64,000 nt of DNA, from positions 8,308,001 to 8,372,000 of the forward strand of contig NC_090365.1 in assembly GCF_035084215.1 (NCBI RefSeq). Direction: 5' to 3'. Of the stretch, positions 1 through 64,000 are shown in pieces. Each line of letters starts with the position of its first letter. Positions within the stretch are counted from its first letter, which is position 1. The stretch is from Heptranchias perlo. Its lineage: Eukaryota. The position numbers and the translations under genes were made by a program. The notes beneath the pieces were generated by a model. It worked only from the letters and a program-made list of their open reading frames with translations. It made no database searches and was not told the DNA's origin.

Positions 1-1065
1 GGGTTCTAGACTCTCACCCACATGGAAATAGGGTTCTAGACCCTAACCCGCACCGAGATGGGGTTCTAGACCCTAACCCACATGGAAATAGGGTTCTAGA
101 CCCTAACCGACACTGCCTTGGGGCTTCAGATCTCGAACTCATCCTGGTTTAGGTTTCTGGAACTGTAAAGGTTGAGATTACCCCACATTATTGCATGTGT
201 TGTGATTGTTTGCTAATATTCAGGGATTGTTTGCTAGGGCAGCTCCCTAAATATTTATCAGTTAAATCTTGGTGTGTATGCACCTGACAGCTATGTGGTC
301 CATTGTTCTTTTTTGCAGATTGCTTGGAAGCTGTTTTCACCTGAATTCCTTATGTAATAAACCCACTGAATATTTTTACATTTAAGGATTTCATTTCCTC
401 TAGTGGCAATTGATTAACCTGCTCATGGTAAATAATTGCTTTGAGACAGTTTTACCTAGTTATTTTAACCAGTAGCAACCAGAGGAAATTAAAACTTTTC
501 TAATGAATAGTCCTGCTGGATAAATCCTAAATCCGAACACCAAGATCTTTTAACATCATAGGAACGGGAGTTGGCCATTCAGCCCCTCAAGTCTGCTCTG
601 ACATTCAATTAGATAATGGCTGATCTGCACCTCAACTCTATTTAACCGCCTTTGCTCCATATCTCTTGATACTCTCACCCCACAAAAATCTCAGTCTTGA
701 AAGCTCCAGTTCTCCCAGCATTCATGACCTTCTTGGGGGAGAGAATTCCAGATTTCTACTACCCTTTGTGTGAAAAAGTGCTTCCTGATTCCCTCCTAAA
801 CGGCCTGGCTCTAATTTTAAGATTGTGTCCCCTCATTCTTGATTCCCCCTCCAGAGGAAATAGTTTCTCCGTATCTGCCCTATCGAATCCTTTTAACTTT
901 TTAAACACCTCAATCAGATCACCCCTCAATCTTCTATCTTCAGATAGAATTGCCGAATTCTACAATGCAGAAGAAGGCCTTTCGGCCAATCGATACTGTA
1001 CTCTCTCTCTCTGAAAGAGCTCTCCTCATCATCAGCTTCCTCCTCCTGTAACCCTCAGTTGGTCC

Positions 1066-1692
1066 AGGAACTGTATTCCAGTGAGAGTCAGCACCTTCAG
1101 GAACTGTACTCCATTGAGAGTCAGCACCTTCAGGAACTGTATCCCAGTGAGAGTCAGCACTGTCAGGAACTGTATCCCAGAGAGAGTCAGCACCTTCAGG
1201 AACTGTACTCCATTGAGAGTCAGCACCTTCAGGAACTGTATCCCAATGAGAGTCAGCACTGTCAGGAACTGTATCCCAGAGAGAGTCAGCACCTTCAGGA
1301 ACTGTACTCCATTGAGAGTCAGCACCTTCAGGAACTGTATCCCAGTGAGAGTCAGCACCTTCAGCAACTGTATCCCAGTGAGAGTCAGCACCTTCAGGAA
1401 CTGTACTCCATTGAGAGTCAGCACCTTCAGGAACTGTATCCCAGTGAGAGTCAGCACCTTCAGGAACTGTATCCCAGTGAGAGTCAGCACCTTCAGGAAC
1501 TGTACTCCATTGAGAGTCAGCACCTTCAGAAACTGTACCCTAATGAGAGTCAGCACCTTCAGGAACTGTACCCCAGAGAGAGTCAGCACCTTCAGGAACT
1601 GTACTCCATTGAGAGTCAGCACCTTCAGAAACTGTATCCCAGTGAGAGTCAGCACCTTCAGGAACTGTATCCCAGTGAGGGTCAGCACCTTT
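1066..1692. repeat. 33-bp minisatellite (ccttcaggaactgtaccccagtgagagtcagca), ~19 units
   Basis: Direct tandem units; 11-aa periodic ORFs. Confidence 0.95.
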
Positions 1693-1965
1693 AGCTCAAA
1701 CATGAAGAATGGCCACTGATGTGAGGCACATTGTCATTCCTGGAGCTATACTGAGTAATAGTCGGGAGTTTTGCGGGGGTTGTGGGGGGGTTGTAATTGA
1801 GTGTGTGCTGGAGGAATGAGCAGTGATTTGTGAGAATATACAGATTAGAATGATGAGCCTCGCCTGGGGGCCTTGTTGTTCCAGTTTATGTAAAATGATG
1901 ATTTTAATGGCGATTATAATGCAAATCGCAGCTAATTATCTTGCTATTCTGAGCAGTTCCTCGGA

Positions 1966-2150
1966 ATGGCTTCTCCGGTGATGGTTGTGTGTCTCCCTCA
2001 GGGTCCTGGTGGACAGAGACGCGGCTTTAATCCGACCTTCCCATGATACCCTGCTCTCTCTCCTTCCTCCGTTCAAGCTTCAAACAACTGCTTCAGTTCC
2101 AGCCTCAATGTGCAAAACTCGCGATCTGTCTTCAGGGGACGCTTTTTCCG
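1966..2150 (+). pseudogene. Truncated duplicated GEMIN7 pseudogene (copy A)
   Basis: Reads MASPVMVVCLPQGPGGQRRGFNPTFP*(TGA 2044)YPALSPSSVQASNNC...SRSVFRGRF, then an L2 fragment. Upstream 1801-1965 is homologous to the GEMIN7 intron end and acceptor (20695-20869), so it is not processed. Confidence 0.88.
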
Positions 2151-3244
2151 GTTACACGTTGGGAAGACTGAAGCTGTCGTTTTCGGCCCCCGCCACAAAG
2201 TCCGTTCGCTCGCCACCGATTCCATCCCCCTCCCCGGCCACTCTCTCAGGCTGAACCCCACGGACTCTTTGCAATTTCCGTGTGCTTTTTGATCCTGAAC
2301 TGAGCTTCCGACCCCATATCCTCTCCATCACCAAGACCGCCTACTTCCACCTCCGTAACATCTCCCGCCTCAGCCCATCTGCTGCTGAAACTGTTATCTA
2401 TGCTTTTGTTACCGCCAGCCTCTACTCTTCCAACGCTCTCCTGGTCGGCCTCCCAACCTCTGCGAGCTTCAGCTTATCCAAAACTCTGCTGCTTTTGTCC
2501 TAATCCGCAACAAGTTCACCCATCACTCCTGCCCTTGCTGACCTACATTGGCTCCCGGTCCACCTTGCCTCCAATTTAAAAATTCTCATCCTCATGTTTA
2601 AAATCCTTTCATGGCCTCACCCCCTCGCTATCTCTCTAACATCCTCCAGCCCTACAAACACTTGCCCTCTCTTCAAGCTCTCTGTCCCTCTGATTCTGAA
2701 CCGTGCACAGTGCTCTAAGTTAAAGGTGATTTGTTGATTCGTTCATGGAATTTGGTAGAGGAGATAACTTGGAAGTGCCATTGCATATAAAGACAAAGCA
2801 GTTGATTTTGAGTGGCCCTCCCCTGACCTTAATGGAGCTGTAACAGCCTCAAAATGGGGTCAGTCGCCTTATAGCCCCATTAACACCAGCGATGCGGCTA
2901 TAGAGCGGGAGAGGGGAGCTGAGCGAGATCGGAGGCTGATAAAGGAGGGCCCGAGAGCGGGAGAGGGGAGCTGAGCGAGATCGGAGGCGGATAAAGGAGG
3001 GCCCGAGAGCGGGAGAGGGGAGCTGAGCGAGATCGGAGGCGGATAAAGGAGGGCCCGAGAGTTGACTAGGAGGAGGATCGAGGAGGAGGAGGATCGAGGA
3101 GGAGGATCGAGCTCCTGCAGCTGCTGGAGGCACGAAGTCACAGCCAACAGGGAAGTGATTGGCTGGTGACTGGTAAGTAGTTTTTCTTTCCTTTTTTTTC
3201 TCTTGACTTTATAGTTGTTGTTAAGCTAACTTAAGGGTTAAGTC

Positions 3245-4192
3245 ATGGCAGGAGATCCCAGACCCGTGTCATGTTCCTCTTGTGGGATGTGGGAATTCAG
3301 GGATCCTTCCTGTGTCCCTGGTTCCTTCACCTGCGGGAAGTGTGTCCAGCTGCAGCTACTGTTTGACCGCTTGACGGCTCTGGAGCTGCGGATGGACTCA
3401 CTGTGGAGCATCCGCGATGCTAAGGACGTCGTGGATAGCACGTTCAGTGAGTTGGTCACATTACAGATAAAAATTACTGAGGGAGATAGTGAATGGGTGA
3501 CCAACAGACAGAGGAAGAGTAGGAAGGCAGTGCAGGGGTCCCCTGCGGTCATCTCCCTCCAAAACAGGTATACCGTTTTGGATACTGTTGGGGGAGATGG
3601 CTCACCAGGGGAAGGTGACAGCGGCCAGGTTCATGGCACCATGGCTGGCTCTGCTGCACAGGAGGGCAGGAAAAAGAGTGGCAGAGCTATAGTGATAGGG
3701 GACTCGATTGTAAGGGGAATAGACAGGCGTTTCTGCGGACGCAACCGAGACTCCAGGATGGTATGTTGCCTCCCTGGTGCAAGGGTCAGGGATGTCTCGG
3801 AGCGGCTGCAGGACATTCTGGAGGGGGAGGGTGAACAGCCAGTTGTCGTGGTGCATATAGGTACCAACGATATAGGTAAAAAACGGGATGAGGTCCTACA
3901 AGCTGAATTTAGGGAGTTAGGAGTTAAACTAAAAAGTAGGACCTCAAAGGTCGTAATCTCAGGATTGCTACCAGTGCCATGGACTAGCCAGAGTAGGAAT
4001 GACAGGATAGCTAGGATGAATACGTGGCTTGAGAGATGGTGCAAGAGGGAGGGATTCAAATTCCTGGGCCATTGGAACCGGTTCTGGGGGAGGTGGGACC
4101 AGTACAAATTGTACGGTCTGCATCTGGGCAGGACTGGAACCAATGTCCTAGGAGGAGTGTTTGCTAGTGCTGTTGGGGAGGGTTTAAATTAA
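3245..4192 (+). CDS. CR1 ORF1p: CxxC-CxxC zinc finger/coiled coil plus SGNH esterase-like domain
   Basis: CSSC..CGKC, VIGDSIVR, CLPGA, HIGTND, xGLHL motifs. Confidence 0.9.
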   Translation: MAGDPRPVSCSSCGMWEFRDPSCVPGSFTCGKCVQLQLLFDRLTALELRMDSLWSIRDAKDVVDSTFSELVTLQIKITEGDSEWVTNRQRKSRKAVQGSPAVISLQNRYTVLDTVGGDGSPGEGDSGQVHGTMAGSAAQEGRKKSGRAIVIGDSIVRGIDRRFCGRNRDSRMVCCLPGARVRDVSERLQDILEGEGEQPVVVVHIGTNDIGKKRDEVLQAEFRELGVKLKSRTSKVVISGLLPVPWTSQSRNDRIARMNTWLERWCKREGFKFLGHWNRFWGRWDQYKLYGLHLGRTGTNVLGGVFASAVGEGLN

Positions 4193-4207
4193 TGTGGCAG
4201 GAAGTCA

Positions 4208-7120
4208 GTGGGAAGTAAAGTGGTGACAGAAACAAAAGGCAGTAAGGGAGAGTGTACAAAATATGACCGGACAGATGGCCTGAGAAAGCAGGGCAAAGAC
4301 CAAGGGAAGTCTAGATTAAACTGCATTTATTTCAATGCAAGAAGTCTGATGGGCAAGGCAGATGAACTCAGGGCATGGATGGGTACATGGGACTGGGATG
4401 TTATAGCTATTACTGAAACATGGCTAAGGGAGGGGCAGGACTGGCAGCTCAATGTTCCAGGGTACAGATGCTATAGGAAAGATAGAGCAGGAGGTAAGAG
4501 AGGAGGGGGAGTTGCGTTCTTGATTAGGGAGAACATCACGGCAGTCGTGAGAGGGGATATATCCGAGGGTTCGCCCACTGAGTCTATATGGGTAGAACTG
4601 AAAAATAAGAAGGGAGAGATCACTTTGATAGGATTGTACTACAGACCCCCAAATAGTCATCGGGAAATTGAGGAGCAAATATGTAAGGAGATTACAGACA
4701 GCTGCAAGAAAAATAGGGTGGTAATAGTAGGGGACTTTAACTTTCCCAACATTGACTGGGACAGCCATAGCATTAGGGGCTTGGATGGAGAGAAATTTGT
4801 TGAGTGTATTCAGGAGGAATTTCTCATTCAGTATGTGGATGGCCCAACTAGAGAGGGGGCAAAACTTGACCTCCTCTTGGGAAATAAGGAAGGGCAGGTG
4901 ACAGAAGTGTTAGTGAGGGATCACTTTGGGACCAGTGATCATAATTCCATTAGTTTTAAGATAGCTATGGAGAATGATAGGTCTGGCCCAAAAGTTAAAA
5001 TTCTAAATTGGGGAAAGGCCAATTTTGATGGTATTAGACAGGAACTTTCAGAAGTTGATTGGGAGAGTCTGTTGGCAGGCAAAGGGATGTCTGGTAAGTG
5101 GGAGGCTTTCAAAAGTGTGTTAGCCAGGGTTCAGGGTAAGCACTTTCCTTATAAAGTGAAGGGCAAGGCTGGTAGAAGTAGGGAACCTTGGAAGACTCGG
5201 GAGATTGAGGCCCTAGTCAAAAAGAAGAAGGAGGCATATGACATGCATAGGCAGCTGGGATCAAGTGGATCCCTTGAAGAGTATACAGATTGCCGGAGTA
5301 GAGTTAAGAGAGAAATCATGAGGGCAAAAAGGGGACATGAGATTGCTTTGGCAGATAAGGCAAAGGAGAATCCAAAGAGCTTCTACAAATACATAAAGGG
5401 CAAAAGAGTAACCAGGGAGAGAGTAGGGCCTCTTAAGGATCAACAAGGTCATCTATATGCGGAACCACAAGAGATGGGTGAGATCCTAAATGAATATTTC
5501 ACATCGGTATTTACGGTTGAGAAAGGCATGGATGTTAGGGAACTTGGGGAAATAAATAGTGATGTCTTGAGGAGTGTACATATTACAGAGAGGGAGGTGC
5601 TGGAAGTCTTAACGCGCATCAAGGTAGATAAATCTCCGGGACCTGATGAAATGTATCCCAGGACGTTATGGGAGGTTAGGGAGGAAATTGCGGGTCCCCT
5701 AGCAGAGATATTTGAATCATCGACAGCTACAGGTGAGGTGCCTGAAGATTGGAGGGTAGCAAATGTTGTGCCTTTGTTTAAGAAGGGTGGCAGGGAAAAG
5801 CTCGGGAACTACAGACTGGTGAGCCTGTCATCTGTTGTGGGTAAGTTGTTAGAGGGTATTCTGAGAGACAGGATCTACAGGCATCTGGAGAGGCAGGGAC
5901 TGATTAGGAACAGTCAGCGTGGTTTTGTGAGTGGAAAATCATGTCTCACGAATTTGATTGAGTTTTTTGAAGGGGTAACCAAGAAGATAGATGAGGGCTG
6001 TGCAGTAGACGTGGTCTACATGGACTTCAGCAAAGCCTTTGACAAGGTACCGCATGGTAGGTTGTTAAATAAGGTTAAATCTCACTGGATCCAAGGTGAG
6101 GTAGCCAATTGGATACAAAATTGGATTGACGACAGAAGACAGAGGGTGGTTGTAGAGGGTTGTTTTTCAAACTGGAGGCCTGTGACCAGCGGTGTGCCTC
6201 AGGGATCGGTGCTGGGTCCGCTGTTATTTGTTATTTATATTAATGATTTGGATGAGAATTTAGGAGGCATGGTTAGTAAGTTTGCAGATGACACCAAGAT
6301 TGGTGGCATTGTGGACAGTGAAGAAGGTTATCTAGGATTGCAACGGGATCTTGATAAATTGGGCCAGTGGGCCGATGAATGGCAGATGGAGTTTAATTTA
6401 GAAAAATGTGAGGTGATGCATTTTGGTAGATCGAATCGGGCCAGGACCTACTCCGTTAATGGTAGGGCGTTGGGGAGAGTTATAGAACAAAGAGATCTAG
6501 GAGTACAGGTTCATAGCTCCTTGAAAGTGGAGTCACAGGTGGATAGGGTGGTGAAGAAGGCATTCAGCATGCTTGGTTTCATTGGTCAGAACATTGAATA
6601 CAGGAGTTGGGATGTCTTGTTGAAGTTGTACAAGACATTAGTAAGGCCACACTTGGAATACTGTGTACAGTTCTGGTCACCCTATTATAGAAAGGATATT
6701 ATTAAACTAGAAAGAGTGCAGAAAAGATTTACTAGGATGCTACTGGGACTTGATGGTTTGACTTATAGGGAGAGGTTGGATAGACTGAGACTATTTTCCC
6801 TGGAGAGTAGGAGGTTTAGGGGTGATCTTATAGAAGTCTATAAAATAATGAGGGGCATAGATAAGGTAGATAGTCAAAATCTTTTCCCAAAGGTAGAGGA
6901 GTCTATAACGAGGGGGCATAGATTTAAGGTGAGAGGGGAGAGATACAAAAGGGTCCAGAGGGGCAATTTTTTCACTCAAAGGGTGGTGAGTGTCTGGAAC
7001 GAGCTGCCAGAGGCAGTAGTGGAGGCGGGTACAATTTTGTCTTTTAAAAAGCATTTGGACAGTTACATGGGTAAGATGGGTATGGAGGGATATGGGCCAA
7101 GTGCAGGCAATTGGGACTAG
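4208..7120 (+). CDS. CR1 ORF2p: APE endonuclease plus reverse transcriptase, uninterrupted
   Basis: YFNARS, ITETW, YRPP, GDFN, SDH (APE); DFSKAFD, GVPQGSVLGP, FADD (RT). True start unclear, no AUG upstream of the APE domain. Confidence 0.93.
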   Translation: MGSKVVTETKGSKGECTKYDRTDGLRKQGKDQGKSRLNCIYFNARSLMGKADELRAWMGTWDWDVIAITETWLREGQDWQLNVPGYRCYRKDRAGGKRGGGVAFLIRENITAVVRGDISEGSPTESIWVELKNKKGEITLIGLYYRPPNSHREIEEQICKEITDSCKKNRVVIVGDFNFPNIDWDSHSIRGLDGEKFVECIQEEFLIQYVDGPTREGAKLDLLLGNKEGQVTEVLVRDHFGTSDHNSISFKIAMENDRSGPKVKILNWGKANFDGIRQELSEVDWESLLAGKGMSGKWEAFKSVLARVQGKHFPYKVKGKAGRSREPWKTREIEALVKKKKEAYDMHRQLGSSGSLEEYTDCRSRVKREIMRAKRGHEIALADKAKENPKSFYKYIKGKRVTRERVGPLKDQQGHLYAEPQEMGEILNEYFTSVFTVEKGMDVRELGEINSDVLRSVHITEREVLEVLTRIKVDKSPGPDEMYPRTLWEVREEIAGPLAEIFESSTATGEVPEDWRVANVVPLFKKGGREKLGNYRLVSLSSVVGKLLEGILRDRIYRHLERQGLIRNSQRGFVSGKSCLTNLIEFFEGVTKKIDEGCAVDVVYMDFSKAFDKVPHGRLLNKVKSHWIQGEVANWIQNWIDDRRQRVVVEGCFSNWRPVTSGVPQGSVLGPLLFVIYINDLDENLGGMVSKFADDTKIGGIVDSEEGYLGLQRDLDKLGQWADEWQMEFNLEKCEVMHFGRSNRARTYSVNGRALGRVIEQRDLGVQVHSSLKVESQVDRVVKKAFSMLGFIGQNIEYRSWDVLLKLYKTLVRPHLEYCVQFWSPYYRKDIIKLERVQKRFTRMLLGLDGLTYRERLDRLRLFSLESRRFRGDLIEVYKIMRGIDKVDSQNLFPKVEESITRGHRFKVRGERYKRVQRGNFFTQRVVSVWNELPEAVVEAGTILSFKKHLDSYMGKMGMEGYGPSAGNWD

Positions 7121-7754
7121 CTTAGTGGTATAAACTGGGCGACATGGACATGTTGGGCCGAAGGGCCTGTTTCCATGTTGTAAACTTCTGTGATTCTATG
7201 ATTCTATAAAGTCAAAGTCCTTGCAGAGGAAAGGGGGGCACCGCAGGGACTGGAGTGTATAGTCGATGCAGGAAATTGTATTATTATTTAATTTGATAAA
7301 TTTCCTTTTTTCTTTTGTATGATTTGGGTGTTTATTATTAGCACTCCTTTAAAAAGGGGGCATTTTGTTCGAATTTTTTTAGGGGCTACCCAGTGTCTCC
7401 TTATTGTTCAATTAGTTGTGTCAGTTCTGGCTCAGTGGGTAGCATTCTTGCCTCTAAATCACAAAGGTCATGGGTTCGCATCCAACTCGAGAGACTCAAA
7501 CACAAAATCTAGGCTTACACTCCAGTGCAGTTCTGAGAGAGTGCTGTACTGTTGGAGGTGCCGTCTTTCAGATGAGATGTTAAACCAATGCCCTGTCTGC
7601 CCGCTCAGGTAGATGTAAAAGATCCCATGGCACTATTTTGAAGGGGAGCTGAACAAACTGCCCAGCAAGCACCCCCTGCAGCTACCTACCACAGCGGGCG
7701 TGCTTAACCCTCAAGCTGCTGCTCGCAGTGCTTCTTCTACCGGTCGCAAGGTGT

Positions 7755-8657
7755 TTTTTAAAAATTTGTTCATGGGATGTGGGCGTCGCTGGCGAGGCCG
7801 GCATTTGTTCCCCATCCCTAATTGCCCTTGAGAAGCTGGTGGTGAGCCGCCTTCTTGAACCGCTGCAGTCCGTGTGGTGAAGGTTCTCCCACAGTGCTGT
7901 TGGGAAGGGAGTTCCAGGATTTTGACCCAGCGACGATGAAGGAACGGCCGATATATTTCCAAGTCGGGATGGTGTGTGACTTGGGGGGGAACGAGCAGGT
8001 GGTGGTGTTCCCATGTGCCTGCTGCTCTTGTGCTTCTAGGTGATAGAGGTCGCGGGTTTGGGAGGTGCTGTCGAAGAAGCCTTGGCGAGTTGCTGCAGTG
8101 CATCCTGTGGATGGTGCACACTGCAGCCACAGTGCGCCGGTGGTGAAGGGAGTGAATGTTTAGGGTGGTGGATGGGGTGCCAATCAAGCGGGCTGCTTTG
8201 TCCTGGATGGTGTCGAGCTTCTTGTGTATTGTTGGAGCTGGACTCATCCAGGCAAGTGGAGAGTATTCCATCACACTCCTGACTTGTGCCTTGTAGATGG
8301 TGGAAAGGCTTTGGGGAGTCAGGAGGTGAGTCACTCGCCGCAGAATACCCAGCCTCTGACCTGCTCTTGCAGCCACAGTATTTATATGGCTGGTCCAGTT
8401 AAGTTTCTGGTCAATGGTGACCCCTAGGATGTTGATGGTGGGGGATTCGGCAATGGTAATGGCTTTGAATGTCAAGGGGAGGTGGTTAGACTCTCTCTTT
8501 TTGGAGATGATCATTGCCTGGCACTTGTCTGGCGCGAATGTTACTTGCCACTTATCAGCCCAAGCCTGGATGTTATCCAGGGCTTTCTGCATGCGGGCTT
8601 GGACTGCTTCATTATTTGAGGGGTTGCGAATGGAACTGAACACCGTGCAATCATCAG
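7755..8657 (-). mobile_element. 5'-truncated non-LTR retrotransposon (RT C-terminus and 3' UTR), clade not assigned
   Basis: ORF 7711..8643 is an RT tail (WADKWQVTFAPDKC, ILGVTIDQKL, YKAQVRSVMEY). Same family 3' ends at 50253-50376 (-) and 62735-63086 (+). Confidence 0.85.
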
Positions 8658-11087
8658 TGTCATTCAGCGTCGAGGCAACGGGACCCTTTCCAAAGACTGA
8701 TAGTGGCTCCGTTTATTTAGATTTATTCTTTGTTAAATGTACTGTTGTAATCAAGACTGCTGGATGCCAACAAATTGGTTGGGCCTGTTGTATTTTATTC
8801 TGTTTACCCAGGCTTAATCTGAAGGTTTCATCCCCATTCCTAAGCAGATACTCATTCACCCTGCTTTATGAAACAATTAGTTGACATCATATTAATGGCT
8901 TTTTCTGACACGTACTCACCAATCTGAATGTCTTGCTCAAGTGTTGACCTGCGACCTTCTGTTCTGTTCTCCTTCTCCTGGTTAAACACCCAGCTTGCAT
9001 CTCCACCGCCCTTTCCTCTCGGCATTTTACAGAGTCGGATCCGCCTCCCCATCTCAGTCTCCTTTTCTGTAACGAGGACCAGTTCAGTTCTGAGAGTCTT
9101 CCCTCAAAACTCTGAGCCCTCGGATCCCAGAATCAACAACAACAACAGCTGCATTTATATAGTGCCTTTAATGCAGTAAAACGTCCCAAGGTGCTTTACA
9201 GGAGCGATTATCAAACAATATTTGACACTGAGCCACATAAAGAAATATTAGGACAGGTGACCAAAAGCTTGGTCAAGGAGGTCAGTTTAATCATCTCCAA
9301 CGCTCGTTCATGAACCATCTCCAATATACTGATGGCGCCCTAAACTGCATGCAAAATTCCTAATGAGCTTCGCTCAAACTGTATTCAAGACTGCGAGGAG
9401 TTCTGACAAGATAAATAGAGACATCCACTGGTCAGCAAGAGAGGAATTTAAAATAATCACAAAAAGAATTAAGGTGCGGTTCGAAAAATTTCTTTACACA
9501 GAGGGTGGTTGGAATTCTCAGCTATAAATTGTTGTTGAAACAGAGCCCATCAATTCTTTAAAAAGTGAATTAATTGCATGAAAAACAGGAATATTAAAGT
9601 GTGTGGGGACTGAGCAGGAGATTGGAATTAGACTGGGGGGATATTAAAATGTGTGGGGAGTGAGCAGGAGAGTGATATTAGACTGGGTGAGATATTAAAG
9701 TTACCTACGCTGACCAAGGGTTTTAGACCTCAACTCACACTGAAATAAGGTTCTAGACTCTAACCCACAATGAAATAGGTTTCTAGACCCTAACCCTCAC
9801 CGAGATGGGGTTCTAGACTCTCACCCACATGGAAATACAGCTCTAGTCCCTAACCCACACTGCCTTGGGGCTTCAGATCTCTAACTCATCCTGGTTTAGG
9901 TTTCTGGAACTGTAAAGGTTGAGATTGCCCCACATTATTGCATGTGTTGTGATTGTTTGCTAATATTCAGGGATTGTTTGCTAGGGCAGCTCCCTAAATA
10001 TTTATCAGTTAAATCTTGGTGTGTATGCACCTGACAGCTATGTGGTCCATTGTCCTTTTTTGCAGATTTCTTAGAAGCTGTTTTCACCTGAATTCCTTAT
10101 GTAATAAACCCACTGAATATTTTTACATTTAAGGATTTCATTTCCTCTAGTGGCAATTGATTAACCTGCTCATGGTAAATAATTGCTTTAAGACAGTTTT
10201 ACCTACTTATTTTAACCAGTAGCAACCAGAGGAAATTAAAACTTTTCTAATGAATAGTCCTGCTGGATAAATCCTAAATCCGAACACCAAGATCTTTTAA
10301 CATCATAAGAATGGGAGTTGGCCATTCAGCCCCTCAAGTCTGCTCTGACATTCAATTAGATAATGGCTGATCTGCACCTCAACCCTTTGCTCCATATCTC
10401 TTGATACTCTAACTCCACAAAAATCTCAGTCTTGAAAGCTCCAGTTCTCCCAGCATTCATGATCTTCTTGGGGGAGAGAATTCCAGATTTCTACTACCCT
10501 TTGTGTGAAAAAGTGCTTCCTGATTCCCTCCTAAATGGCCTGGCTCTAATTTTAAGATTGTGTCCCCTCGTTCTTGATTCCCCCTCCAGAGGAAATAGTC
10601 CCTCCGTATCTGCCCTATCGAATCCTTTTAACACCTCAATCAGATCACCCCTCAATCTTCTATCTTCAGATAGAATTGCCGAATTCTACAGAACAGAAGA
10701 AGGCCATTCGGCCAATCGATACTGTACTCTCTCTCTCTGAAAGAGCTCTCCACTCAGACCCATTCCCCTGCTCTTTCCCTAAACTCTTTAAAATGATTCT
10801 TTTAAATGCATTTATCCACTTCCCTTTTAAAGGCTATTACGGATTCTGCTTTCCCCGCAGTTTCTGGTCGAGTAATCCATGTTCTAACAACCCTCCGCAC
10901 AAGAAAAATATTTCACCTATCTCTCCCATTGTTTGTTGGTGATGATCTTAAAGTCATGACTTCCAGATACTGTACTTACTGCCCAGTGCTATCGCTGAGC
11001 CAAGGCTGGCACCTGCCAAGTAGTTGTTTCTCTGCTCTGCCTCCTCCTCATCATCAGCTTCCTCCTCCTGTAACTCTCAGTTGGTCC

Positions 11088-12374
11088 TGGAACTGTACCC
11101 CAGTGAGAGTCAGCACCTTCAGGAACTGTACCCCAGTGAGAGTCAACACCTTCAGGAACTGTACCCCAGTGAGAGTCAGCACCTTCAGGAACTGTACCCC
11201 AGTGAGAGTCAGCACCTTCAGGAACTGTATCCCAGTGAGACTCAGCACCTTCAAGATCTGTACCCCAGTGAGAGTCAGCACCTTCAGGAACTGTACCCCA
11301 GTGAGAGTCAACACCTTCAGGAACTGTATCCCAGTGAGAGTCAACACCTTCAGGAACTGTACCCCAGTGAGAGTCAGCACCTTCAGGAACTGTACCCCAG
11401 TGAGAGTCAGCACCTTCAGGAACTGTACCCCAGTGAGAGTCAGCACCTTCAGGAACTGTACCCCAGTGAGAGTCAGCACCTTCAGGAACTGTATCCCAGT
11501 GAGAGTCAGCACCTTCAGGAACTGTACCCCAGTGAGAGTCAGCACCTTCAGGAACTGTATCCCAGTGAGAGTCAGCACCTTCAGGAACTGTATCCCAGTG
11601 AGACTCAGCATCTTCAGGAACTGTACCCCAGTGAGAGTCAGCATCTTCAGGAACTGTACTCCATTGAGAGTCAGCACCTTCAGGAACTGTACTCCATTGA
11701 GAGTCAGCACCTTCAGGAACTGTACTCCAGTGAGAGTCAGCACCTTCAGGAACTGTACCCCAGTGAGAGTCAGCACCTTCAGGAACTGTACCCCAGTGAG
11801 AGTCAGCACCTTCAGGAACTGTATCCCAGTGAGAGTCAGCATCTTCAGGAACTGTACTCCATTGAGAGTCAGCACCTTCAGGAACTGTACTCCATTGAGA
11901 GTCAGCACCTTCAGGAACTGTATCCCAGTGAGAGTCAGCACCTTCAGGAACTGTATCCCAGTGAGAGTCAGCACCTTCAGGAACTGTACTCCATTGAGAG
12001 TCAGCACCTTCAGGAACTGTACTCCATTGAGAGTCAGCACCTTCAGGAACTGTACTCCAGTGAGAGTCAGCACCTTCAGGAACTGTACCCCAGTGAGAGT
12101 CAGCACCTTCAGGAACTGTACCCCAGTGAGAGTCAGCACCTTCAGGAACTGTATCCCAGTGAGAGTCAGCATCTTCAGGAACTGTACTCCATTGAGAGTC
12201 AGCACCTTCAGGAACTGTACTCCAGTGAGAGTCAGCACCTTCAGGAACTGTACCCCAGTGAGAGTCAGCACCTTCAGGAACTGTACCCCAGTGAGAGTCA
12301 GCACCTTCAGGAACTGTATCCCAGTGAGAGTCAGCAACTTCAGGAACTGTATCCCAGTGAGAGTCAGCACCTCA
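11088..12374. repeat. 33-bp minisatellite, same family, ~39 units
   Basis: Direct tandem units with variant blocks (cccagt / tccatt). Confidence 0.95.
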
Positions 12375-12580
12375 GGGTTTTAGACCTCAACTCACACTGA
12401 AATAGAGTTCTACCCTAACCCACATGGAAATAGGGTTCTAGACCCCAACTCTCACTGAGATAGGGTTCTAGACTCTCACTCACATGGAAATAGGGTTCTG
12501 GACCCTAACCCTCACCAAGATGGGGTTCTAGACTCTCACCCACATGGAAATAGGGTTCTGGACCCTCACCCACACTGCCT
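12375..12580. repeat. 30-bp degenerate repeat (tagggttctagaccctaacccacatggaaa); also at 1-112 and 9718-9862
   Basis: 4-7 tandem units at the start of each duplication unit. Confidence 0.85.
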
Positions 12581-12813
12581 TGGGGCTTAAATCTCTAACT
12601 CATCCTGGTTTAGGTTTCTGGAACTGTAAAGGTTGAGATTGCCCCACATTATTGCATGTGTTGTGATCGTTTGCTAATATTCAGGGATTGTTTGCTAGGG
12701 CAGCTCCCTAAATATTTATCAGTTAAATCTTGGTGTGTATGCACCTGACAGCTATGTGGTCCATTGTCCTTTTTTGCAGATTTCTTAGAAGCTGCTTTCA
12801 CCTGAATTCCTTA

Positions 12814-15800
12814 GCCAACAGCAAACTGGACGCCACGTCCAAACTCCTGATGGAAGCGGTGAAAGACGCCAAGCTGTGCGACGTCTTCAGCAACCCTGCA
12901 GACGGAGCGGCGCGTCAATACACCTGGTCCAGACCAGACGGGTCCGTCCGTTCCAGGATAGACTTCCTGTTTGTATCCCCGAAGCTCAAGGTCAGATCCA
13001 CCAAGGTCACACCGGTGTTCTTCTCTGACCACTGCCTCCTCCTGGCCGACTGTCACCTACAGGACGATCAGAGAGTGGGCAGGGGGACATGGAAGCTGAA
13101 CGTGAAACTGTTGACCCCGGGAAACATTGAGGAACTGACGAGGGATTACAAAGGTTGGAGAACCGTAAAGCCCCTCTTTGATTCCCCAGTGCACTGGTGG
13201 GAAGCCATCAAGGCGAACATCAAGAGGTTCTTCATCCTCAAAGGTGTTCAGAAGGCGAGAGAGAGGCAGAGGGAAACGTCCCGACTCCAGAAAAGCATGC
13301 AGAATCTTCTCCTGCTGCAGTCGATGGGGATCGATGTCGGGGAGGAACTCAGAGAGGTGAAGGACCAGCAAGCCTCGCTCTTTGCCTCCGAGGCCTCCAA
13401 GATCATCTTCCGGTCCAGAGTCCGCTCCGTGGAGCAGGACGAGACTTGCTCGCGCTTCTTCTTCCAAAAGGTGCACAGAGAGAGCTCTGTGATCAGCAGC
13501 CTGAAGGAAGAGAACGGCTCGGTCACGTCCTCGCAGCCCGACATACTGAGGATCTGCAAATCCTTTTATGCCGGACTGTACGACGCGAAGCCCACAGACA
13601 GCGCGGCCTCCCACTCCTTCTTGTCGTCTATCACGGAGGTTCTAGACGACAGCAAGCGGGAGAGTCTGGTTCACCCGCTAACTCTGGACGAACTGACAAA
13701 GGCCGTCCGATCCTTCGAGAAGAGTAAGACTCCCGGAAGCGACGGCTTACCGATGGAGTTGTACTCGGCTCTGTGGGACTGGATAGGCCCAGACCTGCTG
13801 GAAGTGTACGGGGGTATGCTTCTGGCAGGCAGCATGTCAGACTCCATGAGGAAAGGCATCATCACCCTCATCTACAAGCAGAAGGGGAAGAGGGAAGAAA
13901 TCAAAAATTGGCGACCCATCTCACTACTTAACGTGGACTACAAAATTCTGTCCAAGGTCATCGCCAATCGGGTCAAGTCAGCCCTGGAGGTGGTGATCCA
14001 CCCCGATCAGACCTGCACCGTACCCGGCAGGAAGATCTCTGATAGCCTGGCGCTACTCAGGGATACGATTGCCTACGTACAGGACAGGGGGGTGAACACC
14101 TGCCTGATCAGCCTGGACCAGGAGAAGGCCTTTGACAGAATATCCCACACGTACATGATGGACGTGCTCTCCAAAATGGGGTTTGGGGAGGGAATCCGCA
14201 ATTGGATCCAACTGCTCTACACAAACATCAGTAGCGCAGTTTCAATCAACGGGTGGGAATCAGAAAGCTTTCCGATCAAATCTGGAGTCAGGCAGGGCTG
14301 TCCTCTCTCCTCCGTCTTGTTCGTGTGTTGCATCGAACCCTTTGCCGAGTCCATCAGGAGGGATGCGGGCATAAGAGGGGTGACGATCCCAGGCAGCGGA
14401 GGCACTCAGGTCAAGACCTCCCTGTACATGGATGACGTCGCCGTCTTTTGCTCGGATCAGCTGTCGGTCCGCAGATTGATGAGCATCTGCGACCGTTTCG
14501 AACTGGCCTCGGGGGCCAGGGTAAATCGTAGCAAGAGCGAGGCCATGTTCTTTGGGAATTGGACCGACCGATCCTTTGTCCCCTTCACCGTCAGGTCGGA
14601 TTACCTGAAGGTGCTGGGGATCTGGTTCGGGGGGGCCGGGGCGTGCACCAAAAACTGGGAGGAGCGTATCTCCAAGGTTAAGCAGAAACTGGGACTGTGG
14701 CATCAACGATCCCTCTCGATCGTGGGCAGGAACCTGGTCATCAGGTGCGAGGTGCTCTCGGTGTTGCTGTACGTGGCGCAGGTCTGGCCCATACCTCGCT
14801 CCTGCGCCGCGACAGTCACCCGAGCCATCTTCCACTTTGTCTGGAGATCAAAAATGGACCGTGTCCGCAGGGTCACGATGTACAAATCTCCAGAGAAAGG
14901 GGGGAAAGGCGTGCCCAACGTGGCCCTCATCCTGATGGCCACCTTTGTGTGCGGCTGCATCAAGCTGTGCATAGACCCTCAGTACGCAAACACAAAGTGT
15001 CACTACGTGCTGAGGTTCTACCTGTCCCCGGTGTTGAGAAGGATGGGCCTGGCCACGCTGCCACGGAACGCTCCGTCCAGTTGGACCGTTCCGCCCCACC
15101 TGTCCTTCGTGGAAAGGTTTGTGCAGGAAAACACCTTTGACCACAAGGCGATCAGCAAGTGGTCCGCACGTAACGTCCTCGAGACCCTGCGGGAAAAGGA
15201 GATGGTGGATCCTGTCGGTTGGTTCCCCGAGCAGACTGTCAATGTCATTTGGCAGAACGCCTCATCGCCAGAGCTCTCAAACAAGCACCAAGACCTAGCT
15301 TGGCTGGTGGTGAGAAGGGCCCTTCCCGTCAGATCCTTCATGCACTCCCGGACTCTCAGCGCCACCGCGCGCTGTCCCAGAGGAGGCTGCGGTGGAGACG
15401 AGACCGTCACCCATCTCCTTATGGAATGTGCCTTTGCAAAGAAGGTCTGGAGAGAGATGCAGTGGTATCTGTCCAGGTTCGTCCCGAGCAGTTCCGTAAC
15501 ACACGACTCTGTGCTCTACGGGCTGTTCCCGGGGACGCACACTGAGACGGACATCGGCTGCTGCTGGAAGACCATCAACTCGGTGAAAGACGCCCTCTGG
15601 TCTGCCCGAAACTTGCTGGTCTTCCAGCACAAGGAGCTGTCCTCGACCGAGTGTTGCAGACTGGCACATTCCAAGGTCCAGGACGCACTGAGGATGGGTG
15701 CGGCCGCTGCAAAGGCTCTGTGGGGAAAGGCAACCGTTTAGAGCCTTCCCGCCATTGTAAACCGAGGGGCTGCAATCAGGGAAAAACCCCCTCGGGCAGA

Positions 15801-16080
15801 ATGTAAAATTCAAATTGCTGTAATGTACCTGTAATGAATCTGAAATGGACCAGAAATGAATCTGTAAGCAATAATCCGTGTTGAGTCTGATGCAATGAGA
15901 CACCATAGAGTGTCATGAACTGTAATTATGTCCAATGTGTTCATTGAACTGTACTTAACGTAACCTGCAAATTGTAAAATCTGTATTGTGTACGTTTGGA
16001 AAGTGATATGACAACTGTATTGGATGTATTGCTGCAAATTTTATGAATAAAGTATATTTTTTGAAAAAAATAAATAAATA
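12814..16080 (+). mobile_element. 5'-truncated L1-clade (Tx1-like) LINE, ORF2 open to 15741
   Basis: APE C-terminal half (RIDF..FFSDH), RT (NWRPISLLNVDYK, GVRQGCPLS, YMDD), CCHC finger (CPRGGC..ETVTHLLMEC), AATAAA 16046, A/(AAAT)n tail. Limits defined by the empty sites at ~350 and ~10098. Confidence 0.93.
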
Positions 16081-16195
16081 AATAAACCCACTGAATATTT
16101 TTACATTTAAGGATTTCATTTCCTCTAGTGGCAATTGATTAACCTGCTCATGGTAAATAATTGCTTTAAGACAGTTTTACCTACTTATTTTAACC

Positions 16196-16699
16196 AGCAC
16201 CTTCAGGATCTGTACCCCAGTGAGAGTCAACACCTTCAGGAACTGTATCCCAGTGAGTGCCAGCACCATCAGGAACTGTACTCCATTGAGAGTCAGCACC
16301 TTTAGGAACTGTATCCCAGTGAGAGTCAGCACCTTCAGGAACTGTACCCCAGTGAGAGTCAGCACCTTCAGGAACTGTATTCCAGTGAGAGTCAGCACTT
16401 TCAGGAACTGTATTCCAGTGAGAGTCAGCACCTTCAGGAACTGTATTCCAGTGAGAGTCAGCACCTTCAGGAACTGTATTCCAGTGAGAGTCAGCACCTT
16501 CAGAAACTGTACCCCAGTGAGAGTCAGCACTGTCAGGAACTGTATTCCAGTGAGAGTCAGCACCTTCAGGAACTGTATTCCAGTGAGAGTCAGCACCTTC
16601 AGGAACTGTATTCCAGTGAGAGTCAGCACCTTCAGGAACTGTATTCCAGTGAGAGTCAGCACCTTCAGAAACTGTATCCCAGTGAGAGTCAGCACCTTT
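16196..16699. repeat. 33-bp minisatellite, same family, ~15 units
   Basis: Direct tandem units, tattccag variant dominant. Confidence 0.95.
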
Positions 16700-16972
16700 A
16701 GCTCAAACATGAAGAATGGCCACTGATGTGAGGCACATTGTCATTCCTGGAGCTATACTGAGTAATAGTCGGGAGTTTCGGGGGGGTTGTGGGGGGGTTG
16801 TAATTGAGTGTGTGCTGGAGGAATGAGCAGTGATTTGTGAGAATATACAAATTAGAATGATGAGCCTCGCCTGGGGGCCTTGTTGTTCCAGTTTATGTAA
16901 AATGATGATTTTAATGGCGATTATAAAGCAAATCGCAGCTAATTATCTTGCTATTCTGAGCAGTTCCTCGGA

Positions 16973-17157
16973 ATGGCTTCTCCGGTGATGGTTGTGTGTC
17001 TCCCTCAGGGTCCTGGTGGACAGAGACGCGGCTTTAATCCGACCTTCCCATGATACCCTGCTCTCTCTCCTTCCTCCGTTCAAGCTTCAAACAACTGCTT
17101 CAGTTCCAGCCTCAATGTGCAAAACTCGCGATCTGTCTTCAGGGGACGCTTTTTCCA
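16973..17157 (+). pseudogene. Truncated duplicated GEMIN7 pseudogene (copy B)
   Basis: Near-identical to 1966-2150 at offset 15007; same TGA (17051) and same L2 truncation point. Confidence 0.88.
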
Positions 17158-17729
17158 GTTAAACGTTGGGAAGACTGAAGCTGTCGTCTTCGGCCCCCGC
17201 CACAAAGTCCGTTCGCTCGCCACCGATTCCATCCCCCTCCCCGGCCACTCTCTCAGGCTGAACCCCACGGACTCTTTGCAATTTCCGTGTGCTTTTTGAT
17301 CCTGAACTGAGCTTCCGACCCCATATCCTCTCCATCACCAAGACCGCCTACTTCCACATCTGTAGATTGTCCACCTCTGCCCCTCCGTCAGCTCATCTGT
17401 TGCTGAAACCCTCATCTATGCTTCTGTTACCTCCAGACTCTTAATATTCCAATACTCTCCTGGCCGGCCTCCCATCCTCCACCACCCGTAAACTCCAGCT
17501 CTTGCTTCCCGCATTCTAACTCGCAACGAGTTCACTCATCACTCCCGTCCTCGCTGACCTACATTGTCTCCCGGTCCTCTTTGCCTCCAATTTAAAATTC
17601 TCATCCTCGTGTTTAAATCCTTTCATGACCTCACCCTTTCCAGCTCTCTAACCTCCTCCAGCCCTACAACCCCTGCCCCCGTCCCCACCACCTTCACACT
17701 CTCTGTCCCTCTGACTATGACCTTTTATG

Positions 17730-17825
17730 ACCTTCACTCACCTGACGAAGGAGGTAAGCTCCGAAAGCTTGTGATTTTCAAATAAAACTGTTGGACTATA
17801 ACCTGGTGTTGTAAGATTCCTTACA
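17730..17825 (+). mobile_element. Short Penelope-like element terminus with 14-bp target-site duplication
   Basis: Flanked by tatgaccttttatg at 17716-17729 and 17826-17839. Contains a hammerhead core followed by AATAAA, the layout of PLE terminal repeats. Confidence 0.8.
17738..17774 (+). ncRNA. Minimal type I hammerhead ribozyme motif (PLE-type)
   Basis: TCAC-CTGACGA-A-GGAG(gtaag)CTCC-GAAA-GCTT-GTGA: stem I TCAC/GTGA, core CUGANGA and GAAA, stem II GGAG/CTCC, palindromic AGCT stem III. Confidence 0.75.
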
Positions 17826-18154
17826 TATGACCTTTTATGCACCACCTCTCCCCTCACCCCACCAGTGGCGGCTGTGCCTTCAGCTGTCCAGGCACCTTGC
17901 TCTGGAATTCCCTCCCTAAACCTCTCCGCCCCTCACCTCCTTAAAACCCACCTCTTTGGCCAAGCTTTTGGCCATCCGTCCTCAATTCTCCTGTTTTTCC
18001 TCAGATCTCTTTAAATGCCTTGAAACATTTTTCTATCGCATAGAATTTTACAGCACAAAAACAGGCCATCCGGCCCAACAGAGCAACTGAGCGTCTCCTT
18101 ATTGTTCAATTGAAAAGAGTAGAGAGGAAAGGGAGGTTAGAGAGGGGCTTTGGT

Positions 18155-18715
18155 GAGACCTCACCTGGAGTACAGTTTTAGTCTTCTTATCTAAGGAAGG
18201 ATATACTTGCCTTAGAGGCGGTGCAATGAAGGTTCACTAGATTGATTCCTGGGATGAGAGGGTTGTCCTATGAGGAAAGATTGAGAAGAATGGGCCTAAA
18301 CTCTCTGGAGTTTAGAAGAATGAGAGGTGATCTCATTGAAACATATAAGATTCTGAGGGGGCTTGACAGGGTAGATGCTGAGAGGCTGTTTCCCCTGGCT
18401 GGAGAGTCTAGAACTCGGGGGCATCGTCACAGGATAAGGGGTAGGCCATTTAAGACTGAGATGAGGAGGAATTTCTTCTTTCAGAGGGTTGTGAATCTTT
18501 GGAATTCTGTACCCCAGAGGGCTGTGGACGCTGAGTCGTTGAGTATATTCAAGGCTGAGATAGACAGATTTTTGGACTCTAGGGGAATCAAGGGATACGG
18601 GGATCGGGAGGGAAAGTGAAGTTGAGGTCAAAGATCGGCCATGGTCTTATTGAACGGTGGAGAAGGCTTGAGGGGCCGTATGGCCTACTCCTCCTCCTAT
18701 TTGTTATGTTCTTAT
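18155..18715 (+). mobile_element. CR1 3' fragment
   Basis: MRGLSYEERL...RGDLIETYKILRG...FFQRVVNLWN and (ttatgttc)n tail. Similar fragments at ~557-943(-), 10304-10668(-), 20150-20690(-), 21830-22385(+), 22925-23275(-), 27165-27570(+), 28935-29190(+), 37085-37385(+), 60058-60460(-). Confidence 0.85.
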
Positions 18716-18939
18716 GCCTAGTGTTAGGTGGGCTGTTTGAGGAGAGGGATTATCAATGGCAGTTTCGAAAGGGTGTGGAGTATTGCCTAACCAAAGTGAA
18801 CTAGGATTGGCTGCTGAATAATTGAATAAAAAATTAATTATTGTGCACTTACGCAAAAAAAAACACAAATACATTAATTGCTGCGTTCACCTTGAATGCA
18901 CACCCACAGAGAGTGTGACAGCTCCACATCTTTTAAGCT

Positions 18940-19200
18940 CTTCCCAGCGCTGGAGCAGAGTCAGTACCTGGAATAGGCGCGGGGGGCGCTGTTTAGCTCC
19001 GGGCCAAATGTTCCGGGATGTGGTGAGCGGGGAGCGGGTTATGTGTGGGACCGGAAGTGCACGGGGATGATGTTCGAAGTGGCGTAAGGCGGCTCCAGGT
19101 GCGGAATCGGATTAAATTCGGACTAACGGTGACATCCGGAGCAAGGCGGGGGCTCCGGGAGCGATTAACAGGCACGGATCTGGTCATATAAACACCGCTA
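18940..19200 (+). promoter_or_regulatory. Probable GEMIN7 promoter and non-coding first exon
   Basis: Small CpG-rich patch with ETS/GABP CCGGAAGTG (19051-19059) and donor CAG|GTGCGG at 19099. Confidence 0.6.
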
Positions 19201-19535
19201 GGTCTGAGGGGAGGGTGAGCCCCCCCCCCCCGGGGTCTGAGGGGAGGGTTGGGGGAGCCCCCCCCCCCCCGGGGTCTGAGGGGAGGGTTGGGGGAGCCCC
19301 CCCCCCGGGGTCTGAGGGGAGGGTTGGGTGAGCCCCCCTGGGGTCTGAGGGGAGGGTTGGGTGAGCCCCCCCCCCCGGGGTCTGAGGGGAGGGTTGGGGG
19401 AGGGTTGGGGGAGGGTTGGGGGAGGGGCCCCCCCGGGGTCTGAGGGGAGGGTTGGGGGAGGCCCCCCCCCCCGGGGTCTGAGGGGAGGGTTGCGGAGCCC
19501 CCGGGGTCTCTAAGGGAAGCCCTGGGGTCTGAGAG
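19200..19535. repeat. G-rich ~35-40 bp minisatellite in GEMIN7 intron 1
   Basis: ggggtctgaggggagggttgggggagccccc units with variable poly-C. Confidence 0.9.
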
Positions 19536-20869
19536 TGAGGAAGGAAGGGAGCGCGATTCCAAATCTGCCAATCATCGTTCGCTGGTTTTACTGTGTTGAA
19601 ATTGAGTCTCTTCTCACCATCTCCTACTCTAACTCATTCTTTCCCAGGACTTCAATACTGTGGAACTCCTTACTGCCTTAAGTTCTTCCCTCCTACAATC
19701 TACAGGTTCTGAAATCCCAAGTTTGGTGTTGTCTGATTTACTTCATCTATTCTTTTCTCAAACCAGTCGCTCCCCTCCTGACTCTTGCTGGGGACCAGCT
19801 CCGGGACATTGCCCCAGGACTGCACCCCCCACCCCCTCATGTTTCTCTCGCTCTCGCAGGTGGCCCTGACCCGATGGTAGATTCATGGACTCGCGTTACC
19901 CTCTGTCACTTCCCTGCAGCTTTGGCCGGCACCTGATCCCAGTTACTGAGACCTGTGAGCATTGGCTACCCAGGGGCTCAGCGGGTGAAGGCACCAACCT
20001 GGGCTGGTTCTGGGCCACACAGAATGCAAGGCCCTGCATTCAGGCGCACTGCCTCAGCTCACACAGTAAGAAGGCCACTGAGGTGAGGGACGGTGGCACG
20101 TATGGAGCTGTAGCCAGGAACAGTCAGGAGTTTCAGAATGCGAGGGGGACATTAGGAACAGGAGTAGGCCATTCAGCCCCTCGAGCCTGTTCTTCCTTTC
20201 AATTAGATCATGGCTGCTCTGTATGATAACTCCATTTATCCGCCTTGGTTCTGTAACCCTTAATACCTGTGCCTAACAAAAATCTTTCAATCTCAGTTTT
20301 GAAATTTTCAATTGACCCCCAGCCTCAACAGCTTTTTGGGGAGAGAGTTCCAGATTTCCACTCCCCTTTGTGTGAAGAAATGCTTCCTGACATCACCCCT
20401 CAACTGCTTAACTCTAATTTTAAGGTTATGCCCTCTTGTTCTGGACTCCCCCACCAGAGGAAATAGTTTCTATCTGCTCTATTAAACCCTTTAATCATCT
20501 TAAACACCTCAATTAGATCACCCCTTAAGCTTCTTTATAAGGGAATACAAGCCCAGTCTATGCAACATGTCCTCATAATTTAACACTTTTAGCCCCAGTA
20601 TTATTTTGGTGAATCTGCGCTGCACCCCCTCCAAGGCCAGTATATCTTTCCTGTGGTGCGGTGTCCAGAACTGAATGCAGTATCTCCAGATGGGCGTGTG
20701 CTGGGGGGATGACCAGTGATGTGTGAGAATATACAAATAGAAGAACGAGCCTCAACTGGGGGCCTTGTTGCAGTTTATGTAAAATGTTGATTTTAATGGT
20801 CATAATGCAAATCAAAGCTAATTCTCTTGCTTTTGTACATTCTGTTCTGTTTCTAAGCAGCTCCTCAGA

Positions 20870-21250
20870 ATGGCTTCTCCAGTGATGGTTGTACGTCTCC
20901 CTCGTGGTCCCGATGGTCAGAGCCGAGGCTTTGATCCAACTTCCCCACGGTACCATGCCCTCTCGCCTTCCTCCATTCAAGCTTCAAACAACTGCTCCGG
21001 TTCGAGCCTTGAGGAGGAACAGCGATCGCGATCTGTCCTTCGGGAACGCTTTCTGCGCAGCCTGATTACAATGGCGGGGAAGCCGGTGAACTTCACAATG
21101 TACGAGAAGGTCGATGTCACTGCAACATTCGGGGCTTCAGACATCGATATCCTTAACTTCCAGGTCTCTCACTTACAGACGCCATTAGGTGTTCAGAAGG
21201 AAGCGCTGCTGCGATGTCCAGACATCATTGCATATACATTTAACCTTTAA
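20870..21250 (+). CDS. GEMIN7: Gem-associated protein 7 (SMN complex, Sm-like fold), single coding exon, 126 aa
   Basis: ORF MASPVMVVRLPRGPDG...RSVLRERFLRSL...FGASDIDILNFQVSHLQTPLGVQKEALLRCPDIIAYTF matches Gemin7. Acceptor ttctaagcag ends 20860, probable non-coding exon 1 ends ~19098 (ctccag|gtgcgg), AATAAA at 21539-21544. Confidence 0.95.
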   Translation: MASPVMVVRLPRGPDGQSRGFDPTSPRYHALSPSSIQASNNCSGSSLEEEQRSRSVLRERFLRSLITMAGKPVNFTMYEKVDVTATFGASDIDILNFQVSHLQTPLGVQKEALLRCPDIIAYTFNL

Positions 21251-22454
21251 TCTGTCTGTGTATCGTTTACAAGATCGGAGATTGTACCCCTGTACTGGGA
21301 CCAGATCGGAGTCACTCCTCTGAGGCCCTGTGAAGCATCGTCAGGATTTACTAGGGATCGGTGATTGGTTTCTCCTCTCAGTCTTGAGGATTTCCACATC
21401 CATTTAGCTCCCCTTTGTTCTCAGTATGGGGATAGCTGGCTGGCTGAGGTGTGATATACAAAGTACACTGTGATTATTCACCCTTGCAAATTGGTTTCTT
21501 CAGTAAAAACTCTGACATCAATACTGTACTCAAAATACAATAAAGCTCGGATTGTAAGAGCATGATTCCAAAGCTGACAATCATTGTTCCCTGGTTTTAC
21601 TATGTTGAAATTAAGGCTCAGCACAGCACACCACTTCCATTCTTTCCCACACACCATCTCCTGCTCTAACCCATTCTTTCCCAGGACCCTCAATACTGTT
21701 GAACACCTTGCTGCCTTAAGTCCTTCCTTCTACAATTTACAGGTTTTTAAAATCCAAGCTTGGCGTCATCGGATTTACTTTGTCTATTCTTTTCGTGCCC
21801 CTCCAGACTCTTGCTGTGGGACGGTTCCAGAGAAGTGCAAAGTGATACATTTTGGCAGGAAGAATGAGGAGAGGTAATATAAACAAAATGGTGCAATTTT
21901 AAAACATTGGTTCGGCCACAACTGAAGTATTGTGTCCGGTTCTGGGCACCGCACTTTAGGAAGTATGTGAAAGCCTTAGGGTGCAGAAAAGATTTACTAG
22001 AATAGTTCGAGATGAGGGACCTCAGTTACGTGGATAGACTGGAGAAGCTGGGGTTGCTCTCCTTAGAGCAGAGAAGGTTGAGAGGAGATTTGATAGAAGT
22101 GTTCATTTACTTTTATCTAAACCCTTCAAGATTTTGAAGAGAAACTGTTCCCATTGGCGGAAGGGTCAAGAACCAGAGGACACGGATTTAAGGTGATTGG
22201 CAAAAGAACCAAAGGCGACGTGAGGAAAATCTTTTTTACGCAGCGAGTAGTTATGATCTGGAATGCGCTGCCTGAAAGTTGGTGGAAGCAGATTCAATCG
22301 TGGCTTTTAAAAAGGAATTGGATAAATACTTGAAGGAAAAAATTTGCAGGGTTACGGGGAACGGGACTAACTGGATTGCTCTTGTTATAGAATTTACAGC
22401 ACAGAAACAGACCATTCGACTCAAACTGGTCTGTGTTGGTGTTCATGTTCCATA

Positions 22455-22905
22455 TGGCTCAGTGGATAGCTCTCTTGCTTCTGAGGCAGCAGGTCATGGG
22501 TTCACGTACCGGGTATTGGTTCAAGTCCCACTCCAGGGACTTGAGCACAAAATCCAGGCTGATACTCCAATGCAGTATTGAGGGACTGCTGCACTGTCAG
22601 AGGTGCTGTCTTTTGGATGAGATGTTAAAACTGAGGCCCTGTCTGCCCTCTCAGGTGGACATAAAAGATCTCATGGCACTATTTCATAGAAGAGCAGGGG
22701 AGTTATCCCCGGTGTCCTGACCAACATTTATCCCTCAAACACCAACACTAAAACAGATTAACTGGTCGTTATTACAGAGCTGTTTGTGGGAGCTTGCTGT
22801 GGCAAATTGGCTGCTGCGTTTGCTACATTACAACAGTGCTACACTGCAAAAAGTATGCTGTAAAGTGCTTTGAGTTCGTGAAAGGTGCTACATAAATGCA
22901 AGTCT
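22455..22905 (+). mobile_element. Deu-domain SINE copy
   Basis: Same head and core as 48794-49100, with L2-like tail (aaaggtgctacataaatgcaagt). Confidence 0.75.
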
Positions 22906-23439
22906 TTCTTTACTTCATTTCACCTCGTCAGCATATCCTTCTATTCCTTTCTTCCCTCATGTACTTATCTAGCGTCCCCTTAAATGCATCAATGGTAGTT
23001 GCTTCATGTGGTAGTGAGTTCCACATTCTAACCACTCTCTGGGTAAAGAAGTTTCTCCTGAATTCCCTATTGGATTTATTAGTGACTATCTTATATTTAT
23101 GGCCCCTAGTTTTGGTCTCCCCCACAAGTGGAAGCATCTTCTCTACGTTGAACCCCTTCATAATCTTAAAAGACTGCATCAGGTCACCCCTCTAGAGAAA
23201 AGAGCCCCAGCCCGATAGTTATAACCTCTCAATTCTGGTGTCATCCTTGCAAAATCTTTTTTGCACCTTCTCCAGGTTTGGGGAGGGAAGTCGGATGGGT
23301 GGTGGCCCCATTCACCACAGATCAGCCAGGATCTGTTTGAGGGGCTGAATGGCCTCCCTCTTGCTCCAATGCCCCAGGGCTGCCCTGTCACTCACTCCGG
23401 ATGATTGACAGGGTCTGCAAGCTCTCCTGTTAAAGGCGC

Positions 23440-23794
23440 CTGTTCCCTGCTCAGTCGCGGGGTTGGTTTCTTAACCTCGCCCCACCCCCCCCCACTGAAC
23501 CCGCGCCTTTAATTCCCATTAAATTCGGTCGGCTAAAAAAAAGAAACGGGCACGCGTCACCGCGGCTGCGCAGGCGCCGCGTCGCGAGCCGACCACAACG
23601 CCGTCCCGCCCAATGGCAGCGATTCGGCCTGACCCTACGTGACGTCATCACGTCGCCGAGCGCGTTCACTGATTGGCGGCGGGAGTTGTCCATCAGCCTG
23701 CCGTCAGGCTGCATTGCGCAGGCGCCGCCCTTTCTCCGGCGGTTGGGGCCCGAGCGCGAGCGTCCGGACAGTGAAGCTCAGCCAAGTCCCCGCC
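23440..23794 (+). promoter_or_regulatory. YIF1B CpG-island promoter
   Basis: CpG-rich; CCAAT 23610, perfect CRE TGACGTCA 23640-23647, ATTGG 23672, NRF1-like TGCGCAGGCGC twice. Confidence 0.75.
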
Positions 23795-26700
23795 ATGGAT
23801 TACAGCGGGTCGGCCGGCTTTAGACAGCGTAAGTTACGTACGTGGCCTAATTTTAATGGGTTGTCCATGCGGCGGCAGAGGCAGCTGTGAAATTTCTTCC
23901 TCGTCGACAAATGGCAGCCGGAAAGGGGGCGCAGCATCTTCCCCCGGGGACAACCCCGCCCCCCCGACTGAGGGGGGGGAATGAGATATCCCAGGGACAA
24001 CCCCCCAGACTGAAGGGGGGAATGAGATATCCCAGGGACAAACCCCAGACTGAAGGGGGGAATGAGATATCCCAGGGACAAACCCCAGACTGAAGGGGGG
24101 AATGAGATATCCCAGGGACAAACCCCCCCCCCCCGACTGAGGGGGGGAATGAGATATCCCAGGGACACCCCCCCCCCCCGACTGAGGGGGGAATGAGATA
24201 TCCCAGGGACAAACCCCCCCCCCCCCCCGACTGAGGGGGGAATGAGATATCCCAGGGACAACCCCCCCCCCCAACTGAGGGGGAATGAGATATCCCAGGG
24301 ACAACCCCACCCCCCGACTGAGGGGGGAAATGAGATATCCCAGGGACAACCCCACCCCCCGACTGAGGGGGGAAATGAGATATCCCAGGGACAACCCCAC
24401 CGACTGAGGGGGGAATGAGATATCCCAGGGACAACCCCCCCGACTGAGGGGGGAATGAGATATCCCAGAGACACCCCCCCCCCCCACCCCGACTGAGAGG
24501 GAATGAGATATCCCAGGGACACCCCCCCCCCCCATCTCCCGTACTGAGGGGGGAATGAGATATCCCAGGGACAACCCCCCCCCCCGACTGAGGGGGGAAT
24601 GAGATATCCCAGGGACAACCCCACCGACTGAGGGGGGAATGAGATATCCCAGGGACAACCCCACCGACTGAGGGGGGAATGAGATATCCCAGGGACAACC
24701 CCCCCCCCCCGACTGAGGGGGGAATGAGATATCCCAGGGACAACCCCACCGACTGAGGGGGGAATGAGATATCCCAGGGACAACCCCCCCCCCCCGACTG
24801 AGGGGGGAATGAGATATCCCAGGGACAACCCCACCGACTGAGGGGGGAATGAGATATCCCAGAGACACCCCCCTCCTCCCCCCCCCACCCCGACTGAGGG
24901 GGAATGAGATATCCCAGGGACCCCCCCATCTCCCGTACTGAGGGGGGAATGAGATATCCCAGACACCCTCCCCACTCCCCCCCGATTGAGGGGGGAATGA
25001 GATGTGCCAGAAATCCATCTCTTAAACTGAGAAAGCCCCAATCACCCTGTGAGGAGAGAATAGATTACCCCAGGAATTCCCCCAATGTCAGAGGAGAAGT
25101 GACTTACCACAAGGGAAAGTGGGAGCCTCGGGTACAGGCCAGTGCCCCTTATTCTGAGCCGTGTCCCTGAGGCAAATCACTGTCCCTCGGTTCTTGGGGA
25201 ACTAATGATCTTCCTTTCTGGCCCTTTACCCTGCTAAGGCTTGTCCCCAAACTTCAGGGGCGGCTGCAGGTCGGATGTTCATATCTCATGCCCCCGCCCC
25301 AGGTTAAAGTTTGTCTTAACTGAAGTTGAATAATGTTGATAGCTGTCAGCCTTGGCTCAGTGGTATCACTTTCCCCTCTGAGTCGGAAGACCATGGGTTC
25401 AAGTTCCATTCCAGAGACAAACACAAAATCTAGGCTATCACTCCAGTGCAGTACTGAGGGAGCGCTGCACTGTCAGAGGTACCGTCTTTTGGATGAGATG
25501 TTAAATTGCCCATTCGGGTATAAAAGATCCCATGGCGCTATTCAAAGGGAAGGGGTGTTCTGGTGTCCTGGCCAACCAATATCATTATAACAGATTATCT
25601 GATCATTATCTCATTGCTGTTTGTGGGAGCTTGCTGTGTGCAAATTGGCTGCCGCTTTGCCTACATAACTACAGTGACTACACTTCAAAAGTACTCAATT
25701 GGCTGTAAAGCACCTGGGACGTATTTATTGCATATAGAAATAAATGCAAGTCTTTATTTCTATATAAACAAGCCAATGGAAATTGGTAACACTGCAATAC
25801 CGCCATGGAGTTCAAATTCATAAGCTGGTCTCTTGTGGAGTCAGACAGAAAATTATATGAATTTGAGATGTTTAACTGCTATGACGGGGATTTCAGTAAA
25901 GTGCAATGGCTAGTGTGTGAAACTGTCGGGAGTCCAGTGATGCTCAGACAGTTGAATGCCTTGCTGAAACTTGCTTCCTGGGCGCTCACACATGAAGGAT
26001 GGCTGGCCATCTGCTGTGCATTTCCAGCATTTTCCCCTTATTTCTGATTTTTAATTTATTTTTACGGACCATGCTCATGAAATGTATTGATGGGGAGGAG
26101 CAGCACTCACGTAATCTTGGAATATTTTTTAGCCCGAGTGACATAGTCTGTCAGCATGGGGTTTTTCTGTTGGCTTGAAGAGATAAGGAGCTCCCTGTGA
26201 TATTCCATTGTCTTTCTGGTGCATATCCCAGTGGTAAAAGGGTTCCTTTGATCACCTGTTGGTCTGATATCCCAACCATCTAGAAAGAAAGTGATTCCAT
26301 TTATACAGCACCTTTCACATCCTTGTGTCCCAAAGTGCTTCACAGCCAATGAATTACTTTTTGAAATGCAGTCACTATTGTTGACAAACACATCAGCCAA
26401 TTAGTACACAGCACGGTCCACAAACAGTAAATTAGATGAATGATTAGTTGACTAGCAATGAGAGAAATATCCACGTAATCTGTTTCTTTGATATTGGTTG
26501 AGGGATAAATGTTGGCCAGGACACTGGGCGAACTCCCCTGCTCTTCTTTGGATAGTGCCATGGGACCTTTTACGCCCACCTGGGAGGGCAGATGGGGCCT
26601 CGGTTTAACATCTCATCCGAAAGATGGCACCTCTGATAGTGCAGCACTCCCTCAGTACTGCACTAGGAATGTCCGCCTGGATTATGTGGCCAAGTCTCTG

Positions 26701-29700
26701 GAGTGGGACTCATGATATAATATAAATACCCACAACCTCCTGAATCAGAGGGGAGAGTCCTCTCCGCTTCTGCCCTCTTGCTGTCTTGGCAACCAGTGGA
26801 AACAAATTTAACACTACTATTTCTAATAATTCTTCATAACCTTTTCAGCTGTAGTGAAAAAGTCCTAATTTCTCAAGTTTCACATTTTTGCCCCAGGACC
26901 GGTCCCAATGCCCAAGGAATCTGAGCCTTCCCCATGCACCATGCTGTTCTGGCTGGTTCGGGTCTGGCTAGTGCATGGCAATCATAGTAATCTTGACATT
27001 ACTACCTTTTCAGGTTGTGTGTCTTAACTTAACTCTTGGAACTCTTTGCAGGAGTTGAAAATTATTCCCTATGTTGTTGACTTCAAACTACAACTTCCAG
27101 ATGTGCATCCCTCTTCCCCACTGGAGCTTCTGCACCTAGTTAGTTATCTCCCTTCCCTACACCTCTTTTCTGGGGGGAAAAAAAGGCTGAGGGGTGACCT
27201 AATAGAGGTCTTTAAAATTATGAAGGGATTTGATAAGGTCGACATAGAGAAGATGCTTCCACTTGTGGGGGAGACCAAAACTAGAGGCCATAAATATCAG
27301 ATAACCATCAATAAATCCAATAGGTAATTCAGGAGAAACCTCCTTACCCAGAGAGTGGTGAGAATGTGGAACTTGCAACCACATGGAGTAGTTGAGGTGA
27401 ATAGCATAGATGCATTTAAGGGGAAGCTAGATAAACACATGAAGGAGAAAGGAATAGAAGGGTATGCTGATGGGGTTAGATGAAGAGGGGAGGGAGGAGG
27501 CTCGTGTGGAGCATAAATGCTGGGATAGACCAATTGGGCCGAATGGCCTGTTTCTGTGCTGCAGTCTCTGTAACTGTGACCTAGGAGGCAACACACCATT
27601 CAGGACTCTGACTGTGTCTCCCCCTCTTTATTGAATCTCCCACTAGCCTGCACTTTCCTAGGGCAGCTCTTTTTTTCATGGTACTGTGACATTTCTCATG
27701 CTTGCCCTCCCCTGAGACATCAACCTTGGAACAAGTACTCAGCATTGAAAACCTATTTACCAACGCAGTGCCCTCAGGGGACCCCTGCACATCCTTCGCA
27801 CTCCTCCCTCCTCGATGGATTCACACCCACTTCCAGTCCTCAATCGCTCTTGTTTGCCTGTGAGAAGAAGTGTTCCAGAAACCCAGATCGTAACTATCTA
27901 TAGAACATACAATGATTCTAACCAAATTCAATATTAAAAAAATCCAACTACATATAATACTATGGCTCGCCCCAATTTAGGAGCAAACTCCCAGTGTAAT
28001 CTCTCCTCTTGCTGACTTACTGCACACTTATGCACACTCAAGTCAAAACAATTCCTTTAGTTCAGCTAATGTTGTTTGTTTTGCCATGGAATTGGCGGTG
28101 GGGGGGATGGAAACTGATCAATGTCAGTGTTATACACACGTTTTGGGCGTTTTCTGAAATTCATCCCAGCTTCTGAGTTTCTGGTGGGGGAGGCGGGGCA
28201 AGAAATTTACCGCGCTGCCTGTGACCGAGTGTGAACCCATCTACAAACATTACACCTTATTTATTACGCGTGAGAGGCTGCGGAGGAATTGAACTTGGTC
28301 CCGAGTGTTAAAACACACAGCCAGGTTACAACGGCCAGCTTATTCTTTTACTCTCAATTCCAGCTGCCAAGGTGAGAACGAGGGGGCCGATGCATAACGT
28401 GGGAGACCCCAGCCACCTCTTTGAAGATACCAGCGGGAATATGGAAGCTCCGATGTCGGGACACGGATACGAGGGCACTGCTGGCTTTGGCCTCACCAGA
28501 CAGGGTATCCTCAGCGACCCCATGATGTCTAACCTGGCAATGGCTTATGGGAGCAGTTTGGCGAGTCAGGGGAAGAACATCGTTGACAAAAATGTAAGAG
28601 TGGGGCGGCGGTGGGGGGGGGGGGGGTTGGAATTAGCCATTCTCCGCACAGCACAGGGGTCTGTCCCTTTACCGATTTGTTCCTGGACCGCACGTGCTCA
28701 GCTCACGAAAACATCACGTGATCTGTGCCGGTGCTGATACCTGACCTTATCGGCCGGCTCCACGCCTGCGTGTGGGTTTGTTTATCCCCAGCGTCAGCCA
28801 ATAGTTGGTCGTTCCTTCTCTCGTTCACTTCTTCAGTTCGTGGAGCTGCTTACAACAATAACAACTTGCATTTATATAGCGCCTTAAACGTCCCAAGGTG
28901 CTTCACAGGAGCGATTATCAAACAAAATTTGACACAAAATTTCTTCACTCAAGTGGGTTGTGAATCTTTGGAATTCTCAACTCCAAAGGGCTGTGGATGT
29001 TCAGTCGTTTGAGTATATTCAAGGCTGAGATAGATAGATTTTTGGACCCTAGGGGAATCAATGGACATGGGGATTGGGCGAGAAAGTGGAGTTGAGGTTG
29101 AAGATCAGCCATGATCGTATCGAGTGGCGGAGCAGGCTCAAGGGGCCGCATGGCCTACTCCTGCTCCTATTTCTTATGTTCTTATGTTCACCGAGCCACA
29201 TAAAAACAAAATGGGACAGATAACCAAAAGCTTGGTCAAAGAGGTAGGTTTTAAGGAGCGTCTTAAAGGAGGTTAGAGAGGTTTCGGGAGGGAATTCCAG
29301 AGCTTAGGGTCTAAACAGCTGAAGGCACGGCCGCTAATGGTGGAGCGATCGGAATCAGGGATGCACAAGAGACCAGAAATGGAGGAGCATAGAGATCGCA
29401 GAGGGTTGTCGGGCTGGATGAGGGGACAGAGATAGGGAGGGGCGAGGCCATGGAGGGATTTGAAAACAGAGGAGAATTTTAAAATCGAGGTGTTGCCAGT
29501 TCGGGAGCCAATGTAGATCAGCGAGCACAGGGGTGATAGGTGAACAGGACTTGGTGCGAGTTAGAATACGGGCAGCAGAGCTCAAGTTTACAGAGAGTGC
29601 AAGGTGAGAGGCTGGCTAAGAGAGCATTGGAATAGTCGAGTCTAGAGGTAACAAAAGCAGGGATGAGGGTTTCAGCAGCAGATGAGCTGAGGCAGGGGTG

Positions 29701-32700
29701 GAGACGTGCGGTGTTATGGTGGCGGGAGCAGCCTGTCTTGGAGATGGAGAGGATATGTGGTCGTAAGCTCTGCTCAGGGACAAATCGGACGCCAAGGTTG
29801 GCCAGGGAGAGGGATGGAGTCGTTGGCCTAGGGAACTGAGTTTGTCGCGGGGACTGAAGACAATGGCTTCAGTCTTCCCAATATTTAATTGGAGGAAATT
29901 TCTGCTCATCCAATAATGTATGTCAGACTAGCAGCATGACAAATCAGAGGCAGTGAAGGGGTTGAGAGAGGTGATGATGAGGTAGAGCTGGGTATCATCA
30001 GCGTGCATATGGAATCTGACTCTCTGATTTCGGATGATATCACCAAGGGGCAGCATGTAGATGAGGAATAGGAGGCCACGGATGGATCCTTGATCAGGGA
30101 AGACACTTACATCTGTGAGAATGGCCAGTGCCAAACCCCCACTCCCGCCGTACCTTGCCAATTCTCACTGACGTAATGGTCTCATCGACACTGAGAGCAA
30201 GGTCTGGGGGGACGATATCAGTAGTTCTTTATCTCTGCTGTCCCACAGGAGAGCTATGTCTGATGCCTTCAGTCCTGGATCCTCCATTCTCTATCCCTTT
30301 GGTGTCCTGACTCAGAAATCTTCAGGCCCAGGCTCCTGATCAAGGAATGTGGAGACTAATTTTAGCATGGCAATATGTTCCATTCCTCAGCAGCAGCATC
30401 GGATACCTTGACTAAAATGTTTTAACGCACTTACCATTAATTCTGCATTTTTGCTTCTTAACCTGCCGTCCTCCAGTAAGGTCGTGATATTCATATAGAG
30501 GAGAGCGATTGAACCTTTTCCCTTGACTCCTGCAGATTGATCGATTTATTCCAGTGAGCAGACTGAAATATTACTTTGCTGTGGACACTGTTTATGTCGG
30601 AAAGAAGCTGGGACTTCTCGTCTTTCCCTACATGCACCAGGTAAGGGGATGTGTCCTTTCACTGGGGTTTCAGCTTAAAAGGCATTAACCACAAAGATTA
30701 AACTACGGTTAAGTGCATTGTGCGGCAGCCTTGAAACTCGCTGGATCTTCTGTGGGGGGGTCCAGGGACTCGCAAGTCGTCTTTGAGTTGTTGGGGGAGG
30801 GGAGCAATGTTACACTTGTCAGCCAGCAGCCTGTGCGAGACACGCTGAGAGCAGGTTTATCGGCCTGATCGGTTTTCAAATGCAGACCTGCAGTTTAATT
30901 CATGATGATCCCTGGGGAGGTGTTTTCTGCTGATTGGGGGCACTTGTGCCCCTTTTATGTTGCGGAATCGCTTCATTAAATGAGGTTTCCAATAGCAAGA
31001 AACCATTTAACTTGGTTTGGGGTGCTTTGTACCTGGAGGCAGGAAATGAAATCACTCCTGGAGGTTTGTGCATTGCCCCACTTTATATCCCAGCACTGTC
31101 TCTCTGTTGTAAGTGGATGCTGCTTTGTAACATGAGTGATGAGGGGGATACTGTTACATAGCTGGAGTACAGAGAGGCACAGAGAGAGGGGTGGATAGAC
31201 ACCTAAGGAGGGAGAATTGAGCCTGACCACTGTTATGAGAGGATAGGCATGCAAACGTTCCTTGGTGCCTCCAAAGGTGATCTGTTTCACTCGGAGTGTC
31301 CAAGTCCCATTCACCCATCACCCCTGTGCTCACTGACCTATGTTGGCTCCTGGTCTGGCAACGCCTCAATTTTAAAATTCTCGTCCTTGTTTTCAAATCC
31401 CTCCCTATCTCTGTAACCTCCTCCAGCCTCCCAACCCTCCGAGATCTCTGCGCTCCTCCAATTCTGGCCTCTTGCGCATCCCTGATTTTAAATCACTCCA
31501 CCATTGGCGGCCGTGCCTTCAGCTGCCTAGGCCCTAAACTCTGGAATTCTCTCCCTAAATGTCTCTAACCTCCTTTAAGAAGCTCCTTAAAACCTACCTC
31601 TTTGGGCAAGCTTTTGGTCACCTGTCCTAATATCTCCTTATGTGGCACTGTGTAAAATTTTGTTTGATAACACACCTTGGGACTTTAAAGGTGCTATATA
31701 AATGTAGTTGTTCATGTTTATCAAGGGAATTTTTTTGGTGTTTGCTCTTGGCACCGGCAAGGCACTATTCATTGCTCATACCTAGTTACCATGAGAGCAT
31801 TAAGTCAATCAGATAGTGCGGGACTGGAGTCACGTATAGGACAGACAGGTTGAGGGATGAGGCAGTTTCCCTCACCTGCAGAGCATTAGTGAAAAAGAGT
31901 TGGAGCAGAGAGGTACAGAGACAGCGAGAGGCAAACAGAGAGTGAGCATAGGAGAAAAAGGGCCAGAGAGGGGACAACATTCCGAAGCGGACAGTTACAG
32001 GGGGAAGAGTGAGGGGGCAGGCAATTTTTTAAAAAAATCTTGAGAAATGCCGTGGGAGATCAGCTGGATCTTATTCGACTGTTTTGGTTTGCAGCTCGTG
32101 TTAGCTGTGCACTGATCGATGTCTAACCTATTGATTAACCTCTGTGTTGATAGAATTGGGAGGTACGATACCAGCAGGACACCCCTGTGGCGCCTCGGGT
32201 TGAAGTGAATGCTCCTGACTTGTATATTCCAGGTAAGTGTTGGTGCTATGTGATCAGCATTATCCATAATCGGAACCAGGCTCATGAAGTGTTTTGGGGG
32301 GGTTGCCTGAAACACAATAGTCATCATCATAAGAGGTTCAATATACGTCTAACAGTGATGCACGCTCCTACTACTGCAGGGTGAATTTATCCATACTCTT
32401 CAACGAGAGTGAATGTGTAATCATGTCCTGGTTATAGAGCGGTTTCACACTTCCTGAGCAATATGGGTAAGCTCTGCCGTCATCTGTGTGAAACTGGTTT
32501 TGTGTTGACCTGTAGAGTTAGTAACCTCGTCAGCACCCGGAGAACGATTTCCTGAGGTCTGCGAATTTGTAAACGTGTCTTTGGGTTACAACTCCTCGTG
32601 CACTGGCCGCCCTCAGATATCTCTCGTCAAGTGGCCACTCTCCGTGCCGGAGCCTGCGAGTGCCAGCGGGTTATTTGACCATGCAGGGCATCGCAGCCGA

Positions 32701-35700
32701 GCCCGACATCTACACATGCAGTTTCCCACAGGGACTATGGACAGCAATCAGGAGCAGGATCCCTGGCTGCTTCCTTCCCTCACACTGAATTGTAACATTT
32801 CTATCCACTAACTTGCCATGAACCAGGAATGCTACGTGGCTCCTTCTTGATCTGTACGGCTCGGTCCCACACATGGCCATGCATTTACCCGCTGAGCCAC
32901 CGTGAGAGGCAGATACAGAAATTAAGTGCAAGTCAGGTGATGTATTTGAATGTGTGGTTACATGTTTCTCTTGATAGGTTTAGATAAATGTGCCTGCATG
33001 TGATTACTGCACTGTGAAAGATGGTCATTAAATGTTCTCGGTGAATTTGTAGTAATAACGACGCAGGCTGGTTTGGTGGGCTGCCGTGTCTCTGTTCACT
33101 GTCCGCACCGTGTCTTACGGCCGTTTCTCTCTCTTTCCAGCGATGGCGTTCATCACGTATTTACTGGTGGCTGGGTTTGCCCTTGGAACTCAGAGCAGGT
33201 GAGAATTCTCTTGTCCCAACAGTCGCACGATCACTCAGTGCTTCCCTGCTCTCCGCTCTAATCTCTATTCAGACATTGTTGAGCATGTTTAAGTGGGACA
33301 GCCTGTGAGAGCCAGCATCATTCATGTTTATTTTTGTGAATTTTATGCTTGAGCTAAGGGACGTTAGCATTAAGAAAGGAAGAACTTGCATTTATACAGC
33401 ACCTTTCACAATCTCAGGACATCCCAAAACGTTTTACAGACAATGAAGTACTTTTGAAGTGAAGTCACTATTATAATGTAGGAAACGCGGCAGCCAATTT
33501 AGGCACAGCAAGGTCCCAAAAACAGCAGATAATGATCAGATAATCTGTTTTAGTGATGTTGGTTGAGGGATAAATACAGGTCAGGACACGGGGACAACTC
33601 ACCTGCTCTTCTTCGAAATAGTGTCATGGGATCTTTTACACCCACCTGAGATTCTTGGTTTATCATCTCATTTGAAAGACGGCACCTCCGACAGTGCAGT
33701 ACTCCCTGGGTACTTCTGACTCGAGGTGAGAGTGCTACCACTGAGCTGATGAACATTTTCCCGTTTCAGGCATCAGGCGTCAGCATCAAGCACTCCTTGT
33801 ACTTGGAAATCTTCATTTGTGTTCATTTTTTTTCTCCTTCTCCCCACCACCTCCCGTCCCCCCACCATACCACCCAAACAGTGCACCATTCCAAAGCCTA
33901 GGACAGACCTGTTACAGCCTAATGCTGCTCTCCTGGCTGTTGGGAAGTAAATAAGAGAATTCAGGAATGATTTACCTTTCTGTAGATAAGTCGCTCTCTC
34001 ATGGGTTGGCTGGGATTGGATATACGTGGGGAGCCGAGAGTGTAGACCTGCATTATGTCAGTGCAGGATAAAGTGTGTCGATCACCAGTCCGTTATCCTG
34101 CCGCAGTATCCAGACAGATCCTTGCCCACACCCAGCATTTACTAACGTCACTTCTTCTCTTCCTATAGGTTCTCTCCTGAGATGTTGGGGATGCAGGCCA
34201 GCACTGCATTAATCTGGCTGGTTATTGAGGTGCTCGCTATCCTGCTCAGCCTCTACCTCGTCACGGTGAATACAGACCTAACCACCATCGACCTCGTTGC
34301 CTTTGCTGGGTACAAGTATGTCGGGTGGGTTTGTGAACAATGGCGTCGGGCCGGTCTGTGGGTGTCGGGCGGAGTCGGGCCGGTCTGTGGGTGTCGGGCG
34401 GAGTCGGGCCGGTCTGTGGGTGTCGGGCGGAGTCGGGCCGGTCTGTGGGTGTCGGGCGGAGTCGGGCCGGTCTGTGGGTGTCGGGCGGAGTCGGGCCGGT
34501 CTGTGGGTGTCGGGCGGAGTCGGGCCGGTCTGTGGGTGTCGGGCGGAGTCGGGCCGGTCTGTGGGTGTCGGGCGGAGTCGGGCCGGTCTGTGGGTGTCGG
34601 GCGGAGTCGGGCCGGTCTGTGGGTGTCGGGCGGAGTCGGGCCGGTCTGTGGGTGTCGGGCGGAGTCGGGCCGGTCTGTGGGTGTCGGGCGGAGTCGGGCC
34701 GGTCTGTGGGTGTCGGGCGGAGTCGGGCCGGTCTGTGGGTGTCGGGCGGAGTCGGGCCGGTCTGTGGGCGTCGGGCGGAGTCGGGCCGGTCTGTGGGCGT
34801 CGGGCGGAGTCGGGCCGGTCTGTGGGCGTCGGGCGGAGTCGGGCCGGTCTGTGGGCGTCGGGCGGAGTCGGGCCGGTCTGTGGGCGTCGGGCGGAGTCAG
34901 GCCGGGTCTGTGGGCGTCGGGCGGAGTCGGCCGGGTCTGTGGGCGTCGGGCGGGTCTGTGGGCAAGGCCAGAGTCGGGCCGGTCTGTGGGCATCAGCCGG
35001 TGTTATGGATGCTGATGTCATCAGTTCAGAGGGTCTGTAGTCATGTGTAAAATGACTGATTTCTTTCCCACAGGATGATCACTGGAGTCGTGTCTGGGCT
35101 GATATTCGGGAGAACAGGATATTATGTTGCTTTGGGATGGTGCTGCATTTCAATAGTGGTGTTCATGGTGGGTTTAATTATTTAACTTTTTCTCCTTTCA
35201 TTTTACAACCAGTTAACATTTACCTTTCTCAGGAAAGAAATCCCCTTTTCTCCCCCCACCTGCCTCTCCCTGGGGCGCGGCGGCGAGGCGCTGGCTCTCC
35301 CTGGGGCGCGGCGGCGAGGCGCTGGCTCTCCCTGGGGCGCGGCGGCGAGGCGCTGGCTCTCCCTGGGGCGCGGCGGCGAGGCGCTGGCTCTCCCTGGGGC
35401 GCGGCGGCGAGGCGCTGGCTCTCCCTGGGGCGCGGCGGCGAGGCGCTGGCTCTCCCTGGGGCGCGGCGGCGAGGCGCTGGCTCTCCCTGGGGCGCGGCGG
35501 CGAGGCGCTGGCTCTCCCTGGGGCGCGGCGGCGAGGCGCTGGCTCTCCCTGGGGCGCGGCGGCGAGGCGCTGGCTCTCCCTGGGGCGCGGCGGCGAGGCG
35601 CTGGCTCTCCCTGGGGCGCGGCGGCGAGGCGCTGGCTCTCCCTGGGGCGCGGCGGCGAGGCGCTGGCTCTCCCTGGGGCGCGGCGCCCATGTTGTGGCTG

Positions 35701-36190
35701 TCTTCTGCCAAGTGGCCATTTGTCATGTGTGAGTTAAGACAGTGAGTATGCAGGATATGCGACCATGAGGGTGCCAAAGTTGCACTGACCCTGTTCTTGT
35801 CTGATATCCATGTGTTCACTTTCCTGCAGCAGGAATCCTGGCCGAGTTCCTCTCCCTGGCCCAGGGGCACTGAGGCCATCTATACTGCTGCCCTGGCTGA
35901 GATCAGCTAACTTGGCACTGAGCAGCAATAAAGCCGGGACCATCCTGATCAGTACAGCTCAGTATCACCCGGACAGTGCGTTTACCCATGGTGCCATCCC
36001 ACAATTCTCTCAACTTTTAATGAATGTTTTTCAGATTCGAACGTTGAGACTGAAGATTCTGTCAGAAGCTGCAGCTGAAGGGGTTCTGGTGCGGGGCACA
36101 AGAAATCAGCTGCGGATGTACCTGACTATGGCCATTGCCGCAGTGCAGCCATTCTTCATGTACTGGCTCACGTTTCACTTGGTCAGATAG
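23795..36190 (+). CDS. YIF1B: YIF1B (Yip1-interacting factor homolog B), join(23795..23828,28364..28593,30536..30640,32154..32232,33141..33198,34169..34324,35074..35167,36035..36190), 303 aa
   Basis: Kozak gccATGG. All introns GT-AG and phases join (912 nt). Peptides [69 protein letters not shown] and [29 protein letters not shown] fit YIF1B rather than YIF1A. AATAAA at 36865. Confidence 0.95.
23945..25005. repeat. ~40-50 bp minisatellite in YIF1B intron 1
   Basis: gactgaggggggaatgagatatcccagggacaa(c)n, roughly 24 units with variable C tracts. Confidence 0.95.
26290..26712 (-). mobile_element. Deu-domain SINE copy
   Basis: Reverse complement of the same core. Confidence 0.75.
29190..30080 (-). 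mobile_element. L2-like LINE 3' fragment
   Basis: [13 protein letters not shown]...[36 protein letters not shown]. Other copies at ~2152-2700(+), 17158-18035(+), 31297-31705(+), 42213-42850(-). Confidence 0.85.
34345..34990. repeat. 29-bp CpG-rich minisatellite in YIF1B intron 6, ~22 units
   Basis: gggccggtctgtgggtgtcgggcggagtc units. Confidence 0.95.
35264..35686. repeat. 31-bp CpG-rich minisatellite in YIF1B intron 7, ~13.5 identical units
   Basis: ctccctggggcgcggcggcgaggcgctggct units. Confidence 0.95.
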
Positions 36191-39100
36191 GAACGCCAGA
36201 CAACCTCTGTGTTCCCTGGGGGGGTGGGGTGATGAGTGGGAGAGGCCGTCTCCCCGGGGGCGCGGTCTCCTTGGAGTGGGGTGGGGGGGGGGGAGGAGAG
36301 GGGAGTCCTGTCCCCAGGGGGGATGTGGGAGGGTCCGTTTCGAGAGTTTTGGTGGGGGGAGGGTTTTAATCCCCAGGGGGCACCATCTCCCCTCGGGAGG
36401 GGTGGGGAATCTATCTCCCTGGGGGGGGGTTGCTGAGCTCCACCTCCCCCGGGGGGGAGGGGGATGTCTCCGTGGTGGGGGGGGGGGGGAGGAGAGAGCG
36501 TCTGTTTCCCCATGGGGGGGAGGGGGGAGGCGTCTCCTGAGGGTGGGGGGAGGGGGGAAGAGAGATGTGTCTCCCCGGGGGGAGGAGTTGGGGTCGGGAG
36601 CGTCTGTCTCCCTGGGGGTGTGGGATGGGGCGTCTCCCTTGGGGGGTGGGGGGGGAGATCCTCTCCCTGCACGGATATTGAGCTTCTTTTGGCTGGGCTG
36701 CCTATATATTCCTAGACGCAACAAACGCCAGTTACTGTCTCCGTCCCAGATTACTAATCTGAGAGGAAGCACAAACTGATGGACATTTCTGCTGTGTGTT
36801 GACTTTCTGCTGACCACACCATGGGAATTTTTTTATATCTATTTATAAACACTGAAGTTGGGCAAATAAAATATGGAAAGTGTAATATCTCGTTCAGTTA
36901 TGATTGCTTCAGCAGAAGTACTTAAAGGGGAAGTTCGTACTGCCGCTTTGCCCCATTATATCTGAGTTATAAGATTGTTGTACTCTTACCCGTGTCTTTC
37001 AGTTGCCCCTCGTTGAACTGCTAGTTAGAGGCAGAGGGGAAGCAGGCTGGAGAACTTGCCTTTTCTAGTGTGAATTATGCAAAACCCATTGACGGATGGG
37101 TCAGTAACCAGAGAACATAGATTTAAGATAATTGGCAAAAGTACCAGAGGGGAGATGAGAAATTTTCTTATGCAGCAAGTTGTTATGATCTGGAATGCAC
37201 TGCCTGAAAGAGTGGATGGAAGCAGGTTCAGTACTAGCTTTCAAAAGGGAATTGGATAAATATTTAAAGAGAAAATATTTACAGGGCTATGGGGAAAGAG
37301 TGAGACTAATTAGATAGTTCTTTTCAAAGAGCCGGCACAGGCACGATGGGCCGAATGGCATCCTTCTGTGCTGTAAGATTCTACCAAATGGGGAGTGCTG
37401 CTCTCATCCCTTTGCTCCTCCCAATGCCATAGGGCACATTCTGCCCAAAGTGCCTGCTACCAGGCTCCCTGCAACGGCCAGTTCTAAAGTATAAAGCATT
37501 AACAAAGAACAGCAGAGACCAGTCACAGCACAGCTGTCCCTCTGTAATATAGCACTGGAAGCTGGCTTAGTAAGTAAGGGCTGCCCTAGCCTGATACTAA
37601 GCCAAACAAACCAGAAGGTGTCGGGTTTGTTCCCCAGTCTGTGCTCAGTTAACTGATTGGGACAGCAGTTGAGACATTACAACTGGTCCATTTTCTCTCC
37701 TCTGTAAAGCTCTGAGACATCTAGCAGACTGTATAAATGCAAGTTAATGTCACAAAATGTAAAATCAGCCACTCCGTTATATCCCTACAGACCCAATGCT
37801 AATCAGCGCACTACCGGATCTTTGTTTTGCAGGCATACTTTTTAAGGGGAAGGTAGATAAGCATATGCATCTATTTAAATGAGACAAATACATTATACAT
37901 TAAATAAACTGCTGGTTTTAACATGTATTTTAAAAAGAGCAGCTCCTTTGTAAAAAAAAAAACATTTTTTTCATAGGCTATTTCCATAGCCCCTGTTCCG
38001 ATAGTTTTCGAGACTTTGGTCAGTGTCCAAGTGGAGCCAATTGGTTTACATCGGTTTGGTTTCTGCATCTTGAAAATGAGGGTCAGGGTTGAGAGAGCAA
38101 AAATGAAGAAGGGATCGTGGAAATGAGGATAAGGATCGGCTGACAGAAAATTGAGGCGCAAAGTGAGGTATTAAGAGGGGGGGAAAAGGGGATGAGAGCC
38201 ATGGGACTGATGAGGAACGGAAATGGAGGTTAGAAGTATAGGCGTGACACGAGAACGTGGAGGTAAATTAAGCAATGACGGGGAAAGGGATGGTCCATGC
38301 TTAAGGGGTCCACACCCCACATTACAGAAGCAGGAGGTTGAGTGAGCCCTCCACTGTGCTGACATTGAGTGTCTGGCATCATACATGATGAAAGGGCACG
38401 TTGGTGAGTGAGGTACAGAGAAGTGCCCGGCTATCGCGGAGCGGTAACCCCGGGGAAGAGTCCACAACTTCCTGAAAAGTAGCATCATGAGGTCAGTCAG
38501 TCGAATATTCCCCTCCCCTCCCACTTGCTCCTTTAAACATGTACCTGGATTGGAATAGATTACCAACCTGACTGGGAGTCACTACATTTGCTCTATGTAC
38601 TTGCTTTAATTTTGTATTCCCTCCGCACCCCCACTTCCCTAGGATAGGGGTACAGTCCCATAGCGCCCCCTCCAGTACCTTTCCCAATTGGCCATTCTTC
38701 ACGTGTGATTCCTGGACAGTGTTCATCAGCAGGCTATTTGACCCCATGGAGGGATTCACAGCCACACCTGAACCTTCCAACTGATCAGGGCCAGTGAGGC
38801 CCTATAGCAGCAGCCAAGACCACGTGTACAGGAGGGAAACGCAGCCAGTTGCTAACTGCCACTCGTATACCACCAGCAGCTGGTTCACAGTGGCAGGTGG
38901 ACTCCCCGATGTAATGAGGTAGAATACTTTCAAGCCAAGGCCATAATCACCAAATGCCCACTGGCACTAATTGGGCCTCCAGTCAAGAAGGGAATACAGA
39001 TGTTACAGAGCTCCCTTTGCTCTGACAGGAACAAGAGAAACATTTATACTAATTATTACTAAAACCAGTCACTGAATCTTGTAAGTGGAGTAAATGACCA

Positions 39101-39864
39101 AAAGGCAGAACCAGCAATACACAAAGTGGATTTTCACACGGAGCTGAATGAGTTGCAGGGAGTGGGTGAGAGAGAATAAACCAGCCAGAACCTGTCACTG
39201 TTTTATTGCAACTCTTTGGTGTAAGTGGCTCTGAGCTGGATCGAAGGTGATGTGTGCACCATCCAGTGTTACACCAGCAGCAGTTTGACTGTCGAAATCC
39301 ACTAACTGGCACAATCTCCTTCAAACACAGCACCTTGTTGCCCTTTCCTCCTAAGTACAGGGCCTGGGTGAGACACATTCAATTGTAAACGTATAACCTC
39401 CGTGGGATGCAGCTGGTTAAGTCGATGGTAGTTTTAAACCTTTTTCACTCCAGAGACTTGAGCCCATCATGCAGACTGACACTCCCAGTGCAGTACTGAG
39501 GGAGTGCTGCAGTGTCAGAGGTGCCGTCTTTCAGATGAGACGTTAAACCGAGGGCCCGTCTGCCCTCTCAGGTGGATGTAAAAGATCCCATGGCACTATT
39601 TCAAAGAGCACGGGACTTCTCCCCGACGTCCTGAGCAATATTTATTCTTCAACCAACAAAAAAAAAAGTTGTTCGTTTATCTAATTGCAGTTTGTGGGTG
39701 TTTGCTGTGTGCAAATTGCCTGCTGCCTTTTTTACATTACAACAGTGAGTACAGTTCATTGCTTATGAAGTGCTTTGGGATATCTTGAGCTCCTGAAAGG
39801 TGCTATATAATTGCAAGTCCATTTGTGCAGTCAATACTAGCGGAAGCATCTGACTTTCGTTTCG

Positions 39865-42800
39865 TTACCGTGACAACGGTTGCAGAAGGATCACAGCCCC
39901 GCACAACCCCGATTCCACACCACCATCGGGTACGATGTAGTCTGTTCCGTCAGACTCTCTCTTTGGGCTAAACTCCGTCAGCTGCGAGTTGCTCTCGTGC
40001 ACTCGCTCGTACTCCCACAGCTGGTACTTCAGACTCTTCCCTTGCTTGGCCAGCAGGTGAGCCTCGACAACACAGCCCTCAGGGTAGCTGGCTCCGGGCA
40101 CCTCCGCGCGCAGCTGGAAGAGGCCGGGAATATCGGGATCTTCTTCATAGATGTCCTCTGGCAGTTCACACCTCAGTCCCAGCAGCACTCCTGCACAGCA
40201 ATCAGAAACAGAATCTAAGCTGCTAAATGGGCAGCAATCAGTGGGAACCAACCTCCTCCTGAGATTTAGGTCATTCTCCCGTTTGTGCATTTACATAAAT
40301 GTTTTGAGTGTCCATCATACTCAAAGAGTCAAAACTGTACAAAAAAAGGAGGTTCTTTTCTGACCTGGAGCCAGACATTTACAAACACTGCGCGACCTGT
40401 AAACTCACCAAACAGCAATTAAACAGATTAATCTCAGGGTTTATTTAGATCACCACTGCACAGGGAGTACCTGAGCATTGGTCTTAAAGCGACAGGCCAG
40501 GTTTGCAGTGAAATATTGTCACAGGTTATAGTAGTGTACTTTATATAATGCAGAGTGAGTTATAGAGGCGGGGGGGGGTCACTGTATATCGGAGTTACCT
40601 GGATTGGGGGGGGCAGCAATATATTGACAGTGACACAGCCTCTACGAACACAGATCCACTTGGTATTGACCTCTCACCTGACACCACTGCCCAGTGAGCT
40701 CTGTGTCCTTTCCGCAGGCAGGGCTCATGATTAAAATCTTCATCGTACCTTCCTGTCGTTAAGGACTTGCTAGTTTGATAAGTAAACCTGGTTGTTAGCA
40801 ATGTGCTCCCCCCAGCCCAGGGTTGCAGAGGCCAACAGGAGCAGGACCAACTGCTGCCTCAGCGAATCCAGCGTAGATCAGTGACTTAACCTTGGGCCTT
40901 GCGGCCTGTTTGACTCAGTACCACACTGAACCCTTGTGTGGAGCTGCCTTTCCCATTAAACCGTCAGGGAAGTTACAGATGTGGGACTGAGTCGTGCAGA
41001 CCATTTAGGTCCAAGGTTACATCCCCGGTCAGTGCTCTTTCAGCACAACTACCAGTGGGGATTCCTACAGTTGGCCTCAGTGCCCTGGGTTAGGAAGGGG
41101 AGAATCGTCCAGGGTTCTTACTCTTGATCACTGCCCCGTGACCCCTGGGTTAGAGAGAGGAGAAATCAGCCAGGGCTCCAGCTCCTCATCACTGCCCAGT
41201 GACCCCTGGGTTAGAGAGAGGAGAAATCAGCCAGGGCTCCAGCTCCTCATCACTGCCCAGAGACCCCTGGGTTAGAGAGAGGGGAAATCAGCCAGGGCTC
41301 CAGCTCCTCATCACTGCCCAGTGACCCCTGGGTTAGAGAGAGGGGAAATCAGCCAGGGCTCCAGCTCCTGATCACTGCCCAGTGACCCCTGCTGGAAAGT
41401 GTACAGCTGTTGACAATGGGGAGGGTCAGGCTCAGGCTCAGCCATAGCCATGGCACGCTCACTGTGAAGGAGGGTGCCAATACTCACTACATGTAGAATG
41501 GCCACTTGGGTGAGATACGGGAGGGCAGCCAGTGCCCGTGGTACTGTACCCAGCCTGACAGCTCCCTTGGAAGTGAAGGCCAGGAAATTTCACCAGATTC
41601 TGTGGTTCTGGAAGCCCTGTAAACCCGCGCCAGCATCTGAACAATCACAGCCTGTTGCTGGCCAATGGTTACTGATTTGCAGCCCAGACCTGTACAGGTA
41701 CTGGCTGCATTGAGTATCTGAACGTCAATGTAATTAATTGTTACAAGGATACGGTATCAATACAGGATAACCAGCCCACAGGTGATGCATTATTCTGGCT
41801 TTGTTACTTCCCATTAAGCCTTCATTAAGGAGTTCACCGCGACATTGAAAAACTTCCTCTGCCAGTTTCACCATATTAGCACCTGGAATCAGAAAAAAAA
41901 AGAAAGACTTGCATTTATATAGCCCCTTTCACGACCTCAGGACGTCCCAGAGTGGTTCACAGCCAATGTAGTACTTTGGAAGTATAGTCACTCTTGTAAT
42001 GTAGGAAACACGACAGCCAATTTGCGCACAGCAAGGTCCCACAAATAGCAATGTGATAAATGACCAGATAATCTGTTTTGAGTGATGTTGGTTGAGGGAT
42101 AAATATTGGCCAGGTCACTGAGGAGAACTCCCCTGCTCGTCTTCAAATAGTGCTGTGACAGGGCAGAATGGGGCCTCGGTTTACCTCCCTCAGTACTGCA
42201 TCGGGAGTGCCAACAATAACAACTTGCATTTATAAAGCACCTTTAATGCAGTAAAACGTCACAAGGCACTTCGCGGGAGCATTATCAAACAAAATTTGAC
42301 ACTGAGCCACGTAAGGAGATATTAGGACAGGTGACCAAAAGCTTAGTCAAAGAGGTAGGTTTTAAGGAGCGTCTTAAAAGAGGAGAGAGAGGCGGAAAGG
42401 TTTAGGGAGGGAATTCCAGAGCTTAGGGCCTTGGCAGCTGAAGGCACAGCCGCCAATGGTGGAGCGATTAAAATCGGGGATGAAGAGGCCAGAATTGGAG
42501 GACCGTAAAGATCTCAGAGGGTTATAGGGCTGAAAGAGGTTACAGAGATAGGGAGGGGAGAGGCCGTGGAGGGATTTGAAAACAAGGATGAAAATTTTAA
42601 AATCGAGGCGTTGCTGGACCGGGAGCCAATGTAGGTCAGCGAGCACAGGGTGAATGGGACTTGGTGCGAGTTAGGATACAGGCAGCAGAATTTTGGATCA
42701 GCTCAAGTTTACGGAGGATGGAAGATGGGAGGCTGGCCGGGAGTACATTGGAATGGTTGAGTCTGGAGGTAACAAAGGCATGGATGAGGGTTTCAGCAGC

Positions 42801-45800
42801 AGATGAGCTGAGGCAGGGGCGGAGACAGGCGATGTGATGGAAGTGGAAGCAGGCGGTCTTGTCGGCCTAGATTTTGTGCTCAAGTCTCTGGAATGGGACT
42901 TACATAGAATGTACAGCACAGAAACAAGCATTCGGCCCAACATGCCAGTGTTTATGCTCCAAACGAGCCGCCTCCCACCCCTCTTCATCTCCTCCTATCA
43001 GCACAATCCTCTAGTTACTGACTGATCAGTTTTCCCCAATTCACCTTATCAAAACCTCATCTAATTTAACAACCCTATCAGATTTCCCCATAAACCTTTC
43101 TTATCTAGTGAAGAGAATTCAGTTTCTCTAGTTTCTCGTCCAGACTTGAACCCACAACCTTCTGACTCAGAGGCAAGAGTGACACCAACTGACACAGAAA
43201 GAAAGACAGAAACAGATCATGATAAAGAGAAGTGAAACCGGATAAAAGGAACAGGGACCAACGAGAGGAGCGGTGTCAGGAGATAATTGACTGTTGTGTG
43301 TTGCACGATACCTGAGAACATCTCTCCCTGAACAGTGTAGCCTCTGGCCATCGCACAGTTCACGATTGCCTCCAGACCCATCACCTCGCACACATTCAGC
43401 AAATGTCCTGCCATCCACAGAGCAACCAGTCCACACCTGAAATACAAGATAACACGTGGAGCGGGAGCAGCAGAGAAACAGTCCACAGCAAACAGGGTGC
43501 AGCACACAGACGGGGTGTAGACCACAGATGGGGTGTGGCCCATAGACGGGGCGTGACCATAGACGTGGTGCAGCCCGCAGACGGGGCGAGGACCACAGAC
43601 GGGGCGAGGACCACAGACGGGGCGTAGTCCAGACAGGGCATTTACCCATTATGCCAATAGGGAAGCTCCTCATGTTGGAATTTTATCCAACAGGTGTGAG
43701 TGGGTGAGGATTTGGGAACTGTGTATTTTTGGATTAAATTTAGAAAGAAAGATCAGTCTTTATAGAGCATCTTATCGCAGCTCAAAACGCTCCACGTGCA
43801 ACAAATTACTTTGAAGGGCAGTCACTGTTCTGTCGGTGAACACAGCAGCGATTTTATGCACAGTGCAATCCCAAAAATAAGAATGAGATGAATGATCAGG
43901 CATTGGTTGAGGGATGAATATCGGCCAGGACACTGGGAAAACTCGCTGCTCTTCAAATAGTGACATGGGATCCTTGACAGCCACCTGAACAGGTGGACAG
44001 GTTAACTTCTCCTCTAAAGCGCAGTACTGCCCCTCCGACAGTGCAGCGCTCCCTCAGTATTGCCCCTCCGACAGTGCAGCGCTCCCTCAGTACTGCCCCT
44101 CTGACAGTGCAGCGCTCCCTCAGTACAGCCCCTCCGACAGTGCAGCGCTCCCTCAGTACTGCCCCCTCCTACAGTGCAGTGCTCCCTCAGTACTGACCCT
44201 CCGACAGTACAGCACTCCCTCGGTACTGACCCTCCGACAGTATAGCACTCCCTCAATATTTCATTGGGAGTGTCAGCCTAGATTATGTGCTCAAGTCTCT
44301 GGAGTGGGACTTGAGCCTACAACCTTCTGACTCCATGGTGCCAGTGATACTAACCGAGCCAAACTGACAGTTTACCTTGATATGGAAACACGATTGGATA
44401 CTCACTGAGGACCATCCTGGATCAGAGAAGGGACGTATTTATTAATAAGGAGCCACTTCAATTCTTTACTGAAGCTGTGAAAAAATCAAAGAAAATCAGG
44501 AAAATTCTCAGCCATTCATTCCCTGGAAGAACATCTGTCACTTTATAGCAGACTGGGTACTGACGTTAACCTGTAATAGCACATACAGGGGTGCACTGTT
44601 AACCTGTAATAGCACATACAGGGGAACACTGTTAACCTGTAATAGCACACACAGGGGAACACTGTTAACCTGTAATAGCACATACAGGGGAGCGCTGTTA
44701 ACCTGTAATAGCACACACAGGGGAGCGCTGTTAACCTGTAATAGCACACACAGGGGAACGCTGTTAACCTGTAATAGCACACACAGGGGAGCACTGTTAA
44801 CCTGTAATAGCACACACAGGGGAGCGCTGTTAACCTGTAATAGCACACACAGGGGAGCACTGTTAACCTGTAATAGCACATACAGGGGAGTGCTGTTAAC
44901 CTGTAATAGCACACACAGGGGAGCACTGTTAAACCTGTAATAGCACACACAGGGGAACACTGTTAACCTGTAATAGCACACACAGGGGAGCACTGTTAAC
45001 CTGTAATAGCACACACAGGGGAGCACTGTTAACCTGTAATATCACACACAGGGGAGCACTGTTAACCTGTAATAGCACACACAGGGGAGTGCTGTTAACC
45101 ATTAATAACACACACAGGGGAGTGCTGTTAACCTGTAATAGCACACACAGGGGAGCACTGTTAACCTGTAATATCACACACAGGGGAGCACTGTTAACCT
45201 GTAATAGCACACACAGGGGAGTGCTGTTAACCATTAATAGCACACACAGGGGAGTGCTGTTAACCTGTAATAGCACACACAGGGGAGCACTGTTAACCTG
45301 TAATATCACACACAGGGGAGCGCTGTTAACCTGTAATAGCACACACAGGGGAGCACTGTTAACCTGTAATAGCACATACAGGGGAACACTGTTAACCTGT
45401 AATATCACACACAGGGGAGCGCTGTTAACCTGTAATAGCACATACAGGGGAACACTGTTAACCTGTAATAGCACACACAGGGGAGCACTGTTAACCTGTA
45501 ATAGCACACACAGGGGAGCACTGTTAACCTGTAATAGCACACACAGGGGAACACTGTTAACCTGTAATAGCACACACAGGGGAGCACTGTTAACCTGTAA
45601 TAGCACACACAGGGGAACACTGTTAACCTGTAATATCACACACAGGGGAGCACTGTTAACCTGTAACAGCACACACAGGGGAGTGCTGTTAACCATTAAT
45701 AGCACACACAGGGGAGTGCTGTTAACCTGTAATATCACACACAGGGGAGCGCTGTTAACCTGTAATAGCACACACAGGGGAGCACTGTTACCCTGTAATA

Positions 45801-47382
45801 GCACATACAGGGGAACACTGCTAACCTGTAATATCACACACAGGGGAGCGCTGTTAACCTGTAATAGCACACACAGGGGAGCACTGTTAACCTGTAATAG
45901 CACATACAGGGGAACACTGTTAACCTGTAATAGCACACACAGGGGAGCACTGTTAACCTGTAATAGCACATACAGGGGAGTGCTGTTAACCTGTAATAGC
46001 ACACACAGGGGAGCACTGTTAAACCTGTAATAGCACACACAGGGGAACACTGTTAACCTGTAATAGCACACACAGGGGAGCACTGTTAACCTGTAATAGC
46101 ACACACAGGGGAGCACTGTTAACCTGTAATAGCACACACAGGGGAACACTGTTAACCTGTAATAGCACACACAGGGGAGCACTGTTAACCTGTAATAGCA
46201 CACACAGGGGAACACTGTTAACCTGTAATATCACACACAGGGGAGCACTGTTAACCTGTAACAGCACACACAGGGGAGCGCTGTTAACCTGTAATAACAC
46301 ACACAGGGGAGTGCTGTTAACCTGTAATAGCACACACAGGGGAGCGCTGTTAACCTGTAATAGCACACACAGGGGAGCGCTGTTAACCTGTAATAGCACA
46401 CACAGGAGAGCGCTGTTAACCTGTAATAGCACACACAGGGGAGCACTGTTAACCTGTAATAGCACACGCGGGGGAGTGCTGTTAACCTGTAATAGCACAC
46501 ACAGGAGAGCGCTGTTAACCTGTAATAGCACACACAGGGGAGCACTGTTAACCTGTAATAGCACACGCGGGGGAGTGCTGTTAACCTGTAATAGCACACA
46601 CAGGCACACAGGGGAGTGCTGTTAACCTGTAATAACACACACAGGGGAGTACTGTTAACTTGTAATAACACACACTGGGGAGTGCTGTTAACCTGTAATA
46701 GCACACACAGGGGAGCGCTGTTAACCTGTAATAACACAGGGGAGTGCTGTTAACCTGTAATAACACACAAAGGGAAACACTGTTAACCTGTAATAACACA
46801 CACAGGGAAGTACTGTTAACTTGTAATAACACAAATAGGAGAGCGGTATTAATCTGTAATGACACACACAGGCGAGTGGTATTAATTTGTCATTACACAC
46901 ACAACTCTACTGCGCTGCAGGGGAGGGGATTCTGAATGCAGACCGCATAGTCAGGAAAATGAAGGGGTTACACTGCGCTGCTCTTGTGCGCCTCCTCCTG
47001 GTCAGTGTCAGGGCTGACCCTGGGTGCGCTGTGCGCCAGAAAACTGCTAAAAACAAGCAGTGAGGAAACAGCACTCATCAAAAAAAAATGCGCTCACATT
47101 TTCTCGGATCATGTACCTGTCCGGCCTGTTCAGGAGCAGCCTCTTCACCTCCGCCTGCTCTCCAATCGCAGGCAACTGCCCTTCAGCAAGAAGCTGGTAC
47201 AACTTCTTTCTTGCAGGTAGAGAAGGAGGGGGCAGCAACGGAGGGGGGGGTGGAGGAGGAGGCGGGGGCAGCAACGGAGGGGACAGTCGTGAACATTCCG
47301 AACCGTTAGAAAACTCAGACTTGTCCTCGCTGGGATTTTCCTCCATTTCTTGTGCCATTTTGAAGTGCAGGACATTGGACAT
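39865..47382 (-). CDS. ACTMAP: Actin maturation protease (C19orf54/UPF0692), complement join(47117..47382,44406..44474,43312..43436,41753..41882,40678..40748,39865..40190), ~328 aa
   Basis: Poly-proline N-terminus, then VPSLIQDGPQ/CGLVALWMAG (catalytic Cys), GYTVQGEMFS, PYDEDFNHEPCLRKGHRAHWAV, KQGKSLKYQLW. Phases join (987 nt). Start could also be ATG 47358. Divergent from SNRPA as in human. Confidence 0.93.
40749..41752 (-). other. U12-type (minor spliceosome) GT-AG intron of ACTMAP
   Basis: 5' splice site GTATCCTT (complement 41745-41752), branch site TCCTTAAC (complement 40758-40765) 9 nt before the exon, no polypyrimidine tract. Confidence 0.93.
41126..41392. repeat. 61-bp tandem repeat (~4 units) inside the ACTMAP U12 intron
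   Basis: atcactgcccagtgacccctgggttagagagaggagaaatcagccagggctccagctcctc units. Confidence 0.9.
43755..44370 (-). mobile_element. Deu-domain SINE with internal 33-bp tandem expansion (44022-44255)
   Basis: SINE core segment cagtactgcccctccgacagtgcagcgctccct repeated ~7 times. Confidence 0.8.
44563..46860. repeat. 33-bp minisatellite in an ACTMAP intron, ~70 units
   Basis: ctgttaacctgtaatagcacacacaggggagca units, degenerating toward 46860. Confidence 0.95.
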
Positions 47383-48793
47383 AGTGGTAGCTGCTGTCCA
47401 TCAATTCACCATTAGACACCCTTTTTGCCTCGAGTTGGTAAATTTGACTGTCTGAACGTCCCCCGATTGCTCCTCTTCTCTCTGGTCAGTCTCTGCGACG
47501 ATCAGGTCGTTGAGGGTCCAGAAACACTGAGTTATGACACTGGCATCAGGAAAGAAAAGAGTAAACCAGTCTCGGTTATAATTCCAAAAACCATCCATGC
47601 ATCTTTAACGTATGCAAATTCCAACCCTTACTCCTGGTTACTGATGCAACATCATTACTGATGATTATGCAGAGATCCAATTATCAGGAAACAGTTTTCA
47701 CACCTTTGGGTAGGAGCTGGTGGTGTCCTGGCCAATATTTATTCCTCAACCAACATCACTAAAACATAATTATCTTGTCGTTATCTCATTGATGGTTGTG
47801 GGACCTTGCTGTGCGCAAATTGGCTGCCGCGTTTCCTACATTACAATAGTGACTATACTTCAAAAGTACTTCATTGGCTGTAAAGCGCTTTGGGACGTCC
47901 TGAGGTCATGAAAGGCGCTATATAAATGCAAGTTTCTACCTCTGGAAAGTACATGGCATTTCCCTGGAGTCTTGTTTAACTCCCAATGTCTGGAGGGTAA
48001 CAAGTTAATAAAGCAACGGGACGAGAATCGGTCAGACTCATCGCTGCCTTCAAACTGCTCGGATATATTCTCTATTTAAATGCTGTCTGCTGAATGGGAA
48101 GATAGGAGCAGGAGAAGGCCATTCAGCCCCTTGAGCCTGTTCCGCCATTCAATTAGATCGTGGCTGATCTGTGTCTTAATTCCATTTAACTGTGTGGTTC
48201 CATTTCCCTTGACCTCGCTAATCCTCTCCGCCTCTCTCTCCTCCTTTAAGACGCTCCTTAAAACCTCTTTGACCGAGCTTTTGGTCACCTGTCCTAATAT
48301 CTCCTTATGTGGCTCGGTATCAAATTTTGTTTGAAGATCGTTCCTGTGAAGCGCCTTGGGACGTTTTATTACATTAAAGGCGCTGTTGTTGTTGATAACC
48401 TTGCCTAACAAAAATCTATCGATCCAAATTTTCAATTGCCCCCCCTCCCCCAGCCTCAACAGCTTTTTGGGGGTGGGAAGAGAATTCCAGATTTCCACTA
48501 CCCTTCAGCAGCAATCTGATTGAGCACAGCAACCATAGGCACCTACCCAGAGTGCAGTAAGTTTTCTGCTTGGAGCAGCCAGTCGTTTCTAAAAGGAAAA
48601 GTAGAGAGTGAAAATGTTGTTTCTAAAGTAAGTTTATTTTCCCCATTTCCTTCAACGTGGACAGCTATTGACTGCTGAGGTTATCAATGAATTGTCATCC
48701 CGGGGCATTGGAACCCGGGCACCAACCCCGTGCCCCCCAGCCGAGTTTCGTACTTAGCACACGGTGAAAACAGAGCCCAGTCACGTCATGGAA

Positions 48794-49100
48794 TGTCAGC
48801 CGTGACTCAGTGGCTGGCACTCTTGCCTCTGAGTCAGAAGGTTGTGGGTTTGAGTCCCACTCCAGAGACTTGATCCAGGCCGACACTCCCAGTGCAGTAC
48901 TGAGGGAGTGCTGCACTGTCAGAGGTGCCGTCTTTCGGAGGAGAGGTTAAACCGAAGCTCCGTCTGCCCTCTCAGGTGGATGTAAAAGATCCCATGGCCG
49001 CTATTTATGGGCCAATATTTATCCCTCAACCAACATCACTAAAAAAAAACAGATGATCTGGTCATTATCACATTGCTGTTTGTGGGATCTTGCTGTGCTG
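48794..49100 (+). mobile_element. tRNA-derived Deu-domain SINE (SacSINE1-like)
   Basis: tRNA-like head (gactcagtgg...ggtttgagtccc), then core cagtgcagtactgagggagtgctgcactgtcagaggtgccgtcttt...aaagatcccatggc. Other copies at ~7419-7650(+), 25343-25752(+), 33380-33745(-), 39445-39820(+), 41905-42210(-), 47720-47935(+). Confidence 0.75.
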
Positions 49101-49139
49101 TGCTGGAACATTCAGTGATTGAAGGCAATCAAGCCCTGT

Positions 49140-49760
49140 GCTTGATTGACATCAGAACAAGCCAATCAGCTCGGCTCATCGGCTTCGCCTCATCCAATCA
49201 TTCATGGCCGTTGCCCTAAGGGGCGGGATTTCCGGTCCGAAAATTCGATTAGTAAGAAGAATTGGACAGCGACCAGGTGAGATTTTCCCGCCGGTGAGGA
49301 GCATTAAACCGGCGGAGGACCGAGAATAATTCGGCCCGCGAGACCTCACGGTGCGGCCGCTTTTTTTTTTATTACCGTCAGCCGCCGAATTGGCGCGTTT
49401 TTTTTCCGCTTCGTTGATTGACAGCTCGGGCAGCCAATCGGTAAGCGGCTTGCGGCCAGAACCGACCAATCCGGAGCGGGGGGGAGCGGGACATCCGGTG
49501 CGTGCGGGCAGCGGGCGGTTTGTCGGTTGGGAGTCCGCGAGAATCCGCCTCAATCGGTGAGTTGGCGGCGGCATCGGCGGCCGAGACCGGGCGGGGCCGC
49601 GCCGCCCGAACCCTCTCCGTCTTTGACGGTCGATATTGCGCTTGGATTATAGGGCCCGGAGGCCGCGAACTTACCGGCTGTTGTGGAGCAGGCCTCTGGC
49701 CGGCTTCAGCGGGGTGTCGGGGTTAGAGGTCCCCGCCGGGCGGTTGCTTCCGGGTTCACG
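49140..49760. promoter_or_regulatory. CpG-island bidirectional promoter of ACTMAP and SNRPA
   Basis: CpG-rich. CCAAT/ATTGG at 49162, 49194, 49261, 49389, 49434, 49466; E2F-like TTTCCCGC at 49284. Opposing first-exon donors: gtgagg on - at 49349, gtgagt on + at 49557. Confidence 0.8.
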
Positions 49761-50535
49761 GTGCCTGTGGGCGGGATACCCCCTTTTACCCCAGACCACC
49801 AGCCCTGGCTTGGCTGCCCAGCCCCAGTGAGGGTTTGTGCCCGACCCCAGCCTGCCCCTCCCAGCGCTGCACCACTTTGCGCCCTGGGGTGGTGGTGGTG
49901 TTGGTGGGTTGGGTATGGAGACACCAGGTGCCCCACCCACCCACCCAGCCCTACCCTGGGGCAGCTCCTCCGCTCTTGTTTTCCCTGGGATGTGGGCGAT
50001 GCTGGCACAGCTCCATTTAGTGCCCACTTCAGGGCATCCGGTCAAGCGCACGGTTGGCACTAGTGCCCAGCGATGGGCTCCCTTCCCTGGGAGGGCGTTA
50101 GTGAACCAGTTGGGTTTGAATGATTATCTTTTAGTCATTTATTTGTTTGGTCCAAACCAAAACTTTTCCAGATTCGTTGAATTCGATTTCACAACTTGCC
50201 ATGGTGGGAATTGAGCTCACAACTTCTGGGTTGTTAGCTCTACACCGTGACTTTTTTTATTCGTTCATGGGATGTGGGCATCGCTGGCGAGGCCAGCATT
50301 TATTGCCCATCCCTTGAGAAGGTGGCGGTGAGCCGCCTTCTTGAACCGCTGCAGTCCGTGTGGTGAAGGTTCTCCCTATTTATTACCCAATGTAGTCACG
50401 TATGCTGTGACTGTGTATATTTCTGTCTCGTCACAAAGTAATGGAGAAAAGGATTTTTTTTTTTTTTGCAGAGACTGCTTTTGGCTGTGATTTTTCACTC
50501 TCATTTTAAAATTTCAGTTGCTCCAGTGAAGAGGG

Positions 50536-56318
<5,783 letters not shown>

Positions 56319-56433
56319 GGGGTCGGGAGGATTGAACTGGTTAACTCTGGCTTTGTTTTCAGAAGCCGTTACTCCTGGGTTTTTTTTTTAGTGCAGTAAC
56401 TGGTTTGTGTATTAGATTAAAGTTCTGATGCTT

Positions 56434-56442
56434 CAGGTAAGT
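56434..56442 (+). promoter_or_regulatory. U1 snRNP binding site in SNRPA 3' UTR
   Basis: CAGGTAAGT, perfect complement of the U1 snRNA 5' end, 115 nt after the stop codon. A U1 site upstream of PIE is known in mammalian U1A. Confidence 0.65.
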
Positions 56443-56839
56443 GGAGAGACCCCCTCGGGTTCCTCATGTTCCAGCATCGCGCTGGCCTGTGTGAACGAGG
56501 CAAGCTTCTGTTTTAATGGGGTGGATACGATCTGTAAACCTGCTGAGGGACCACTGCCTGGGGCCGTTCAGATTGTTGTGTATGTTGTTATCCTCTCCTT
56601 GCCCCATTCCACCCTGGGTACATCCCAGAGGGCCTGTCAAATCGAAATAATTCACTTCCCTTTTGAATGCTGTTCAGGAGCTGATTACATGGCTTTACCC
56701 TGAGTGGAGGAATTGGATGGACTTTAACTCCTGCTCATGCTTTTTTTTTAAAATTTGACTGCCCCCGTTTGACTGTATTTTTGAGCGAATGAATGTGTCT
56801 GACTGGCTGAGGTAACAGTTTGGCTTAATCGCACGTAAG

Positions 56840-56910
56840 AAAGCTGTTCACCCAGAGTCTCCGTGACATTGCACCTGGAGCTTTCGAACTTATTGGACTA
56901 ACTGAATAAA
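56840..56910 (+). promoter_or_regulatory. SNRPA 3' UTR polyadenylation inhibition element (PIE) and poly(A) signal
   Basis: AAAGC-TGTTCAC-CCAG-A-GTC-tccgt-GAC-ATTGCAC-CTGG-A-GCTTT folds into the three-stem, two-internal-loop PIE. AATAAA at 56905-56910. Confidence 0.88.
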
Positions 56911-59779
56911 AAGTTTTTTTTTATAACCTGCTGTGAGTGTTTATTTATCACCGAGCTCTCGTACTTTACAGGGTTATGGTTATGGAACATTTTCTCTACA
57001 TCTGCCCTATCCAACCCTTTCATAATCTTAAAAGACCTATTAGGTTGCTCCTCAGCCTTCTCTTTTCCAGAGAAAAGAGCCCCATCCTGTACAGGAGCTG
57101 TCACTGAGACACTCATGGACAGTACAGTACCAGATAGGAGTGAATTGTTCCCTTTTACATGCTGTGTAGGAGCTGGCACTGAGACACACTCTGATAAGAG
57201 TAGAGATATACACTCCCTTTTTGTGGAATAAGCCCATTAGGGCTGGGTTTTGTTGGGTGACTGCAGTGGGGGGAAACTACGTGATAGAAATTCTCATTGC
57301 CCACTGTGTTTTCCCATGGTGGTGTCTTGTGATGGGATTGAGGAGCAAGTGGAATGACGTGTAGGACTAGCCCTGCTTAACCGGTAAGTACAGCAGGGGA
57401 GGAAAGAGCATGTGTAGCGTGAGGGGTACGAGTGGGTTGTGAACCCTGTGAAAGTAGCTGGAATTGTAAGTGCTGCATCAGTGCTTCATGTACTGAGCCT
57501 GGTCTGCTGCTGATTTAATCAGCCTGTTACCAGCACTGTAGGAAGCACTCCTACTGTTGCAGCTTCAGAACAGTCCCTGGCGTTTGCTCAGGGTGCTCAG
57601 TACAATAGGGGCAGCTAAACCCCAAGTTTCCAGATTTTCCCAACTACAGCTCAGTTAGCAAAAAAGACCAAGCAGCTTGTGTGTTCACAGCTCGGTAAGG
57701 ATTTTGAACATTGGGTCAAACTCCATTTTACTCTTGAACTACTGGACGATTCACTAGAAAGGATTCAGACATTCACTTGGATTGCACATTTACAGTTGGT
57801 TTGAAAGCAAGGGTTAACTTGCCCGGGACATTACAGTATAAATGCGAAACAGCGGAATGCAGACTATTAAACTGATATCCAACCGTTCAGTTTAAACACT
57901 GCAGGAGCAATACAGTACAGAAACTGCGACGGTCAATAACAACTGATAAGGCGAAGCTTTCAGAAGGTTTTCGATGTCGACAACAGCGAAGAACAAAGAC
58001 CTGATCGGACAACTGGCTTCACGTAGAGAGGAGGCTACAAGGGGTTCATACAGTCCGTGAGTAGTACAACAAGCATCCATTTTAATACTATGGACAAATT
58101 GGGCCTTCTCATAACTTGGTTCACACCCATTTGCTCAGAAACATAAAAATAAGATGTCGTAGCAGTCAAAACAACAGATATCGAAGAAGCTTCCAGAGTT
58201 AATGACTGTGGCATAAGCTCCTCCAACAAGGCTTTGTTTCTGAACTTTGACAAAAAGACTTTGATTCTGAGCTTTAACCAAACCACTTTGTCACTAAACT
58301 TTGATGAAAAGACAAACCCTGATGATAAGAACCTCGACACATCATTCAACACATCTCTTAATAATGCACCTATTTCTGCAGCAATTGCTGCCCTACTTCT
58401 AGACCTAGACGGCTGCTTTGATGCATAAGGTATATGCTACTTGCTTTGTGCCTGCTCATGTACTCTTTTAAGTCATTAAGCAAGGAACGCCACCACTTGT
58501 TTTATCAGGTAGAGCAATCCTTGCATTAATTGAGTTGCTTCATGCTTGCTATGTCCTCTTTTTAAATGACTAAATAAAGAACCACTTTGATTCACAAAAC
58601 CACTGGGTCAGGTGGCTTTCTTTGCCTGAACAATCATCCAGATCCATGCATCTCTGGGAAAGACCCGAAATTCCCTGCAGCTGTGCCTGTATCTGAAGGA
58701 CTTGCATTGAAAATGTTACTGTTCCTGTTCCATCCAACCCAGTTCCAAAATAAATTCCAAGACCTTAGTGAGGGATTGGAGTGTTACCCTGTGTAAAGTG
58801 AGGTTTGTTTGTGCTAAATACTCCAGGCAGCACAAGCTGTCCTGGGGCCACTTGCTTAGCTGAAGAGACTGGCTGCTTTCACTGGTGTTTGTTTCTGCTG
58901 ATGTTGAAGTAAATACTGGGGTATTTTGTAATCCTTCCCTCCCTGCTCTTAATGCTTCTGCCACTTGGTTCTGCAGATTTAACACTCCCACCTGGTGCTA
59001 ACTGATGTGGGGATTTCTCTGAAAGGGTGAGTGGCGGAGGCACTGGATGAGACACTCGCCTGACAGCGAGGTCCATATACAGCCCTGCCTGTAATGAGTG
59101 GGTAGTCTCGGTCCGTTCTGCAGCAGCTTGGACCGACAGCAGAAAACTGGCAATCAGACTCGTCATGGGACAGCTGGTGTGAGAAATGGCTAATTGTCAC
59201 AGTGGTGCAGTAGGAGAGTGGGACGGTGTAGAGGGAGCTTTATTCTGTATCCAACTTGTGCTGTTCCTGCCCTGGGAGTGTTTGATGGGACAGTGCAGAG
59301 GGAGCTTTACTCTGTATCTAACCTGTGCTGTACCTGCCCTGGGTGTATTGATTTTGTGTACCATTCCTAGCTCCGTTAAATGGTGTGAGAGGGTTGTGTT
59401 GTGTTAGAGGCAAATATATCCGAAGGAAGGTGAGATCTTTTAAAAACAAACCACTCAATAATATTCCAAACACAAGCTTTTCAAATCCAACTCAAACAGC
59501 AGATTTAGAGAAATATTTTTATTCCGTGTATGGAAGGTGTAAACACATCTCTTCCTACCATGCTTTATAAAAAGGTAATTGTCCTTATGACTTTTGCTTC
59601 AAGCCAGTTGCTGTCGGGAAGGACATTCCACAAAGTTTTTAGGTTGGCAAAACCAATCCATTAAGCTTAGCAAACATTGGCTGGGGCTCCCGGGAGGCCA
59701 CAGTTCCAGTATTTTACCCAAAGCTGCCTCCTCTCTCCCAGTAAGCTGAGGGTTCAGAATGTTTGCTGGCTGGAACAAA

Positions 59780-62700
59780 ATGCAGACCGAGATGTCTCTG
59801 ACAGCATCGGCCTTTTGCATGATTGTTTTCTGCACCGCTGGTGTCTTTTCCACGAGGGGAGAAGTGAGGCATAAACTGGCGGACAGGAAGCTGTGCGCAG
59901 ATGAAGAATGCAGCCGTGAGTAATCCTCAAAAAGCAGCTGAACTAAATGGCCTTTGCTTTAAATGAAATGCAGCATCTTGGGAGGGAGCAGCGTTATCAA
60001 ATGTCCCTTGTTTTAACTGAAGAGTTTATGCAAGGAATGAAAAAAAAATCAATTTTTCATAGAATCGTACGGCACTGGAGGCCATTCGGCCCATCGTGCC
60101 TGTGCCGGCTCTTTGAAAGAGCTGTCCAATAAGTCCCACTCTCCCTGCTCTTTCCCCGTAGCCCTGCAAATTTTTCCCCTTCAAGTATTTATCCAATTCC
60201 CTTTTGAAAGTTACTATTGAATCTGCTTCCACCGCCCTTTCAGGCAGCGCATTCCAGATCATTACAACTCGCTGCGTAAAAAAAATTCTCATTTCCCCAC
60301 TGAGGTGTCTCTGACAATATCGGTCTTTTGCGTGATTGTTTTCTGCACCTTTGGTTCTTTTGCCAACTATCTTAAATCTGTGTCCTCTGGTTACCGACCC
60401 TCCTGCCAGTAGAAACAGAGCAAATAGGGAGAAACTATCATAACCCTTCATAATTTTGATAAGAATAAATAAGGAGAAACCAGTTTCCACTGGCAGGAGG
60501 AATTAACAGCATTACAACAGTCGGCTGCTGATTTCACTTTGACGATCCTTGTCTTTTCTTTTCCCGTCCATTCCTGTAGGAAGCTGGCAGCTTTCACTCG
60601 GAGCCTTTGCTGGACTTGTCGGTCCATCGCTGGCTCTGGTTTCTCTGCTGAAGATACAGTTCCATGGCTGGCCTCCTCTACCTCACCATTCTTGCGGTGT
60701 GGGCTTAGACTCCTGAGTGTTGGCCGGCTTACTCTCTTAAAAGACTGTCACAGCCAAGATCGATCTTATCCGTCCCCCCAAACATCCCAATACGTGCGTT
60801 GGATAGCGATCAGGAGCAGGGACCCTGTCTGATTTTTTTCCCTCAGAGCGCTGATAAATAATGGCTGGGTTATTCTGGGCTTCGTTCTGAGCTAAAGTTG
60901 CCCAGCCAGGACACTGTGCGCACTGTTTAAACATTCTCCGCTCTGTTTTTCTTGTAGATCCCATTTCAATGGCTCGGGCGCTGGCAGATTACACGGGTCC
61001 TGACTGCAGATTCATCAACATCCGCCAAGGACAAATCGTTTATGTGTATGGGAAACTCAAAGGGAAGGGACGCAATTTCTGGCAAGGGACTGTGAGTCTG
61101 AGGCAGAGTCTGCACAGTTAGTTTAGGTGCTCGATGCTGAGACTGATTCCTGCCCATCACTAGCATTTGGCTCTGGGACTGACTTTGGCACCTCCGGTGC
61201 CCACTGCCAGTGTTTAGGCTCTGAGTCTGTCTGGTGCCACTGTTTGAACTGTGAGACTGACTGATATCTGTGTTTGGGCTGTGGGACTGCCTGGTGTCTG
61301 TGTTTGGGCTGTGAGACTGACCGGTGTCTGTGTTTGAGCTGTGAGACTGACTGATATCTGTGTTTGGGCTGTGAGACTGACCGGTGTCTGTGTTTGGGCT
61401 GTGAGACTGACTGGTGTCTGTGTTTGGGCTGTGAGACTGACCGATGTCTGTGTTTGAGCTGTGAGACTGACCGATGTCTGTGTTTGGGCTGTGGGACTGA
61501 CCGATGTCAGTGTTTGAGCTGTGAGACTGACTGATATCTGTGTTTGGGCTGTGAGACTGATCGGTGTCTGTGTTTGAGCTGTGAGACTGACTGATATCTG
61601 TGTTTGGGCTGTGAGACTGACCGATGTCTGTGTTTGGGCTGTGGGACTGACCAGTGTCTGTGTTTGGGCTGTGAGACTGACCGATGGCTGTGTTTGAGCT
61701 GTGAGACTGACCGATGTCTGCGTTTGGGCTGTGGGACTGACCAGTGTCTGTTTGGGCTGTGGGATAGACCGGTGTCTGCGTTTGGGCTGTGAGACTGACC
61801 GATGGCTGTGTTTGGGCTGTGAGACTGACCGATGTCTGTGTTTGAGCTGTGAGACTGACCGGTGTCTGTGTTTGGGCTGTGAGACTGACCGGTGTCTGTG
61901 TTTGAGCTGTGAGACTGACTGATATCTGTGTTTGGGCTGTGAGACTGACCGATGTCTGTGTTTGGGCTGTGGGACTGACCAGTGTCTGTGTTTGGGCTGT
62001 GGGACTGACCGATGGCTGTGTTTGGGCTGTGGGACTGACCGATGGCTGTGTTTGGGCTGTGGGACTGACTGGTGTCTGTGTTTGGGCTGTGGGACTGACC
62101 GGTGTCTGTGTTTGGGCTGTGGGACTGACCGATGTCTGTGTTTGGGCTGTGAGACTGACCAGTGTCTGTGTTTGGGCTGTGGGACTGACCGGTGTCTGTT
62201 TGGGCTGTGGAATAGACCGGTGTCTGCGTTTGGGCTGTGGATCTGCCCAGTGTCTGTGTTTGGGCACTTTGGCACTTCTGGTGCCCACTGCCAGTGTTTA
62301 GGCTCTGAGTCTGTCTGGTGCCACTGTTTGAACTGTGAGACTGACTGATATCTGTGTTTGGGCTGTGGGACTGACCGATGTCTGTGTTTGGGCTGTGGGA
62401 CTGACCGATGTCTGTGTTTGAGCTGTGAGACTGACTGATATCTGTGTTTGGGCTGTGAGACTGACCAGTGTCTGTGTTTGGACTGTGGGACTGCCCAGTG
62501 TCTGTCTTTGGGCTGTGGGACTGACCAGTGTCTGTGTTTGGACTGTGGGACTGCCCAGTGTCTGTGTTTGGGTGTGGGACAGACCGGTGTCTGCGTTTGG
62601 GCTGTGGGACAGACCGGTGTCTGCGTTTGGGCTGTGGGACAGACCGGTGTCTGCGTTTGGGCTGTGGGACTGACCAGTGCTGTGTTTGGGCTGTGGGACT

Positions 62701-63795
62701 GCCCAGTGTCTGTGTTTGGGCTGTGGGACTGACTACAGGATGCACTGCAGCAACTCGCCAAAGCTTCTTCGACAGCACCTCCCAAACCCGCGACCTCTAC
62801 CACCTAGAAGGACAAGGACAACAGGCGCATGGGAACAACACCACCTGCACATTCCCCTCCAAGTCACACACCATCCCGACTTGGAAATATATCGCCGTTC
62901 CTTCATCGTCACTGGGTCAAAATCCTGGAACTCCCTTCCTAACAGCACTGTGGGAGAACCTTCACCACACGGACTGCAGCGGTTCAAGAAGGCGGCTCAC
63001 CACCACCTTCTCCAGGGCAATTAGGGATGGGCAATAAATGCCGGCCTCGCCAGCGACGCCCACATCCCATGAATAAATTAAAAAAACCTCAGGCCCCAAA
63101 ATTAGCCACAATCCGATCACAGCCGCCCTCAGTTGGAGAGGAGAGGAGAGGCCACCAGTGTCCATTACAGCAATAGTTTGTAATAAAATATCCCAGGATA
63201 GAGTGACTTTATTTGGGACATCTGCTTTACTTTATTGTTGTGTAGAGTTTACTGGGAGGGGGTAAGACTCGGTACTAGGATGGATTCACTGGGGGGAGGT
63301 GGATTTGTTTGTAAGTGTTGTTTCACTGTGTACACAGCGACACATTCATTCAGCACTCAGTCAGGCTGCAGCTTGAACATCGCAGTACAGAAAACACCCC
63401 GTGGGAGCATGCAGCGATACCCCCCGGCCAGGGAATGCCCACTGGGACCATGGAGCGAAACTCCCCCAGGAAATATCGGCAGGGAGCCTGGAGCAGATGT
63501 GGAAAGACTGTACCTCCCACTCCCTCTCCTGGAAGTCTCAGGACTGCGGGACTGACCAGTGTTTGTGTTTGGGCTGTGGGACTGACCACTGTCTGTGTTT
63601 GGGCTGCGGGACTGACCACTGTCTGTTTGGGCTGCGCGACTGACCACTGTTGAGGCTGTGCGACTGACCAATGTCTGTGTTTAGGTTCAAGGTGATTATT
63701 TTGGGGAGCAGTCTGGAATTCTTGGATTTTTCCCAAATTCGGTTGTGCAAGAGATCCAACATCTGGGGACAGAGGTTGTGGAACTGCCTACGGTT
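59780..63795 (+). CDS. MIA: Melanoma inhibitory activity / CD-RAP (secreted SH3-like), partial: join(59780..59915,60958..61091,63685..63795); last exon not found in window
   Basis: Hydrophobic signal peptide, then KLADRKLCADEECSHPISMARALADYTGPDCRFINIRQGQIVYVYGKLKGKGRNFWQGTVQGDYFGE...LGFFPNSVV. GT-AG junctions; position after SNRPA matches human. In-frame ATGs at 59759, 59780 and 59792 make the start uncertain. Confidence 0.9.
61247..62734. repeat. 30-bp minisatellite in MIA intron 2; resumes at 63541-63684
   Basis: gactgaccggtgtctgtgtttgggctgtga units; the flank 61183-61260 is repeated internally at 62267-62345. Confidence 0.95.
62735..63086 (+). mobile_element. 3' fragment of the same LINE family as 7755-8657, next to the MIA intron-2 minisatellite
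   Basis: YRMHCSNSPKLLRQHLPNP... and ...cacatcccatgaataaattaaaaaa tail; reverse complement of 7757-8110. Confidence 0.85.
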
Positions 63796-64000
63796 GTAAG
63801 TGTATTTTACTTCTTTACAGAATTCTTTCCTTTACATTTATTGTCCATTCGGTGTCTGCTGGCAGTGGGGCGATGGTTTGTACCATACCCTGTCCACAGT
63901 GACCCCCGTTGGTAAGTACGTGTGTGTGTTGGACTGGATTATGATGCTTCCTACAGTGGACTAGTCTGCTGCCACTCCTGGGCTAGGCTTATACATGAAG

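What the first reader, a model, noticed from the sequence alone, without database searches (positions are those of the whole stretch)
56828..56910. U1A autoregulatory PIE keeps its fold but has only one intact U1A box
Seen: three stems (AAAGC/GCTTT, CCAG/CTGG, GTC/GAC) and two 7-nt asymmetric loops lie 20 nt upstream of AATAAA. Box 2 is perfect ATTGCAC (56868-56874), box 1 reads TGTTCAC (56845-56851), and a near-box ATCGCAC sits just upstream (56828-56834). Established: human PIE needs two U1A molecules on two AUUGYAC loops to inhibit poly(A) polymerase. Inference: feedback here is weakened, works through a single site, or uses the displaced ATCGCAC, which would be a variant wiring of this switch.
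Basis: partly seen in the sequence, partly recalled or inferred. Interest (0 to 1): 0.72.

Follow-up and report, generated by a model that had tools for sequence, protein, structure and literature searches.

The report
Shark U1A feedback element, one site
In the tail of this splicing-protein gene, likely from a shark or ray, the known two-site self-braking RNA element has only one intact binding site, and relatives share the change; the altered site is predicted to pair with nearby RNA instead, so the brake likely trips only at high protein levels and likely needs a second helper.

Summary
All coordinates check out. This is the 3' UTR of the single SNRPA (U1A) gene found, likely of an elasmobranch. 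It matches Rfam U1A_PIE over its full length but below the family cut-off (37.5 against 50 bits). Box 1 (UGUUCAC) is no assembly error: 4 of 4 distant organisms laid, roughly one lineage, show no change over 56845-56885. The protein's RNA-binding parts and U1 stem-loop II are canonical, so box 1 is probably not a U1A site.

First, box 1's three changed letters let it pair with a conserved arm at 56811-56821. That hairpin is predicted to beat the PIE fold in most contexts and shows AUCGCAC in its loop; chance tests for it are only modest (p about 0.03-0.2). Second, a perfect 9-nt U1 snRNP site lies at 56434-56442.

Best reading (0.4): a one-site, high-threshold, two-state PIE that relies on U1 snRNP and perhaps on weak U1A binding at AUCGCAC. 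No binding, probing or 3'-end data exist here. This is a new variant of a known kind. The scan's notes hold no earlier copy of this element, only related single hairpins in sea urchin and fungal U1A genes (unchecked).

The parts
50536..56318 (+). SNRPA (U1A) coding span, six coding exons, ATG 50536 to TGA 56316-56318
   Evidence: Six-frame motif scan, sequence; exon 2 identical to human U1A at 57 of 58 residues; last intron spliced in an organism B contig, 55543 to 56159
53457..53576 (+). Exon 3 start: helix C and the poly(A)-polymerase-inhibitory region (human 103-119); basic motif kept, with F101Y, R108K, P113V and S115I
   Evidence: phmmer against PDB U1A; role of 103-119 from passages of PMC5071671
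56416..56421 (+). ATTAAA, possible proximal poly(A) signal 13 nt before the U1 site (untested)
56434..56442 (+). Perfect 9-nt U1 snRNP site (CAG/GUAAGU) in the terminal exon, not spliced in the organism B contig
56811..56821 (+). 5' arm of alternative hairpin H1, predicted to pair with 56841-56852 (stem-1 5' arm plus box 1)
   Evidence: core kept in C, D, F and G, with G56811A and A56814G read from the loose ends
56828..56834 (+). Near-box AUCGCAC (U3C), apical loop of H1; possible weak second U1A site
   Evidence: unpaired 0.96-0.99 in the folds; at most 2 unseen substitutions and no gap over 56815-56844 in D
56839..56845 (+). PIE stem 1, 5' arm (7 bp with 56879-56885); one pair differs on both sides from the Rfam consensus (C-G to A-U)
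56845..56851 (+). Degenerate box 1 UGUUCAC (A1U, U2G, G4U)
   Evidence: no listed change in 4 of 4 runs; 0 differences in the X1 contig
56852..56878 (+). PIE stems 2 and 3 with the apical loop; in the alternative fold 56854-56884 forms hairpin H2
56868..56874 (+). Box 2 AUUGCAC, perfect U1A site, same as the U1 stem-loop II loop of this genome
   Evidence: no listed change
56905..56910 (+). AAUAAA, followed by a U run (56914-22) and a GU/U-rich stretch (56931-46)
   Evidence: no change listed inside the hexamer in C, F or G; use not shown

Best explanation
This is the U1A gene's polyadenylation inhibition element, likely of a shark or ray, with one perfect U1A box and one altered box that distant relatives share; the altered box is predicted to pair with an upstream arm, which would make the element a two-state, high-threshold brake in which one U1A likely acts together with U1 snRNP at a perfect upstream site. 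Shown: the gene, the Rfam match, the boxes, their conservation, the canonical protein and U1 loop, and the 9-nt U1 site. Predicted: free RNA folds as H1 (56811-56852) plus H2 (56854-56884), which half-buries box 2. Restoring the inner PIE stems with box 2 open costs about 2-8 kcal/mol depending on the window. Inferred: only excess free U1A pays this cost. The second poly(A)-polymerase-inhibiting module then comes from U1-70K in the U1 snRNP, and perhaps from weak U1A binding at AUCGCAC in the H1 loop.
For: Box 1's three non-consensus letters all pair in H1; setting them to consensus in silico moves P(stem 1) from 0.01 to 0.64. H1 core probability is 0.64-0.95 in 7 of the 9 windows that contain the arm in full... 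see full report for the count by call: 0.73-0.95 in 7 of 9 and 0.27 and 0.64 in the other two; at least 0.71 in 21 of 24 prefix folds, lowest 0.28. H1 is complete before stem 1's 3' arm is transcribed. The sequence changes seen in relatives mostly spare H1: A56814G gives G-C or G-U, A56837G in B gives U-G, and B loses a loop base; P(H1) is 0.82-0.91 with C/D/F/G letters and 0.97-0.99 with B letters. There is no visible change at the 14 letters that a one-box PIE leaves free (p 0.1, 0.04 or 0.007 at 15, 20 or 30% background); two folds would explain that. PIE stems are also kept, with one double change against Rfam. One U1A alone is not enough in human (passage, PMC5071671). All uninterrupted 9-bp U1 duplexes inhibited at least 5-fold in reporters (passage, PMC2367729), and a U1 site acts with PIE in mammals (passage, PMC3157836).
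Against: H1 is not exceptional by energy. z is -2.3 (52 of 2000 shuffles) for 56811-56852 and -1.6 (143 of 2000) for 56812-56851. With the PIE fixed and the upstream 30 nt shuffled, 267 of 2000 fold as well and 202 of 2000 pair at least 5 box-1 letters; 67 of 1418 window stretches pair with the strand as well. With start 56780 the PIE stem 1 wins (0.65-0.66). There is no double compensatory change inside H1, and G56811A plus the lost outer CUG/CAG helix shorten it in C/D/F/G. C, D, F and G share all three listed substitutions, so they count as about one comparison; box 1's conservation alone is not significant (p 0.08-0.3). The U1 site was seen only in the own genome and close relative B, lies 400 nt from the PIE, and is partly paired in some folds. 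There are no binding, probing or 3'-end data.
Confidence: 0.4

Rival explanations
1. Plain PIE fold with a single working site. H1 is a folding-program by-product. One U1A at box 2 gives weak feedback, backed by the U1 site.
For: The 7-bp stem 1 and stems 2-3 are intact, with a double change against Rfam. PIE wins in the 56780-start windows. H1 chance rates are 3-22%.
Against: It does not explain why 56815-56844 carries at most 2 substitutions and no gap in D (p 0.15, 0.04 or 0.002), nor the unchanged apical loop and box 1. H1 dominates most windows.
Confidence: 0.3
2. Site 1 has moved. AUCGCAC in the H1 loop binds a second U1A while box 2 keeps stems 2-3 stacked on H1, so two U1A molecules still inhibit poly(A) polymerase in a new geometry.
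For: H1's 3' arm ends at 56851 and stem 2 starts at 56852, so both can coexist. That fold is within 1 kcal/mol of the PIE fold in the short windows and 1.7 kcal/mol better with C/D/F/G letters. The near-box is unpaired and keeps A1, G4 and A6.
Against: U1A needs a stem-loop of 10 nt or more and a C-G closing pair (passages, PMC4114683). This loop is 8 nt (7 in B) and closed by A-U. Pyrimidine changes cost 1.6-4 kcal/mol (PMC2203988). The fold is 2-5 kcal/mol worse than PIE in the two longer windows. The near-box lies in the zone where hides up to 2 changes.
Confidence: 0.15
3. Ordinary two-site PIE. A second U1A still docks on box 1 through protein-protein cooperativity, using the kept U3, C5, A6, C7 and the flanking C-G pairs.
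For: Spacing and flanking pairs match Rfam. The dimer and inhibitory region is conserved. Human box 1 is itself the weaker site (recalled, not from a call).
Against: A1 and G4 are both changed; related changes cost 5.0 and 6.4 kcal/mol (PMC2203988). The protein and its U1 target are canonical, so specificity has not shifted. U56845 can pair and close the loop to a 6-nt bulge.
Confidence: 0.1
4. Assembly error or recent private decay.
For: The Rfam score is below gathering (37.5 against 50).
Against: The X1 contig has 0 differences over 55400-57077 (possible source sample, so not independent). Four other organisms in four studies show no listed change over 56845-56885.
Confidence: 0.02

Closest known systems
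U1A polyadenylation inhibition element (Rfam RF00460 U1A_PIE)
   Same: Same gene, same place about 20 nt before the poly(A) hexamer, same three stems, perfect box 2, canonical U1A protein.
   Different: Box 1 differs at 3 of 7 letters including A1 and G4; stem 3 is 3 bp against 5 in the consensus; stem 1 is 7 bp; the conserved block extends about 25 nt upstream and can form a competing hairpin; score is below the family cut-off.
Mammalian U1A 3' UTR U1 site acting with PIE (Guan 2007; seen only as a title in reference lists and as summarised in PMC3157836)
   Same: A 5'-splice-site-like sequence in the terminal exon upstream of the PIE.
   Different: Here it lies about 400 nt upstream. Whether it has the base-paired repressor part named in that title was not established (predicted pairing varies by window).
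U1 snRNA stem-loop II, and the single hairpins noted by this scan in invertebrate and fungal U1A/SNF genes (unchecked notes)
   Same: H1 presents a box-like sequence in an apical loop.
   Different: The loop is 7-8 nt with U3C and an A-U closing pair, against 10 nt, AUUGCAC and C-G.
IgM secretory poly(A) site inhibition by U1A at degenerate AUGC motifs (passages, PMC2874999)
   Same: U1A inhibits poly(A) addition from several non-consensus sites outside a PIE fold.
   Different: Different gene; not autoregulation; no perfect box.

Membership tests
U1A PIE (RF00460) | Lies in the 3' UTR of the U1A gene just upstream of the poly(A) signal | tested here: met
   (one SNRPA and one 71% paralog among 6 candidates scored)
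U1A PIE (RF00460) | Covariance-model score above the gathering threshold (50 bits) | tested here: not met
   37.5 bits, full length
U1A PIE (RF00460) | Three stems able to pair in PIE geometry | tested here: met
   all pairs standard; one double change against consensus
U1A PIE (RF00460) | PIE fold is the favoured structure in context | tested here: inconclusive
   P(stem 1) 0-0.66 by window; H1 usually favoured; prediction only, without protein
U1A PIE (RF00460) | Two AUUGYAC boxes in asymmetric internal loops | tested here: not met
   box 2 perfect, box 1 4 of 7; same in relatives
U1A PIE (RF00460) | U1A with canonical RRM1 and 103-119 inhibitory region | tested here: met
   exon 2 57 of 58 identical to human (S48N); exon 3 basic motif kept; exon 1 read but not aligned
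U1A PIE (RF00460) | Cooperative binding of two U1A and inhibition of poly(A) polymerase | not testable with these tools
   needs EMSA and polyadenylation assays
U1A PIE (RF00460) | Host poly(A) polymerase has the conserved C-terminal 20 residues | not tested
   no search made
U1A PIE (RF00460) | The adjacent poly(A) site is used | tested here: inconclusive
   B contig leaves the genome at 56923 with 23 unaligned letters not shown; F contig runs 80 nt past 56951; contigs only
3' UTR U1 site (U1-type inhibition of polyadenylation) | At least 8-9 contiguous pairs with the U1 5' end in the terminal exon | tested here: met
   9 contiguous pairs; threshold from passages of PMC2367729
3' UTR U1 site (U1-type inhibition of polyadenylation) | Site accessible, conserved and functional | tested here: inconclusive
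   pairing varies by window; seen in B only; function untested

The most novel reading that the evidence does not exclude
Sharks and rays run U1A autoregulation through a protein-triggered RNA switch. Former box 1 has become the stem of a hairpin that displays a relocated U1A site, and U1A binding at box 2 flips the 3' UTR between two conserved folds. This hairpin-plus-half-PIE design could be either a rewiring of, or a surviving step towards, the symmetric two-loop PIE of mammals.
Probability: 0.2. Interest if true: 0.72.

Novelty: new variant of a known kind. Interest (0 to 1): 0.5.

Why it matters
The PIE is the textbook case in which two cooperatively bound proteins are said to be required to switch off poly(A) polymerase. 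A natural, conserved version with one canonical site and an unchanged protein tests that rule directly. It also offers a handle on how the two-site element arose and on how much of the brake U1 snRNP can carry. The audience is RNA-processing and RNA-evolution specialists; no medical or broad consequence is claimed.

Tried and rejected
1. 5'-splice-site-like readings of GAG/GTAAC (56809) and CAC/GTAAG (56832): only 6 and 5 contiguous pairs, and both are altered in relatives. Rejected as U1 sites.
2. Near-box ATTGGAC at 56892-98: two changes in 4 of 4 runs. Rejected.
3. A PIE shifted to use ATCGCAC in standard geometry: its 3' flank cannot pair with CTGG (by inspection). Rejected.
4. Changed U1A specificity: U1 stem-loop II is canonical in 6 of 6 loci read, of 42 matches. 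Rejected.
5. Metagenome pattern scan for other vertebrate PIEs: one hit, inside a tandem repeat with no SNRPA context. Uninformative.
6. Second Rfam match in the genome (L003, E 0.58): no hit with exon 2; the exon 6 query was translated in the wrong frame and says nothing.
7. No RNA holder is on record. The own-sample run X5 showed no contig on the gene, which the tool's filter can cause, so it is no evidence either way.
8. Primary papers not held: Guan 2007, van Gelder 1993, Guan 2003, Workman 2014, and one id I recalled for Klein Gunnewiek 2000. The supplement of PMC3157836, with the mammalian alignment, could not be read. These may show non-mammalian PIEs.
9. The shark-by-PIE paper search was swamped by general shark papers; 0 of the 25 listed held 'U1A PIE', 'RF00460' or 'SNRPA'.

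Full report
Observation. A 5-kb Rfam scan gave one match, U1A_PIE at 56836-56904, full length, 37.5 bits, E 1.2e-5, below the gathering score of 50. In the whole genome it is the better of 2 matches among 59 candidates scored. The 801-nt stretch has one match, itself.

Gene and organism. Six coding exons from 50536 to the stop at 56316-56318 encode U1A. Exon 2 equals human U1A at 57 of 58 residues. The helix C and 103-119 region keeps its basic motif with four changes up to residue 115. The genome search gave this gene and one paralog at 71%, likely U2B''. For the variable exon 3, the best named protein of 37 hits is sawshark U1A, 88% over the full length; bony vertebrates reach 63-76% over 80% or more of the query, and higher only over shorter parts. 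An elasmobranch origin is therefore an inference. The U1 stem-loop II loop is canonical in 6 of 6 loci read, so protein and natural target have not co-shifted.

Is box 1 real? I laid 7 of the 24 listed runs. The own-sample DNA contig has 0 differences over 55400-57077; it may be the source of the assembly. In one search, whose tables were not cut, 4 of 4 runs (organisms C, D, G, F; four studies) align from 56815. Their only listed substitutions are 56886, 56893 and 56896, and all listed gaps lie after 56902. Differences seem to be listed only from about 31 letters from a piece end (my reading), so 56845-56885 is visible and unchanged. For 56815-56844, D allows at most 2 unseen substitutions; C, F and G allow up to 8, 8 and 7, shared with their other end zone. 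Organism C is 81-86% identical in the last exon and proximal UTR and gives no 80% alignment over 56405-56814 (some of its records may be extra copies). Zero changes in 41 nt has p 1e-3 to 1e-4 at 15-20% background; for box 1 alone p is 0.2-0.3. C, D, F and G share all three substitutions and count as about one lineage. Close relative B shows loss of G56835 and A56837G; 3 of the 5 substitutions in that contig were not displayed in the cut table, so an unchanged box 1 in B is likely but not seen.

Can box 1 bind? From the first fifth of PMC2203988: A1G costs 5.0 kcal/mol, G4A 6.4, and pyrimidine changes 1.6-4. Box 1 has A1U, U2G and G4U; those exact changes were not in what I read. Passages of PMC5071671 say one U1A is not enough for efficient inhibition. 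So either the brake is weak or another module helps.

Alternative fold. In the 136-nt fold the arm 56807-56821 pairs with 56841-56855, closing a hairpin (H1) with AUCGCACG at its tip; 56854-56884 forms a second hairpin (H2) in which the PIE apical-loop letters pair. Of the 9 windows that contain the arm, mean pair probability of the alternative helix was 0.73-0.95 in 7, 0.64 in one and 0.27 in one. In 24 prefix folds the H1 core was at least 0.71 in 21 and 0.28-0.38 in 3, all three starting at 56780. With a 120-nt span limit over the whole UTR it was 0.75 against 0.16 for stem 1. Constrained minimum energies for 56810-56890 are -21.4 (H1+H2), -13.5 (PIE, box 2 open) and -13.9 (H1 with stems 2-3, box 2 open); for 56780-56925 they are -27.9, -26.6 and -21.9. 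Setting box 1 to consensus in silico raises P(stem 1) from 0.01 to 0.64. With relatives' visible letters H1 stays at 0.82-0.99 (unseen changes and sequence upstream of 56810 not modelled for C, D, F, G).

Against the alternative fold. Shuffle z for H1 is -2.3 or -1.6 depending on its ends. Shuffling the upstream 30 nt gives an equal or lower energy in 267 of 2000 (443 of 2000 with C/D/F/G letters). Real 30-mers from the window do so in 459 of 2127, or 158 of 1886 when GC-matched. The isolated PIE is not exceptional either (z -0.97). There is no double compensatory change in H1, whereas PIE stem 1 has one against the Rfam consensus. H1 is thus plausible, not shown.

The near-box. It keeps A1, G4 and A6 and is unpaired in the H1 folds. 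Passages of PMC4114683 state that U1A-type domains need a stem-loop, that the best loop is 10 nt or more, that 9- and 8-nt loops lose affinity, and that the C-G closing pair matters. With an 8-nt loop (7 in B), an A-U closing pair and U3C, it is at best a weak site.

The U1 site. CAG/GUAAGU at 56434-56442 pairs with this genome's U1 5' end over 9 contiguous bases; the next best UTR site has 6; 0.002 are expected in the UTR; one more occurs on the plus strand of the 64-kb window. B's contig runs through it unspliced with no listed change. Passages of PMC2367729 report at least 5-fold inhibition for all uninterrupted 9-bp duplexes and loss of activity when the site is in a stem. Passages of PMC3157836 describe a conserved 5'-splice-site-like sequence acting with PIE in mammals; passages of PMC2874999 give U1-70K the same polymerase-inhibiting motif. 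This part is therefore a known feature found again, and the most economical source of the second inhibitory module. Its conservation beyond B was not seen.

Poly(A) site. The hexamer has a U run and GU-rich sequence after it. B's contig stops aligning at 56923 with 23 further letters that were not displayed; this fits a poly(A) tail but also an indel at the T run, and a contig of D also ends there. F's contig continues 80 nt past 56951 in genome-like sequence. Both runs are RNA only by guess. Use of the site is neither shown nor refuted.

Mechanism. Most likely (0.4): H1 forms first during transcription and box 2 is partly hidden; high free U1A captures box 2 by restoring stems 2-3, with or without stem 1; one U1A plus U1 snRNP, and perhaps a weak second U1A, blocks poly(A) addition. 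All steps after the sequence facts are predicted or inferred. Rivals: plain one-site PIE (0.3), relocated second site (0.15), cooperative use of box 1 (0.1), artefact (0.02).

Comparison and novelty. It works like a PIE and is its ortholog, but fails two defining features (two boxes; family cut-off), so I file it as a variant. I found no description of a one-box or chondrichthyan PIE in the listings of 7 searches of the held library; the primary Gunderson and van Gelder papers and the alignment supplement were not readable and may cover non-mammals. A teleost PIE is annotated without sequence in passages of PMC5584509. PMC9977717, PMC9136276 and PMC1903381 were read as passages and give the two-site model. 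Whether the shark state is derived or ancestral cannot be told without outgroups. The scan's notes show no look-alike stretch and two unchecked reports of single U1-like hairpins in sea urchin and fungal U1A genes, which suggested the 'intermediate' wording of the novel case.

Verdict. Real, conserved, a new variant of a known kind; interest 0.5.

Noticed in passing
window 56408-56430: ATTAAA at 56416-21 lies mostly in the loop of a predicted 8-bp hairpin, 13 nt before the perfect U1 site; bound U1 would cover the expected cleavage zone of this possible proximal poly(A) signal.
   Followed up: partly
window 56986-57094: Very high-copy repeat right after the poly(A) region, present in all four runs laid.
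   Followed up: no
G000:C12:67535637-67640941: Tandem U1 snRNA array: 20 of the 42 listed matches, 166 nt long, mostly 3508 bases apart.
   Followed up: no
L012 (G000:C21:34357724-34357897): Paralog exon 71% identical to SNRPA exon 2, likely SNRPB2; its 3' UTR was not examined.
   Followed up: no
L003 (G000:C932:438388-438426): PIE-like inner stems with both boxes altered, E 0.58, no exon 2 hit within the locus; probably chance.
   Followed up: partly
window 56210-56404, run X13: Organism C has many overlapping contigs here (15 at 56345) and one joint from 55528 to 56266, hinting at extra or retroposed copies of the gene's 3' part.
   Followed up: no
window 56331-56337 and 56606-56612: Two more one-mismatch boxes in the UTR; the second lacks G4.
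   Followed up: no
window about 19220-19470: Short G/C-rich tandem repeat seen in the six-frame scan.
   Followed up: no
L010 301-327: A metagenome contig carries the inner PIE pattern by apparent chance inside a tandem repeat of about 120 nt.
   Followed up: partly
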